A stretch of 64,000 bases of DNA from NCBI GenBank assembly GCA_963836205.1, contig CAWIIV010000008.1:65685-129684 (forward strand). The letters are read 5' to 3'. Below the pieces are notes generated by a model. The model was not told where the DNA came from. It saw only the letters and a list, made by a program, of their open reading frames with translations, and ran no database searches. Shown piece after piece: positions 1-64,000 of this stretch. Both the position numbers and the translations under genes were made by a program. This DNA comes from an uncultured Acidimicrobiia bacterium. GTDB lineage: Bacteria; Actinomycetota; Acidimicrobiia; Acidimicrobiales; AC-14. Each line of letters begins with the position of its first letter. The first letter of the stretch is position 1.

Positions 1-364
1 GATCGGCCAAGGCGACGTCGGTCCCCGGATCCACGAGCGTCCGCACCACCAGCTCCAGCGCCTGCTGGGATCCCGACGTCACCAGCACCTGGTCGGGCTC
101 GACCCCGTGGTCGCCGGCGATCCATTCCCGCAGAGGACCGAAGCCTTCCGTCTCCGAGTACTGGAGGGTGCTCCCCGGGTCGCGTGCGAGAAGCCCGGCG
201 ATGGCTCGGGCGAGCTCACCGGAGGGAAAGGCCTCGGGCGCGGGGAGGCCGCCGGCAAGGGAGATGACGTCGGTCCGACCGACCACGGCCAGAAGATCCC
301 GGATCGCCGAGGAGCGGATCCGACTGGCAGCGTCGCTGCACGCGACGTCCGCGAGGTGGACCAT
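1..364 (-). CDS. PLP-dependent aminotransferase (fold type I, class I/II), N-terminal part; the gene continues beyond the window start
   Basis: I translated the - strand from the ATG at comp. 362-364: MVHLADVACSDAASRIRSSAIRDLLAVVGRTDVISLAGGLPAPEAFP...QYSETEGFGPLREWIAGDHGVEPDQVLVTSGSQQALELV. This is a typical aminotransferase N-terminus. The gene is divergent from a MocR gene. It is absent from the ORF track because it runs off the edge. Confidence 0.75.
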   Translation of the reverse strand, partial: MVHLADVACSDAASRIRSSAIRDLLAVVGRTDVISLAGGLPAPEAFPSGELARAIAGLLARDPGSTLQYSETEGFGPLREWIAGDHGVEPDQVLVTSGSQQALELVVRTLVDPGTDVALAD

Positions 365-392
365 GGTCCGGTGACTGTGGCATAACTGGCCT

Positions 393-1841
393 GTGCCGGA
401 CAGAGCCACTTCCACGCGAGTGGCTCGGTCCTGGGCCACGAAGGGCGTGGTCGACCAGCTCGGGGACTGGGCCGCGGGCGGCGGACCGCTGTTCCGCCAA
501 CTGGCCCGCGCCGTCGCCGACGGCATCGAGCGGGGCGCGTTCGCCCATGGTCAGCGGCTCCCCGCCGAACGGGCCCTGGCGGTCGCGCTGGCCATCAGCC
601 GGGGCACGGCGGTGGCCGCCTACGACCAGCTGGTGGCGGACGGCCTCGTCGAGCGCCAGCGGGGGAGCGGCACCTTCGTCCGGGCCTCGGATCCGCTCGA
701 GCTCCCGCAGGGGCGGGAGGGCTCGGGTCTGGTGCACCGGCTGGTGGACCGCAGCGCTGGCCCGTCAGAGGTGATCGACCTGTCGATCTCGGTCCTCTGT
801 GAGGCGGCCACCCTCCCGCTGGCGGAGGTGACGACCGAGGACCTGCGCGACGTCGTCCCCGACACTGGCCTCAGTCCGTGGGGCCTGCCGTCGCTGCGGG
901 CGGCGGTGGCAGAACACGTGACCGGTTGGGGGCTGGCGACGGACGAGTCCCAGGTCGTCATCACCACCGGCGCCCAGCAGGCGATCTGCGCGGCGGCCGC
1001 ATGCTGGCTGCGGGCGGGCGACACCGTCGTCGTGGAGGACCCGACCTACCCGGGGGCGTTGTCAGCCTTCATCCAGGCCGGAGCGCGGATCGTGGGGGTC
1101 GCGGTGGACGGGCAGGGGGTGCGTCCCGACGTGCTGGCCCACGCCCTCGAAAGTCGGCCGTCGCTCGTCTATCTCCAGCCGACCCTTCACAGCCCGACCG
1201 GCGCCGTGCTGTCCGCCGGCCGTCGAGAACAGGTGGGGCAGATGCTCCGGGAGGCCCGGGTGCCGCTGCTGGAGGACATGGCGCTGGCCGACCTGGCCTG
1301 GGAGCGGGTACCGCTGCCCATCGCCGCCAGCGTGCCCGGCGCGTCGGTGGCCGTCATCGGGTCGATCAGCAAGCTGTTCTGGGGCGGCCTGCGGGTCGGC
1401 TTCGTGCGGGCACCGCAGCCACTGGCGTTGCGCTTCGCCCGGGTGCGGACGATGCAGGATCTCGGGACCTCGGCCGTGAGCCAGCTCCTGGCCGGACGAC
1501 TGCTGGCCCAGGCGCGAACGACCGACTTCCGGGCCCGCCAGCAGGCCGAGCTGCGAAGCCGGTACCGCGCCCTGGCCGAGGCGCTGCACCGGGAGCTGCC
1601 CGACTGGTCCTGGCCCGAGCCCCAGGGCGGTCTGTCTATCTGGGTGCGGCTGCCGACGGCGCGCGCCGACGCCTTTGCCCACCTGGCGCTGCGCCAGGGC
1701 GTGGCGGTGGCGACAGCCCAGGCCGTCTCCGCCAGCGCGGCCCATCCCGACCGCCTTCGCCTGTCCTTCAGCGCTCCGATCCCCATCCTCCGAGAGGGCG
1801 TCCGGCGGCTAGGCGCGGCCTGGCGCGCCTTCGTCGCTTGA
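393..1841 (+). CDS. MocR/GntR-family transcriptional regulator (N-terminal GntR wHTH plus aminotransferase-like domain)
   Basis: 482-aa ORF. The HTH region reads PLFRQLARAVADGIERGAFAHGQRLPAERALAVALAISRGTAVAAYDQLVADGLVERQRGSGTFV and is followed by a class-I aminotransferase-like domain. An alternative in-frame GTG start lies at 447. Confidence 0.85.
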   Translation: MPDRATSTRVARSWATKGVVDQLGDWAAGGGPLFRQLARAVADGIERGAFAHGQRLPAERALAVALAISRGTAVAAYDQLVADGLVERQRGSGTFVRASDPLELPQGREGSGLVHRLVDRSAGPSEVIDLSISVLCEAATLPLAEVTTEDLRDVVPDTGLSPWGLPSLRAAVAEHVTGWGLATDESQVVITTGAQQAICAAAACWLRAGDTVVVEDPTYPGALSAFIQAGARIVGVAVDGQGVRPDVLAHALESRPSLVYLQPTLHSPTGAVLSAGRREQVGQMLREARVPLLEDMALADLAWERVPLPIAASVPGASVAVIGSISKLFWGGLRVGFVRAPQPLALRFARVRTMQDLGTSAVSQLLAGRLLAQARTTDFRARQQAELRSRYRALAEALHRELPDWSWPEPQGGLSIWVRLPTARADAFAHLALRQGVAVATAQAVSASAAHPDRLRLSFSAPIPILREGVRRLGAAWRAFVA

Positions 1842-1861
1842 GGACGGTCGGATGTCGACGC

Positions 1862-2282
1862 TCAGCTCCCCGGCGGACCCCGCAAGACGCCGGTGACGAC
1901 GGCCATGGCCGAAAGCACGCCGCCGCGCCGGCGACGACCGCCGCTGCTCGGGCCAGGTGACCGCTCCATCGGGCCTCGTCGCCCTCGGCGAGGATCACCC
2001 GCCGGCCGAGCAGGATCGCTCCCAGGGCGAAGATCAACGCCACGCCCGCGGAGACCACCGGGTCCCACCGGATGTCGGCCCCGCTCCACGGGCTTCCGAC
2101 AACCGACTGGGCCACCACCGAGGCGATCGTGGCGCCCCCGAACATCCCGAGCACGGCGAACGTGAAGCGGAGATGGCCGCCGCCTCCACCGACAGCAGGG
2201 TGCTGGCTGACCACCAGCGTGTGTCGACCAGTGCTGCGGCCGGGTCGAAGTCGAGGTCGATGTCGTGATGCATTGCAGTCAC
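1862..2282 (-). pseudogene. Small hydrophobic protein, reading frame broken twice (pseudogene or assembly indels)
   Basis: AGGAGGAA RBS about 10 nt upstream of the GTG at 2282 (VTAMHHDIDLDFDP...). High-GC3 coding signal then moves to a second frame (FTFAVLGMFGGATIASVVAQ...VALIFALGAILLGRRV) and a third (VLSAMAVVTGVLRGPPGS*). The first shift is at a short T run. Confidence 0.35.
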
Positions 2283-2321
2283 CTTTCGTAGGTTCCTCCT
2301 GGATGACCGTCCACCGCCGTC

Positions 2322-2546
2322 TCACGGCGCGGGCGAGTTCATGGGATTGCAGTGCCTGATTGCGGCAGCCATCCCCACCGCCGACCCCACCAGCAACGCC
2401 AGGACGGCACGCGCTCCGACCATCGGACCGACGACGCAGGCCAGAACGGAGCAGGTGCCAGCCACCCAGGCGGGCGTCGGGTGGAGGTGGAAGTCGGGGC
2501 CCCTCGGGCACGACGACGGATTCCACAGGCTCCGGCGGGCGCCGGC
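2322..2546 (-). CDS. Small hydrophobic protein, apparently translationally coupled to the upstream peptidase gene
   Basis: Its ATG overlaps the TGA of the 2549..4657 gene (gtgATGg). 74 aa with high GC3. Hydrophobic stretch VAGTCSVLACVVGPMVGARAVLALLVGSAVGMAAA. Confidence 0.4.
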   Translation of the reverse strand, partial: AGARRSLWNPSSCPRGPDFHLHPTPAWVAGTCSVLACVVGPMVGARAVLALLVGSAVGMAAAIRHCNPMNSPAP

Positions 2547-2548
2547 CA

Positions 2549-4657
2549 TCACGAAGCCATGCCGGACGACGCCCCAACCGATTCCCCGCCCAGCCCCGGG
2601 AGTGGCGCGTCGTCGAGGGCCTGGCGGGCCATCGACTCCGCTGTCTCGAGTGCCGCATCCGCCGCCACCGCCACGTCGGGGACCACCCCGGTGCCCTCCC
2701 AGTTGGTCCCGGTGATGGGGTTGATGCTCCGGCCGGTCGGCACGCACATCCCGAACCCGGCGACGAGCGGGGCGCATCCACCGGGGTGGGCACCGCCGCC
2801 TGTCGTCTCCCCCACGATGGTGGCCCGCCCCAGCGCCTGCAGGTTGTAGGCGAACTCCTCCGCGGCCGAGAAGGTGCGCTCGCTCGTGAGGACGTAGACA
2901 TCCTTGTCCGGCCCGAAGCGTGTGCCAGCGACATCGCCGAGCGTCCAGAACTGCTCCGTGCGGTCCCCGTCACGCCAGTAGATGTCGCTGAGATGGACCG
3001 GCTCCTCGTCGAACAGGTAGGAGCTGATCAGGGCCACCATGCCAGGGCTGCCGCCGCCGTTGTCCCGGAGGTCGAAGATGAGCGCCTCGGCGTCGTGCAC
3101 CGACGTCAGGGCCGCGGCCACTGCTGCCTCCGCTCCTTGGGGCTCGAGGAAACCGACCAGCTTGATGTAGGCGAGGTTGCCCGGCAGGCGCTCGACGCGC
3201 TCGAAGCCGAAGTTCGCCGGCTCGGCATGGTCTCCCTCCGGTCGCCCAGGGGGTGGTCCGACGGGACCGCCCGCGGCAGGATCGCCGAGGTAGTCGACCC
3301 CCAGATGCTTGTCGTGGCTCACCTCCCGGAGGTGAGTCGTCAGAAGCCAGGCCAGCGCCGAGACGTTGGTGACGCGGTCGTACCCGCCACCGGCCTGGCG
3401 AGCGCGGATCGCCCGTTCCATCTCCTCGGCGCGGTCGGGGAAGACATACTGGTCTTGGATCCGGGAGAGCACGGCGTCGATCACCTGGCCCCGGGTCGTG
3501 ACGTCGAGATCGACGGCCTCCTCGATGCCGAGCGCGAGTGCATCGAGTGGCGCGGCGAACAGGTCGAGCGCCGGCCCCTCGCTGAAGGTGTTGGTCAGCA
3601 GCACCACCGTGACCTGATCGTCGGGAAAGAAGGTGAGGCGGCTCATGAAGCCATCGATGGCACCGTCGTGGAACACCGCCGCGTGCCCCTGGAGAGGATG
3701 CAGCATCAGGCCGAACCCGTAGGGCACGGTGGTCCCGTCGGCCATATCGGTGGACGTCGTCATCATCCGGTAGGACGCGCCGGAGACGACCCGTCCGCTG
3801 CGCAGCGCCTGGCTCCACGCCAGCAGGTCCCCAACCGTCGAGCACAGCCCGCCAGCGGCGAACGGCACTGCCATCTCGATGGGCTGAGCGTCCACCAGCG
3901 CGCCGTTGGCGATGTCGTAGCCACGGGCGTGCCCTGGCCCCTCCGGCTTGTCCGGGCAGTACGAGGTCTGGCGCAAACCGGCCGGCTCGAAGACGTGTGC
4001 GTCCAGGTACGAGGCGTAGGTGCCACCGGTGACCTTCTCGATGACCAACCCCAGGAGCAGGTAGCCCGAGTTGGAGTAGCTGAAGCGCTCGCCCGGTTCG
4101 AAATCGAAGCGCTGGGCGGCGATGAGGTCCACCACTTCCTGGCGGGTGGTTCCGGGTTCGCCTCGGCCGCCTGCCAGATCGGTGTGGTCCGCAATGCCCG
4201 AGGTGTGGTTGAGGAGGTGCCGGACGGTGACGTGATGTCCCTGGATGGGGAAGTCGGGGAGCAACTCGCCGAGGTCGTCGTCGAGGCTGAGCCGTCCGGC
4301 CTCGACCAGCTGCAGGATGGCGGCGGCGGTGAACTGCTTGGTGAGCGAGCCGATGGGATAGATGGTCTCCGCTGTCGCGGGGACCCCCCGACCGATGTCG
4401 GCCAAGCCGTAGCCCTTCGTGACGACGGTCCTGCCGTCGCGGACCACTGCGACGGACACGCCCGCCAGCGGTCCCGCCTCGAGCGCTTCCGCAGCCAGCG
4501 TGTCGACGCCCGCCAGCAAGGCGACGTCGACCTGCCGAGAGGCGTGACTGCACGCGGCCACCGCCAGCATCACCCCGGACAGGAGCATGGCCACGGCGGC
4601 CCGAGACCGACCCCGGCGCCGATGGACAGCACACTGGACCCACACCCTCTGCGTCAT
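2549..4657 (-). CDS. Lipoprotein fusing a serine beta-lactamase/DD-peptidase-family domain to a C-terminal S41 (IRBP/tail-specific-like) peptidase domain
   Basis: Start chosen at MTQRVW... (ATG comp. 4655-4657) with a GGAGG RBS. Signal peptide plus lipobox (LAVAAC). SxxK motif in IGSLTKQF and YxN motif in YSNSGY. S41-like motifs in the C-terminal half: FDLRDNGGGS and VLTSERTFSAAEEF. Confidence 0.85.
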   Translation of the reverse strand: MTQRVWVQCAVHRRRGRSRAAVAMLLSGVMLAVAACSHASRQVDVALLAGVDTLAAEALEAGPLAGVSVAVVRDGRTVVTKGYGLADIGRGVPATAETIYPIGSLTKQFTAAAILQLVEAGRLSLDDDLGELLPDFPIQGHHVTVRHLLNHTSGIADHTDLAGGRGEPGTTRQEVVDLIAAQRFDFEPGERFSYSNSGYLLLGLVIEKVTGGTYASYLDAHVFEPAGLRQTSYCPDKPEGPGHARGYDIANGALVDAQPIEMAVPFAAGGLCSTVGDLLAWSQALRSGRVVSGASYRMMTTSTDMADGTTVPYGFGLMLHPLQGHAAVFHDGAIDGFMSRLTFFPDDQVTVVLLTNTFSEGPALDLFAAPLDALALGIEEAVDLDVTTRGQVIDAVLSRIQDQYVFPDRAEEMERAIRARQAGGGYDRVTNVSALAWLLTTHLREVSHDKHLGVDYLGDPAAGGPVGPPPGRPEGDHAEPANFGFERVERLPGNLAYIKLVGFLEPQGAEAAVAAALTSVHDAEALIFDLRDNGGGSPGMVALISSYLFDEEPVHLSDIYWRDGDRTEQFWTLGDVAGTRFGPDKDVYVLTSERTFSAAEEFAYNLQALGRATIVGETTGGGAHPGGCAPLVAGFGMCVPTGRSINPITGTNWEGTGVVPDVAVAADAALETAESMARQALDDAPLPGLGGESVGASSGMAS

Positions 4658-4988
4658 CGAAGCCTCCGCTCGTCCGCCTTGGCCGTCTCCGCAACCGATC
4701 GTCGCGGCACCCACCATGACGCCTCGCCCGGGGATCTGGTTGACACTGATTCCCGGATCGAATCGAGAAGAAGATCGGCGGATTCCTGTCAACGCGATCG
4801 CCATCCTGGGCGTCTGGCCCTGCATGTGGTCCCGGATCCAAGGCCCGTGCGGCCCCAGCTACGCTGGCGTCGCCCTCGACCAAGGCGACGACGGGTGTGC
4901 GCCGACCCTCTCGCTCGTCGACGGGCGGCCGGGGAGCAACTTCTCAGGCGCTGAGGCGGGCGGTGGTGTCGAGGCGGAGGAGTCGGCG

Positions 4989-5507
4989 GTGGGGCTTGGC
5001 CAAGCAGCGTGCTGGAGCCGTGAGGAGTTCTGGGTCGTGCTCTCCGACCTGCACCGTCTCCACTATCACTCCCTCGTTCGCCTCGCCGCCCTGTACCTCG
5101 ACGACGCCGGCGAGGACGCGGTGCAGGAGGCCTTTGTTCGGGTGTCGCTGCAATGGGACCGCATCCGGAACGCCGACAAAGTCCTCGTCTACGTCCGGCG
5201 GGCGGTCCTCAACAACGCCAAGTCCGAGCTGCGGCACCGCATGACCGTCCGTCGCCACCCGCTGGCGGTGCCCCTGAGCGCCCCCGCCAGCGAGGACGTG
5301 GCTTTGAGTCATCTCGCCGAGGAGGCGATCGTCGTCCGTCTGCGGCAGCTCCCGGCCCGCCAGGCCGCCTGCGTCGGGCTCCGGTTCTATCTCGACCTGT
5401 CGGAGAAGGAGACGGCCGAGGTGCTCAAGATATCGGCCGGATCGGTCAAGCAGCACACGAGCAGAGGAATGAGGAAGCTGAGGCCCATGCTGGGGGGCAC
5501 GGAATGA
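4989..5507 (+). CDS. ECF-type sigma-70 family RNA polymerase sigma factor
   Basis: Region 2 (DAVQEAFVRVSLQWDRIR..YVRRAVLNNAKSELRHR) and region 4 HTH (LPARQAACVGLRFYLDLSEKETAEVLKISAGSVKQHTSRGMRKLR). GTG at 4989 is preceded by GGAGGAG. The long ORF upstream of that point is Arg/Pro-rich and non-coding-like. Confidence 0.85.
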   Translation: MGLGQAACWSREEFWVVLSDLHRLHYHSLVRLAALYLDDAGEDAVQEAFVRVSLQWDRIRNADKVLVYVRRAVLNNAKSELRHRMTVRRHPLAVPLSAPASEDVALSHLAEEAIVVRLRQLPARQAACVGLRFYLDLSEKETAEVLKISAGSVKQHTSRGMRKLRPMLGGTE

Positions 5508-6571
5508 CTGATGACTACTTCGGCGACGACGAGCGTCTCCGCCGGGCACTGCACGGCTACGCCGGTCGGTTCCAGCCGATACAGGACGAGTGGGCCAGGA
5601 TCGAAGGACGCAGCGCGGCTGTGAGGCCGCGTTCGAAGCCTCGCCGAAGTTTGATCTCGCTCACCGGCACGGTCGCGGTGGCCGCCGTCGTGGTCCTGTT
5701 GGCGGGCATCCTGGCCCGATCCCCAGACGTGCGAGTGTCGGTGGCCGGGACCTTCGTCGAACCCGATCGACCCCAGTATGCCGGGCTTGCCCAAGCGCCC
5801 AGCTTCGCCCCGGGATCGACGATGGCCGACATCCAGGGCCGAGGTTTCATCCGGGTCGGGATCAAGTTCGACCAGCTCTACTTCGGCAAGCTCGACCCGG
5901 GCACGGGCAAGGTGCAGGGCTTCGACGCCGAGATCGCCAAGCTGGTTGCGGTGGGCATCTTCGGGGGGACGGTGAGCGACATCGAGGACCGGATCCACTG
6001 GGTCGAAGCCGTGAGCCGGAATCGGGAGTCGTTGCTCGAGGACGGCGCCGTCGACATCGTGGTGGCGACGTACAGCATCACCGTGGCCCGCCAGGAGAAG
6101 GTGAGCTTCGCCGGCCCGTATTACAGCTCGACCCAGGACATCATGGTCAGAGGCGACGATGCATCGATCGCCGGGGTCGACGACCTGGCCGGCAGGAAGG
6201 TGTGCACAGCCCAAGGCTCGACCTCCTACCAGAACCTCGTCACCCACAGCCCCGCGGCGCTGGCGGTGGTGCGCGACACCTACTCCGAGTGCGCCCAGGC
6301 CCTTTCCGACGGAGACGTCGACGCGGTCACCACCGATCAGGCCATCCTCGCCGGCTACCTGCACCAGGGCGGGGGGACGTTCAAGCTCCTCGGCCGCCCG
6401 TTCGCCCCTGAGGAGCTCTACGGCATCGGTCTGCACAAGGGCGACGAAATGTTCCGCACCTTCCTCAACCAGCGCCTGATCGCCATCGTCGCCAACGGCG
6501 ACTGGAGCCAGGCGGCCCGCGACTCGATCTCGAACCTGGAGCCGCTGCCACCGCTCATCGCGCATCCGTAG
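5504..6571 (+). CDS. Membrane-anchored protein: anti-sigma-like N-terminus, one TM segment, and an extracytoplasmic family-3 solute-binding (amino-acid-binding) domain
   Basis: ATGA overlap with the sigma gene stop (5504-5507). TM segment LISLTGTVAVAAVVVLLAGILA. SBP_bac_3-like region: FIRVGIKFDQLYFG...GFDAEIAKLVA...DIVVATYSITVARQEKVSFAGPYY...AVTTDQAILAGY. Confidence 0.8.
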   Translation: MTDDYFGDDERLRRALHGYAGRFQPIQDEWARIEGRSAAVRPRSKPRRSLISLTGTVAVAAVVVLLAGILARSPDVRVSVAGTFVEPDRPQYAGLAQAPSFAPGSTMADIQGRGFIRVGIKFDQLYFGKLDPGTGKVQGFDAEIAKLVAVGIFGGTVSDIEDRIHWVEAVSRNRESLLEDGAVDIVVATYSITVARQEKVSFAGPYYSSTQDIMVRGDDASIAGVDDLAGRKVCTAQGSTSYQNLVTHSPAALAVVRDTYSECAQALSDGDVDAVTTDQAILAGYLHQGGGTFKLLGRPFAPEELYGIGLHKGDEMFRTFLNQRLIAIVANGDWSQAARDSISNLEPLPPLIAHP

Positions 6572-6676
6572 AAGCTGCTGTCAACGCGATCGCATCGCCC
6601 GGCGTCGTGGGGAGCGACGGTGCACACCAGCGACGACGGGCGCGATCGGGAGACCTTGAGCGGCGAGGAGCGGCAG

Positions 6677-7372
6677 ATGACAGGCAGGACCTCATCGATG
6701 CGGGTGGGCGCCGGGGTGGCAGTGATTCTGTCGCTGATCCTCGCCAGCTGCGCTGGTAGCGGCTCGACGATGCCGGCGGGCCAGAACTTCACTCCCGACC
6801 AGGTGTCTCGCTTTGTGATTGCCAAAGGCGACCTGCCGTCGGAGTTCAAGAACGTGAACTCAGATACGAGGCTCGTGCCGTGTGACTCCGGCTGGCTGGC
6901 GAACCGGGGCGCCCTGACCGAGAACGCCGACGAGCTTGCCGTCAAGCAGAACTTGCTCGCTCTGGGGCCCCAGCGCTGTCAGGTGTCCCTTGACGAGAGA
7001 CGGATCCGCGACACTGCCGGGGCCGTGGTCGGGGCGTCCGGCTTCCAGATCTTTGCCGTCGTTTTCCCGGACTCAAACGCGGCCTCGAAGGCTCTTCCGC
7101 TTTTCCGGGCGCAGTTCTCGGACCCGTACTTGGCCGAGTCCTACGCCGAGGAGGGCCAGACCCCCGGCGCGCCCGAGGATCTCCTCAACCCTGGACTCGG
7201 TGACGAGTCGACGCCCGGGATCAAGCGGGAACCCGCGCCCGGTCTCTCCCCTGATTACACCTACATCTGGCGCGTCCGCAACGTCGCCCTGGTGTTGGGC
7301 GGGGGCGCCGACTTGGGTGAGGAGGAGATCCTGAGGATGGCGATGAACATCTCAGCCAGAGCAGTGAAATAG
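6677..7372 (+). CDS. Hypothetical lipoprotein
   Basis: GAGGAG RBS 6 nt upstream of the ATG at 6677. Signal peptide plus lipobox (AVILSLILASC). High-GC3 ORF. I recognise no family. Confidence 0.65.
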   Translation: MTGRTSSMRVGAGVAVILSLILASCAGSGSTMPAGQNFTPDQVSRFVIAKGDLPSEFKNVNSDTRLVPCDSGWLANRGALTENADELAVKQNLLALGPQRCQVSLDERRIRDTAGAVVGASGFQIFAVVFPDSNAASKALPLFRAQFSDPYLAESYAEEGQTPGAPEDLLNPGLGDESTPGIKREPAPGLSPDYTYIWRVRNVALVLGGGADLGEEEILRMAMNISARAVK

Positions 7373-7455
7373 AGCTTCCCTGGTCGACGGACAGCGACCT
7401 CGCCCGTGCGGCCAACACGCGGGCGGGGGCACACAACCGCCTCTCTTCGGAATGC

Positions 7456-7477
7456 GGGGATAATCACCCTTATCCCC
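7456..7477. repeat. Perfect 8-bp inverted repeat GGGGATAA-N6-TTATCCCC in the intergenic region
   Basis: Read directly from the sequence. It lies between the lipoprotein gene end (7372) and the 3' end of the recombinase pseudogene (7611). Confidence 0.6.
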
Positions 7478-7610
7478 GAAACGATTCGCCGAGATCCTCC
7501 GGCAGCCGGTCCGACGGGGGGTCCCGGTAGTAACGGCGCAATAGACAACGTTCATGACCGATGCGTGTGCTGGCCCGCCGAGGCGCGGGGTGCCGTCCGA
7601 CGTCGGACGG

Positions 7611-8185
7611 TCAGGTCCGTGGTTGCAGGTGTCGGTAGATCGTCGGACGGGTGACGCCGAACTCTTCGGCGATCTGCTGGACGGTGTGCGCTCGACGACC
7701 GTCGGGGCCCAGCTCCTCGTACACGCCCTGGGCGATCTTGGCCTGGCGGGCCGTGAGCTTCGGCTTCTGGCCGCCGGTGCGCCCGCGGGCTCGGGCGGCT
7801 TCGAGGCCGTCCCGCGTGCGCTCAGACATGAGGGCGTGCTCGAACTCGGCGATCGCCACCAGGATCTGGAAGAACATTCGCCCTACCGCAGTGGAGGTGT
7901 CGATGCCTTGGTCCAAACGACCAAGTCGACGCCGCGAGCCTGAAGGTCTCTCGAAAGGGTGATCAGGTGCTCCAGCGAGCGGCCGAGGGGATCGAGTTTG
8001 GTGATCACCAGTTGGTCGCCGGCACGGGTCACGAGGAGCGCCTTGTCCAGTGCCGGGCGCGGCGGGCCAGCTTGCCACTGGCCTTGTCTACGACGATCTC
8101 CTCACAGCCGGGCAGCGGCAAGAGCGTCTCGCTGGCCGTCTGGGTTCTGGTCCCGTGTCGAGACCCTGCCGTAGCCGACCCGCAC
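7611..8185 (-). pseudogene. Serine recombinase (resolvase/invertase family) pseudogene with at least 3 frameshifts
   Basis: Pieces lie in three frames: VRVGYGRVSTRDQNPDGQRDALAAA (catalytic Ser motif), EIVVDKASGKLA, ALDKALLVTRAGDQLVITKLDPLGRSLEHLITLSRDLQARGVDLV, and GIDTSTAVGRMFFQILVAIAEFEHALMSERTRDGL...HTVQQIAEEFGVTRPTIYRHL (C-terminal HTH). Confidence 0.8.
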
Positions 8186-8681
8186 GCCGGAAATGTATCG
8201 CAAACGGGGAAGAGCGTTGCGTAGGCGAGTACCCGGCTCGCGTGACAACCACCACCTGCGACGATCCACCCTCACGTCGACGTGTACGCACACGATCGTT
8301 CGTGGACACGAGTCAACTGGCAAGCGGGCGAGCCCAGGTCCCGACGCCAGCGACGGCGCGTAATCCAGCGGTCGAGCCGGGCCGTCGCAAAGTCACGCGC
8401 CAGGTTCGCCCCGAGCCTGCTCAGGTTCTCGCCTCGGAGACTGCCGAGTCGAGTGGACCAATCCTGGATGGCCGAGATCGTCAGCAACATGTCCTGGCGC
8501 CTCAGGGTGAAGCGGCGCAGGCTCGTCTCAACCCCGATGACGAACGTCCGACCGGAGCAGGCGGATCGTCCAGATCCCGAGACACAAGCTCACCCACCCA
8601 GGACCGTATGAGGACGCCTCGTTTGTCGGCGGGTTGAGACCGCCGCACCGGCCCGATGCCCTCGTGACCGAGCAGAGGAGC

Positions 8682-9188
8682 ATGGTGCAAGTCGTTTCCC
8701 ACCCGCTCACCGGCGGCGACCAGGTCGTACCCCATCCGCCCGCCCGACGGCCCGGCGGGCGGCGACGGCTGGTCCTGACCGTCCTGGCCGTGGTTGCGTT
8801 CGTTGCTGCAGTGCTCGGGCTCGGACTGGACGGCCTGATCCCGTTCGGGGTGCTGCTCGCCTTCAGCGCCGATGCCGACGAGGAGGCAACCAGGCGGTCG
8901 GTCATCGTCACCCCCCGCAATCTCGGGCTGGCAACTGCCATGTCGGCGGCGTTGGCCTGGTTCTCGCTCTCGTACTTCGACCTTACGATGTCGACCCTCA
9001 TGGTGATCGCCGGGGTGGCGATGGCCCTGCCGCTTGCGCTCCAGGAGTCCACGGGCGATGCCACGCGTGAGAGCACCGTCGCCGTCACCAAGCGCAGCCA
9101 CATCCTGGCCGTCTGGGGGCTGGTGATCTCCGTCACCTCTACCACCCGAGGGGGGAGAGCCTCAGCGGACTGGCGGCGGTGTGCCTGA
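8682..9188 (+). CDS. Hypothetical multi-pass membrane protein
   Basis: High-GC3 ORF; start taken at MVQVVSH. Hydrophobic segments LVLTVLAVVAFVAAVLGLGL, ATAMSAALAWFSLSYF and LMVIAGVAMALPLAL. The 3' end lies just after a G7 run (~9150), so the true C-terminus is uncertain. Confidence 0.5.
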   Translation: MVQVVSHPLTGGDQVVPHPPARRPGGRRRLVLTVLAVVAFVAAVLGLGLDGLIPFGVLLAFSADADEEATRRSVIVTPRNLGLATAMSAALAWFSLSYFDLTMSTLMVIAGVAMALPLALQESTGDATRESTVAVTKRSHILAVWGLVISVTSTTRGGRASADWRRCA

Positions 9189-9306
9189 TCCTGCCCTGGC
9201 ACTGGCGGCGTCGCGGGCGTGGGGCGCCCGACGGGGGCGGATCGAGTTCGGGCTGCTCCGGCACCCGCTGCACCGGGAGGTGCAGCCCCACCTGCTCCAG
9301 GTCCTG

Positions 9307-9901
9307 AACGTCTGGCCCGGTCACCGCCGCTCCTTCGACCGACCACGTCGTCGAGGACGTTGCGGACCGTTTCGACACCGTCCTCGAAACACTGGAAGCG
9401 CTCGATGACCGGTCGACCGCCCGACTGGCGGCCGGGAAGCTCATCCTCGGCGAGCTCGGCGGGATCGAGACCGGTGTTCGCCAGATGGTCCGGCGGCGGC
9501 CGCTGGAGGTCGAGGAGGTTGCCGTCGGCGAACGGGTGCTGCGGGTGCCGACGCTCGCTGAGATCTTGAGGATCAAGGCCTGGCTGGTCGTCTGCAATCA
9601 GACCCGCGATTACCTCGACGCCGCTGCACTGTCGGACCGAATCGGCATCGGGCTCGCGGGTCGCATCCTCGCTCGTGTGGACGACTACTACGCCGAGGTG
9701 AACAGGCGACCGGAGACCGTCGCCACCCAGGTCGCCCGCCAGTTCGCCGACCCCGCGCCCAGGGACTCGTCGGTGACGCGGCGGCCCAGCTCCTACCAGC
9801 GCCTCGACGCCCGCTGGCACGACTGGGGCACCGTCGTGGAGACCTTGCGGGCCGTGGCGATGTCCATGATCGACACAGTCGACGGGGAGACCGAGCGATG
9901 A
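9307..9901 (+). CDS. Hypothetical protein, probably 5'-truncated or frameshifted (possible toxin-like partner of the downstream HTH gene)
   Basis: The frame is open from 9307 with no canonical start before the ATG at 9485, although the coding signal extends upstream (VTAAPSTDHVVEDVADRFDTVLETLEALDD...). The segment LRVPTLAEILRIKAWLVVCNQTRDYLDAAAL loosely recalls the C-terminal part of AbiEii-type nucleotidyltransferases (weak). ATGA overlap with the next gene. Confidence 0.35.
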
Positions 9902-10409
9902 GCATCTCCTTCCGCAACGTTGACGTCGACCAGAGCGCCCCCCTCGGCACCTGGCCGCCAGAAGCGATTGAGATCCTCGTCGACCGCGGCAACCTGTCGG
10001 ATTGGCGGCGGATTGCCGCCGCGCGCTGGCCGAGGACCCGTGGGGCCCGCTGGCCCGCACCGTCGAGGAGATCGTCGGGCTCGACAGCCACTACGGCGTC
10101 GACCGGCTCCTGGAGCGGGTCCTGCAGCAGGAACGTGAGCGGAAAACCCTTGCCGGTCGTCGCCGCTATGCCGAGCGACTCCGGAACCTGCGCCGGTCAG
10201 CAGGCTTGTCGATGCGCGAGCTGGCCGCCGCAGCAGGGACCTCCGCGGCGCGGATCTCCGACTACGAGAACGCACGGGTTGCACCGACCACCGACGTCCT
10301 CGCCCGGCTGGAGGGCGTGCTGGAACGCCTGAAGGCGGGCCCGAACGCGCAACCCTCGCCTCCGCAAGGCTCGCGCCGCGCCGGAGGCGGCGCGACACCA
10401 TCCGCGTGA
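9898..10409 (+). pseudogene. XRE-family (Cro/C1-type) HTH protein, frameshifted near 10018-10027
   Basis: N-terminal part MSISFRNVDVDQSAPLGTWPPEAIEILVDRGNLSDWRRIAAA (frame of 9898) continues in the 10002 frame as LAEDPWGPLARTVEEIV... The HTH reads LRNLRRSAGLSMRELAAAAGTSAARISDYENARVAPTTDVLARLEGVL. An extra 'cg' in gccgccgcgcgctgg breaks the frame. Confidence 0.55.
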
Positions 10410-10527
10410 GGCTCTCGCCCCCCGAGGTCATCCTCGCCGAGCTCTACGGCATCGAGTTCGACATGGGGGCGAGGCCAATGACGACTGCACGGGGGTCGTT
10501 CGCCCGTCGCCTCGCCGACCCGGTCGG

Positions 10528-11786
10528 CTACTCGGTCGCCCGGCCGAACACGAGGGCGACGTTGTGGCCGCCGAAGCCGAAGCTGTTCGACATCGCCACC
10601 GATATCGGCGCCCGCCGGGCCCCGCCCCGCACGTGGTCGAGGGCACAGTCGTCGGTCGGGGTCGTCGAGGTTCGCGGTCGGGGGCAGACAGTCCGGTGAG
10701 CAGGGCGTTGACGCACGCGATCGCCTCGATGGCGCCGGCCGCGCCGAGCAGATGGCCGGTCACCGACTTGGTCGACGACACCGGCACGTCGACACCGAGG
10801 ACGGCCCGGATGGCGAGCGCCTCGGTGCGGTCGTTGAGCTCGGTCGACGTGCCGTGGGCGTTGACGTACCCGACGTCGGCGGCCTCGATCCCGGCGTCGG
10901 CGATGGCCGACCGCATGGCGGCGATGGCGCCGCCGCCATCGGGCCGGGGCGCGGTGATGTGGTGGGCGTCACCGCTGGCGCCGACCCCGAGCACCTCGGC
11001 CAGGATCGTCGCGCCACGCGCCACCGCGTGATCGAGGTCCTCCAGCACCAGCGCGGCCGCCCCCTCACCGACGACGAACCCGTCGCGTCCCCGGTCGAAC
11101 GGCCGGGACGCCCGCTCGGGATCGTCGTTGCGCTGCGAGAGGGCCTGCATCTGGGCGAATCCGGCGATCCCGATCGGCGTCACGCTCGCCTCGGCCCCGC
11201 CCGCGACCACGATGTCGGCTCGCCCCCGCCGCACGGACTCCAGGGCGTCGCCGATGGCGTTGGCCGAGGCCGCGCACGCGGTCACGGTGCAGGAGATGGG
11301 GCCTCGGGCCCCGATGTCGATCGCGATCTGCGCCGCCGCCATGTTGGGGATCATCATGGGCAGCATGAACGGGCTCACCCGGCTCGGGCCCCGGGCGCCC
11401 ATCACCCGCACCCCCTCCTCGATTGTGGCCAGGCCGCCCAGTCCCGAGCCGAACACCACTCCGACCCGTTCCGGCTCCGCCCGGACGTCGAGCCCGCTGT
11501 CGGCGATGGCCTGGCGGGCGGCGACCACGGCCAGCTGCGCGAACCGGTCGAGGCGGCGGGCATCCTTCCGCCCAAAATGAATCTCCGGCTCGAACCCCTT
11601 GACCTCGGCCGCGATTCGCACCGCCAGCCCGCGGGCATCGAAGAGGGTGATCGGCCCGACTCCCGAACGGCCAGCGACCATCGCCGCCCAGGCCGACGCC
11701 ACGTCGGGCCCCAGCGGCGTGATCGCGCCCATGCCGGTCACGACCACCCGGCGGTCGGGCCGGGCCACACGGGCGGCACGGGTCAC
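10528..11786 (-). pseudogene. fabF: Beta-ketoacyl-ACP synthase II (FabF/KasA-like) with two closely spaced frameshifts near the 3' end
   Basis: RRVVVTGMGAITPLG, active-site Cys in [24 protein letters not shown] and [11 protein letters not shown]. After ...ACVNALLTG the conserved [11 protein letters not shown] is in a second frame. [39 protein letters not shown] is in a third frame (ORF 10528..10716). Confidence 0.8.
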
Positions 11787-11791
11787 CGGCG

Positions 11792-13402
11792 GTGATCCCC
11801 GACGCCGACCTCATGGGCCCGGTCACGCGTGAGCCGTGGCTGGGGGCGGAGGTGCTGAGTTACCCGAACCGGCCCCGGACGATCCTCGACGCGCTCGACC
11901 GGGCCGTGCGGCTGTTCCCCGACCGGACCTACCTGGTCGCGGTCGAAGGCACCGTCACCTACCGGGAGTTCGCCGAGCTGGTGGAGGGGGCATCCGAGCG
12001 GCTGGTCGAGGAAGGCCTGGGCGTCGGCGACCGGTTGGCGGTGGCGGCCCGCAACGGACTCGACCTGGCGGTGGCCCTGTGGGCCTGCGCCCGGACCGGC
12101 GTCGTGCTCGTCGGGCTGAACATCCGGCTGGCGCCGCCGCAGTGGGGCTACATGCTGGAGCACTCCGGCGCCACGCTGGCGCTGGCCCAGCCCGAGTTCC
12201 TCGCGTCGCTGCGGGAGGTGGCCGGAGGCACCAGCCTCCCCGGTCTGCCCGGCGACCGGGTCCGGCCCATCGGCGACCACCTCACGGGCCGGCGCCGGCC
12301 CTGGAGCTACGACCCGTCGCAGCGGCCCGACGAGTCGAGCACCTACGCGGTCGTCTACACCAGCGGCACGACCGGCCGACCCAAGGCCAGCCAGGTCGTG
12401 CACCGCTGCAGCATGCACAGCGGGATCACCTACAGCCGGGTCCTCCACCTCACCTCCGAGGACCGTTCCGCGGTGCTGTTCCCGCTGTATTACATCAGCG
12501 CCATGCACGCCCACCTCCTCCCGATCATGCTGGTGGGCGGGACGTGCGTGGTCGTGTCCTCGGTCACCCCGGCGGAGTTCGTGACGGTCCTGGCCGAGCA
12601 CGCCATCACCTGGGCCTACGCGGTGCCGTCGTTCTGGCTCATGCTGCTCCGGGTGCCCGAGTTCGGCTGGCCGGCCCTGGCCGACCTGACCGTGGGCGCC
12701 TTCGGCGGGGCGCCGTTCCCCCTGTCGGCCCTGCCCGAGCTCCGACGGCGGATGCCGCAGACCCGGTGGCACGACATCTACGGCCTCTCCGAGACCCACT
12801 CGCCGGCGACGATGCTCATGGACGAGGAGTTCCGCCGGAAGCCGGGCTCGGTGGGCCGGCCCCTGCCCTGCATGGAGGCGGAGGTGGTCGACGAGGTCGG
12901 GGCGCCGCTCGGTGCCGGCGAGGCCGGTGAGCTGTGGCTCCGGGGCTCGCTGGTGACGACCGGCTACTTCCAGGACCCCGAGGCGACGGCGGCGGCCATG
13001 GCCCCCGGGGGCTGGTTCCGTACGGGGGACATCGCCCGCATCGACACCGAGGGCTACGTCTACATCCTCGACCGCAAGAAGGACATGATCACCCGGGGAG
13101 GCAACAAGATCTTCTCGGCGGAGATCGAACAGCTCCTGCTGGCCCACCCCGACATCGTCGACGCGGCCGTGGTCGGCGTCCCCGACCCGCTCGCGTTCGA
13201 GGCGGTGGCGGCGTACGTCGTCGCTCGTCCCGACGCCGACATGAACGCGACGGTGGTGCAGCAGTGGGTCCGGACCGGCATGGCCGACTACGCCGCACCC
13301 CGATTCGTCCATCTGGTCGACGAGATCCCCCGCAACTCGATCGGCAAGGTCGACAAGCCCCACCTCCGGAAACTGGCGGCGGAAGCGGCCGCCCGACGCT
13401 GA
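11792..13402 (+). CDS. AMP-dependent acyl-CoA synthetase/ligase (FadD-like)
   Basis: 536-aa ORF with AMP-binding motifs YTSGTTGRPKA, YGLSET and GWFRTGDIARIDTEGYVYILDRKKDMI..GGNKI. The annotated start is only 5 nt from the divergent fabF start, so one of the two starts is probably internal. Confidence 0.85.
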   Translation: MIPDADLMGPVTREPWLGAEVLSYPNRPRTILDALDRAVRLFPDRTYLVAVEGTVTYREFAELVEGASERLVEEGLGVGDRLAVAARNGLDLAVALWACARTGVVLVGLNIRLAPPQWGYMLEHSGATLALAQPEFLASLREVAGGTSLPGLPGDRVRPIGDHLTGRRRPWSYDPSQRPDESSTYAVVYTSGTTGRPKASQVVHRCSMHSGITYSRVLHLTSEDRSAVLFPLYYISAMHAHLLPIMLVGGTCVVVSSVTPAEFVTVLAEHAITWAYAVPSFWLMLLRVPEFGWPALADLTVGAFGGAPFPLSALPELRRRMPQTRWHDIYGLSETHSPATMLMDEEFRRKPGSVGRPLPCMEAEVVDEVGAPLGAGEAGELWLRGSLVTTGYFQDPEATAAAMAPGGWFRTGDIARIDTEGYVYILDRKKDMITRGGNKIFSAEIEQLLLAHPDIVDAAVVGVPDPLAFEAVAAYVVARPDADMNATVVQQWVRTGMADYAAPRFVHLVDEIPRNSIGKVDKPHLRKLAAEAAARR

Positions 13403-13413
13403 CCGTCGATGCG

Positions 13414-14157
13414 TCACCGACCGGCGACGAGGGATGCGGCGGCCCCGCAACAGGCAGACGACGAAGTCCGGGGGTGGCGTTCGTCCAGCTCCACCAGCCG
13501 CATCCACCCGAGGACCCGGAGCAGGGGCCAGATCGGATCGAGGGGACCGGTGCGGGCGGCCGCTGGGTGGGCGTGGTGGGAGTTGTGGTAGCCGTGGCCG
13601 AGCAGAGGGATGGCGAGCCAGGCCAGGTCGTATCCGGGGACGTCGGGATGCGTCTGCCGACCGTAGAGGTGCCCGACCGCGTTGACCATCCCCATGACGC
13701 CCAGATAGAAGACGAGGTGCACGACGACCATGATCAGCAGCTGCACCGGTCCGAACACGACCCCGTAGAAGACGAACAGCAGGCCGCGGATGACAGGAAC
13801 CCTCCTCCGCGACGGTGTGCCGGGCTGCACCCGCTGCTTCGCCTGGAGGAACAGGTACGAGGAGCCGGCCAGGACCGTCAGCGGTCGGCGCTGCACGGGC
13901 GAATGAGGATCGAGCGGCGTGTCCGCGTAGCGGTGGTGGACCCGGTGCACGGCGGCCCACGTCTCGGGGTCGGTCATCACGATGACCCGGAAGTAGGTGT
14001 CGAAGAACGAAGCCAGGCGGGTATGCACGCCGAAGGCCCGGTGGGCCAGGCAGCGGTGGCAGTAGACCTCGGTGACGACGGCGGTGAGAAGAGCCGAGCA
14101 CAGGCCGATGACCACACCGATGGGCACACCGGCGATATCAGTATCCGCCCAGACCAT
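13414..14157 (-). CDS. Membrane fatty-acid (acyl-CoA delta-9-type) desaturase
   Basis: Three histidine boxes: HRCLAHR, HRVHHRYAD and HNSHHAHP, with hydrophobic segments between them. Confidence 0.8.
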   Translation of the reverse strand: MVWADTDIAGVPIGVVIGLCSALLTAVVTEVYCHRCLAHRAFGVHTRLASFFDTYFRVIVMTDPETWAAVHRVHHRYADTPLDPHSPVQRRPLTVLAGSSYLFLQAKQRVQPGTPSRRRVPVIRGLLFVFYGVVFGPVQLLIMVVVHLVFYLGVMGMVNAVGHLYGRQTHPDVPGYDLAWLAIPLLGHGYHNSHHAHPAAARTGPLDPIWPLLRVLGWMRLVELDERHPRTSSSACCGAAASLVAGR

Positions 14158-14161
14158 CGGG

Positions 14162-14914
14162 CTAGGCGGCCAGGACCGCGTCGAGCACGCTGGCCTTGAG
14201 CTGGACGAAGACGGGATCGGTGAGCGTGTGGCGGCCCCGATCCTCGCCGAAGGAGAGCTCGCGCTCGCTCACCACCCGGGCCGGCCGGGCCGAGAGCAGG
14301 CCCAGCCGGTCGCCGAGCAGGAGCGCCTCGTCGACGTCATGGGTGACGAGGACGGTGGTGGTGGGCCGTTCGACGAGCAGGCCCCGCACCCACTCGTGCA
14401 TGCGCAGGCGGGTCTGGGCGTCGAGGGCGCCGAAGGGTTCGTCGAGCAGGAGCACCGGCGGCTGGTTGGCGAGCACCTGGGCCAGCGACGCCCGCTGGCG
14501 CATGCCCCCGGAGAGCTGGCGGGGCAGGGCGTCGGCGAAGTCGGCCAGGCCGGTGACCTCCAGCAGGTCGGCGACGAGGCGGTCGACACCGTCGACCCCA
14601 CGGTCCCGCGGGCCGAAGCCGACGTTCTGCCGGACGGTGAGCCACGGGAAAAGGGTGCCGGCCTGGGCGACCATCCCCCGCAAGGGCGACGGACCCTCCA
14701 CCGGCCGGCCGTCGACGGTGACCGTCCCCGCGTCGAACGCCTCCAGGCCGGCGAGGATGCGCAGGAGGGTCGACTTCCCGCACCCGCTGGGCCCCAGGAG
14801 GGCCAGGGTCTGCCCGGCCGACACGTCGAGGTCGACACCGTCGAGGACCAGCAGGTCGCCGAACGACTTCGTCAGGCCGCGGGCGACGAGGAGGCCGGGA
14901 CCGTGATCGTTCAC
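14162..14914 (-). CDS. ABC transporter ATP-binding protein (nitrate/sulfonate/taurine NitT/TauT family)
   Basis: Walker A GPSGCGKST, signature LSGGMRQRASLA, Walker B LLLDEPFGALD. Confidence 0.9.
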   Translation of the reverse strand: MNDHGPGLLVARGLTKSFGDLLVLDGVDLDVSAGQTLALLGPSGCGKSTLLRILAGLEAFDAGTVTVDGRPVEGPSPLRGMVAQAGTLFPWLTVRQNVGFGPRDRGVDGVDRLVADLLEVTGLADFADALPRQLSGGMRQRASLAQVLANQPPVLLLDEPFGALDAQTRLRMHEWVRGLLVERPTTTVLVTHDVDEALLLGDRLGLLSARPARVVSERELSFGEDRGRHTLTDPVFVQLKASVLDAVLAA

Positions 14915-15810
14915 GCGTCGCTCCAGCGGATCAGGGGACGGGCCAGGAACCGCAGCAGGCGGTCACCGGCATAGCCGATGATGGCGAACAGGAACACGCC
15001 GACGATGATCTGCTCGGTGGCGCCCGCCTCGCGCGCCGAGATCATCATCGCCCCGATGCCCCGGCTCACCCCGAGCAGCTCGCCGACGATCACGCAGGTC
15101 CAGGCGAGCGTCAACGACAGGCGGAGGCCGGTGACGATCTCCGGGAGGGCGCTGGGCAGGTAGACCCGCCGCCACATCCGGGTCCGGGGGGTGCCCAGCA
15201 TGCGGGCGGTCTCGACGTGCGTCCTCGGCACCCGGGCCACGCTGTCGGTGGTGGCCACCACCACCGGCCACAGGGCACCGATGAAGATCAGGATGCGGGC
15301 CGGCGACTCGCCGATGCCGAAGAGGACGCCCGCCAGCGGCAGCCAAGCGAAGAGGGGCACCGCTCGCAGGCCGTTGGTGATCGGCTCCAGCAGGTCGGCC
15401 ACCCATCGCGACAGGCCGAGCCCGAGCCCCAGGACCAGGCCCACGACGACGGCCAAGGCCCAGGTCGCCACGCACCGTTCGACGCTGGCCGAGATGTGAA
15501 GCCAGGCGGCACCCTTGAAGGGCACGATCCCGGAGAGGGTGACGGAGTTGTGGCCGAAGAAGAACGCGTCGGCCGCGGTGAGGACCTGGCGTGGCGACGG
15601 GAGGATCGACCGCGGCTTCAGCTCGTAGTGCCAGGCCAACTGCCAGGCGACCAGAAGGAGTAGCGGCACCACCACGCCGAGGAGCGGCCGCGAGCGCCTC
15701 CGACCCGGTCGCGCCGTGGCGGGCGCGGTGACGACCCCGGAGGCGGCGGCCACCTGTGCGAGGGGCGTGTCGGTGACGGCCAGCCGCTCACCGTGGTCGG
15801 TCACCGCCAT
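14911..15810 (-). CDS. ABC transporter permease (NitT/TauT family, SsuC/TauC-like)
   Basis: ATGA overlap with the ATPase gene. Multi-pass membrane ORF with the binding-protein-dependent transport motif region (ETARMLGTPRTRMWRRVYLPSALPEI). Confidence 0.85.
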   Translation of the reverse strand: MAVTDHGERLAVTDTPLAQVAAASGVVTAPATARPGRRRSRPLLGVVVPLLLLVAWQLAWHYELKPRSILPSPRQVLTAADAFFFGHNSVTLSGIVPFKGAAWLHISASVERCVATWALAVVVGLVLGLGLGLSRWVADLLEPITNGLRAVPLFAWLPLAGVLFGIGESPARILIFIGALWPVVVATTDSVARVPRTHVETARMLGTPRTRMWRRVYLPSALPEIVTGLRLSLTLAWTCVIVGELLGVSRGIGAMMISAREAGATEQIIVGVFLFAIIGYAGDRLLRFLARPLIRWSDA

Positions 15811-15820
15811 CGGCCGAGGC

Positions 15821-16861
15821 TCACACCGTCCAGTACTGACGGGCGTAGAGCCCTTCGTAGTCGGGCTCGGCCGTCAGTTCGCCGCTGGCCACCAGGGCCT
15901 TGCCGACGCCGACGTATTGGTCCTGGCGGGCCTTGGTGAACTCCCACTGGGCGCCCACGTTTTCGAGCACGGCGACCGCCAGGTTCTGGTCGAATCCGAA
16001 CTGGGTGACGAGCAGGTCGTTCCAGACCGCGGGATCGTTCGTCCCGTTCGGGGTGAGGTGCTCGGCCGCGTCCTTCTGCATCTTGACGGCGACCCGGCAC
16101 AGCTCCTCGTCCTTCAGCACCGCCGACGAAGCCCACAATGCGGTGTTGAGATCGCCGAGGGGCGTGTCGAACACACCCGGCAACCGCACCCCGACACCGT
16201 TGACGACCGCTTGGGTGCACGGGGGCTCGCTGCCGATGAACGCGTCGACGTCGCCTCGGGTCAGGGCGGTCACGTGGTCGGCGTAGCCGAGGGGTACCCC
16301 TTCGAGGTCCTGGCCCAGCACGAGCCCCGCTTTCGCGAGCACCTGGTTGAGGACGAGCACCTGCGAGCCGGGCGGCGGGACGGCGATCTTCTTCCCCCGG
16401 AGGTCGTCGACGGTCGCCACCACGCCCGCCTTGCCGATGAGACCGAAGCCCTGGCGGGCCACCATGGAGACCGTCCGGCACGAGACACCCGACTTGGCCT
16501 GGGTGAGCATCGGCACGTAGGGGCTCATGAGGCCGAAGTCGAGCGTGCCCCCCTCGAGCGCCTGCAGGATCTCGGCGGTGGAGGTGACTGGCACCACCGT
16601 GACCGTGACGCCGGGAGGTGCGAACTTCTGCCAGTACAACATCGACGAGGCGTGGTTCTTGGCGTAGACGCACGTGCGGACGGTTGCGGTGCGGCCGTTG
16701 GCCAGGCCCGGGACAGTGCTTGCCACCCCCGGGACGGTCGTGGCCCCGGTGGTCTTGTCGGAGCTCGAACCGCAGGCCATGAGGGCACCGCTGGCGGCCG
16801 CCGCGGCCGCGAGACCGAGAAATCCCCGCCGGCTCAGCACGACGTCATCGAGGGATGCCAA
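15821..16861 (-). CDS. ABC transporter substrate-binding lipoprotein (SsuA/NMT1-like) with a Tat-type signal
   Basis: Start set at TTG (comp. 16859-16861) behind a GGAGA RBS; an alternative GTG lies about 30 nt downstream. Twin-arginine signal and lipobox: SRRGFLGLAAAAAASGALMAC. The rest of the 536-aa ORF upstream is unrelated sequence. Confidence 0.8.
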   Translation of the reverse strand: MASLDDVVLSRRGFLGLAAAAAASGALMACGSSSDKTTGATTVPGVASTVPGLANGRTATVRTCVYAKNHASSMLYWQKFAPPGVTVTVVPVTSTAEILQALEGGTLDFGLMSPYVPMLTQAKSGVSCRTVSMVARQGFGLIGKAGVVATVDDLRGKKIAVPPPGSQVLVLNQVLAKAGLVLGQDLEGVPLGYADHVTALTRGDVDAFIGSEPPCTQAVVNGVGVRLPGVFDTPLGDLNTALWASSAVLKDEELCRVAVKMQKDAAEHLTPNGTNDPAVWNDLLVTQFGFDQNLAVAVLENVGAQWEFTKARQDQYVGVGKALVASGELTAEPDYEGLYARQYWTV

Positions 16862-17229
16862 TGTGTCTCCGTTTCTCGCTCTGATCCACTGCCAGCGGGT
16901 GCCGAGGGCGGACACTACAACAATCAGGATTGATGTCGCCGGGCGGCGAGGTCGACATCGGACCGAGGAGCATGGCCCAGCCGTCCGCCGTCGTCGTGGA
17001 GCAGGCGAGGGGTCACCTCTGGGTCCGACAGCACGCGTCCGGGCCGGCCTGTATCCAGTCAGTCGCCATTGCCCTCCGGCCACATGAGAATGCACGGACC
17101 GCCGGCGCTCGCCTCGTCCGACCGGGCAGGCCGCCGAGCTCCCTCGGCGTCGACGTGGGGAGCTTCGACCAAGGCCGATCGCTCGAGGTCCAGTCGGCCA
17201 AATGGGGTAAGGCCGGTGTCGCCCCGGCC

Positions 17230-17561
17230 CTACCCCATAACTCGGTCGCCAATTCTCCGCGGGCCCGCAACTTCGTCGGGCAGCTGGACGGCGCGACCAG
17301 GTTCCCACCACCAGGCGGTCGGCCACGGGGCCAAGACCGAATGGACCACTCGTGTACCACTTGCCACCTGAGGTGGCGGCGCCGTTGAACACCCAGTAGC
17401 TGAAGGTGCCGTCGGTGTTCTGGGCGGCCATGACGACGTCGTCCTTGCCGTCGCCGTGTAAGTCGAGGGCCCACGACGACTTTGAGGGTGACGCGAAGGC
17501 CGGCCGGCCGCACGGCCCCAGTGTTCGACAGGTCTGGCGCAGCCGGGTTCGTATGGGTCAT
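17230..17561 (-). pseudogene. Remnant of an FG-GAP/VCBS-repeat protein, frameshifted and truncated
   Basis: MTHTNPAAPDLSNTGAVRPAGLRVTLKVVVG in one frame continues as LDLHGDGKDDVVMAAQNTDGTFSYWVFNGAATSGGKWYTSGPFGLGPVADRLVVGT in another. No further repeat units follow. Confidence 0.4.
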
Positions 17562-17642
17562 GCGGATCAGGAGTCACGCCAGTACCGTGCGAGTCATGGC
17601 GGGCGACGGGCTGACGGCCGAGCGATGCGAGGAGTCGCTTTT

Positions 17643-18877
17643 GTGACCACGACCGAGTCCTGTCCGATTGCATCCATCGGCGAGCGCTTCAACCCCCTCT
17701 CCGAGGAGCAGCTCGAAGATCCCTACTCGTTCTACGCTGAGGCCCGGCGCGAGGAGCCGGTGTTCTACAGCCCGGCGTTTCACATGTGGGTCGTCACCCG
17801 CTACTCCGATGCACGGGCCGTCCTGGGCAACCCGACGGTCTTCTCGTCCCGGAAGACGATCGATCATCGTCGAGATCGCGGATGCGGCCTACGCCGTCCT
17901 GGCCGGCGGTCCGCCGGTGGTCCCGGTCCTGGTCAATTCAGATCCTCCCGACCACGGCCGGTTTCGCAGGGTGTTGAATCGGGCGTTCTCGCCGCCCCGC
18001 ATGCGCCTCCTCGAGTCGGGGGTACGCGAGATCACCAACGCCCACGTCGACGCCATGGAACCGCTCGGTCGGGCCGACGTCATGCAGGCGCTCGCCTTCC
18101 CGATTCCGGTCCACGTCATTGCCCGCCTGCTCGGCGTTGGCGACGAACACGCCGAACAGCTGGGACGGTGGGGCCGAAGCCTGATCACGCTCATCTCGTC
18201 GTCCTTGGACACGGAGCAGCAGGTGGCTGCGGCGTCCGACGTGGTGAACCTCCAGCGGTTCATGGCCGACCTGGTGATGCGGAAGCGAGCCGAGCCAGGG
18301 GACGACATCACCACCCAGATGCTCGCGGCCGGAGCGGAGACGTTCACCGAGGACGAGGTGGTCTACCAGCTGAGCGGCACGCTCATCGCCGGTCACGAAA
18401 CGACCACCTACATGATCGGCAATGCCCTCCACCTCCTCCTTCGCCAGCCGGAGCACTGGCAGGCCGTGCTGGCCGATCGACGCTCATCCCTGACGCGGTC
18501 GAGGAAACGCTGCGCGCCGACACCTCCGTACCCGCCTTCATCAGGACGGCCACGGAGGACACCGAGCTGGCCGGCAGGAACATCGCCATGGGCGAGAACG
18601 TCCTGGTGGTGTTCGCCTCGGCGAACCACGACGAGGACCACTTCCACGATCCCGGGTCCTTCGATCTGCATCGCACGGGAAAGGTGGGCCACATGGGCTT
18701 CGGCCACGGCATCCACTCATGCGTCGGGGCGGGACTGGCGCGGCTGGAGGTCGTGTGATCCTCGAAACCCTCGCCTCCCGGCTGCCGAACCTCCGGCTGG
18801 TACCTGACCAACCGCTGCGCCACTTCCCGCAACTCATCTTCCGCGGCCTCGAGAGGCTCGACGTCGCCTGGGACTGA
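17643..18877 (+). pseudogene. Cytochrome P450 with three frameshifts (~17865, ~18479, ~18755)
   Basis: N-terminus: VTTTESCPIASIGERFNPLSEEQLEDPYSFYAEARREEPVFYSP. Middle, in a second frame: NSDPPDHGRFRRVLNRAF...LIAGHETTT. The EETLR motif and heme loop FGHGIHSCVGAGLAR are back in the first frame. Tail, in a third frame: VILETLASRLPNLRLVPDQPL...LDVAWD*. Confidence 0.8.
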
Positions 18878-18917
18878 CCGGCGGCCACGGGCGCGCAGAA
18901 TGCTCTGGACATTTTCG

Positions 18918-18960
18918 CTGAACGTCGCTAACTTAGTCCCAGTAGGTTACTGACGTTCAG
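18918..18960. promoter_or_regulatory. 9-bp perfect inverted repeat CTGAACGTC-N25-GACGTTCAG immediately upstream of the mmpL RBS; candidate TetR operator or 5'-UTR hairpin
   Basis: Read from the sequence. The spacer contains a second partial palindrome (TAACTTAGTCCCAGTAGGTTA). The right arm abuts the GGGAGG RBS of the ATG at 18971. Confidence 0.4.
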
Positions 18961-18970
18961 GGAGGCCGGC

Positions 18971-21199
18971 ATGTTGGTGCGGTTGGGACGGTTCACGGTA
19001 CGAAGGAAGCGGTCGATTCTGATCGCCTCCGTCATCCTCTTCGCCCTGGCGGGCGCCATCGGCGGTGGGGTGGCCGACCACCTCTCGTCCGGCGGGTTCG
19101 AGGACCCGGAAGCCGAATCCACTCGGGCGGGCGCGGTCATCGACGACGTGTTCCACGCCGGCGCCCCCAACGTGGTGCTCCTCGTCACCTCCGCCACCGG
19201 CACGGTCGACGACCCGGCCGCAGTCGCCGAGGGCCAGGCCCTCACGGCCGAGCTGGCGGCCGAGCCGGGCATCGACCAGGCCAGCTCCTACTGGAGCCTG
19301 GGCAACGTGCCGCCCCTGCGCAGCAACGACGGCCGCCAGGCGCTCGTCCTGGCCCGCATCGCGGGCGACGAGGACACGGTCGACGCCCGCATCGAGACCC
19401 TCTCCCCCGCCTTCACCCGCCAGACCGGCGCCCTCGACGTGAGGGTCGGCGGCCAGGCCGAGGTCTTCCGCCAGATCGGCGGCACGGTGGAGGAGGACCT
19501 GGCCAAGGCCGAGTCGGTGGCCATCCCCATCACCCTGCTCCTCCTGGTGGTGGTGTTCGGCAGCATCGTGGCTGCCGGGCTGCCGGTGGGCATCGGCGTC
19601 CTGTCGATAATAGGGACGTTCCTGGTGTTGCGGCTGCTGGCCGAGCTGACCACGGTGTCGATCTTCGCCCTCAACCTCACCACCGCCATGGGCCTCGGGC
19701 TGGCCATCGACTACAGCCTGTTCGTCGTCAGCCGCTACCGGGAGGAACTGGGCCGGGGGCTGGAGCCGGCCGCCGCCGTTGTGCGCACCGTCAACACCGC
19801 CGGGCGCACGGTGGTGTTCAGCGCGGCCACGGTGGCGGCATCCCTGGCGGCCATGCTCGTGTTCCCGATGGCCTTCCTCCGCTCCTTCGCCTACGCCGGC
19901 ATCGCGGTGGTGGCCATGGCCGCCCTCATCTCGGTGGTGGTCCTGCCCGCGGCCCTTGCCGCCATCGGCCACCGGATCGACAAGTGGTCGGTGTTCCGCC
20001 GCCACCCCAAGGCCGTCGGCGAGGGCTTCTGGCACCGGGTGGCGATGACCGTGATGCGCCGGCCGGTGGTCATCGGCGGGTCGGTGGTCGCGCTCCTGAT
20101 CGTGCTCGGGCTGCCCTTCCTCCACGTGCAGCTGGGCCTGCCCGACGACCGGGTCCTGCCCACCACCGCCTCCAGCCGCCAGGTGCAGGACGAGATCCGC
20201 ACCAACTTCACGTCCAACGACGCGGGCGCGGTGCAGGTCGTGGCCCAGGGCGCCGACGTCGCCGACCCGGCCGAGATTGCGGCCTACGCCTCCGCCCTCT
20301 CCCGGCTGGAGGGCACGGCCCGGGTCGACGCCCTCACCGGGTCGTACATGGCCGGCGCCCAGGTGGCGCCCCCGAACGAGGCATCGGTGCGGTTCGCTTC
20401 GCCCGACGGCACCTGGTTCTCGGTGGTCCCCTCGGTCGAGCCGCTGTCGGCCGACGGCGAGGCACTGGTGCACGACGTCCGCGCCCTCGACGCCCCCTTC
20501 CCGGTGGAGGTGGCCGGTCCGTCGGCCGAGTTGGTCGACTCCAAGGCGTCCATCCTGGACCGGCTGCCGCTGGCGGCCGGGATCATCGCCCTCATCACCT
20601 TCGTGGTCCTGTTCCTCATGTTCGGCAGCGTCCTGGTCCCGATCAAGGCCATCGTCCTCAACCTGCTCAGCCTGAGCGCCACCTTCGGCGCCATGGTCTG
20701 GATCTTCCAGGACGGGCACCTGGCCGGGCTCCTCAACTTCACCCCCACCGGCGACATCGCCATCTCCACCCCGATCCTGATGTTCTGCATCGCCTTCGGG
20801 CTGTCGATGGACTACGAGGTCTTCCTCCTGTCCCGGATCAAGGAGGAGCACGACCGCACCGGCGACAACCGCCAGGCGGTGGCGGTGGGCCTGGAGCGCA
20901 CTGGCCGGATCGTGACCGCGGCCGCAGCCCTGCTGGCGATCGTGTTCATCGCCATGGGGACGTCGAGCGTGTCATTCATCAAGTTGTTCGGTATCGGCCT
21001 TACGATGGCTGTACTCGTGGACGCGACCCTCATCCGAGCGGCCCTGGTGCCCGCCTTCATGCGCCTGGCGGGCGACGCCAACTGGTGGGCGCCCGCGCCC
21101 ATGCGCCGGATCTACGAGCGGTGGGGCTTCAGCGAGGCCGACGGCTACTCCGAGGCCGGGCCCGGGCTCGACGATCGCCAGCTGGAGCGGGTCCGATAG
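18971..21199 (+). CDS. mmpL: MMPL-family (RND superfamily) membrane transporter
   Basis: 742-aa ORF with two six-TM bundles and two extracytoplasmic loops. Typical MMPL strings: GLAIDYSLFVVSRYREEL and GLSMDYEVFLLSRIKEEHDRTGD. Confidence 0.9.
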   Translation: MLVRLGRFTVRRKRSILIASVILFALAGAIGGGVADHLSSGGFEDPEAESTRAGAVIDDVFHAGAPNVVLLVTSATGTVDDPAAVAEGQALTAELAAEPGIDQASSYWSLGNVPPLRSNDGRQALVLARIAGDEDTVDARIETLSPAFTRQTGALDVRVGGQAEVFRQIGGTVEEDLAKAESVAIPITLLLLVVVFGSIVAAGLPVGIGVLSIIGTFLVLRLLAELTTVSIFALNLTTAMGLGLAIDYSLFVVSRYREELGRGLEPAAAVVRTVNTAGRTVVFSAATVAASLAAMLVFPMAFLRSFAYAGIAVVAMAALISVVVLPAALAAIGHRIDKWSVFRRHPKAVGEGFWHRVAMTVMRRPVVIGGSVVALLIVLGLPFLHVQLGLPDDRVLPTTASSRQVQDEIRTNFTSNDAGAVQVVAQGADVADPAEIAAYASALSRLEGTARVDALTGSYMAGAQVAPPNEASVRFASPDGTWFSVVPSVEPLSADGEALVHDVRALDAPFPVEVAGPSAELVDSKASILDRLPLAAGIIALITFVVLFLMFGSVLVPIKAIVLNLLSLSATFGAMVWIFQDGHLAGLLNFTPTGDIAISTPILMFCIAFGLSMDYEVFLLSRIKEEHDRTGDNRQAVAVGLERTGRIVTAAAALLAIVFIAMGTSSVSFIKLFGIGLTMAVLVDATLIRAALVPAFMRLAGDANWWAPAPMRRIYERWGFSEADGYSEAGPGLDDRQLERVR

Positions 21200-21846
21200 T
21201 CCCCAAGCCCACCACCGCTCCGCCCGGTCGCCGGGCCCGCGCCCCCCGGGGCGAGGGCGACCGGCTGCGCGACGAGATCCTCGCCGCCACCGAGAAACTG
21301 CTGCTCAAGACGGGGGACGAGTCGGCGGTGTCTATCCGGGCCATCGCCGACGCGGTCGGGGTCTCGCCCCCGTCGATCTACCTCCACTTCGCCGACAAGG
21401 ACGACCTGATCCACTCCGTCTGCCAGCTCCAGTTCCGCAAGCTCGACGTGGTGGTGTCGGAGACGACGGCCGGGGTGGACGATCCCCTCGACCGGCTGCG
21501 GGGCCGGGGCCACGCCTACGTCCGCTTCGGCGTGGCCCACCCCGAGCACTACCGGATCATGCTCATGGGCAAGGGCCACTTCTCCCAGGAGGAGTTCGAG
21601 GCCGGCCTGCTGCCGGGCATGCGCTCGTTCCAGTCCCTCGTGGGCAACGTCCAGGAGTGCATGGACCTCGGGGTGTTCGCCAAGGACGACCCCTTCCTGG
21701 TGGCCACCATCCTGTGGGCCATGGTCCACGGCCTCACGTCGCTGCTCATCTCGGTGCCGGGATTCCCCGCCTTCGAGGACCCCGAGGCCATCGTCGACCA
21801 GATGCTCGACACCCTGGCCCGGGGGCTGGCGCCCGTCCCCGACTGA
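21121..21846 (+). CDS. TetR-family transcriptional regulator
   Basis: HTH region: RDEILAATEKLLLKTGDESAVSIRAIADAVGVSPPSIYLHFADKDDL. The first canonical in-frame start is the GTG at 21121, which overlaps the mmpL end. The true start may lie nearer 21200 (no ATG/GTG/TTG there). Confidence 0.8.
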   Translation: MGLQRGRRLLRGRARARRSPAGAGPIVPKPTTAPPGRRARAPRGEGDRLRDEILAATEKLLLKTGDESAVSIRAIADAVGVSPPSIYLHFADKDDLIHSVCQLQFRKLDVVVSETTAGVDDPLDRLRGRGHAYVRFGVAHPEHYRIMLMGKGHFSQEEFEAGLLPGMRSFQSLVGNVQECMDLGVFAKDDPFLVATILWAMVHGLTSLLISVPGFPAFEDPEAIVDQMLDTLARGLAPVPD

Positions 21847-22006
21847 GCTCCCCGGCGGCCGTGTCCGCTGGTGATCTCGCGTCATTCGGGGCGGTCGCGT
21901 GGCCCATTCCGCACGGGCGCCTCAAGTCGGGGCGGGAGACGCCCGATGCTTGAACCACTCACTGGCCGTATCGAGAGGGAGGGTCGCCGTGCCGACGAGT
22001 GGTTCG

Positions 22007-22930
22007 ATGAGCAACAAACCTGGTCGCGGCCGGCGCCTGCTGGCGGGAGCGACCCTGCTCCTGAGCATGTTGTGCGCCACCGTGGTGCCCGCCGACGCCG
22101 CCCCGCCGGCGGCTGCGGCCAACCCGCCGGCGGCCGCCGCCGCCGCCACCACCAACTGCGGGACCACGGTCCTCAAGCCGAACGGCACGCCGTGGGTGTG
22201 CACCCTGGCCGAGAACTTCGACGGCACCGCCCTCAACCGGGCCCTGTGGGTGCCCCAGACGTCGGCCACCAGCGGGTTCGGCTCCCAGGACGACTGCTTC
22301 GTCGACGATCCCGACAACATCGCGGTGGCGGGCGGGACGCTCAGGCTCACCGTGCGCAAGGAGTCGGCGCCGTTGACCTGTCGGACGCCGACGACCTCCT
22401 ACAGCACCCGGTACACGGCGGGAATGGTCTCCACCTACACGAAGTGGAGCCAGACCTACGGCCGCTTCGAGTTCCGGGTCAAGTTCCCGGCCGCCACCGC
22501 CAAGGGACTCCACGGCGCCCTGTGGCTGTGGCCCGACAACGCGCTCAAGTACGGCCCGTGGCCGCTGTCGGGCGAGATCGACGTGGCCGAGGTGTACAGC
22601 CTCTACAACGACCGGGCCATCCCCTACGTCCACTACTGGCCGGGCACGATGGCGCAGACCAACAACTACTGCCTGCTGAAAGTCACCGACTGGCACACCT
22701 ACGTCCTGGAGTGGACGACGACCTCGATCAAGATCAGCTTCGACGGCAAGGTGTGCGTGAACGAGCCGATCACGCCGGCGGCGCCCCTCGTGGCCCCCCA
22801 GCCCTTCGACCACCCTTTCATGCTGGCGCTCACCCAGGGACTCGGGGTGTACGGCAACCGGCTCGACCCGGCCCAGCCCCCGGCCTTCCCCGCCACCATG
22901 CAGGTCGACTACGTCCGGGTCTGGAAGTAG
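22007..22930 (+). CDS. Secreted glycoside hydrolase family 16 (beta-glucanase/laminarinase-like)
   Basis: Signal peptide MSNKPGRGRRLLAGATLLLSMLCATVVPADA. Catalytic ExDxxE motif in WPLSGEIDVAEV. C-terminal beta-jelly-roll string MQVDYVRVWK. Confidence 0.8.
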   Translation: MSNKPGRGRRLLAGATLLLSMLCATVVPADAAPPAAAANPPAAAAAATTNCGTTVLKPNGTPWVCTLAENFDGTALNRALWVPQTSATSGFGSQDDCFVDDPDNIAVAGGTLRLTVRKESAPLTCRTPTTSYSTRYTAGMVSTYTKWSQTYGRFEFRVKFPAATAKGLHGALWLWPDNALKYGPWPLSGEIDVAEVYSLYNDRAIPYVHYWPGTMAQTNNYCLLKVTDWHTYVLEWTTTSIKISFDGKVCVNEPITPAAPLVAPQPFDHPFMLALTQGLGVYGNRLDPAQPPAFPATMQVDYVRVWK

Positions 22931-22937
22931 GCAGGGG

Positions 22938-23417
22938 TCAGCGAGAAGCGGCCTGGAGCAACGCGGGGGCCGGTCGCGGTGCAGGCGCGGGGCGGCGGAG
23001 AGGGGCGACGGACGCCGACCGCAGCACCGGAGCGACGACCGGGACCACGAGCGGGCGGCGAACGGCGCGGTCGCGCGATCGGGCCAGGAGGGCCACGTAG
23101 CCGATGAGGACGTCGTAGATCAGCAGGTGCATCCCCCACGCGATCCGGGTGCCGACGACGACGGCGACGGCCAGGGTTGCCACCATGCCGAAGCCGATCA
23201 CAGCCAAGACGCGGCGCCGGCGTTGGGCGGCGGTGCGCCGGACGGGAGCCGCCGGGGCGTCCTCACGATCGTTAGTGGCGGGGACGGCCGAACCGGCGAA
23301 GCACAGTTGGATGCGGTCGAGCTCCGCCAATTCCCCCCGGCTCTGCACTCGCCGGCGGAGCAAGGGCGGCAGGAGCACCAGCGCCCAGAGCAGTCCCAGC
23401 AGCGGGTATACCGGCAA
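22938..23417 (-). CDS. Hypothetical membrane protein
   Basis: 159-aa high-GC3 ORF with TM segments LLGLLWALVLLPPLL and VLAVIGFGMVATLAVAVVVG. Confidence 0.55.
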   Translation of the reverse strand: MPVYPLLGLLWALVLLPPLLRRRVQSRGELAELDRIQLCFAGSAVPATNDREDAPAAPVRRTAAQRRRRVLAVIGFGMVATLAVAVVVGTRIAWGMHLLIYDVLIGYVALLARSRDRAVRRPLVVPVVAPVLRSASVAPLRRPAPAPRPAPALLQAASR

Positions 23418-23696
23418 GCCATCGCCCCCTTGTGTCCCGAACCCAGGCTGGATTCAGGCTTCGCCCGCTGGGGATCGATGTCTCCCCACCGGTCGCCGCC
23501 AACCTATCGCAACAACGAGCGGCGGCCAAGCGAGGCTGATTTGGGCGTGATTTCGAGGTCTGCCCATCGAGTTCGAAAGAACGTCCCTGTGGACAACCGG
23601 CGGCATTGTCGTCCTGCGGCGAGCAGGATCTTCGGTGATGTCTCACCGCTCGTGGCGGCAGTCGCGACGTCGGGGTTTTGGGACCGACCGGGCGAC

Positions 23697-24779
23697 CTAC
23701 TTGGCGGTGCCCCGCACCGAGGCCGTGAGCGGTGTGCGGTCGGCGTTGTCGACCGCACAGACCAGGCCCCGCCGGCCGTCGTGCCACGCTTCGTTTTCGG
23801 GCACGATCTCGAACTCGGTGAGGGTCGACTGCCCCCGGGGGACGCCGACGTAGTCGGTGAACGGCTGGCCCAGGCAGGTGGCGGCGGCGTACTGGAGCAG
23901 CGCGTCGGCCCCCGGGAAGGCGTCGCCCGGAGCCGCGGGATGGACGACCACCGCGAACACCTCGGCGTCGTGCGGCTCGTCGCACGAACGCACCGTGAGG
24001 CGGCGGACCTCGGTGCCCTCCGGCGTGTCGATGCAGTCACCCGGTTCGAGGGAGGCGTAGTCGACGCCGTCGGGCCGGACCACGTTGGCGATGACGATGC
24101 CGGCCACGGTGAGCCACCCGATCAGGCTGATTGCGGCTACCAGGCGGGCCCCGGTGACCAACGCGCCGCCACCACGCTTCTTGGCCCGTCCGGCGAGGAT
24201 GAGGGCGGGGATGGCGAGGATGCCGGCCGTCACCAGGGAGACGACGGCCAAGGCGAACGCGACCCCGGCCCCCGACCCGTCGGCCTTGGCCGGCTGGAAC
24301 GGCTTGGGCGGCTTCCCCGGCTTTGCCGGCTTGCTCGTCGTGCCGACACCGGGGGCGGGCGGGGCGGGCGACCGGTGGAGGGGCGGGGGGATGTTGCGGG
24401 TGACCTCGATCGGACGCCACGGCTCGGGCTCCGGATCCGGCTCGGGCTCCGGATCCGGCTCGGGCGGCGGTGGCGGGGTCGCCGCGGCCCGCGCCACCCG
24501 GGGCCGGCGGGCTGCGGCTGGCGGGGCCGCGGGAGGCGCCGCGGCCGCCGTCGGGGCGTCGGACGCAGGGCCGACGAGGGTCTCGGTCGGGGTGTCGTCG
24601 CCCGGAGGCGGACCGTCGTTGCCCGGGGACGGACCGTCGTCGGTCGGGGGCGGAGTAGCCGCCCCCCGCCCGGTGACCACCTTGGACGCCGCCGCGGCCC
24701 GCTTCATGTCCCCGGTGACCACCCTCGGCCCGCGGGACCCGGGTCGGGCCGGCGACTGGCCCTCCTCTTCGTCTGCCAT
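23697..24779 (-). CDS. Pro-rich membrane protein with DUF4190-like TM pair and a septum-formation-family C-terminal domain
   Basis: Pro/Ala-rich N-terminus with (EPDPEP)n from an 18-nt tandem repeat at ~24421-24470. TM segments FALAVVSLVTAGILAIPALILAG and LVAAISLIGWLTVAGIVIANV. Cys-containing C-terminal domain: GDCIDTP...VRSCDEPHDAEVF...ATCLGQPF...LVCAV. Confidence 0.65.
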   Translation of the reverse strand: MADEEEGQSPARPGSRGPRVVTGDMKRAAAASKVVTGRGAATPPPTDDGPSPGNDGPPPGDDTPTETLVGPASDAPTAAAAPPAAPPAAARRPRVARAAATPPPPPEPDPEPEPDPEPEPWRPIEVTRNIPPPLHRSPAPPAPGVGTTSKPAKPGKPPKPFQPAKADGSGAGVAFALAVVSLVTAGILAIPALILAGRAKKRGGGALVTGARLVAAISLIGWLTVAGIVIANVVRPDGVDYASLEPGDCIDTPEGTEVRRLTVRSCDEPHDAEVFAVVVHPAAPGDAFPGADALLQYAAATCLGQPFTDYVGVPRGQSTLTEFEIVPENEAWHDGRRGLVCAVDNADRTPLTASVRGTAK

Positions 24780-24841
24780 GGGCGGTAAGCCTACGGGTGC
24801 CGGGAAGGTGTCGACGCACGACGGCCGCCTAATCTGGGGAC

Positions 24842-27124
24842 ATCGACACGCCCGCCGCCTCCGAACCCACCACCCCCCTTCCGCTCGTCGAGGCTGCCTA
24901 CGCCCGCCTGGCCGAGCGAACGGCCGCCGCCCGCGCCCGCCTGGGGCGAGCCCTCACCCTGGCCGAGAAGATCCTCTTCGGGCACCTGGCCGGCGACCCC
25001 GGGCCCGACCCGGCCGGCGTCGAGCGGGGGAAGTCCTACGTCGAGCTCCAGCCCGACCGGGTGGCCATGCAGGACGCCACCGCCCAGATGGCCCTCCTCC
25101 AGTTCGCCACCGCCGGCCTTCCCCGGGTGTGCGTGCCGACCACGGTCCACTGCGACCACCTGATCCTGGCCCAGGTGGGGGCGGCCGCCGACCTGCTCTC
25201 GGCCAAGGAGACCAACCGGGAGGTCTACGACTTCCTGTCCAGCACCTCGGCCAAGTACGGGATCGGGTTCTGGCAGCCGGGCTCGGGGATCATCCACCAG
25301 GTCGTCCTCGAGCGCTACGCCTTCCCCGGCGGGATGATGATCGGCACCGACAGCCACACACCCAACGCCGGCGGCCTGGGCATGGTTGCGATCGGCGTGG
25401 GCGGGGCCGACGCGGTCGACGTGATGACGGGCGGCACGTTCGGCCTCCGGTGGCCGTCGCTCGTGGGCGTCCGCCTCACCGGGCGGCTGTCGGGGTGGAC
25501 GTCGCCCAAGGACGTGATCCTCCGGGTGGCCCAGATCCTCACCGTCAAGGGCGGCACCGGCGCCATCGTCGAGTACTTCGGACCGGGCACCTCGGCCATC
25601 AGCGCCACCGGCAAGGCCACCATCTGCAACATGGGGGCCGAGATCGGCGCCACCACGTCGGTCTTCCCGTTCGACGAGCGCGCCGCCGTATACCTCAACG
25701 CCACTGGGCGCAAGGCGCTGGCCATGGCCGCCGAGCTGGCGGGGGCCGACCTGCGAGCCGACGACGAGGTCGACGCCGACCCGTCCGCCTACTTCGACCG
25801 GGTCATCGAGATCGACCTGTCCACCCTCGAGCCCCACGTGGTCGGCCCCCACACCCCCGACCTGGCCCGGGAGGTGTCGGCCATGGGGGCGGAGGCCAAG
25901 GCCGCCGGATGGCCGCTGCACCTGTCCCAGGCCCTGGTCGGGTCGTGCACCAACTCGTCCTACGAGGACATCAGCCGGGCCGCCAGCGTCGCCCGCCAGG
26001 CGGCGGCGGCCGGCCTGCGCACGAAGACCCCGCTGCTCATCACCCCCGGGTCGGAGACGGTGCGGGCGACGGTCGAGCGCGACGGGCTGCTGGCCGACCT
26101 CGAGTCGATCGGCGCCAGCGTGCTGGCCAACGCCTGCGGTCCGTGCATCGGCCAGTGGGCTCGCTCCGACGTAGTCGACGGCCAGGTCAACTCCATCATC
26201 AGCTCGTTCAACCGCAACTTCCCCAAGCGCAACGACGGCAACGCGTCGACCCTCGCCTTCATCGCCTCGCCCGAGACCACCGTCGCCTACGCCCTGGCCG
26301 GCACCCTCGACTTCAACCCGCTGGAGGACGAGCTCGACGGCGTCCGCCTGGCCGAACCCTTCGGCGACGAGCTGCCGGCGAGCGGCTTCGTCGGCGGCGA
26401 CGAGGGCTACGTCGCCCCCCCGGAGGACGGTTCCGACATCGACGTCGTCGTCGACCCGGCCAGTTCCCGGCTGCAACGGCTGGAGCCCTTCCCCCCGTGG
26501 GACGGGCAGGATTTCGTGCGCCTCCGGGTGCTGCTCAAGGCCGTCGGCAAGTGCACCACCGACCACATCTCCGCCGCCGGCCGGTGGCTGCGCTACCGGG
26601 GCCACCTGGAGAACATCAGCCGCAACCTGTTCCTGGGGGCCATCAACGCCTTCACCGGCGAGCCCGGCACCGGCCTGTGCGCCATCCACGGCCAGACCGA
26701 GCCCCTGCCCGACGTGGCCCAGCACTACCGCGACGCGGGACAAGCGTGGGTGGCGGTGGGCGACGAGAACTACGGCGAGGGGTCGTCCCGGGAGCACGCG
26801 GCCATGGAGCCCCGGTTCCTCGGGGGACGGGTGATCATGGTCCGCTCGTTCGCCCGCATCCACGAGACCAACCTCAAGAAGCAGGGCGTGCTGCCCTTGG
26901 TCTTCGCCGACCCGGCCACGTACGACCTGGTGGGCGCCGACGACCGCATTTCGGTGCTCGGTCTGGCCGGGCTGGCCCCGGCGGTGCCGGTGGACTGCCG
27001 CCTCGACCGGCCCGACGGTTCCACCGCCGACTTCCAGTGCGTCCACAGCCTGTCCGAGGAGCACATCGAGTGGTTCCGGGCCGGGAGTGCCCTCAACCTC
27101 ATCCGGCAGCGATTCCAGGACTAG
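24842..27124 (+). CDS. acn: Aconitate hydratase, mitochondrial-type; start codon unresolved
   Basis: DRVAMQDATAQMALLQF, GTDSHTPNAGGLG, and cluster cysteines in VGSCTNSSYED and NACGPCIGQW. The frame is open from 24833 and encodes a conserved N-terminus (LTLAEKILFGHL..ERGKSYVELQPDRV), but the first ATG/GTG/TTG is the GTG at 25061. Confidence 0.85.
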   Translation: MDTPAASEPTTPLPLVEAAYARLAERTAAARARLGRALTLAEKILFGHLAGDPGPDPAGVERGKSYVELQPDRVAMQDATAQMALLQFATAGLPRVCVPTTVHCDHLILAQVGAAADLLSAKETNREVYDFLSSTSAKYGIGFWQPGSGIIHQVVLERYAFPGGMMIGTDSHTPNAGGLGMVAIGVGGADAVDVMTGGTFGLRWPSLVGVRLTGRLSGWTSPKDVILRVAQILTVKGGTGAIVEYFGPGTSAISATGKATICNMGAEIGATTSVFPFDERAAVYLNATGRKALAMAAELAGADLRADDEVDADPSAYFDRVIEIDLSTLEPHVVGPHTPDLAREVSAMGAEAKAAGWPLHLSQALVGSCTNSSYEDISRAASVARQAAAAGLRTKTPLLITPGSETVRATVERDGLLADLESIGASVLANACGPCIGQWARSDVVDGQVNSIISSFNRNFPKRNDGNASTLAFIASPETTVAYALAGTLDFNPLEDELDGVRLAEPFGDELPASGFVGGDEGYVAPPEDGSDIDVVVDPASSRLQRLEPFPPWDGQDFVRLRVLLKAVGKCTTDHISAAGRWLRYRGHLENISRNLFLGAINAFTGEPGTGLCAIHGQTEPLPDVAQHYRDAGQAWVAVGDENYGEGSSREHAAMEPRFLGGRVIMVRSFARIHETNLKKQGVLPLVFADPATYDLVGADDRISVLGLAGLAPAVPVDCRLDRPDGSTADFQCVHSLSEEHIEWFRAGSALNLIRQRFQD

Positions 27125-27133
27125 GAGGACGTC

Positions 27134-27484
27134 ATGCCCAACCCGATCCTGCATTTCGAGATCATGGGAAGCGACCCGGCCGCGACACAGAAGTTCTACG
27201 CCGACGTCTTCGGCTGGGACGTCAACGCCGACAACCCCATGAACTACGGCGTCGTCACCGCCCAGGAGGAGAAGGGCATCGGCGGCGGGATCGGCGCCAA
27301 CCCCCAGGGCGCCACCTACGTCACCGTCTACGCGGCCGTGCCCGACCTCCAGGCCACGCTCGACCAGGCCGAGGCCGCCGGCGGCACCACCGTGATGTTC
27401 CCCACCGAAATCCCCGGCGTGGTCACCATGGCCATGTTCAAGGACCCCGACGGCAACCTGATCGGCATCATCAAGGACGCATAG
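27134..27484 (+). CDS. VOC/glyoxalase-family protein
   Basis: 116 aa: PILHFEIMGSDPAATQKFYADVFGW...MAMFKDPDGNLIGII, the typical vicinal-oxygen-chelate fold pattern. AGGAGGA RBS upstream. Confidence 0.8.
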   Translation: MPNPILHFEIMGSDPAATQKFYADVFGWDVNADNPMNYGVVTAQEEKGIGGGIGANPQGATYVTVYAAVPDLQATLDQAEAAGGTTVMFPTEIPGVVTMAMFKDPDGNLIGIIKDA

Positions 27485-27490
27485 TCGAAC

Positions 27491-27612
27491 CACGACGATT
27501 CGGCCGCGTGAAGTGTTCCGTGCGGCGGTTGGGTCGTGATCTGGCCCGGATCCTCCCAGTTCACGACGATTCGGGCGCAGGGAGTGTTTCGTGCGGCCAA
27601 ATCGTCGTCGGT
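27491..27612. repeat. Two direct copies (31/36 identical, 71-nt period) of a hairpin-forming unit starting CACGACGATTCGG..., upstream of the LuxR gene
   Basis: Copy 1 is 27491-27526 and copy 2 is 27562-27597. Each is followed by an inverted arm (GTCGTG at 27533-38; AATCGTCGT at 27599-27608). Confidence 0.7.
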
Positions 27613-27688
27613 GCCGGCGCAGTGTGGGACCGGACCGTGGGTCGGCGTCCGAACTGACTCGTGGCTGGCGAGGGTAGGTTGGCTGTTC

Positions 27689-35197: not shown

Positions 35198-36211
35198 TCA
35201 GAGGGTGACGGCGTTGATGGCGCTCGTCCACGGCTCCGCCTCCAGGTGGGTGAGGTCGGGGTCGGAGCCGAGGCGGCGGGCGGCGGCCACCACCAGCCGT
35301 TGGAAGGCGACGACGGCCACCAGCGGGCGGGCCAGCTCGGCCACCGACGACATCTGCAGCCCGCACGACGACCCGGTGCCGCAGTGGACGACGGTCGCCC
35401 CCACCCGACCGAGCAGCCCGGACAGGTCGTGGGTGCGGCCACCGCCGTCGCCCGCGGGCAGGATCAGGAAGGCCGAGGTCGACGGCGAGAACACCGCCGG
35501 TGTCCCGTGCAGGGCCAACTCGGTGTGCAGGCCCTCGGCCCACCGGTAGGTCCCCTCCTTGACCTTGAGGGCGGCCTCGTCGGCCGTGACCTCGTCCAAA
35601 CCCCCGCCAATGATCGCCACCACCGCGCCGTCGCGGGTGGCCGCGTCTACCGCCGCGTCTGCCATCGGCAGGGCGAGCGTCCGCGCCATCGCCGCCGGCA
35701 CCTCCCGGAGGGCGGCCGCCAGCTCGTCGGCCTCCTCGCCGAACGTGGCGCACACGAGCCGGCCCAGCACGGCCAGGGACGAGGTGTACGAGACGGTGTG
35801 GGTGCTGGCCTGCTCCTGGCGGCACGTCCGCAGGACGAGGTCGGCCGCCGGCTGGTGGGGCCCGACCCCGGTGACCGCCACCGTCGTGGCCCCTGCGTCC
35901 CGGGCGGCGGCGAGGACGGCGTTCGGGAACCGCTTGGTGCCCCGGTGGCTGACCACGACCACCTGGTCGTCGGGACGCAGCGACTCCCACAGGGCCAGGT
36001 CGTGGGCGTCGATGGCGGCGGGACGGACCCGCCCCCGGGTCACCCTCCGGACCCAGATCGCCGCCGCTCGGCAGGCGTGCAGCGACGAGCCGATGCCGGT
36101 GAAGATGAGGGGCCGCCCGGGGTCGAGGCCGTCGATCGGACCGTCCCCCAGGACGGCGGCGATCGCCGCCGGCTGCTCGCCGATGTGCTCCTCGAAGGCC
36201 GACCCGGTCAC
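35198..36211 (-). CDS. Two-SIS-domain sugar-phosphate isomerase/deaminase-like protein (GlmS C-terminal / AgaS / FrlB-like)
   Basis: FTGIGSSLHACRAA...VVVSHRGTKRF and a second SIS half (VVAIIGGGLDEVTADEAALKVKEGTY..AEG). Start placed at the GTG at 36211 to avoid overlapping the upstream gene; ATG 36256 is an alternative. Confidence 0.75.
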   Translation of the reverse strand: MTGSAFEEHIGEQPAAIAAVLGDGPIDGLDPGRPLIFTGIGSSLHACRAAAIWVRRVTRGRVRPAAIDAHDLALWESLRPDDQVVVVSHRGTKRFPNAVLAAARDAGATTVAVTGVGPHQPAADLVLRTCRQEQASTHTVSYTSSLAVLGRLVCATFGEEADELAAALREVPAAMARTLALPMADAAVDAATRDGAVVAIIGGGLDEVTADEAALKVKEGTYRWAEGLHTELALHGTPAVFSPSTSAFLILPAGDGGGRTHDLSGLLGRVGATVVHCGTGSSCGLQMSSVAELARPLVAVVAFQRLVVAAARRLGSDPDLTHLEAEPWTSAINAVTL

Positions 36212-36227
36212 CGGGCCCGGCCCTGGT

Positions 36228-37262
36228 TCAGGAGGCCCCCTTGGCCAGGAAGCCATGGCCGGCGAAGGCGTCCCTCGTGGCCGGGTCGTCGAGCGCGCCG
36301 ATCTCGGCGAAGTGGAGGACCGTCTGGGAGGCAGTGGCCGCCCACGACGGGCGCATGACGTCGTCGGCGTAGACCTCGGCCAGGACCTGCTCGGCGTCGT
36401 CGCGGCCGAGGCCGTAGCCGGCCAGCTCGAAGCGCAGGACCGTGACGTCGGGTCGGAGGAAGGCGTCGATCAGGTCCGGCACCAGGACGCCCATCTCGCG
36501 GCGAATGGCCGGCGTGAGGTTCATCCAGAGGATCCGGAGGAAGGCGGCGAAGTAGGCGTGGTGGCGGCCCTCGTCGTGGGCATGGTCGCGGACGATGTCG
36601 CGCACCGCCTCCGCGACCGACGGGTCGTCGGGCATCGAGGCCAGGGTGGCGGTGATCAGGGTCTCGGAGCACACGACGAAGAGCAGCTCCACCAGCGGCT
36701 CGAGGCCCTGGCCCACCTCGGCCTGGATCGCCCGCAACCGTTGGATGAAGTACGGCTGCCGCTCCAGCAGCGGCGTGATCCCGGAGAGGGCCCGGGCCTG
36801 GCGCAGGAGGTCGGCCGCGAAGAGGGCGTGGTAGGCCTCGTCGCAATAGATCTTGTGGGCGTCGAACGCCATCTCCTCCGGCACCTCGAACCCGACCTCG
36901 CCGTGGGCGATGCCGGCCACCGTCCGGTTGACCACCAGGTGCTCCAGCTTGGTGGTGAAGTCGAGGTAGCGGTAGAGGTGCTGGGTGAGCACCGCCTCGA
37001 AGGCGGCGGGGGGCAACGCCCGGACCAGGGGATGCGTCGCCAGGGGCACCATCTCCGGCGAGAACAGCAGGTGGCGGGCACCGTCGGTGGCGAGCATCCG
37101 CCTGGGCGCCCGGCGGACCGACGCCCTTTCGTGCCAACTGGCGAGGGGGCTGCGGTAGGCCGCCCCCGCCTCCGCCACGGCTGGCGCGGGTGCCCGCAGC
37201 GCGTCCAGCGGGCAGGTGGCGAACGCGGCGCAGCCCGAGAACAGACCTGCTATCCCGCACAT
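36228..37262 (-). CDS. AurF-like di-iron oxygenase (arylamine N-oxygenase family)
   Basis: Carboxylate/His ligand pattern: KIYCDEAYHALF, VCSETLIT and RDHAHDEGRHHAYF. Start at ATG comp. 37260-37262, a 13-nt overlap with the methyltransferase gene. Confidence 0.75.
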   Translation of the reverse strand: MCGIAGLFSGCAAFATCPLDALRAPAPAVAEAGAAYRSPLASWHERASVRRAPRRMLATDGARHLLFSPEMVPLATHPLVRALPPAAFEAVLTQHLYRYLDFTTKLEHLVVNRTVAGIAHGEVGFEVPEEMAFDAHKIYCDEAYHALFAADLLRQARALSGITPLLERQPYFIQRLRAIQAEVGQGLEPLVELLFVVCSETLITATLASMPDDPSVAEAVRDIVRDHAHDEGRHHAYFAAFLRILWMNLTPAIRREMGVLVPDLIDAFLRPDVTVLRFELAGYGLGRDDAEQVLAEVYADDVMRPSWAATASQTVLHFAEIGALDDPATRDAFAGHGFLAKGAS

Positions 37263-38233
37263 CGGTCGTCGGCCCCGTCCCCGTCCCCGTCCCCCGGTGC
37301 CGGACCCGCGACCCGCCGGCGGTAGACGCCGACGCCCTCCGAGGTCGGGTACACGCGGCGGCGGTCGTAGTGCTCCTCCAGGTGGGGCAGGAACTTGGAG
37401 AACTGGGCCCGGTTCGACCCGATGCGGCGCTCGAAGTACCCGTTGTCGGTCACGTTCTCGAGGAGCATGTTGTGGGCCAGGAGGACACCGCCGGGGCGGA
37501 CGGCCGGCGTCGCCGCCCGCATGATCGGGAAGTAGATGGCCTTGTCCCGCAGGTCGGGGTCGGGTCCGTCCTTCGGACCCTCGGCGTCGAGGACGCACAG
37601 GTCGACGTCGTGGAGGCGAGGCGCCACCTCGATGGCGTCGGCGACCACGAAGTCGGTGACGTCGGCCCATCCCATGGCCGCGAAGTTCCGTTCCGCGATG
37701 GCCATGACCGCCGGGTCGACGTCGACGAGGGTCACGGTCCCGCCGCCGGCCACGATGCCGGGCAGCGCCCAGAGGGCCCAGTAGCCGTAATAGGAACCGA
37801 GGAACGCGGTGCGTTGCGGGCGGAGGACGTGGGCCAGGGCGTACAGCAGCCGCGCCTCCTCGGGAAAGATGTAGGTGACCCGTCCGTCGTGGGCGGCGAG
37901 GGCGACGACTTGCTCGCGATAGTCGTCGAACTCGTGCTCGGGATAGGCGGCTGACGGGATGATCTCGGCGGCCACCAGATCGTCGAGGAGACCAGCGACG
38001 CACTGCCGATCGTCGAGCGGAAACCGGGTGGACAGGTTGCGCTGGTCCTCGTTCAGGATGCCGCCCACCAGGGCTTTTCCGTCGGCGGCCATCCACGCGC
38101 TGTAGTCGTCACGGGTGAGTTTCGCCGCCCGGAAATCCCGGTACTGGGGGATTTCGGCGAGGACCATTTCGATCAGGCCGAAGACGGGACCGCCCGCGGC
38201 GTACACATGTTCCGACGACCGAAGTTTCTGCAA
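37250..38233 (-). CDS. Class I SAM-dependent O-methyltransferase (family 3-like) with an N-terminal extension
   Basis: SAM-binding region FLGSYYGYWALWALPGIVAGGGTVTLVDVDPAVMAIAERNF...DLCVLDAEGP...LRPGGVLLAHN. Confidence 0.75.
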   Translation of the reverse strand: MQKLRSSEHVYAAGGPVFGLIEMVLAEIPQYRDFRAAKLTRDDYSAWMAADGKALVGGILNEDQRNLSTRFPLDDRQCVAGLLDDLVAAEIIPSAAYPEHEFDDYREQVVALAAHDGRVTYIFPEEARLLYALAHVLRPQRTAFLGSYYGYWALWALPGIVAGGGTVTLVDVDPAVMAIAERNFAAMGWADVTDFVVADAIEVAPRLHDVDLCVLDAEGPKDGPDPDLRDKAIYFPIMRAATPAVRPGGVLLAHNMLLENVTDNGYFERRIGSNRAQFSKFLPHLEEHYDRRRVYPTSEGVGVYRRRVAGPAPGDGDGDGADDRCAG

Positions 38234-38290
38234 TCCGAGCCCCGCGCGCTCCAGAGATGAACTGTCCCGACGCCGAACGCTATCACCCCC

Positions 38291-39439
38291 TCAGCCGATC
38301 GAGTCCAGGGCCTGGACCAGGTCGGCCACCAGGTCGGCGGCGTCTTCGATACCCACCGAGAGGCGGAGCAGGGCGGGATCGACCGCCTGGTCGGTGCCCA
38401 CCTGGGCCGCGTTGCTCATCATCGTCGGATAGCCGATCAGCGATTCCACCCCGCCCAGCGACTCCCCCAGCGTGAACAGGCGGGTGCGGCCGGCCACCGC
38501 CCGGGCGGCGTCGTCGCCCCCTGCGAGGGTGAACGCGACCACGCCGCCGAAGCCCCGCATCTGACGGGAGGCGAGCTCGTGGCCCGGGTGCGTCGCCAAC
38601 CCCGGCCAGAGAACCTCCTTCACCGCCGGGTGGCCCTGGAGCGCCTCCGCCACCGCGGCCGCGTTGCGGCAGTGCCGGTCCATTCGGGCGGCAAGGGTCT
38701 TCATGCCGCGCAGGACGAGGAAGCAGTCCATCGGGCCCGGGATGGCGCCCGCCGCGTGCTGCACGAGGGTGACGGCCGCGGCCAGCTCGTCGTCGTCGCA
38801 GGCGACGAACCCGCCGACCACGTCGGAGTGGCCGCCGAGGTACTTGCTGGTGGAGTGCACCACCACGTCGGCACCCAGCTCGAGCGGGCGCTGGAGGTAG
38901 GGCGTGGCCAGGGTGTTGTCGACCACGCAGATCGCCCCCCGCTCGTGGGCCAGCCGGGCGAGGGCGGCGATGTCGACGATCCCGAGGGTGGGGTTGGTGG
39001 GCGACTCGACCCACAGCACGCGGGTCTCCGGCTGCCAGGCGGCGGCCACCGCGTCGAGGTCGGACTGGTCGACGGCGTCGAAGCGCACCGACAGCACCCG
39101 CGAAACCAGCCTCCAGGTCCCCCCGTAGCCGCGGTGGGGCACGAGGACGTGGTCGTCGGGCCCGAGGCGGCGGAGCACGGCGTCGGAGGCGGCCATCCCG
39201 CTGGCGAAGGCCCGCCCGTGGGCCGCCCCCTCAAGGGATGCCAGGCACCGTTCCAACGCCCGCCGGGTGGGATTGGCGGTGCGCGAGTAGGAGAACTCCG
39301 GGTCGTGGCCCAGCCCGGCGTGGGCGAAGGTCGACGTCTGGTAGATCGGGACGGCGACCGGCGCCACCGTGGGGTCGGGTTCCTGGCCGGCGTGAATGGC
39401 CCGCGTCTCGAAGCCGAGGTCGCCGCCGTCCTTGTCCAC
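38291..39439 (-). CDS. Cys/Met-metabolism PLP enzyme (cystathionine gamma-synthase/gamma-lyase family)
   Basis: FETRAIHAGQEPDP, YSRTANPTRRALE, and PLP-lysine in VVHSTSKYLGGHSDV; C-terminal LRLSVGIEDAADLVADL. The GTG start lies inside the first copy of the 16-nt tandem repeat. Confidence 0.9.
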   Translation of the reverse strand: MDKDGGDLGFETRAIHAGQEPDPTVAPVAVPIYQTSTFAHAGLGHDPEFSYSRTANPTRRALERCLASLEGAAHGRAFASGMAASDAVLRRLGPDDHVLVPHRGYGGTWRLVSRVLSVRFDAVDQSDLDAVAAAWQPETRVLWVESPTNPTLGIVDIAALARLAHERGAICVVDNTLATPYLQRPLELGADVVVHSTSKYLGGHSDVVGGFVACDDDELAAAVTLVQHAAGAIPGPMDCFLVLRGMKTLAARMDRHCRNAAAVAEALQGHPAVKEVLWPGLATHPGHELASRQMRGFGGVVAFTLAGGDDAARAVAGRTRLFTLGESLGGVESLIGYPTMMSNAAQVGTDQAVDPALLRLSVGIEDAADLVADLVQALDSIG

Positions 39440-39513
39440 GTCAGACGATGTCCACGTCAGACGATGTCCACGTCAGACGATGTCCACGTCAGACGGAGTC
39501 CACGTCAGACGGC
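39434..39513. repeat. Tandem repeat, 5 copies of a 16-nt unit GTCCACGTCAGACG(AT/GA/GC)
   Basis: Copies are at 39434, 39450, 39466, 39482 and 39498 (three identical, two with 1-2 changes at the unit end). The array spans the stop of the PP2C gene (39505-07) and the start of the CGL-like gene (39439). Confidence 0.95.
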
Positions 39514-41724
39514 GATCGTGCAGCGGACGAGGGTGCCGTTGGGCCCCGACTGGACCCGGCACTCCTTGGCCACCGATTGCACGAGGAACAGGCCCCGTCC
39601 CCGCTCTAACGTCGGGTCGGGCATGGCGTCGTCGGCCGGCAGCAGGCCCTCGAAACCGGGGCCGTCGTCGGTGGCCTCCACCGTGACCTCTCCTGGCCCG
39701 ACCCACGCCCGCAGCTCGACCCCGCTGCGGGCCGCCCGCACCGCGTTGGTGCCCAGCTCCGCCGCCACCAGGACGATGTCGTCGATCCTGTGACCCGCGG
39801 GGCCGAGCTTGGTCACCAGCCACGCTCGGAGCCGGCGGCGGGCGGCGGAGAGGCCCTCGGGCGAGGGCGACACCCGCTCGCGGAACCGGGGGGATGGCGA
39901 CCGCAGGACCAGCACGGCCATGTCGTCGCGGGGGTACCCGCCCTGGAACTCGAGCATGGCCGCCTCCACCGCCGCTGCCACCGCGTCGGCCGGCTGGCCG
40001 TGGGTGCGGCGCAGCACGTCCTCCAGCAGGCCGTCGGCGAAGGAGCCGTCGGGTGCCCGGGCCTCGACCACGCCGTCGGTGTAGAAGACGAGCGACTCCC
40101 CCGGCAGCAGCCGGTGGGTGTCGTCGAACACCGTGGGCGAGGCGAACAGGCCGACGGCCGTCCCCGGGCGGCCCAGGGTGCGGACCTCGCCCGCGGCGTC
40201 GACCAGCAGCGGGAGGGGGTGGCCGGCACACGACAGGGTGACCCGCACCGGCTCCTCGGCCGTCTCGACGAAGGCCTGGGCGATGGTGCAGAAGCGGTCG
40301 CCCGTCTCGTGGTCGAGGAGGCTGCGGTTGAGCACCTCCAGCACGCCCGACGGCCGGGCCTCGCTGCGGGCCGCGGTGCGCACCGTGTAGCGGGCCAGGG
40401 CGGTCAGCTGGGCGGCCATGACGCCCTTGCCGCACACGTCGCCGATGGCCACGCCCCAGCGACCCCGGCCGAGGGGAAAGACGTCGTAGAAGTCGCCCCC
40501 CACCTCGCTGCGGCCGCCCACCGGGTGGTAGCGGGCACCGACATCGAGGCCGGGCAGCAGGGCCAGGGAATGGGGCAGCAGGCTGCGCTGGAGGGTGCGG
40601 ACCACCTCGGCCCGGGCCTCCTGGGCGCGGGCGTTCTCGATGGCCACCGCCGCCCGGCCGGCCAGGTCCTCGACGAACGGCAGGTCGGACGGGCGGTAGC
40701 GGCGGGGCGACGTGCTCACGGTGAGCGCCAGCACCCCGATGCGCCGGTCGTGGGTCGACAGGGGTACGAGCATGGCCGAGCGGATGCCGAGCCGGCGCAG
40801 CACCTCGAGTTCGTCCGGGGTCTGGGCCAGCCGGGTCCATGCTTCCTCGGTCAGCTCTGACAGGACGACCGGCTCGCCCGACTCGACGATGCCGAGGATC
40901 AGCGGATTGGTCGTGGGCCGGCCTGTCGCCGCCCGCTCCCGCAACAGGGTGTCGAGGTCGGGGTCGCCGTGGGCGGTCACCACCAGCCGCACCCCCTCGT
41001 CATCGGCCAGGTAGACGGTGCAGGTGTCGGCGATGCCGGGCACGGCCAGGCGGGCGACCCGGGCCAGGGTCTCCTCGTAGTCGAGCGACGAGCTCAGCAC
41101 CCGGCTGGCGTCGGCCAGGAATCCCTTGCGCAGGGCCGACTCGTGTTCGGCCGCGTAGTAACGGGCCCGGTCGAGGGCCTGCCCCGCCTGCTGGCCGATG
41201 GCGTCGAGGAAGCGGACGTCGTCGTCGGTGAACGTCCTCGGCCGGGACCACCCGAGGGCGAGGGCGCCGATCGGGTCGTCGCCCGCGGAGACGGGGACGA
41301 TGGCGAAGGCCCGGTTGGTAACGGGGACGTCCTTCAGCCCGGGATAGAGCTCGTCGCGCTCGGCCACCGAGCCCATGAGGACGATGCGCCGGGTGCGGAG
41401 GGCGTCGGCGGCCGGGAGGTCGGACTCGAGTGGGAAGGTCCGGAAGCGCTCGATGGCGGCGGGGTCGTAGCCCACGGAGCGGACGACCTCCATGGTCAGG
41501 CCGTCGTCGGCCAGGAGGCAGAGGGCGACGCTGGCCGCGCCCGCCCCGTCGCTCGCCCGCTCGACGATGACCCCGGCCACCTGGTCGGGCGTGCGGGCCT
41601 GGGAGAGCCCGGCGGTGATGGCCTGGAGGTCGGCCAGGCGGCGGGCGGACTGCTCGGCCGCGGCCCGGGCGTCGCGCTCGGCTTGGAGCAGGCGGGCCAG
41701 CTCCGCCTCCGTCCACGGCCCCAT
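39505..41724 (-). CDS. GAF-domain PP2C (SpoIIE-type) phosphatase fused to a C-terminal RsbW/SpoIIAB-like HATPase (anti-sigma kinase) domain
   Basis: PP2C block: GGDFYDVF...WGVAIGDVCGKGVMAAQLTA...FYTDGVVEA. C-terminal block: VLVAAELGTNAVRAA...VEATDDGPGF...ERGRGLFLVQSVA. Start taken at ATG 41724 to avoid overlapping the upstream small gene; GTG alternatives lie upstream. Confidence 0.85.
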   Translation of the reverse strand: MGPWTEAELARLLQAERDARAAAEQSARRLADLQAITAGLSQARTPDQVAGVIVERASDGAGAASVALCLLADDGLTMEVVRSVGYDPAAIERFRTFPLESDLPAADALRTRRIVLMGSVAERDELYPGLKDVPVTNRAFAIVPVSAGDDPIGALALGWSRPRTFTDDDVRFLDAIGQQAGQALDRARYYAAEHESALRKGFLADASRVLSSSLDYEETLARVARLAVPGIADTCTVYLADDEGVRLVVTAHGDPDLDTLLRERAATGRPTTNPLILGIVESGEPVVLSELTEEAWTRLAQTPDELEVLRRLGIRSAMLVPLSTHDRRIGVLALTVSTSPRRYRPSDLPFVEDLAGRAAVAIENARAQEARAEVVRTLQRSLLPHSLALLPGLDVGARYHPVGGRSEVGGDFYDVFPLGRGRWGVAIGDVCGKGVMAAQLTALARYTVRTAARSEARPSGVLEVLNRSLLDHETGDRFCTIAQAFVETAEEPVRVTLSCAGHPLPLLVDAAGEVRTLGRPGTAVGLFASPTVFDDTHRLLPGESLVFYTDGVVEARAPDGSFADGLLEDVLRRTHGQPADAVAAAVEAAMLEFQGGYPRDDMAVLVLRSPSPRFRERVSPSPEGLSAARRRLRAWLVTKLGPAGHRIDDIVLVAAELGTNAVRAARSGVELRAWVGPGEVTVEATDDGPGFEGLLPADDAMPDPTLERGRGLFLVQSVAKECRVQSGPNGTLVRCTIAV

Positions 41725-41849
41725 GGGAACCCCAACCGGGTCCGTCGGCTCCACGGCCACCCCCGGGATGTCCTCCACAACGCCGACTCTAGGGGCAGCC
41801 CGCCTCCAGAAGCCCCGGGGACCGAGCGGTGGCCTGTCCCCCTCTGGGG

Positions 41850-42122
41850 TTAGTAGTCGACGCGGCGGCGAGTCACCCGCCGGCGGGTTGCGCCCACGGC
41901 GACCGGGCCCTCGTCGACCAGGTCGCTCTCCACGACCGTGCGCCGGCCCCACCAGCCGCCGTCGCCGAACACCAGGAGCGTGGTCGCCAACCCGATGCCG
42001 CCGACGACCATGAGGATCACGCCGACGGTGGCCAGGTCGATCCCCGTCGTCTGCACGTTCACGGCGAAGGCCAACACCGCCCCGACAGCGATCAGGAACA
42101 CGCTGACACCTATGCCCATCAC
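41850..42122 (-). CDS. Small two-TM membrane protein (DUF6458-like)
   Basis: MMGIGVSVFLIAVGAVLAFAV...VGVILMVVGGIGLATTLLVF followed by a charged tail. Confidence 0.6.
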   Translation of the reverse strand: MMGIGVSVFLIAVGAVLAFAVNVQTTGIDLATVGVILMVVGGIGLATTLLVFGDGGWWGRRTVVESDLVDEGPVAVGATRRRVTRRRVDY

Positions 42123-42412
42123 GACCTCCTGTTGGTCACTGCTCTGCTCGCCCAGCCCTTACCCAGCCGGCGACGGCCGTACCCGGCGCGGCGGTAGGGT
42201 GCCGGCCAGAAAGGGGGGATGCGCCGTGCACCATCGTTGAGCGATCGTCCACCGCCGCCCGGTCGGGCGACCATGGCCGCCGCGCACCTGCGCCGTGCCC
42301 CTCCTTCTCCTTCCTCCGGGCTGATCCCCCGAGGTCCTGAGCGGGTTGGGCATCGCGGGGCTGCTCGGCCGCCGCCGATACCCCCGGAACCCCTCGCGAG
42401 GAGAACCCCTTC

Positions 42413-43555
42413 ATGCCTCATCCTGCTCTGGACGTCCTTGACACCGTCATCGCCGACGTGGTCGCGCCCGCCGCCGACGACGTCGACCGCAACGGCACCT
42501 TCCCCCGGGCCGCGATCGCCGCCCTGGGCGAGGCCGGCCTGCTGGGCCTGGCCAGCGCCACCGATGTCGGCGGCCAGGGCCTGGCCTTCGACGGCGTCGC
42601 ACCCGTGATCGAGCGCCTGGCCGGCGCCTGTGGATCGACGGCCATGGTCGTGCTCATGCACTACGCCGCCACCGCCCTGGTCGAGGCCCACGGCCCGGCC
42701 GCGGTGCGGGAGGACATCGCCGCCGGCCGCTGCCTCGCCACCCTCGCCTTCTCCGAGGTCGGCTCCCGGAGCCACTTCTGGGCCCCGATGAGCACGGCCG
42801 ACGCCACCGGCGACGGCTCCGTCCGCCTCGACGCCCACAAGAGCTGGGTGACGGCCGCAGGCGAGGCCGACCTCTACGTGTGGTCGAGCCGGCCGGTGGC
42901 GGCCGAGGGGCTGATGACCACCTGGCTGGTTCGTTCCGACGCCCCCGGGCTGACGGTCGCCGGTCCCTTCGACGGGCTCGGGCTGCGGGGCAACGCCTCC
43001 CGGCCGGTCGACGCGGAGGGGGTGATGGTCGCCGCCGACGCCATGCTCGGCGCCGATGGAGCGGGCCTCGACGTGGCCCTGGCCACGGCCCTGCCCTGGT
43101 TCCTCGTCCTCAACGCCGCCTTCTGCCTAGGACTGGCGGAGGCGGTCACCACCGAGTCGGTCGCCCACCTCACCCGGAGCCGGCTCCAGCACCTCGACCA
43201 GTCGCTGGCCCAGCAGGTGGTCCCCCGGCTCGACCTGGCCCGCATGCGCATCGACACCGACCGCACCCGGGCCTTCCTCGACGACACCACCGGGGCCCTC
43301 GCCGGGGGCCGGCCCGACGCCATGCTGCGGGTGCTGGAGGTGAAGGCGGTGGCGGCCGAGGCGGCCATCGCCGTCACCGACCTGGCCATGAAGGTCTGCG
43401 GGGGAGCTGCCTTCCGCCGGGAACTGGGGGTGGAGCGGCGGTTCCGCGACGCCCGGGCGGCCCGGGTGATGGCGCCCACCACCGAGGCCCTGCTCGACTT
43501 CGTCGGCCGTGCCATCTGCGGTCTGCCCCTCATCGACCCCCCCGCCGGCGCATGA
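42413..43555 (+). CDS. Acyl-CoA dehydrogenase-family flavoprotein
   Basis: 380-aa ORF with ACAD-like N-terminal, middle and C-terminal pattern (DRNGTFPRAAIAALGEAGLLGL...; GLRGNASRPV; C-terminal RRFRDARAARVMAPTTEAL). Confidence 0.8.
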   Translation: MPHPALDVLDTVIADVVAPAADDVDRNGTFPRAAIAALGEAGLLGLASATDVGGQGLAFDGVAPVIERLAGACGSTAMVVLMHYAATALVEAHGPAAVREDIAAGRCLATLAFSEVGSRSHFWAPMSTADATGDGSVRLDAHKSWVTAAGEADLYVWSSRPVAAEGLMTTWLVRSDAPGLTVAGPFDGLGLRGNASRPVDAEGVMVAADAMLGADGAGLDVALATALPWFLVLNAAFCLGLAEAVTTESVAHLTRSRLQHLDQSLAQQVVPRLDLARMRIDTDRTRAFLDDTTGALAGGRPDAMLRVLEVKAVAAEAAIAVTDLAMKVCGGAAFRRELGVERRFRDARAARVMAPTTEALLDFVGRAICGLPLIDPPAGA

Positions 43556-44395
43556 CGGCCCTGGTCATGGGGGCGGTGGCCTACGACCCCAAGGTGGTCA
43601 CCATCTGGGACGGCTTCCGGGCCTGGTTCCGGGACCAGGGCCTCGACTTCGACTACGTCCTCTATTCCAACTACGAGCGCCAGGTCGACGAGCTGGTCGC
43701 CGGCCGCATCCAGGCGGCGTGGAACTCGCCCCTGGCCTGGGTGCGCTCCGTGCGGATGGCGCCACTCGGCCCGGGCCCTGGTGATGCGGGACACCGACCT
43801 GGACCTCACCTCGGTGGTGGTCGTGGGGGCCGATTCCGACATCGGTTCGGTCGCCGACCTCGCGGGCCGGACGGTGGGCGTCGGGGCCGTCGACTCTCCC
43901 CAGGCCACGCTCATCCCGCTGTCGTCGCTGCGGGCGGCGGGGGCGGCGGGGGCGGCGGACGTGAAGGTGCGGCGGTTCGACGTCGGCGTGGGTCTCCACG
44001 GCGACCACATCGGGGGCGAGCGGGAGGCGGCGCGGGCCTTGGCCGGGGGCGAGGTCGACGCCGCCTGCATGATCGACGCCAACCACCTCCTGTTCGTCCG
44101 GGAGGGGACGCTGGCCGCGGGGTCGACCCGGGTGCTGACCCAGACCGGCGCCTACGACCACTGCAACATGACCGTCGTGGGCGGCGTGGCCGACGAGGCG
44201 GTGGGCCGGTTCGGCGAGCTGCTCCTGTCGATGTCGTACGCCGATCCCGCCGTCCGTCCCCTCCTCGACCTGGAGGGGCTGACCGCCTGGCGGCCGGGGC
44301 GCACGTCGGGCTACGCGGCCTTGGAGGCGGCCGTCGACGAGACCGGGTTCTACGACGCCGAGGGCAATGTCACCGCCGCCGACTACCGACCCTAG
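43552..44395 (+). pseudogene. PhnD/SsuA-type periplasmic-binding-fold protein without signal peptide, one frameshift near 43761
   Basis: ATGA overlap with the ACAD gene. N-terminal part MTALVMGAVAYDPKVVTIWDGFRAWFRDQGLDFDYVLYSNYERQVDELVAGRIQAAWNSPLAWVRSVRMA continues in another frame as ARALVMRDTDLDLTSVVVVGADSDIGSVADLAGRTVGVG... Confidence 0.65.
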
Positions 44396-44457
44396 GACAG
44401 TCGACCTCGAGGGCCTCGGCTTCGAGGAGGGCGCCCACCTCCTCCTGAAGCGGGCGC

Positions 44458-45588
44458 TTGGCGGGGCTGCCCGCGGGGGGTCGGTTGGCCGTCCGGGGCC
44501 GCGACCCCGCCCTGGCGGTGCATCTGCGGGGGTGGTGCCGGGCCCACGGCCACGGGGTGGAGTGGCCGGAGGTACCGGTCGATGGCGACGCGGACGTGGT
44601 CGCCGTCGTCGTGCGGGGCGAGGCCGACGACCAACGGTGGGCCGGGGCCGAGCGGGCGGGCGCGCCTGGCGTGGTCGTCGACCGACCGTCCGCCCGGTGG
44701 GGACTGGCCGCCCGGGGCGCGCTGGTGGAGGCGGGCGGTCCCGAGGTGGACTTCTCCCTCGACGAGCGGCGGGTGGTGTGGGCCGACGTCGCCCCCAAGC
44801 TCTACGCCCAGGCCGCCGCGGGCCAATGGGACCCGGCCACCGCCGTCGACTGGGGCGCCGCCCGTGACCACCCGGCCGACGTGGAGGCGGCCGTGGTGCA
44901 GGTCATGACCTACCTGGTGGAGAACGAGCAGGCCGCGCTGGTGGTGCCGGCCCGGTTCCTCGGCCGCATCCACCCCCACTTCCGGGAGGTCGTGCAGCTG
45001 CTGGCGGTGCAGGTGGCCGACGAGGCCCGCCACGTGGAGGTCTTCACCCGCCGGGCATTGCTCGGCGGAGGCCAGCTCGGGACTTCGGGCGCCGGAGGCC
45101 GGGCGTCGCTGGCCACCCTGGTGGCGGAGACCGACTTCTCGCAGGCCTCGTTCCTCCTGTCGGTGCTGGGCGAGGGCAGCTTCCTCAACCTGCTGGCCTT
45201 CCTCGAGCGCCACGCCCCCGACGCCGTCACCCGCCAGGTCTCCCGCCTCGCCCTCCAGGACGAGGCCCGTCACGTTGCCTTCGGCCTGGCCCACCTCGAG
45301 CACCAGGCCGAGGCCGACCCGTCGTTACGGGACCGTCTGCGGGCCGCCGTCGAGCGCCGCCACGACGCCTTGGCCGACACCGCCGGCCTCAACGAGGAGG
45401 TCTTCGACTCTCTCGTGGTCCTGGCCGCGGGTTCGTGGGAGCCGACCGCCCTGGCCGAGGGCCACCGCCGGGTGCAGCAACTCCAGGCCGAGATGGACGA
45501 GGGCCGCCAGCGCCGCCTGGTCCGCCTCGGCTTCCCGCCGGCCGAGGCCGCCGCGCTCTCCGCCCTCCACACCCGCAACTTCATGTAG
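44458..45588 (+). CDS. Ferritin-like di-iron protein (two ExxH motifs) with a TusA-like N-terminal region
   Basis: VADEARHVEVF and LQDEARHVAFGLAHLEH. The TusA-like fold string continues upstream in another frame (TVDLEGLGFEEGAHLLLKRALGG | LPAGGRLAVRGRDPALAVHLRGW). It is broken at a G4 run (44463-66), so the real start may be ATG 44367. Confidence 0.6.
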   Translation: MAGLPAGGRLAVRGRDPALAVHLRGWCRAHGHGVEWPEVPVDGDADVVAVVVRGEADDQRWAGAERAGAPGVVVDRPSARWGLAARGALVEAGGPEVDFSLDERRVVWADVAPKLYAQAAAGQWDPATAVDWGAARDHPADVEAAVVQVMTYLVENEQAALVVPARFLGRIHPHFREVVQLLAVQVADEARHVEVFTRRALLGGGQLGTSGAGGRASLATLVAETDFSQASFLLSVLGEGSFLNLLAFLERHAPDAVTRQVSRLALQDEARHVAFGLAHLEHQAEADPSLRDRLRAAVERRHDALADTAGLNEEVFDSLVVLAAGSWEPTALAEGHRRVQQLQAEMDEGRQRRLVRLGFPPAEAAALSALHTRNFM

Positions 45589-45883
45589 CCGGTCGGCGAC
45601 CATGCCGCGACATGCCGAGGCGAAGTGGGTCTGGCGGCGGAGGCCGCGCTTCTCCGGGAGGCTGCGAAGTCTCCATGACTCAAGGCCAACCTCGATCCGG
45701 GGTCGGCTTTGTGAAGCAAAACGACCGTGGATGTCGCTTTTGCTCCAGAGAATGGGGCCGCGAGGGAGGTCCTCGAGTTCAAAGGCGATCCACCCACGGA
45801 ATGGGACGGCTTCCCGGACGCGCCCGTGACCCGGGACCGAGATGGCCCGGGTCGCGCACGCCCCCTCGAGCATCGGCGGCCGG

Positions 45884-46588
45884 TTACGCCGACCGCCTTC
45901 CCCGCCCGCCGACGGTGGCCCACACGAAGCCGACCATGGCCAGCAGGGCCATCGCTCCGGCGCCGGCGTAAGCGGCGGTGGCGGCCTGGGCCCCCTTCTC
46001 GCCCAGGGTGCTGAACCCGAAGGAGGTGAGCAGGGTCCCCCGCAGCATCTCGGCCTTGAAGACGGCCTCCCGCTGGCCGGTGACGGCACCCAACTGCTTC
46101 TGGAGGTCGGCCAGGGCCGGATCGCCGCTGGCCTGGGCCGCGGCCAGCTTGGCCTGGAGGTCGAGCTGGACCTCGCCGATCTCGGCGTAGGTCTGGCCCT
46201 TGCCGATCTGCTTCACGTGGAGACCGAGGTAGTCGTTGGCGAAGCACTCCGCCTGCTTGCCGGTGGTGAGGGCCTGGCCGGCGTTGGCCACCACGCACGG
46301 CGCCTGGCGCTCGGCGTCGGTGAGGGCGGCGACGGGCTTGAAGGTGATCCGCTGCTGCGTGAGCTGGTCGGTCACGTAGTTCTCGGAGAAGTTGGCGTTA
46401 CTGGCCATCACCATGCCCATGGCCCCCAGCAGGCCGGCTACGGCGAGGGCGCCAAGGCTGATCCACAACAGGATTCGGCGGGGCCGCCGCCCGTGGTGGC
46501 GGTGGTCAGCGTGGTCACGGCTGGAGACGGCGAACGAGGTGAAGCTGGCCTCAGTCGGGGTCGGGGTCGGGGTCAGGGTTGCGGTCAT
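45884..46588 (-). CDS. Hypothetical membrane-anchored protein (N- and C-terminal TM segments)
   Basis: Start at ATG comp. 46586-88 behind GAGAGGAA. MTATLTPTPTPTEAS..., TM segments ILLWISLGALAVAGLLGAMGMVMA and GAGAMALLAMVGFVWATV. I recognise no family. Confidence 0.55.
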   Translation of the reverse strand: MTATLTPTPTPTEASFTSFAVSSRDHADHRHHGRRPRRILLWISLGALAVAGLLGAMGMVMASNANFSENYVTDQLTQQRITFKPVAALTDAERQAPCVVANAGQALTTGKQAECFANDYLGLHVKQIGKGQTYAEIGEVQLDLQAKLAAAQASGDPALADLQKQLGAVTGQREAVFKAEMLRGTLLTSFGFSTLGEKGAQAATAAYAGAGAMALLAMVGFVWATVGGRGRRSA

Positions 46589-46787
46589 CGTCGGATTCCT
46601 CTCTGGAAGGTGAAACGGGCTGGTCGTCGGCCGTCCCGAGCGGAAGGAGGAGGACGTGGAAGAGCTCGGCTCCGGTGCGAAACGTCGTCTCGACGCCGGT
46701 CGCCACGTGGCGGACCACACCCCGAAGGTCGGGCCGGCACGGCCGGTCGTCGGCCGGCGTCCAGACCCGCACCAGGAACGTCTGCAT
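46551..46787 (-). CDS. Small hypothetical protein (78 aa) downstream of the large regulator
   Basis: Strong GGAGG RBS 5-6 nt upstream of the ATG (comp. 46785-87): MQTFLVRVWTPADDRPCRPDLRGVVRHVATGVETTFRTGAELFHVLL. Its 3' end overlaps the next gene by 38 nt, so the C-terminus is doubtful. Confidence 0.4.
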   Translation of the reverse strand: MQTFLVRVWTPADDRPCRPDLRGVVRHVATGVETTFRTGAELFHVLLLPLGTADDQPVSPSREESDDDRNPDPDPDPD

Positions 46788-46846
46788 CTCCACCTCCCAT
46801 CCATCCACCGCTTCGGTCACTGCCAGGAGCAGCATCCGACCCTGCC

Positions 46847-46879
46847 TTCGGGTGGGCTTCGGGTGGGGTTCGGGTGGGC
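46847..46879. repeat. Three tandem 11-nt repeats TTCGGGTGGG(C/G) with six G3-4 tracts (G-quadruplex-capable on the + strand)
   Basis: Read directly. It lies immediately 3' of the regulator stop codon (46882-84) and upstream of the small ORF. Confidence 0.85.
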
Positions 46880-46881
46880 CT

Positions 46882-49800
46882 CTAGCGGGAGGACCGGCGG
46901 GGGCCGGCGTCGGGGAAGGCGGCCGGCTCCACGCCGATGTCGGCCATGCGGTCGCAGTAGGTGCGGTACATGCGGCGGGCCTCCCCGTGGCGGCCGGCAC
47001 CCCGCAACGCGGCGACCAGTTGGAGGTGGGCCCGCTCGTCGTAGGCGTCCCGGGCCAGCACGCGCAGCAGGTAGCGGCCGGCCCCGTCGTGGTCGCCGGC
47101 GGCCAGGGTGAGGTCGGCCAGGGCCATGGCGACGGAGAGGTAGGTGGTACGGGCCTCTTCCCGGAGGATGGTGGACCAGTCGGCGTAGAGGTCCTCCTCC
47201 AGGAACTCCCCGGCGTAGGCGGCCTCGGCCTGCGCCAGCAGGACGGCGGCCCCGGGGTTGCCGGCCGCCGACGCCCGCAGCCCGTCCCGCGCGTCGGCGA
47301 GGAACGCCTCCACATCGACCGTGACGTTGTCCAGCCGGATCCAGGCCGCGTTGCGGTCGTTGGCCACGAAGTGCTCGGCCTCGAAGCGCTTGTCCGGGTC
47401 GAGGACGGACCGGAGCGTGGAGAGGGTCACCGACAGCTTCGACCCCGCTTTGGACGGGTCCTCGTCCTCCCACAGGAGATCGATGAGGACATCTCGGGGA
47501 ACGGGGCGGCCCCGGCGGGCGACCAGGATCTTGAGCAGGTCGCGAGCCTTGCGGGACTGCCACTCGACGGTGGCGATCGGCGTCCCGCTCCGTTCGACGC
47601 CGAAGCCGCCCAGGACCCGGACGGCTAGCACCGGGCGGGCGGCGTGGGCCAGGTCGGCCTGGACCCGGGCCGCCTCGCCGGCCAGGGTGCGGGCCCCGAG
47701 CCGGCCCAGCTCCCGTTCGGCCTCGGCCGCCGCCGCCTGCGCCCCCGGGCAGCCGATGGTGGCCCGGGCCAGGAGCACCCGGGCCTCCCCCAGGGGGCTG
47801 CCGATGGAAGCCCACAGGGCGGCCGCCTCGTCGAGCAGGGGCGCCGCCGTGCGGGGATCGCCGTCGAGCCGGGCCTGGAGCTCGAGGGCGTCGGCCAGCG
47901 CCGGTCGGTCGTAGCGGGCGCGGGCGGCGGCACTCGCCTCCTCGGCCCGGGCCCCGGCGATGGTCCGCTCCCCCATCCGCAGGGCCGCCTCGGCCGCGGC
48001 CAGGAGGGCGTCGGGCCGGGCGAGCGACGGCACCGCCAAGGCCCGGGCGGTGAGGCGCTCGGCCTCCTCACAGTCGATGTCGGCCACGGTCAGGGCCAGG
48101 CCGGCCAGCGCTGGGACCAGGCCCTGGTGGTCGCCCGACGCGTCCGAGATCGAAATGGCCTCCTCGTAGTAGGTGCGGGCCAGGGTCAGGTGGCCCTGCA
48201 GGCGGTGGACGGTGCCCAGGTCGGCAAGGGGGTAGCTGGCCATGCGCGAGCCCCGGGCCTCGTAGTCGGCCTTGGCCGCCTCCAGCTCCCGCGCCGCCTC
48301 GTCCAGCCGGCCGAGGCCGAGCAGGGCGTGGCCCCGGTTGGCGAGGGCCACCGCCCGGAGCATCCCGATGCCGGCCAGGTCGGCCAACCGGACGGCCTCG
48401 TCCAGCTCCACTAAGGCCTCCCGGTACGAGCCCTCGTTGAGGAACCGCGAGCCGCGGTTGTTGCGGATGCGGACGATCTGGAAGTGGTCGTGGGCGGCCT
48501 CGGCATGGGTCAGGGCCCGCTGGTAGTGACGCATGGCGGTGCGGTCGCCGACCAGGGCCGCGGCCATGCCCCGGGCGGTGCAGGCCATGGCCCAGGCCCG
48601 GTCGTCGCCGCTCCGCCCGGCGGCGGCCTCGGACTCGGCAGTCAGTCGGTGGCAGCGCTCGACGTCGCCCAGCAGCCAGGCGACGGTGGCCGCCCAGGCG
48701 AGGACCATGGCCCGCAGGGCGTCGTCGCCGGGAGCGGCCAGCGCCCGCTGGTAGAAGTCCATGGCGACGTCGAGCTCACCGCGGAAGTGGTGGACGAGGC
48801 CCGCCACCAGGCCCGCCGACATCGACAGCGGGCCCGCGTCCGCCCCGACGCACGGCCCGAGCAGGGCGTGGGCGCCGTCGAAGTCGCCCCGGATGAGCCG
48901 GGCGACGGCCTCACCGCACGCCTGCGCCGGTTCCTCGCGGTCGGCGGCGGCCAGGAGGCCGGTGAAGGGCCGATCCTCCCCCCGCCCCTCCAGCCAGGCC
49001 GCGGCCCGCCGCACCATGACCGCGCCGTCGTCCGCCACCACCGCCAGGTGGGCCTGCACGAAGCGGCGGAGCAGGGGCGGGACGACGAACCAACCGTCGT
49101 GGTCGCCATTGCGGTCAGGGACGATCCAGAGCCCGTCCCGGGCCACCCGCCGGACCAGGTCGTCGGCGTCGGGACCGAGGATCCTGGCCACCTGGGGCGG
49201 GGTGAAGCGCTCCAGGGGGACGACGGCGCGCAGCAGGTCGACCACCGCGCCGGACGTGCCCGGGAGGACCTCCTCCACCAGGAACGCCTCCAGCGGTGTG
49301 CCGGCGTCGGCCGCCTGCGCCACCATGGCCGCCCACCGGTCGGACGGGGCGTCCTGCAGCCAGTCGGCCACGATGCGCACCCCCGCCGGCCACCCGCCGG
49401 TGGCGTCGTGCACGGCCGCGGCCACGTCGGCGGCCCCGAGCACGGACACCATCAGGGCCGCCGTCTCCGCCTCCGTGTACCGCAGCCCCGCACCGGTGAT
49501 GTCGAGCACCTGGCCCTGGCTGCGCAGGCGGGAGACCCCGAACGGCGGATCGGTGCGGGAGGCGAGCACGAGGTGGAGGCGGGCGGGGCCACTGCGGACG
49601 AGGTCGGCCAGGAGCTGGGCCGTACCCTCGGCCCCGGCCAGGTGGTGGACGTCGTCGACCACCAGGGTGAGGTCGTCGACGACACGCTGGGTGAGCACCG
49701 CGACCAGCGCGTCGGCCGCCAACGACCCCTGGCCGGAGGCGGGGACGGCCAGCCCTCCGCCGGTGATGGTGGCCGGCCCGGTCGTGACCACCTCGGCCGG

Positions 49801-50070
49801 GTCCAGGCCCGGCACGCACACCCGGACCGCCTCGAGCAGCCCCCGAGCCAACACCGCCGGGTCCCGGTCGGCGGCACCGACGGTGAACCAGGCGCGGCAC
49901 CGGTCACCCGTCCACCCGGCCAGCAAGGTGGTCTTGCCGAGGCCGGCGGCGGCCGTGACCAGGGTGAGCCGGCGGTGGTCGGCCTCGCCGAGACGGTCCA
50001 GCAGCCGGCTCCGGGGCACGAGGGCCGGCCGGTAGCCCGGCACGGTCACCTCGTCATGCGGCCCCGGCAC
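46882..50070 (-). CDS. Large STAND-type regulator: N-terminal P-loop NTPase, central TPR-like repeats, C-terminal SARP-type wHTH plus BTAD
   Basis: Walker A: LVTAAAGLGKTTLLAGW. Long helical-repeat middle region. C-terminus: VLGGFGVERSGTPIATVEWQSRKARDLLKILVARRGRPVPRDVLIDLLW...(BTAD) YDERAHLQLVAALRGAGRHGEARRMYRTYCDRMADIGVEP. Confidence 0.8.
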   Translation of the reverse strand: MPGPHDEVTVPGYRPALVPRSRLLDRLGEADHRRLTLVTAAAGLGKTTLLAGWTGDRCRAWFTVGAADRDPAVLARGLLEAVRVCVPGLDPAEVVTTGPATITGGGLAVPASGQGSLAADALVAVLTQRVVDDLTLVVDDVHHLAGAEGTAQLLADLVRSGPARLHLVLASRTDPPFGVSRLRSQGQVLDITGAGLRYTEAETAALMVSVLGAADVAAAVHDATGGWPAGVRIVADWLQDAPSDRWAAMVAQAADAGTPLEAFLVEEVLPGTSGAVVDLLRAVVPLERFTPPQVARILGPDADDLVRRVARDGLWIVPDRNGDHDGWFVVPPLLRRFVQAHLAVVADDGAVMVRRAAAWLEGRGEDRPFTGLLAAADREEPAQACGEAVARLIRGDFDGAHALLGPCVGADAGPLSMSAGLVAGLVHHFRGELDVAMDFYQRALAAPGDDALRAMVLAWAATVAWLLGDVERCHRLTAESEAAAGRSGDDRAWAMACTARGMAAALVGDRTAMRHYQRALTHAEAAHDHFQIVRIRNNRGSRFLNEGSYREALVELDEAVRLADLAGIGMLRAVALANRGHALLGLGRLDEAARELEAAKADYEARGSRMASYPLADLGTVHRLQGHLTLARTYYEEAISISDASGDHQGLVPALAGLALTVADIDCEEAERLTARALAVPSLARPDALLAAAEAALRMGERTIAGARAEEASAAARARYDRPALADALELQARLDGDPRTAAPLLDEAAALWASIGSPLGEARVLLARATIGCPGAQAAAAEAERELGRLGARTLAGEAARVQADLAHAARPVLAVRVLGGFGVERSGTPIATVEWQSRKARDLLKILVARRGRPVPRDVLIDLLWEDEDPSKAGSKLSVTLSTLRSVLDPDKRFEAEHFVANDRNAAWIRLDNVTVDVEAFLADARDGLRASAAGNPGAAVLLAQAEAAYAGEFLEEDLYADWSTILREEARTTYLSVAMALADLTLAAGDHDGAGRYLLRVLARDAYDERAHLQLVAALRGAGRHGEARRMYRTYCDRMADIGVEPAAFPDAGPRRSSR

Positions 50071-50138
50071 GTCCTCTCCCCCCTAGCCTTCTCCCTGATG
50101 AGCCGCGCCCACCGCCGTCTGATACGAGCGACGGCCTG

Positions 50139-51253
50139 ATGCTCACGTGGGCCCAGGTCGGCGCCTGGCGGATGGGCCGCCACCACCTGGTCGAGCGGGC
50201 ACCCCGCGCCGACCTCCTCGACGTGGTCTCCGACGTCTGCGGCCTCCACGCCCAGCTCTTGTCGTCGGCCGAGCTCACCGCCTGGGCCCGGGTCGCCGAC
50301 CTCGAGCCCGACGCCGTCGCCACCGCCTTGGCCGACGACCGCACCCTGGTGAAGTCGTGGGCCATGCGGGGGACGCTCCACCTCCTGCGCTCGTCGGAGT
50401 ACGGGCTCTGGCTGGGCGGGCTGAGCACCTTCCGCCACTACCTCAAGCCGTCGTGGTCGAAGGGGTTCGGGATCTCCCAGGACGAGCTCAAGCGGATGAT
50501 CGCGGCCGTGGCCGAGGTGCTCGACGGCCGCACCCTCACCCGGGACGAGCTGGCCGCCGAGGTGGCCCGCATCACCCGCTCCCCCGGCCTGGCCGAGAAA
50601 CTGCTCGGGAGCTGGGGGTCGACGCTCAAGCCGGCGACGTACCAGGGCCAGTTGTGCTTCGGGCCGGTCCGGGGCCGCAACGTCACCTTCGTCCGTCCCG
50701 ACCAGTGGCTGGAGGACCTCACGGTCGGCGCCGGCCGACGAGGCCATGGCCACCATCACCCGGCGCTTCCTGGCTGCCAACGGCCCTGCCACCAGGGAAG
50801 ATTACGCCCGGTGGTTCGCCATCACACCGGCGGCGGCCGGCAAGAACATCGCCGGTCTGGGCGACGAGGTGACCGAGGTCGACGTCGACGGCACGCCGAT
50901 GTGGATGCTGGCGGCCGACGTCGAACCCGCTCGCCGGACCAAGCCCCCCCACGTCGTCCGCCTCCTCCCCGCCTTCGACCAGCTCGTGGTCGCCTCCACC
51001 CGCCACGCCGACAACCTCCTGCCCGGACCCCGCCTGCGGGCCCGCGTCGTACCGCCCCCAGGGCTGGCTGTCGCCGGTGGTCCTCGTCGACGGCCGGATG
51101 GCCGGCGTCTGGAAGCACGAGCGCAAGGGGTCACGCCTCACGGTCACGATCGAGCCCTTCACCAAGCTCCCCAAGTGGGCCGTCAAGGCGGCCGAGTCCG
51201 AAGCGGAGGCGTTGGCGAACTTCCTCGGGGCCGAGCTGCAGATCGTCTGGTGA
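50139..51253 (+). pseudogene. Winged-helix YcaQ/AlkZ-like (HTH_42) protein with two frameshifts (~50730, ~51047)
   Basis: Three frames join into one family-typical protein: MLTWAQVGAWRMGRHHL...GLHAQ...LVKSWAMRGTLHLL...FVRPDQWLEDL | ADEAMATITRRFLAANGPATREDYARWF...LLPAFDQLVV | YRPQGWLSPVVLVDGRMAGVWKHERKG...AELQIVW*. Confidence 0.7.
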
Positions 51254-51321
51254 CGCAACCTTCCGCGCCGTCGGCGGCGTCTACAGGGAAATGGGTGGCG
51301 ATTCGGCCATCCCCGACCGAG

Positions 51322-52596
51322 ATGAGGAGCACGGCTGTGATCTGGCAACGGCGAACGGTGGGCGGGACGAGCCTGGCGACGGTGGCGATCACCGTTTTGG
51401 CGGCCTGCGGTGGCAGTTCGGGGACGCCCACATCCACGACGGCACCCCCCCGCACCGACCCCACCGGTTCAACCACTTCCACCTCGTCGGCCGTCGACGC
51501 CCCGAACACCACGTCCCTCACACAACCGGCGCCGGTCTGGCGCCCCCTGCTGGAGGCGCCGATCGCCGGTCGAATCGGTGCGGGCGTGGTCTGGACGGGA
51601 CGGGAGATGCTCGTGTGGGGCGGCCTTCCCCGACCGGCAGATCCCGACGCGCTGATGGAAAGGGTGGGCGACGGCGCCGCCTACGACCCGGCCACCCGGT
51701 CCTGGCGGACGCTCGCCCCGCCGCCTCCCGGCGTGCTCGGCATCGCCGACGAGGGCGCGGTGTGGACCGGTGACGAGGCCGTGTTCTGGACGGGGAACAT
51801 GCCCGACGGTCCCGCCAGCGGCGCCGTCTACAACCCCGGGAACGACACCTGGCGGCCTCTGCCCGACGGTCCACTCACGATTCGCGAGGGATACACCTCG
51901 GTGTGGACCGGCTCGGAGATGGTCATCCTGGGCGGCCACGGGGGCAAGAACTTCTCCGACCCGGTCGCCGCCGCCGTCGATCCCCGCACCGGCGCCTGGC
52001 GACTCCTGCCCGGTCTCAAGGACCTCGTCGGCCTCCTCCCCCACCAGGCCTTCTGGGACGGCCGCGAGGTCCTGGTCTCGGGATCACTGGCACTGTGCCC
52101 GGAGGAGGGCGGGGGATGCAGCGGGAGCCGGCCCATCTTCGTCGCCTACGACCCGAAGACCGACGTCCGCCGCGAGATCGACCTGGCCGGGACGCGCTTC
52201 GAGGATCCGAACCCCCCGCGCCCGATCGGCTGGACCGGCACCGAGCTGCTGTTCGCGGCGTACGACGAGCCGTCGCTCGCCATCCTCGGCTACGCCCCCG
52301 CGACGGGAACGTGGCGGACCGGTGCGTCCACCAGGTGCACGCCCTCGGACTCGGGCTATGCCCAAAGCGCGTGGCTGGGCGATCGCTTCCTCGGGACCTG
52401 CGGCGACGAGTTGCTCCTGTACGACGTGGCCGACGACACCTGGGACGTCGTCGACACCGACTCGTCGCCCTTGGGCACCCACTACAGCAGTGCCATCGCC
52501 TGGACGGGAACCGAGCTGATCGTGTGGAGCGGCGGGATCGAGGCCCCCTACAACCCCACGCCGAACGAGGGCGCCACCATCACCTTGGCGACGTGA
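51322..52596 (+). CDS. Lipoprotein with about 7 Kelch/beta-propeller-like repeats
   Basis: Signal and lipobox: TSLATVAITVLAAC. Recurrent blade motif: VVWTGREMLVWGG, AVWTGDEAVFWTG, SVWTGSEMVILGG, IGWTGTELLFAAY, IAWTGTELIVWSGG. Confidence 0.75.
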   Translation: MRSTAVIWQRRTVGGTSLATVAITVLAACGGSSGTPTSTTAPPRTDPTGSTTSTSSAVDAPNTTSLTQPAPVWRPLLEAPIAGRIGAGVVWTGREMLVWGGLPRPADPDALMERVGDGAAYDPATRSWRTLAPPPPGVLGIADEGAVWTGDEAVFWTGNMPDGPASGAVYNPGNDTWRPLPDGPLTIREGYTSVWTGSEMVILGGHGGKNFSDPVAAAVDPRTGAWRLLPGLKDLVGLLPHQAFWDGREVLVSGSLALCPEEGGGCSGSRPIFVAYDPKTDVRREIDLAGTRFEDPNPPRPIGWTGTELLFAAYDEPSLAILGYAPATGTWRTGASTRCTPSDSGYAQSAWLGDRFLGTCGDELLLYDVADDTWDVVDTDSSPLGTHYSSAIAWTGTELIVWSGGIEAPYNPTPNEGATITLAT

Positions 52597-52669
52597 CCGT
52601 GCTTCAGACCCAGGTTGTCGGAGAGAGTCACATGCCGTGGCAGGCTCCATCGTCCCTCAAATCTGCTAC

Positions 52670-53878
52670 TTATCCATTTTGAGGGTTGCCCTCGTCAGCA
52701 CCATTGGCACCTCTCGATGTGCTCAATTCGTCGTGCCACCCAAGCACGAGTGCGTTTGCCTCAATTACAAGACGGTCTGCCTCTTCGTAGGCCTTGCCCA
52801 TCTGGCGCATGGTACGGCTTGTGTGATAATAGCCTTTCGCAAAGTCTTGCATCAGAACATCGCCTCTACGACGTTGCTCGCTATTAATGCGGATATTATC
52901 TAAGGCCTCCCCTATTGCTGTCGCTAAACTTTCGACCAGGAATGAAGAATCCGGATGATTGAGAGCAATGCGCGAAACTGCCGTGACTAACGGATTTAGC
53001 TCTACGCTCTTGGCCAGGTAGATCCGGCCCAATTGAACGGACCGCTCAGCCAAAGGCAACTCCTCTGCTGCAAAACGCTGAAGCTCTACGAATCGAGCGC
53101 TTGCCGGGGCACCCGATTGGTTCAGCTTGCGGAGCCGATCGTGATGGACGCGATATGTCGCCTGGTGCTGAGCGTGGACTGTCTGGCTAGCTCGTACTGC
53201 TTCCAGCCAATCCGGTATGAGAGTGTCAATTCGCTCGATCAGCGAGGTGAGATCGGCTCTCTCTCCACCCCGCTTCTCCGCTAGGGACTCGGTCGCGATC
53301 TGGTGTCTTGTGACCGTCGACGCAATCTCTACGAGTCGTTTGGCAAGAATGTTCAACCCCGCTCGGTACTCAGCGGCAGCGGGTCCAGCGAGCCGCAACT
53401 CCCTCCAGTCTGAATACTGCATACGGGCCACGAGTGCAATCGCCTCGTCCTGGTTATCGGATGCGAAGCCAGGGATGTCACTGTAGAGGATAGGTAGGAC
53501 GAGGTCTCCCACGCCGAGACTCTGTGCCTGGCCGACGAACGAAATAAGTTCGCGGCGACACTCGGAGCGCTTGAAGTATCGCGGCGTAATGATGGGAATA
53601 AAGAACGTTGTTTGCACGAGGGCATTGTCAATTCGGCGCTGCCACTCGTCCCCCCATGACAAGTTGGTTCGATCGACGAATAGAATCATCGACTCACCGG
53701 TCAAGAGCGAAAATTCTGCGCGCAAACGGGCGGCAAGCTCAACAATTCCGCCAGCGTCAGCCTCGTTGTCCTCGTGGGCGTAACTCCAGAAACCGGCCGC
53801 AGCACTGTCCTCCACGCAATGAACGGTACTCGCAGTCGGGCGAGAGGTTCGATGACGATGAGCCCGACAGAATGCCAA
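52670..53878 (-). CDS. TIR-domain protein with a ~230-aa helical C-terminal domain of unknown family
   Basis: N-terminus: FWSYAHEDNEADAGGIVELAARLRAEFSLLTGESMILFVDRTNLSWGDEWQRRIDNALVQTTFFIPIITPRYFKRSECRRELISF, which fits the bacterial TIR_2 pattern. The gene lies in a visibly lower-G+C block (~50% against ~67% in the flanks). The GTG at 53815 is an alternative start. Confidence 0.8.
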   Translation of the reverse strand: MAFCRAHRHRTSRPTASTVHCVEDSAAAGFWSYAHEDNEADAGGIVELAARLRAEFSLLTGESMILFVDRTNLSWGDEWQRRIDNALVQTTFFIPIITPRYFKRSECRRELISFVGQAQSLGVGDLVLPILYSDIPGFASDNQDEAIALVARMQYSDWRELRLAGPAAAEYRAGLNILAKRLVEIASTVTRHQIATESLAEKRGGERADLTSLIERIDTLIPDWLEAVRASQTVHAQHQATYRVHHDRLRKLNQSGAPASARFVELQRFAAEELPLAERSVQLGRIYLAKSVELNPLVTAVSRIALNHPDSSFLVESLATAIGEALDNIRINSEQRRRGDVLMQDFAKGYYHTSRTMRQMGKAYEEADRLVIEANALVLGWHDELSTSRGANGADEGNPQNG

Positions 53879-54005
53879 CTGTGCGATGGCCTCCCAGCAC
53901 GATCACGATCGCCCTCGCAGCTTGAGCCGGTTCGGGCGTCTGGTATCAGCGGCGGCGTGGCGCCGGCGCGGTCTCGATGAGGTATATCGCTGCCTCAATT
54001 CGACC

Positions 54006-55719
54006 GACGAATGAGGGACCCGTCGAGGACGCCCTGCTGGGCTGCTGCACCCGGATCCGCCCTAGGACGCCGCTGATCTAATCGGCCGACCATCCACCAC
54101 CGGCCGACTCCGGCACCCGAGACTTGGTCATGGGGATCGGGGCTGCGGTCAAGCAGGGCCAGTTCGAGGACTCGGCGGTGGTGCTGGGCGAGCGGTTGGC
54201 CCCGGGTTCGATCTATCGGCTGCTGGCCGACGAGGGCCACGTCCTTTTCCCGGACACCTACTTCGCCGACCTGTTCAAGGACACCCCCCGGGGACGTCCC
54301 AGCATCCCCGCCCGCACGGTGGCCACGGTGATGCTGCTGCAGAGCTTCGAAGGCCTGTCTGATCGGGAGGCGTGCGACCACCTTGTCTTTGACTTGCGTT
54401 GGCAGGCGGCGGCGGGCCTGACGACCAGGGCCGAGTCGTTCCACCCCACGGTGCTGGTGGGCATGCGCAACCGTCTGCGGCGCTCCGATCGTCGCTATCG
54501 CCTCCACGAGGACACCCTCGTCCCGGCCCGGGCCGCGGGGGTGCTCAAGGACCGGGCCCGGGTGCTGGACTCGACCGCCCTCTACGACTCGGTGGCCACC
54601 CAGGACACCGTGACCCAGCTGCGCTCTGCCATCCGCAAGGTGCTCTCGGTCGTCGGTCCCCTGGCTGTGCTCGTGCGGGCGGCCCTGGCTCGTGACGACG
54701 ACTACGCCTCGATCGGCAAGCCGCCCTGTGACTGGGACGACGCCGCCGCCCGCGAAGCCCTGGTCGATGCCCTGGTCAAAGACGCCTTGGCCGCCCTGGC
54801 CGTGCTCGACGGCCACAGCCTGGAGGGGCCAGCAGCCGAGGCGGCGGCGCTGCTGGCCCGGGTGGCGGGACAGGACGTGGCCGAGGGCGACGACGGGGTG
54901 TTCCGCATCGTGCGGGGCACGGCCGCCGACCGCATCATCTCCACCGTCGACCCCGAGGCCCGCCACGGCCACAAGAGCCGCAGCCGCCACATCGACGGCT
55001 ACAAGACCCACCTGTCCGTCGACCCCGACTCCGAGATCATCGCCGCCGCCACCGTCACCCCGGCCAACACCGCGGACCGGGACGCCGTCGAGGAGCTGCT
55101 GGAGGAGCCGGGACCCGATGCGCAGGCGAGCACCGACCCCGGCTCCAAGCCGGCAGTGGTGGGCGACTCGGCCTACGCCGATGGGGCCACGCTCGCCGCC
55201 CTGGCCGAGGCTGGGCGGGAGGTCCTGTCCAAGGTCCCCCCCGCCCGCAACATGACCGGAGGCTTCTCCAAGGACCGCTTCGCCATCGACCTCGACAGCC
55301 GCACTGTCACCTGCCCCGCGGGCCAGATCGTGCCCATTGTCCTGGGCCTGCGCGGTGGCCGGGCCAGCTTCGGCCCCCACTGCGGGGACTGTCCTCTGCG
55401 GGCCGATTGCACCGCCTCGGCCAAGGGCCGCTCGATCACCATCCACCGCCACGAGGACGCCCTCCAGCGGGCCAAGGCGGCCCAGCGCAGCGAGGAGTGG
55501 AAGGCCCGCTACCGGGCCGACCGCCCGATCGTGGAGCGCAGGATCTCCCACTTCACCCGCCGGGCCTGGGGCGGGCGCAAGGCCCGCACCCGGGGCGTGG
55601 ATCGCATCCGCATCGATGTCGCCACCCGGGCCGGCGTCTTGAACTGGGCCCGCCTCGCCGTTCTCGGGCTGCGCTCGACGCCGACCGGCTGGGCCGTCGC
55701 CTGATCCGGACGAATGAGG
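54006..55719. mobile_element. IS element (IS5/IS1182-type), approximate limits
   Basis: A single DDE transposase ORF is bracketed by a direct repeat: CCGACGAATGAGG (54004-54016) and CCGGACGAATGAGG (55706-55719). I could not identify terminal inverted repeats with confidence. Confidence 0.5.
54124..55704 (+). CDS. DDE transposase, IS5/IS1182-type
   Basis: N-terminal InsH/DUF772-like region: PSIPARTVATVMLLQSFEGLSDREACDHLVFDLRWQ. DDE region: VLDSTAL...STVDPEARHGHKS...GYKTHLSVD...VVGDSAYA. Cys-rich tail: TCPAGQ...FGPHCGDCPLRADCT. Confidence 0.85.
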   Translation: MVMGIGAAVKQGQFEDSAVVLGERLAPGSIYRLLADEGHVLFPDTYFADLFKDTPRGRPSIPARTVATVMLLQSFEGLSDREACDHLVFDLRWQAAAGLTTRAESFHPTVLVGMRNRLRRSDRRYRLHEDTLVPARAAGVLKDRARVLDSTALYDSVATQDTVTQLRSAIRKVLSVVGPLAVLVRAALARDDDYASIGKPPCDWDDAAAREALVDALVKDALAALAVLDGHSLEGPAAEAAALLARVAGQDVAEGDDGVFRIVRGTAADRIISTVDPEARHGHKSRSRHIDGYKTHLSVDPDSEIIAAATVTPANTADRDAVEELLEEPGPDAQASTDPGSKPAVVGDSAYADGATLAALAEAGREVLSKVPPARNMTGGFSKDRFAIDLDSRTVTCPAGQIVPIVLGLRGGRASFGPHCGDCPLRADCTASAKGRSITIHRHEDALQRAKAAQRSEEWKARYRADRPIVERRISHFTRRAWGGRKARTRGVDRIRIDVATRAGVLNWARLAVLGLRSTPTGWAVA

Positions 55720-55955
55720 CTCCTATCGGGCACCGGAGAGCCCCGAACCGCCCCTGTGGCGCTCCCCGGTGCCTCCAGCGACGACGGTGACCGCAGGTTG
55801 TCCTCGAGAGGACATCCCCCGCTTCCACCGCAGCCGCCCTCCGTGGAAGCCCGTCGGACGCCCGACGGGTCTTTAGAACAGCACCCTCCTAGATCGCGAC
55901 TGAGTTCGCCGACCGTGCACCGGCACGTTGCGAACCACCCATCGATCGCGGACTC

Positions 55956-55981
55956 GGGTGGCTGCCTACGGGCAGCCACCC
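55956..55981. terminator. 11-bp perfect hairpin GGGTGGCTGCC-TACG-GGCAGCCACCC
   Basis: Read from the sequence. It lies about 150 nt downstream of the cysH stop on the - strand, between cysH and the IS. Confidence 0.45.
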
Positions 55982-56127
55982 CAGCCGACAGGACGGTGTG
56001 GGCGGACGGTGGGGCACAGCCACAGTGTTCAGGGGCGCTGCTCGCTTGGGGATCGAGGGGCGGCACTCGTGGGTGATTGCGCCGCAGCCGCCGCCGCCGC
56101 CGGGCGGTCGCCGCCGCCCGCCCGAGC

Positions 56128-56796
56128 TCAGGCGTGCAGGCCGCACTCCGTCTTGGACTGGCCCGACCAACGGCCGGCGCGGGGGTCTTCGCCGGGGGCG
56201 ACGGGGCGGGTGCACGGCCAGCAGCCGATCGACGGGTAGCCCCGGTCGACCAGGGGGTGGACGGGCAGGTCGTGCTCGACGATGTAGGCGTTGACCTGGT
56301 CGTCGGTCCAGGCCGCGATGGGGTTGACCTTCACCAGGCCCCGGCCGATGTCGAGGCTCACGATGGGGGTGGTGGCCCGGGTGGGGGCCTCCACCCGGCG
56401 GACGGCGGTCATCCAGGCCAACCGGCCGGCCAACGCCCGGGCCAGCGGCTCCACCTTGCGGGCCCCGCAGCAGGAGTCGACGTCGAGCTGCCAGAGGTCG
56501 CCCACCTCGACCGCCGGGTGCATGACGGTGAGGTTCATCCGGTAGCGCTGCCTCACCCGGTCGGCGAACCACATCGTCTCCGCGAAGTGGAACCCGGTGT
56601 CGAGGAAGACGACTTCGAGGTCGGGGGCGACCTTGAGGGCGATGTCGATCATGACGCAGTCCTGGAACGACGACGCCAGCACGATCCCGTCGCCGTAGGT
56701 GTCGACGGCCCACGCCACCACGTCGGCCGCGGGCGCGTCCTCGAACTGCCGGGACAGCAGGGCCAGGTCGGCCAGGTCGGGAGAGGTGGCGGTCAC
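56128..56796 (-). CDS. cysH: Adenylylsulfate (APS)/PAPS reductase, thioredoxin-dependent, Fe-S cluster type
   Basis: VLASSFQDCVMIDI, CC...CxxC cysteines (DVDSCCGARKVEPL; SIGCWPCT), C-terminal KTECGLHA. GTGA overlap with the upstream sulfite reductase stop. Confidence 0.9.
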   Translation of the reverse strand: MTATSPDLADLALLSRQFEDAPAADVVAWAVDTYGDGIVLASSFQDCVMIDIALKVAPDLEVVFLDTGFHFAETMWFADRVRQRYRMNLTVMHPAVEVGDLWQLDVDSCCGARKVEPLARALAGRLAWMTAVRRVEAPTRATTPIVSLDIGRGLVKVNPIAAWTDDQVNAYIVEHDLPVHPLVDRGYPSIGCWPCTRPVAPGEDPRAGRWSGQSKTECGLHA

Positions 56797-58595
56797 TCGC
56801 CCGCGCACTCCCCGGCGCCCACCTCGGCGGTGAAGGGGCCGGTCTCGTCGTAGTCGACGTAGAACTCGGGGCCGTCGTCGGGCGACGGGAAGTGGTCGAG
56901 GTCGGCCAGGTAGGAGGCCATGGCCTCGACGCCACCCGAGCGGTCGAGCCACTGTCCGAACGTCTCGCCCGCCGACCGCTCGGCCGCGAACCGCCCGATC
57001 AGCCGCACCGACGCCTCGCCCGCCCGCTTGGCCGGCACCCGCATCGTCTTGCGCCCGAACTCGATCTCGGCCGACCCCACCCGTCCCCCGAGCATGATCT
57101 GGTAGCCGGGAGCCGACCGCCCGTACGCCCGCCGCTCGACGCCCACGAAGCCGATGTCGGAGATGTGGTGCTGGCCACAGGAGTTGGTGCAGCCGGAGAT
57201 GTTGATGCGCACGCCGCCCACGTCGGCCAGGCCCGCGTCCTCCAACGCCTTGCCGATCTCGTCGGCCAGGCCGCGGGACTGGGTGACGGCCAGGTTGCAG
57301 GTGTCGGCGCCGGGACAGCTGACCACGTCGCGGGCCAGCTCGGCGCCCGGCAGGGCCATCCCGATGGCGTCGAGCTTGGTGTACAGCGCCGTCAGCTGGT
57401 CTTCGGTGAGGCCTCGGAACACGAAGTTCTGGCGGTTGGTGACCCGGACGTCGCACCCCAGCTGGCGCTGGATGTTGGCGATGGCCCGGAACTGGGCGGT
57501 GGTGATGTCGCCCAGGCGGGCGTAGGCCATGGCCGACACCGTGCCCTTGGCCGCGCCCCGCACCACGTTGGCTTCGTCCCACCGCCCGTAGCGGTCGGTG
57601 GACCGCAGCATCACGTTGGTACCGACGTCCTGCCCCATGGGCGTGAGGGGGGTGCTGTTCGACGCCCCCGCGGGCTCGTCGCCCTGCTCGGTGACGTAGT
57701 CGGGCACGCCGCCGGGCCAGGTGGTGGTGGCCAGCAGCAGGCGTCGCTCCTTCATGATCCGGCGCCGCAGCTCGTCGATGCCCAGGGTGTCGACGAGCCA
57801 CTTCATGCGGGCCCGGAGCTTGTTGTCGCGGTTGCCGAAGTGGTCGAAGGTGCGCAGGCACGCCTCGAGGGTGGCGAGCAGGTCCTCCCGGGACGTGAAC
57901 TCCTCGAGGGCCTGGGCCGGGTGGGGGTTGGCCCCCAGCCCGCCCGCCACGAACACCCGGAACCCGGGCTCGACCGAGCCGTCGTCCTTGGGTCGGCTGA
58001 CGGCGATCACGCCGACGTCGTTGAACATGGCCTGGCCGCAGTCGGTGGCGCAGCCGGAGAAGTTGATCTTGAACTTGCGAGGCAGGCGCTGGGAGTAGCC
58101 GTGACGGAGGAAGTGCTGGAACGCGGCCTCGGCCCAGGGGCTGATGTCGAGCACCTCGAACGGGCAGGCGCCGGCCAGGTGGCAGCCCATGACGTTGCGG
58201 ACGGTGTCGCCGCAGGCCTCCCGGCTCGTCATCCCGATGCTGGCCAGGTCGCGCATGAGCGACGGCACCCGCTCGAGGTCGACGAAGTGGAACTGGATGT
58301 TCTGCCGGGTGGTGATGTGGCCCCAGCCCCGGGAGTACGTCTCCGAGATGTGGGCCATCATGTCGAGCTGCTCGGCGGAGATGGCGCCGTAGGGGACCTT
58401 GATGCGCACCATCTGGTTGTGGCCGCCCTGGCGCTGGCCGTAGATCCCGTTGTTCAGCCGGAAGATGCGGAAGCGGTCCTCGTCGAGGTCGCCCGCCAGG
58501 TAGAGGGCGAGCATCTGCTCGAACTTCTGGATGTCGGCGAGGGCGGCGGGGCTGATGGAGCCGGGGCCCACCTCCACGTCGATGGTGCGGCTCAT
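56793..58595 (-). CDS. sirA: Ferredoxin-dependent sulfite reductase (NirA/SirA type, siroheme-[4Fe-4S])
   Basis: 600-aa ORF with two nitrite/sulfite reductase repeats. Cluster cysteines are in SCPGADTCNLAV and ISGCTNSCGQHH. Also TRQNIQFHF. Confidence 0.9.
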   Translation of the reverse strand: MSRTIDVEVGPGSISPAALADIQKFEQMLALYLAGDLDEDRFRIFRLNNGIYGQRQGGHNQMVRIKVPYGAISAEQLDMMAHISETYSRGWGHITTRQNIQFHFVDLERVPSLMRDLASIGMTSREACGDTVRNVMGCHLAGACPFEVLDISPWAEAAFQHFLRHGYSQRLPRKFKINFSGCATDCGQAMFNDVGVIAVSRPKDDGSVEPGFRVFVAGGLGANPHPAQALEEFTSREDLLATLEACLRTFDHFGNRDNKLRARMKWLVDTLGIDELRRRIMKERRLLLATTTWPGGVPDYVTEQGDEPAGASNSTPLTPMGQDVGTNVMLRSTDRYGRWDEANVVRGAAKGTVSAMAYARLGDITTAQFRAIANIQRQLGCDVRVTNRQNFVFRGLTEDQLTALYTKLDAIGMALPGAELARDVVSCPGADTCNLAVTQSRGLADEIGKALEDAGLADVGGVRINISGCTNSCGQHHISDIGFVGVERRAYGRSAPGYQIMLGGRVGSAEIEFGRKTMRVPAKRAGEASVRLIGRFAAERSAGETFGQWLDRSGGVEAMASYLADLDHFPSPDDGPEFYVDYDETGPFTAEVGAGECAGE

Positions 58596-58632
58596 GCCCG
58601 ACAGAATACCGATTCCCGACCTTTGTACTCAA

Positions 58633-59397
58633 CTATGTGGGAATTTCTCTCCGCAGGTCACCCGCCGCCTCCGGCTCCAGCCCTTCCAACGGCTGCACCG
58701 GGCGTCGTCCCCGCTCCACCCGCCAGATGCTGAAAGTCGCCGTCGACAGCGCCAGCCAGGCGATGCCCAGCACGATGCCACCCACCACGTCGCTCACGTA
58801 GTGGACCCCGAGGGCGAGGCGGGTGAAACCGATGGCCAGCACCAGCCCGGCCGTGCCCGCCACCACCCACGGCCGCCACCGGCGGGCCACCGCCGGTAGG
58901 AACGCCAGCAGGAGGGCGCCGTAGCAGACCGTCGACGACATAGCGTGGCCCGACGGGAAGCTCTTGCCCCGGGCGCTGGCCACCGGGTCGAGGAGGAAAG
59001 GACGGGGCCGGTCGACCGCGATCTTGACCACGGTGTCGATGAGGCTGCCGACCAGGGCGGTGACCACCAGGAACACCGCCAGCCGAACACGGCCCACCCG
59101 CACCAGCCACACCACGGCCACGGTCATCACCACCCACAGCCAGATGGGAGCGCCCAGGTTGGTGACCGCCTTGAGCGGGCCGACCACCCCGGGCGAGCCC
59201 TGCACCCACTGGTGGAGGCGGTCGAGGCCGGCCGTGTCGAGGTCGACCAGCCGCCCGTCACCTCTCACCTGGCTCACCAGCAGCCCGAACGGCACCGCCA
59301 CCAGGGCGAAGGCGAGGGCGAACAGCGTCACCCGCAGGCCGTACCGCTGCGCCGGGTCGAGCCGGCGGAGGAGGGATTCCCGCAGCGACGACCTCAC
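58633..59397 (-). CDS. PAP2-family (type 2 phosphatidic acid/lipid phosphate) phosphatase
   Basis: Motifs KIAVDRPRP, PSGH and FTRLALGVHYVSDV, plus 5-6 TM segments. The GTG start overlaps the stop of the upstream gene (GTGA). Confidence 0.8.
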   Translation of the reverse strand: MRSSLRESLLRRLDPAQRYGLRVTLFALAFALVAVPFGLLVSQVRGDGRLVDLDTAGLDRLHQWVQGSPGVVGPLKAVTNLGAPIWLWVVMTVAVVWLVRVGRVRLAVFLVVTALVGSLIDTVVKIAVDRPRPFLLDPVASARGKSFPSGHAMSSTVCYGALLLAFLPAVARRWRPWVVAGTAGLVLAIGFTRLALGVHYVSDVVGGIVLGIAWLALSTATFSIWRVERGRRPVQPLEGLEPEAAGDLRREIPT

Positions 59398-60746
59398 GGG
59401 GCGGGTGCGAAGACCGCCAGGGGTTCGTCGGCCTTGCAGATGTCGAACTCTTCCGACCCGTCGAACGTCTCGCCGTCGCGTGCCAGCCGCAACGGCCCGT
59501 CGAGCGACCGCACGTGCATGGTGCGGACGCAGCGCTGCTCGTAAACCCCGCACCGGCCGAGGGTCCCGGTGAAGACGGCGGCCAGCAACCGCAGCCGCGA
59601 CCACGGGTGGCCGTGGACGATGCGGATGTCGAGGATCCCGTCGTCGAGCTGTTCCCGCCAGCTGGGTCCGAACCCGTCGGGGTGGTAGCGGCAGTTGCCG
59701 ATGAAGATCATCCACACCGTGGTCGCCACCCCGTCCAGCTCGACCGCCACCGGCTCCGAGTGACGCAAGGTGTGCGCCAGGGCCACCATCATCGCCGGCC
59801 ACTTCCCGATCCGGTCCTCCAGCTTCTCCCGGGCGTCGACGAGGTCGGTGTAGCTGCCGATGCTGCCCGTGTTGAGGAACGTGTGGCCGTCGATCTCGGC
59901 GCGGTCGACCACCACCACCTGGCCGTCGCGCACGGCCGCGGCCGCGTCGGCGATGGTCTCCACGCCGAGGGCGTGGGCGAAGTGGTTGAGGGTGCCGCCC
60001 GGGACAACCAGGAGCGGGACCTTGCGCTCGGCCGCCACCTCGGCCGCCGCGTTCACCGTCCCGTCGCCCCCCGCCACCCCCAGGGCGCAGGCCCGTTCGG
60101 CCGCGTCCTCGAGCGCCTGGCCGAGGTCGTCGCCCGCACCCGCGTCCACCTCCACGATCTCGGCCCGGGGCAGCTCGTCCCGCAGCTCCTCGGCCACCTT
60201 GCCGGCGCTTCCGGCGGAGGCGTTGACGACAACCACCAGCCCGTCTCCCTCGGGGGACGGGTCGACGTGGGACGACGTGAGGGCGGCGCGGGCGTCGGCC
60301 GCCTCGTGGGGGGCGACCGGCCACAGGCGGCGGGTGGCGATGCCGGCGGCCACGCCGACCGCGGCCCCCCCGGCCAGGTCCGACACGTGGTCGACGCCGG
60401 CCCGGACCCGGGAGTACGACACCAGCCCGGCCAACGCGGCCACCGGGGCCGCCGCCACGGGGAGCTCCTGGGCCACCCCGGTGACGAAGCCGAAGGCGGC
60501 GGCGGCGTGGGCCGACGGGAACGACGACGTCGTCGGGCGGCGAATCCCGGGGATGCGGCGGGACGGGCGGGGACGGGCCCGCCGGGCGAGCAGCTTGATC
60601 GGCCCGTTCGACACCGCCGAGGCCAGGCCGGCCGCCATCAGGCCCCGCAGGGCCGCCCGCCGCCCGAAGCGACCACCCGACGCGGACAGCACCGCGGCCA
60701 CGAGCAGCCACAGCCGGGAACGGTCGGCCACCCGGGAGGCGGCCAC
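59394..60746 (-). CDS. Fusion of a PAP2 phosphatase domain and a DAG-kinase-type lipid kinase catalytic domain (YegS/LCB5-like)
   Basis: PAP2 motifs KLLARRARPRP, FPSAHA and SRVRAGVDHVSD. These are followed by VVVVNASAGSA...GVAGGDGTVNAAA...LLVVPGGTLNHFA. Family-like residues (RTGRADRLAVAA) continue upstream of the first canonical start. Confidence 0.8.
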   Translation of the reverse strand: MAASRVADRSRLWLLVAAVLSASGGRFGRRAALRGLMAAGLASAVSNGPIKLLARRARPRPSRRIPGIRRPTTSSFPSAHAAAAFGFVTGVAQELPVAAAPVAALAGLVSYSRVRAGVDHVSDLAGGAAVGVAAGIATRRLWPVAPHEAADARAALTSSHVDPSPEGDGLVVVVNASAGSAGKVAEELRDELPRAEIVEVDAGAGDDLGQALEDAAERACALGVAGGDGTVNAAAEVAAERKVPLLVVPGGTLNHFAHALGVETIADAAAAVRDGQVVVVDRAEIDGHTFLNTGSIGSYTDLVDAREKLEDRIGKWPAMMVALAHTLRHSEPVAVELDGVATTVWMIFIGNCRYHPDGFGPSWREQLDDGILDIRIVHGHPWSRLRLLAAVFTGTLGRCGVYEQRCVRTMHVRSLDGPLRLARDGETFDGSEEFDICKADEPLAVFAPAP

Positions 60747-60783
60747 CGCCAGCCGGTCGGCCCGCCCCGTCCGCGTCGGCGCC

Positions 60784-61695
60784 TCATCGGGTGGGGAGGC
60801 GGCGGAACCGGGCCTCGGCGAAGGAGAACAGCCCGTAAGCGGCCAGGCCCAGGGCGACGACCGAAAGCAGGATGGGGCCGTAGTCGCGCGCCGCCAGCCG
60901 GCGGAGGGCGCCGTCGATGCCGACGGCCTCCTGGGCGTCGGCCTGGGCGGCAGCTACCACCAAGAGGGCTCCGATGATGAAGAAGACGACCATGCGGGCG
61001 ATGTTGCCGACCGTACCCAGCCGGAGGATCCACCGCCGCTCGCCAGGCTCCATCTCGTAGCCCTTGAGCCGCTTGGCGAACTTCTGCTTCACCCCCCGCC
61101 ACCCGATGTAGAGGCCGGCACCGACGACGACCAGGCCCGTCACCGCCACCAGCAGCCGGCCGCCGGGCCATCCGAGCACCCGAGCGGTCCAGTCGGTGGT
61201 GACGTTCTCCTGCCCGGACCCTTCGTCCGCCCCAACCAGCAGCCGGGCCGCGCTGGCGCAGAGGCCGGTGTAGAGCAGGCCCCGGGCCCCGTAACCCACC
61301 CGCTTGAGGGCCGCCTTGCGGGAGTCCTTCTCGCCTCCCGGGGGCCCGAGGGCGGCCTCGACGAAGCGCCAGAGGGCGTAGCCGGCGAAGCCCACCGCCA
61401 TGCAGGCCACCAGCACCTTGCCCAGCGGCTGGCGCACCACCGCCTGGAGCGCCCCCTGCTTGTCGGCCCGCTCGTCGAAGTTGCCGGTGGCGATACGGAG
61501 GGCGAGGAGGGCCACCACCAGGTAGAGGAACCCCCGGGCGACCATCCCGAAGCGGGCCAGGCGCTTGAACCAGTCGTGGGACGCGACGTCGCCGACGACG
61601 TCCTCCGCCCGGTCGGCGAGGTCCTCGGTTCGGTCCTCGGTCTGACGATTGGTCACGAGCCGGGTGTCCCCGACCGGCCCAGGCGCAAACGTCAC
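60784..61695 (-). CDS. DUF1206-domain membrane protein
   Basis: WFKRLARFGMVARGFLYLVVALLALRIA...GALQAVVRQPLGKVLVACMAVGFAGYALWRFVEA, repeated three times in a TM-pair pattern. Confidence 0.7.
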   Translation of the reverse strand: MTFAPGPVGDTRLVTNRQTEDRTEDLADRAEDVVGDVASHDWFKRLARFGMVARGFLYLVVALLALRIATGNFDERADKQGALQAVVRQPLGKVLVACMAVGFAGYALWRFVEAALGPPGGEKDSRKAALKRVGYGARGLLYTGLCASAARLLVGADEGSGQENVTTDWTARVLGWPGGRLLVAVTGLVVVGAGLYIGWRGVKQKFAKRLKGYEMEPGERRWILRLGTVGNIARMVVFFIIGALLVVAAAQADAQEAVGIDGALRRLAARDYGPILLSVVALGLAAYGLFSFAEARFRRLPTR

Positions 61696-61717
61696 CCAGG
61701 CCGTGGCCTCCGATCGG

Positions 61718-62305
61718 TCAGGTCTTCCACCGCAGGTGGGGGAGGTTGGCCGCCTTGACGCCTGGTGAACGCCGCGCCGACTTCACCTTTTCGACCGCCT
61801 TGAGCGGCACCCAGAGGACCAGCTCGACCAGGTAGAAGAGGCCGATCGAGGCGCCGACCAGGATCGCCGGGGGCACCACGATAGGCAGGGCCACGGCGCT
61901 GACGAGCAGGACCCGGGGCGACTCGCGGAGCCAGCCCTTGCGGCCACCTGCCTTGAACAGCGCCCCCCAGCGGACCGCCGCCCACATGATCCAGCGCTTC
62001 AGGAAGGGCACACCGAGCTCGCGCATCGCCTGGCGGAAGATGCCGTCGGCATCGACGTAGTCCAACTGCCCGTTCCTGGCCCGCTCCCGCCACAGGTAGT
62101 CGTGAAGGATGGCGGCCTTCGTGTACCGGCCGTATCGGGGCAGGAACCACACGAAGATCCGCGGCACCGACGCGAAGTCCGTCTCCTGCCGCACCGGGAC
62201 GTCGAAGGTCTCCGATCTCGCGGCGTAGGTGAGCCCTCGTTGCAACCGCCAGTTTTCGTCGTCGATCTGCTCGACAAGAACCTCGCCGTGCGCGAAACCC
62301 GTCAT
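61718..62305 (-). CDS. DUF1353-domain protein with a C-terminal membrane segment
   Basis: FDVPVRQETDFASVPRIFVWFLPRYGRYTKAAILHDYLW matches the DUF1353 core as I remember it. Confidence 0.65.
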   Translation of the reverse strand: MTGFAHGEVLVEQIDDENWRLQRGLTYAARSETFDVPVRQETDFASVPRIFVWFLPRYGRYTKAAILHDYLWRERARNGQLDYVDADGIFRQAMRELGVPFLKRWIMWAAVRWGALFKAGGRKGWLRESPRVLLVSAVALPIVVPPAILVGASIGLFYLVELVLWVPLKAVEKVKSARRSPGVKAANLPHLRWKT

Positions 62306-62408
62306 CCCGCCGCCCTTCGCCGTAGTCGTACGTCTCTACGACACGCCGGGCGGCTCAGAAATACGTCGAACTTCGAGCGGGGGATAGAAACCGCCCCTGC
62401 GACCGTCT

Positions 62409-62485
62409 TGGTGGGCCGTGAGGGACTCGAACCCCCGGCCTCCTGCGCGTCATGCAGGCGCTCTAGCCAACTGAGCTAACGGCCC
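62409..62485 (-). tRNA. tRNA-Val (anticodon GAC), CCA encoded
   Basis: The - strand reads GGGCCGU-UA-GCUC-AGUUGGCUA-GAGC-G-CCUGC-AUGACGC-GCAGG-AGGCC-GGGGG-UUCGAGU-CCCUC-ACGGCCC-A-CCA. The cloverleaf is complete with a 7/7 acceptor stem. Confidence 0.9.
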
Positions 62486-62510
62486 CCCAATGGATGCAAC
62501 TGGGGCGACC

Positions 62511-64000
62511 TTATCGCGACCGGCCGTCGTCCACGCCGGGAACGAAGGGCTCGCCGGGAACGAAGGGCTCGCCGGGAACGAAGCCCTGACGCAGGGTGTT
62601 CTCGCTCACCGCCCGGGGCTCGAGGAACTGGAGCAGGTAGTCGGGGCCTCCTGCCTTCGACCCCACGCCCGACAACCCGTACCCCCCGAACGGGTGGCGG
62701 CCGACGATGGCGCCGGTGATGGCGCGGTTCACGTACACGTTCCCGGCCCGCAGCTCGGCCTCGGCCAGGCGGATGTTGGCCGGCGAGCGCGACAGCACCC
62801 CGGCGGTCAGTGCGTAGTCGGTGACGTTGGCCAGCCCGATGGCGTCCTCGAAGGTCGGCGCCCTCATGACCGACAGGACGGGCCCGAAGATCTCGTCGGT
62901 GGCCAGTCGGCTGCCGGCCTTCACGTCGGCCACCACCGTCGGCCCCACGAACCAGCCCTGGTCGGGGACGTCGTCCCGGGCCGCGACCACCCGCCCCTCC
63001 ATGGGCGCGAACTCGACGTACGACCGCACCCGCTTGAACGCCTCGGCGTCGATCAGGGGGCCGAGGTCGGTGCCCATCTCCCGGGGATGGCCGACCCGCA
63101 GCTGCCGGGCCCCGCCTGCCACCCGCTCTACCATCTGGTCGTAGACGGCGTCGACCACGATCAGCCGGGACAGGGCCGAGCACTTCTGGCCGGCGTAGCC
63201 GAACGCCGAGCCGAGGGCGATGGGGACGGCCTGGTCGAGGTCGGCGTCGGCGTCGACCACGAGGGCGTTCTTGCCCCCCATCTCCGCCACCACCCGCTTG
63301 ACGTGGCGCTGGCCGAGGCCGGTGGACGGCCGCGGCCTGGATGATCTGGAGCCCGACCGCCTTGGAGCCGGTGAAGGCCACGAACGACACGTCGGGGTGT
63401 TCCACCAGGTAGGCGCCCACGTCCTCGCCCACGCCGGGGAGGAAGGCCAGCACCCCCGGCGGCAGGCCGCCCGCCACCAGCGCCTCCACCAGCTTCGACG
63501 CCACCGCCGGCGTCTGCTCGGCCGGCTTGAACAGCACCGCATTGCCGGTGACCAGGGCGGCCGCCACCATGCCCGTGGGGATGGCCAGGGGGAAGTTCCA
63601 CGGGGCGATGACGACGCCGATGCCCCGTCCCTGGTAGTGGAGCCGGTTGTGCTCCCCCGGGGGCGACTGCACCGCCCCGCCCCGGTCCAACCGCAGCATC
63701 TCCCGCCCGTAGTACTCGAGGAAGTCGATGGCCTCGGCCACGTCGGCGTCGGCGTCCTTCCACGGCTTGCCCGCCTCGAACACCTCCAACGCGGTCAGGT
63801 CGGGACGCCGGGCCCGCATCCACTCCGCGGCCCGGAACAGCACCGCCGACCGCTCCCCCGCCGGAGTCCGCCGCCAGGCCGGCCACGCCCGGCGGGCCGC
63901 GTCCATCGCCGCCTCCGCCTCCACCGATGTGCACGACGCCGACTCGGCCACGATCGTGTTGGGGTCGGCGGGGTCGACCGAACGGATCACGGCCGCGGTG
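62511..64000 (-). pseudogene. pruA: L-glutamate gamma-semialdehyde (1-pyrroline-5-carboxylate) dehydrogenase; one frameshift near 63318; 5' end lies beyond the window
   Basis: ALDH motifs: GVVIAPWNFPLAIP, AFTGSKAVG | (frame change) VVAEMGGKNALVVD, FGYAGQKCSALSRLIV, DEIFGPVLSV. The C-terminus carries an 18-nt tandem repeat giving GFVPGEPFVPGEPFVPG. Confidence 0.8.

Follow-up and report, generated by a model that had tools for sequence, protein, structure and literature searches.

A foreign TIR gene with a predicted family-specific helical tail, a credible candidate for one-gene phage defense in Actinomycetota

A TIR gene on the reverse strand of the 64-kb window (the whole stretch of DNA that was analyzed) is foreign and was acquired horizontally, as judged from its low G+C content and from the absence of the surrounding block from a close relative. 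We lean toward the view that this acquired gene encodes a stand-alone TIR protein of the immune type. Because members of its family are almost always encoded by a solitary gene, the gene, which codes for a TIR domain followed by a helical tail, appears from its sequence to be a credible candidate for one-gene phage defense.

Very few stand-alone TIRs have a known trigger, SpbK being the worked example. The proteins of the family described here are small (about 380 aa), their genes are widespread among Actinomycetota and plainly mobile, and the tail is predicted, with confident models, to be a sensor-like domain of unknown fold. It comes with natural domain-swap relatives (β-helix, WD40, FGE-sulfatase, and kinase tails) and with natural two-gene variants that include DUF4231. 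It would therefore allow one to ask how a fused sensor switches a TIR on and whether the same enzyme serves as executioner or as signal generator, and it would add a defense candidate for actinobacteria, Mycobacterium and Nocardia included. To our knowledge, few defense systems have been experimentally validated in actinobacteria.

Results

The TIR gene lies in a low-G+C cassette within an accessory block

The TIR gene is a monocistronic, 1.4-kb low-G+C cassette within a 4.9-kb accessory block adjoining IS1182. The elements of this region are as follows.

51260..56060, no strand: accessory block of ~4.9 kb, comprising the lipoprotein gene, the TIR gene, and IS1182 (blastn of the close relative L169 against the window, junction alignment, L169 gene order)
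51322..52596, (+): Kelch-repeat lipoprotein gene with lipobox LAAC (Kelch Pfam matches; signal peptide and lipobox in the translation)
52670..53815, (-): coding sequence of the TIR plus helical-tail protein, from its probable start (open reading frame list, homologue start positions, full-length matches to 229 proteins)
53816..54020, no strand: short region upstream of the TIR gene, ending roughly where the low-G+C cassette stops and the IS begins (sequence, composition)
54124..55704, (+): IS1182-family DDE transposase gene, 526 aa (NF033551, Pfam)

The abrupt change in base composition noticed in the original prediction was borne out: G+C content is 0.52-0.60 over positions 52600 to 54000, approximately, compared with about 0.72 in the flanks, and the TIR stretch is the lowest-G+C 1-kb bin in the whole window. 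The TIR gene itself has a G+C content of 0.558 versus 0.715 for the window; the transposase gene, at 0.725, is host-like. The accessory block sits between an AlkZ-like gene and cysH, where L169 has only about 100 bp. In the blastn comparison, homology to L169 covers 58595-56109 (92.6% at the nucleotide level) and picks up again at 51234-50145, such that none of the three components of the block occurs at the syntenic site. The proposal of horizontal acquisition is thus upheld by the low G+C content and the absence of the block from L169, and the IS1182 element next door was confirmed.

The adjoining transposase is real and belongs to the IS1182 family (300.2 bits against the NCBIfam NF033551 cutoff of 270, with further matches to Pfam DDE_Tnp_1, DDE_Tnp_1_6, and DUF772); a simple scan for its terminal inverted repeats found none. 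On the other side, the lipoprotein gene had been described as core and convergent with the TIR gene. It is indeed convergent, but it is not demonstrably core, since the syntenic site of L169 lacks it along with the rest of the block.

The TIR open reading frame, 52670..53878 (-), is present and intact, with 402 aa counted from TTG 53878, and residue numbers below follow this numbering. Homologues start ~8 residues ahead of GFWSY, and GTG 53815 is therefore probably the true start, giving a product of 381 aa that begins VEDSAAAGFWSY.

A TIR domain with a glutamate at the predicted catalytic position

The product divides into two parts, the first of which contains the predicted active site.

53384..53800, (-): TIR domain, aa 27-165 (Pfam TIR_2, AF2 model, Foldseek)
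53549..53551, (-): codon of Glu110, the predicted catalytic glutamate, in the motif ECRREL (translation, family alignment)
52688..53383, (-): C-terminal all-helical domain, aa 166-397 (AF2 models)

Residues 31-159 match Pfam TIR_2 (PF13676) at 41.2 bits (cutoff 28; E=2.8e-10), which places the protein in the TIR superfamily, and all listed family members carry PF13676. The reading frame contains the motifs FWSYAHED, LFVDR..WGDEW..RID, and FFIPIITPRYF..ECRREL. AF2 modeled this part as a flavodoxin-like β-α fold (pLDDT mostly >90), with strands at 27-32, 64-68, and 90-97 and helices between them. A Foldseek search with the model put the N-terminal part in the TIR fold with a probability of 1.0, matching SARM1 (9ugj), TLR10 (2j67), SNC1 (5h3c), L7 (7vu8), and SPARTA TIR-APAZ at target TM scores of 0.5-0.63 and the MyD88 TIR (likewise probability 1.0) at about 0.6, with whole-protein E values against these TIRs of only 7e-3 to 0.1. 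By sequence, the best matches of the TIR part to solved structures were Brucella BtpA/TcpB and Acinetobacter AbTir: 4lzp, 4c7m, and 4lqc (E about 7e-5) and 7uxr (E=0.01).

The TIR-like module with a glutamate at the catalytic position, as originally predicted, thus held up. Glu110 is invariant in all 36 aligned family sequences and, in a profile alignment, coincides with the glutamate of “WPAREL” in BtpA, “WTEYEL” in AbTir (7uxr), and “WCLMEL” in flax L7, which published work has established as the catalytic residue of each. Glu110 accordingly occupies the predicted catalytic position in the α-C helix that is characteristic of NAD+-cleaving TIRs. The WxxxE motif, in contrast, is absent. BtpA, AbTir, and L7, like SARM1, have a Trp 4 residues before the catalytic Glu, whereas the TIR plus tail family has a near-invariant Glu there (Glu106, conserved at ≥90%; family consensus “rpECrrEL”). 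Because Glu replaces Trp at this position, NADase chemistry is not to be assumed, and the protein may differ in its activity or in what it produces.

Among profiles, FxsC_Nterm and PDC-S66 matched the TIR part best, and neither of them covers the helical tail. FxsC_Nterm (NCBIfam NF040588) scored 46.1 bits, far short of its cutoff of 130, over positions 4-181 of 182, and the PADLOC candidate PDC-S66 (E=8e-9) matched the TIR part alone (aa 30-132, aligned with positions 152-242 of the 282 in the profile). No PADLOC model matched the whole protein end to end.

A helical tail found almost solely behind this TIR

The C-terminal part had been predicted to be all-helical and unmatched, and both points stood. 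AF2 modeled helices at 169-202, 210-254, 259-307, 309-337, and 355-397, with a pLDDT of 87.6 for the full protein and 89.7 for the tail alone (pTM 0.76). The tail has no Pfam family by profile search, no PDB sequence match, and no structural relative in the PDB or in BFVD (viral structures), where the best TM score was ≤0.41. When 1.84 billion proteins were searched with a profile, it turned up almost solely behind this TIR. As modeled, the ~230-residue helical bundle would be unique to this TIR family, with no known fold.

Mean identity within the family is 61% for the TIR part and 32% for the tail, that is, the tail evolves faster. Sister TIRs of the same subtype in other phyla, recognized in the loci examined by a match of the A1 HMM to their TIR part (E about 1e-29 to 1e-48), carry β-helix, WD40, FGE-sulfatase, or Ser/Thr-kinase tails instead. 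This swapping of tails, together with the faster evolution of the tail, fits an effector-plus-sensor design like that of SpbK. Purely as conjecture, the tail may act as a sensor, an oligomerizer, or an autoinhibitor. The family also includes a NUDIX-TIR-tail fusion, which links it to ADP-ribose chemistry.

The family is mobile and mostly without a partner gene

A word search returned 229 full-length matches (40-62% identity, about 90% coverage) and a profile search 360, nearly all of which combine the TIR with the same tail; most members are from Actinomycetota. In 25 of 26 family loci, the flanks are richer in G+C than the gene (mean difference, gene minus flanks, -0.105). Homologues often lie on integrative elements or among defense and toxin genes: one is inside an integrative element with an integrase, HTH_17, and RepSA, a second has an integrase and a D5_N primase as neighbors, and further ones are in islands that contain PemK, an M78 peptidase, CAP12-PCTIR_TIR, and TIR-PALP, or DUF4062 and HNH, or nSTAND-TPR, recombinases, and transposases. 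Defense and mobile contexts were thus frequent, but the neighborhoods were not uniformly of this kind, since 3 of 10 annotated long homologue contexts were plainly metabolic. The pooled family neighbors include rpoB/rpoC and DXP synthase. Frameshifts or ISs disrupt 7 of 79 family copies (about 9%). A search of 2.9 million viral contigs gave one match only.

The original prediction had found no partner gene, and we agree: the 64-kb window contains no ThsA-, pAgo-, SAVED-, STING-, or SLATT/DUF4231-like gene. Nor was there a conserved neighbor across 23 genome loci of the family. Among 79 unique family loci (59 with ≥1 kb downstream and 52 with ≥1 kb upstream), a SLATT/DUF4231 gene neighbors the TIR gene in 4 and is lacking in 75, and no other gene recurs. 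Three of the four are Nocardia loci (L018, L032, and L034) in which the TIR gene is followed immediately by a DUF4231 gene of the same orientation, at a spacing of -4 to +60 bp; in the fourth, from Kribbella (L008), the neighbor is a SLATT_3+SLATT_1 gene, 500 bp upstream. Sister TIRs that bear a different tail are likewise preceded by DUF4231 in L048, L054, L148, and L153, the tail being confirmed as a β-helix for L048 only. Given this minority with a two-transmembrane (2TM) SLATT/DUF4231 neighbor, “single gene” is a rule for the family and not a law.

Searches for other known arrangements gave the same picture in the window. No effector gene of the kind found in Thoeris operons (ThsA/SLOG-SIR2, Macro-TM, SLATT, and others) is present, the sole match in a Thoeris model search was to NCBIfam Thoeris_type3_ThcB4 (11.5 bits; cutoff 220), and the PADLOC matches of the TIR protein included no ThsB model. 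The protein has no APAZ, SAVED, or STING fusion of the SPARTA or CBASS type, with no pAgo or CD-NTase (cyclase) gene nearby; the Foldseek matches to SPARTA span the TIR alone (about 160-185 aligned columns).

Comparison with known TIR systems

BtpA (TcpB) of Brucella and AbTir of Acinetobacter are stand-alone TIR proteins with helical regions, the helical part being N-terminal to the TIR. The stretch over which they align with the present TIR takes in both the BB-loop region and the catalytic Glu, but they keep the Trp at -4 that is Glu in the present family, and there is no homology beyond the TIR.

A self-contained TIR with a helical sensor had been called an undescribed layout. In principle, that claim does not stand: BtpA and AbTir are also stand-alone proteins of this general kind, and SpbK of Bacillus subtilis ICEBs1 is a validated single-gene TIR abortive infection system, with a 4-helix bundle and a TIR NADase, that is activated by clustering on the phage portal (PMC12847820). 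Like the present protein, SpbK is one polypeptide with an all-helical bundle and a TIR, has no obligatory partner, and belongs to the cargo of a mobile element. In its proposed logic, a phage protein serves as the docking site for the helical domain, upon which the TIRs cluster, form active sites, and cleave NAD+. The SpbK bundle is N-terminal (aa 1-94) and its TIR C-terminal, however, whereas the order is reversed in the present protein, the tail of which is about 230 aa with much longer helices and the family of which is actinobacterial. No SpbK chain was among the PDB sequence matches (E≤1), the profile matches (E≤0.1), or the top 50 Foldseek matches, in searches of a PDB copy that may lack the SpbK entry. 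The novelty therefore lies in the family itself and in its tail, along with a domain order opposite to that of SpbK; the combination of TIR and helical domain is itself known.

In type VII Thoeris, validated operons pair the TIR protein ThsB with the SLATT effector ThsH through a cADPR signal; the study, which surveyed TIR immunity in bacteria on the largest scale, explicitly set stand-alone TIRs aside (bioRxiv 10.64898/2025.12.03.692087). The 4 family loci with a SLATT-clan 2TM gene beside the TIR (3 in apparent operons) resemble this arrangement, and >90% of family loci, the window included, differ in having no SLATT-clan gene.

Proposed mechanism and alternatives

Reading the residues described above, we regard the TIR protein as a probable NAD+-cleaving enzyme. 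By analogy with SpbK, SARM1, TIR-STING/SAVED, and SPARTA, it would be inactive in the resting cell. The C-terminal bundle would sense a sign of infection (most probably a protein of the phage), drive self-assembly, or do both, joining TIR domains into composite active sites. These would cleave NAD+ into nicotinamide and ADPR or a cyclic ADPR isomer, and the loss of NAD+ would arrest the infected cell (abortive infection). In the minority of relatives with a DUF4231/SLATT 2TM gene, this product might additionally act as a signal for a membrane effector. Weighing against the immune reading are the Glu in place of Trp, the metabolic surroundings of some homologues, the lack of a PADLOC model for the entire protein, the single match among viral contigs, and the uncertain expression of the copy in the window. 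A bolder version, which we consider rather unlikely, is that the tail is a new infection-sensing or assembly domain and the family an evolutionary switch-point between two TIR lifestyles, in which most members are lone NAD+-depleting executioners and some members, in Nocardia and Kribbella, have taken on DUF4231/SLATT effectors of the pore type, with the same TIR as signal generator; the Trp-to-Glu change might then specify an unusual product.

An unlikely alternative to the stand-alone immune protein is that the TIR is not antiviral at all but is an NADase or scaffold for cell death or dormancy, kin discrimination, interbacterial toxicity, or NAD+ homeostasis under stress. The kinase, WD40, FGE-sulfatase, and β-helix modules fused to sister TIRs are typical of signaling and cell-death-type proteins in multicellular bacteria, several homologue contexts are metabolic, and a Micromonospora locus has a faint WXG100-like neighbor. 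Nevertheless, neither an immunity partner nor a secretion partner is conserved in the family, the protein lacks a signal peptide and transmembrane segments, and its patchy distribution, low G+C content, mobile carriage, and frequent pseudogenization suit defense cargo better than a physiological regulator. Distinctly unlikely is a Thoeris-like, signal-producing TIR (a ThsB analogue) serving a separate effector such as SLATT/DUF4231, of which the window copy would be an orphan with its effector elsewhere or lost. The Nocardia and Kribbella neighbors, the DUF4231 genes ahead of sister TIRs, and the validated type VII operons (bioRxiv 10.64898/2025.12.03.692087) all point this way. Such neighbors are nonetheless confined to 4 of 79 loci, although 52-59 have enough flank to reveal them; the window has none, with only 73 bp between the TIR stop codon and the convergent lipoprotein gene, and the only Thoeris model match, to type III ThcB4, fell far below its cutoff.

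Finally, we consider it very unlikely that the copy in the window is nonenzymatic or nonfunctional, the TIR serving only as an interaction module or the gene having been silenced when insertion of IS1182 removed its promoter. The replaced Trp and the disrupted copies elsewhere in the family are consistent with such a state. Moreover, the upstream IS is within ~120-300 bp of the start codon, a consensus scan found no σ70-like promoter in 53816..54020, and the sole σ70-like match in the scanned interval falls within the TIR coding sequence, so that expression of the gene here is uncertain. The scan used only the σ70 consensus, however, which actinobacterial promoters fit poorly, and the reading frame is unbroken over its full length and retains every residue that is invariant in the family. 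The TIR core, Glu110 included, is under strong purifying conservation across 36 diverse members, which argues for a catalytic function.

The TIR gene is low in G+C and lies in a variable block

The ORF at 52670..53878(−), predicted from the sequence to encode a TIR-domain protein, is present and intact. It lies in a block (~51260-56060) that carries three genes:

51322..52596 (+), Kelch lipoprotein gene
52670..53878 (−), TIR gene (402 aa from TTG 53878)
54124..55704 (+), IS1182-family transposase gene (300 bits against an NCBIfam cut-off of 270)

The N-termini of 35 homologues fall ~8 residues ahead of the GFWSY motif, and an in-frame GTG at 53815 gives the translation VEDSAAAGFWSY; because of these homologue starts and this codon, the product is probably 381 aa (residue numbers here follow the 402-aa scheme). 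The protein is acidic, no hydrophobic segment was found in it, and its stop codon is just 73 bp from the convergent lipoprotein gene. The change in base composition is as abrupt as first described, with G+C at 0.52-0.60 over ~52600-54000 and ~0.72 on both flanks. The TIR gene itself has a G+C of 0.558 against 0.715 for the entire window, and its region is the lowest 1-kb bin in the 64 kb, equaled by no other.

The neighboring transposase gene, correctly anticipated and now placed in the IS1182 family, has a host-like G+C of 0.725. A simple scan for IS1182 terminal inverted repeats found none, and a search for a plasmid match to the IS was likewise negative. An exact 11-bp direct repeat (GACGAATGAGG, at 54006-54016 and 55709-55719) brackets the transposase ORF; it is not assigned here as a target duplication, since no inverted repeats lie immediately within it. 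The position of the IS, just upstream of the TIR gene, calls for caution about expression of the window copy.

Homologues put the host with Acidimicrobiia-like actinobacteria; a look-up for an exact copy of the window's sulfite reductase was negative. Comparison with L169, a contig from a close relative, showed the block to be variable. The two share 97% protein identity in sulfite reductase and 92.6% nucleotide identity across the sirA-cysH region. In L169, cysH is followed after ~100 bp by an AlkZ-like gene; at this junction the window carries 4.9 kb more (~51260-56060), with the genes for the Kelch lipoprotein and the TIR protein and with IS1182. The lipoprotein gene is therefore not “core,” as had been supposed, and the TIR cassette occupies a variable spot. 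Horizontal acquisition, also proposed originally, holds for the TIR gene, which is foreign as judged by its low G+C and the lack of the block in L169.

The same comparison yielded further observations. The AlkZ-like DNA glycosylase gene is in two frames both in the window (50139-51260(+); Pfam positions 1-161 in the ORF starting at 50139 and 175-277 in that starting at 50746) and, split identically, in L169 (12573-13690; two called genes of 229 and 143 aa with a 4-nt overlap); it is either a conserved frameshift/pseudogene or a true gene in two parts. L169 also lacks another accessory segment, ~4.5 kb long (45591-50145). The gene at 46882..50070(−) encodes a 1,062-aa protein with the order ATPase (AAA_22, weak nSTAND5), TPR, wHTH (Trans_reg_C), and BTAD, that is, a SARP-like regulator with a C-terminal DNA-binding module, for which PADLOC returned a weak TPR match alone. 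Another variable region of ~9 kb (29267-38290) has no L169 counterpart, the gap being spanned by L169 20964-20991.

A TIR domain with an invariant glutamate and an all-helical tail

The predicted TIR module with a catalytic-type glutamate was recovered by profile, structure, and alignment. Pfam TIR_2 matched aa 31-159 with 41.2 bits (threshold 28), and an AlphaFold2 model computed from 36 family members (mean pLDDT 87.6) contained the expected beta-alpha core, which Foldseek matched in the PDB to SARM1, TLR10, SNC1, flax L7, MyD88, and the TIR of SPARTA TIR-APAZ (probability 1.0; target TM-scores 0.5-0.63). When the family profile was compared with PDB sequences, its consensus “krpeCrrEL” paired with “skqWpaREL” of BtpA/TcpB, “kknWteyEL” of AbTir (7uxr), and “skWCLmEL” of flax L7. 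Because it aligns with the Glu of these three proteins, Glu110 (codon 53549-53551(−)), which is invariant across the family, is predicted to occupy the catalytic position of TIRs. Four residues before it is E106, a near-invariant Glu where BtpA/TcpB, AbTir, and flax L7 have Trp, and this change near the active site calls for caution about the activity of the window copy.

The C-terminal tail (aa 166-397) was modeled as five long helices (169-202, 210-254, 259-307, 309-337, and 355-397), with a pLDDT of 89.7 and a pTM of 0.76 when modeled by itself. The original prediction of an all-helical C terminus without a recognizable match stood up to every search made. A Pfam scan of 19 tails gave nothing but scattered single-member noise, and the tail profile gave nothing significant against PDB sequences (best E value 0.035, a HAUS coiled coil). 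Foldseek found no relative of the tail in the PDB with either the full or the tail-only model (14-3-3, designed bundles, and the MxA stalk, all with TM ≤0.41) and zero matches among the BFVD viral models.

The helical-tail family and its sister TIR proteins

A word-indexed search returned 229 homologous proteins, the best 120 of which are mostly 365-410 aa long and 37-62% identical, mostly at ~90% coverage, and annotated in every case with TIR_2 alone. The same kind of search with the tail profile gave only 7 matches, an artefact of candidate selection, and was superseded by an exhaustive HMMER search of 1.84 billion cluster representatives, which gave 360 proteins. In the full-length matches, the tail lies at about residues 145-370, C-terminal to the TIR domain. 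We rejected other N-terminal domains on the tail, since the shorter matches were N-terminally truncated gene calls starting from “MPILYV,” and the sole true variant is one NUDIX-TIR-tail fusion. This 566-aa protein (P0256; 1950-3650 of L083, a 4.7-kb metagenome contig) adjoins a PIN-domain gene, and it links the family to ADP-ribose/nucleotide-diphosphate chemistry.

Nearly all full-length members in reference genomes are from Actinomycetota, with hosts that include Pseudonocardiales, Micromonospora, Actinosynnema, Kribbella, Nocardioides, Nocardia, Mycobacterium, Microbacterium, Thermoleophilia, and Solirubrobacterales. Disruption by a frameshift or an IS affects seven of the 79 copies. Frameshifts occur in L117/L119, L130, L134, L150, and L163; in a Solirubrobacterales MAG (L052 9977-12789), ~0.9 kb separates the TIR half from the tail half, the gene being split by an inserted 446-aa ORF, a possible transposase.

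The family HMM also strongly matched sister proteins with this TIR subtype, in their TIR part only (E values of ~1e-29 to 1e-48 in the loci examined). In other phyla these carry a right-handed beta-helix (in six loci, Methanothrix and SAR202 among them), an FGE-sulfatase domain, a WD40 propeller, or a Ser/Thr kinase with or without RodZ_C as the tail. The swapped-tail loci (L039, L041, L042, L045, L046, L048, L053, L063, L065, and L067) come from Chloroflexota, Frankia, Rhodothermales, Acidobacteriota, Methanothrix, Roseiarcus, and Sphingomonadales, and beta-helix tails are also annotated beta-helix/NosD among them. Within the family, mean identity is 61% in the TIR part and 32% in the tail. 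A conserved, putatively catalytic head joined to a swappable, fast-evolving tail is what would be predicted for an immune effector that carries a recognition module.

The family resembles mobile conflict cargo

The G+C of the family gene is below that of its flanks in 25 of 26 loci (mean difference, −0.105). About 35 contexts were sampled. Among those annotated, one is an integrative element that carries an integrase, an HTH_17 excisionase-like gene, and RepSA; one, in Saccharothrix, is an island with an integrase and a D5_N primase; and another island combines IS481 and PemK with a Zn-ribbon recombinase, M78 peptidase, CAP12-PCTIR_TIR, TIR-PALP, and RHS. Elsewhere the gene is accompanied by nSTAND-TPR together with a serine recombinase, a Mu-like transposase, and integrases, or by a transposase along with HNH and DUF4062. 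Three contexts appear wholly metabolic, and core genes too are among the pooled neighbors. The association with defense and mobile genes is suggestive, and the family resembles mobile conflict cargo.

A DUF4062 protein (L086 6888-7955(−)) lies beside an HNH_2 gene, 1.7 kb from a family member; a 2026 preprint reportedly assigns DUF4062 to bacterial immunity as an NADase domain and renames it NIR. A scan of viral contigs gave a single family match, on an IMG/VR contig and 8 kb from a phage minor-capsid gene; this contig, L168, encodes a fusion of phage minor capsid protein 2 with a CdiA_C toxin (1788-2930(−)). A PHROGs search gave weak matches alone, limited to the TIR part.

A single-gene defense candidate

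An all-versus-all comparison of ORFs within 8 kb at 23 loci found no common neighbor. With metagenome loci added, giving 79 unique family genes (at least 1 kb available downstream in 59 and upstream in 52), no conserved partner gene was found either; a 7-locus “neighbor” cluster was rejected because it consisted of the TIR halves of frameshifted genes. One type of neighbor alone recurs, a 2TM protein of the SLATT clan. Three Nocardia loci (L018, L032, and L034) have a DUF4231 gene next to the TIR gene, downstream and on its strand, and one Kribbella locus (L008) has a SLATT_3+SLATT_1 gene 500 bp upstream. No SLATT/DUF4231 gene occurs in the entire 64-kb window, and PADLOC had no matches among the window neighbors; the absence of a partner was already noted from the sequence. 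The family is a single-gene unit, with this minority exception.

The exception bears on a different reading. A recent study that set stand-alone TIRs aside validated operons of TIR+SLATT genes as type VII Thoeris, with cADPR signaling (bioRxiv 10.64898/2025.12.03.692087), and some family members, those of the DUF4231-linked subset, may have a Thoeris-like signaling role. Membership in SPARTA, CBASS, or retron-TIR systems was rejected, as there is no partner or fused domain; so was membership in FxsC, which scored below its cut-off; and a secreted toxin was rejected in view of the lack of a signal and of an immunity gene.

The closest worked example for a mechanism would be SpbK of Bacillus subtilis, a single-gene 4-helix-bundle-plus-TIR NADase switched on by docking of its helical domain onto the phage portal (PMC12847820). 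The domain order is reversed in the window protein, for which PDB sequence and profile searches gave no match to SpbK. By analogy, the tail would sense an infection cue and/or drive assembly, the TIR domains would then gather and build composite active sites, and NAD+ would be cleaved, arresting the infected cell. Of the original proposal of a single-gene defense system with a new layout, the intact, foreign TIR gene without a partner stands, whereas the layout varies a known theme and is not a new category. The window gene is a real member of an uncharacterized family and a reasonable single-gene defense candidate.

Sister TIRs without the helical tail also have DUF4231 2TM genes, placed immediately upstream, at L048 2179-2895, L054 150-536, L148 5414-5863, and L153 118-567. 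L048 and L054 are from Methanothrix, with a beta-helix tail confirmed in L048, and these arrangements are possibly undescribed TIR+2TM pairs, archaea included.
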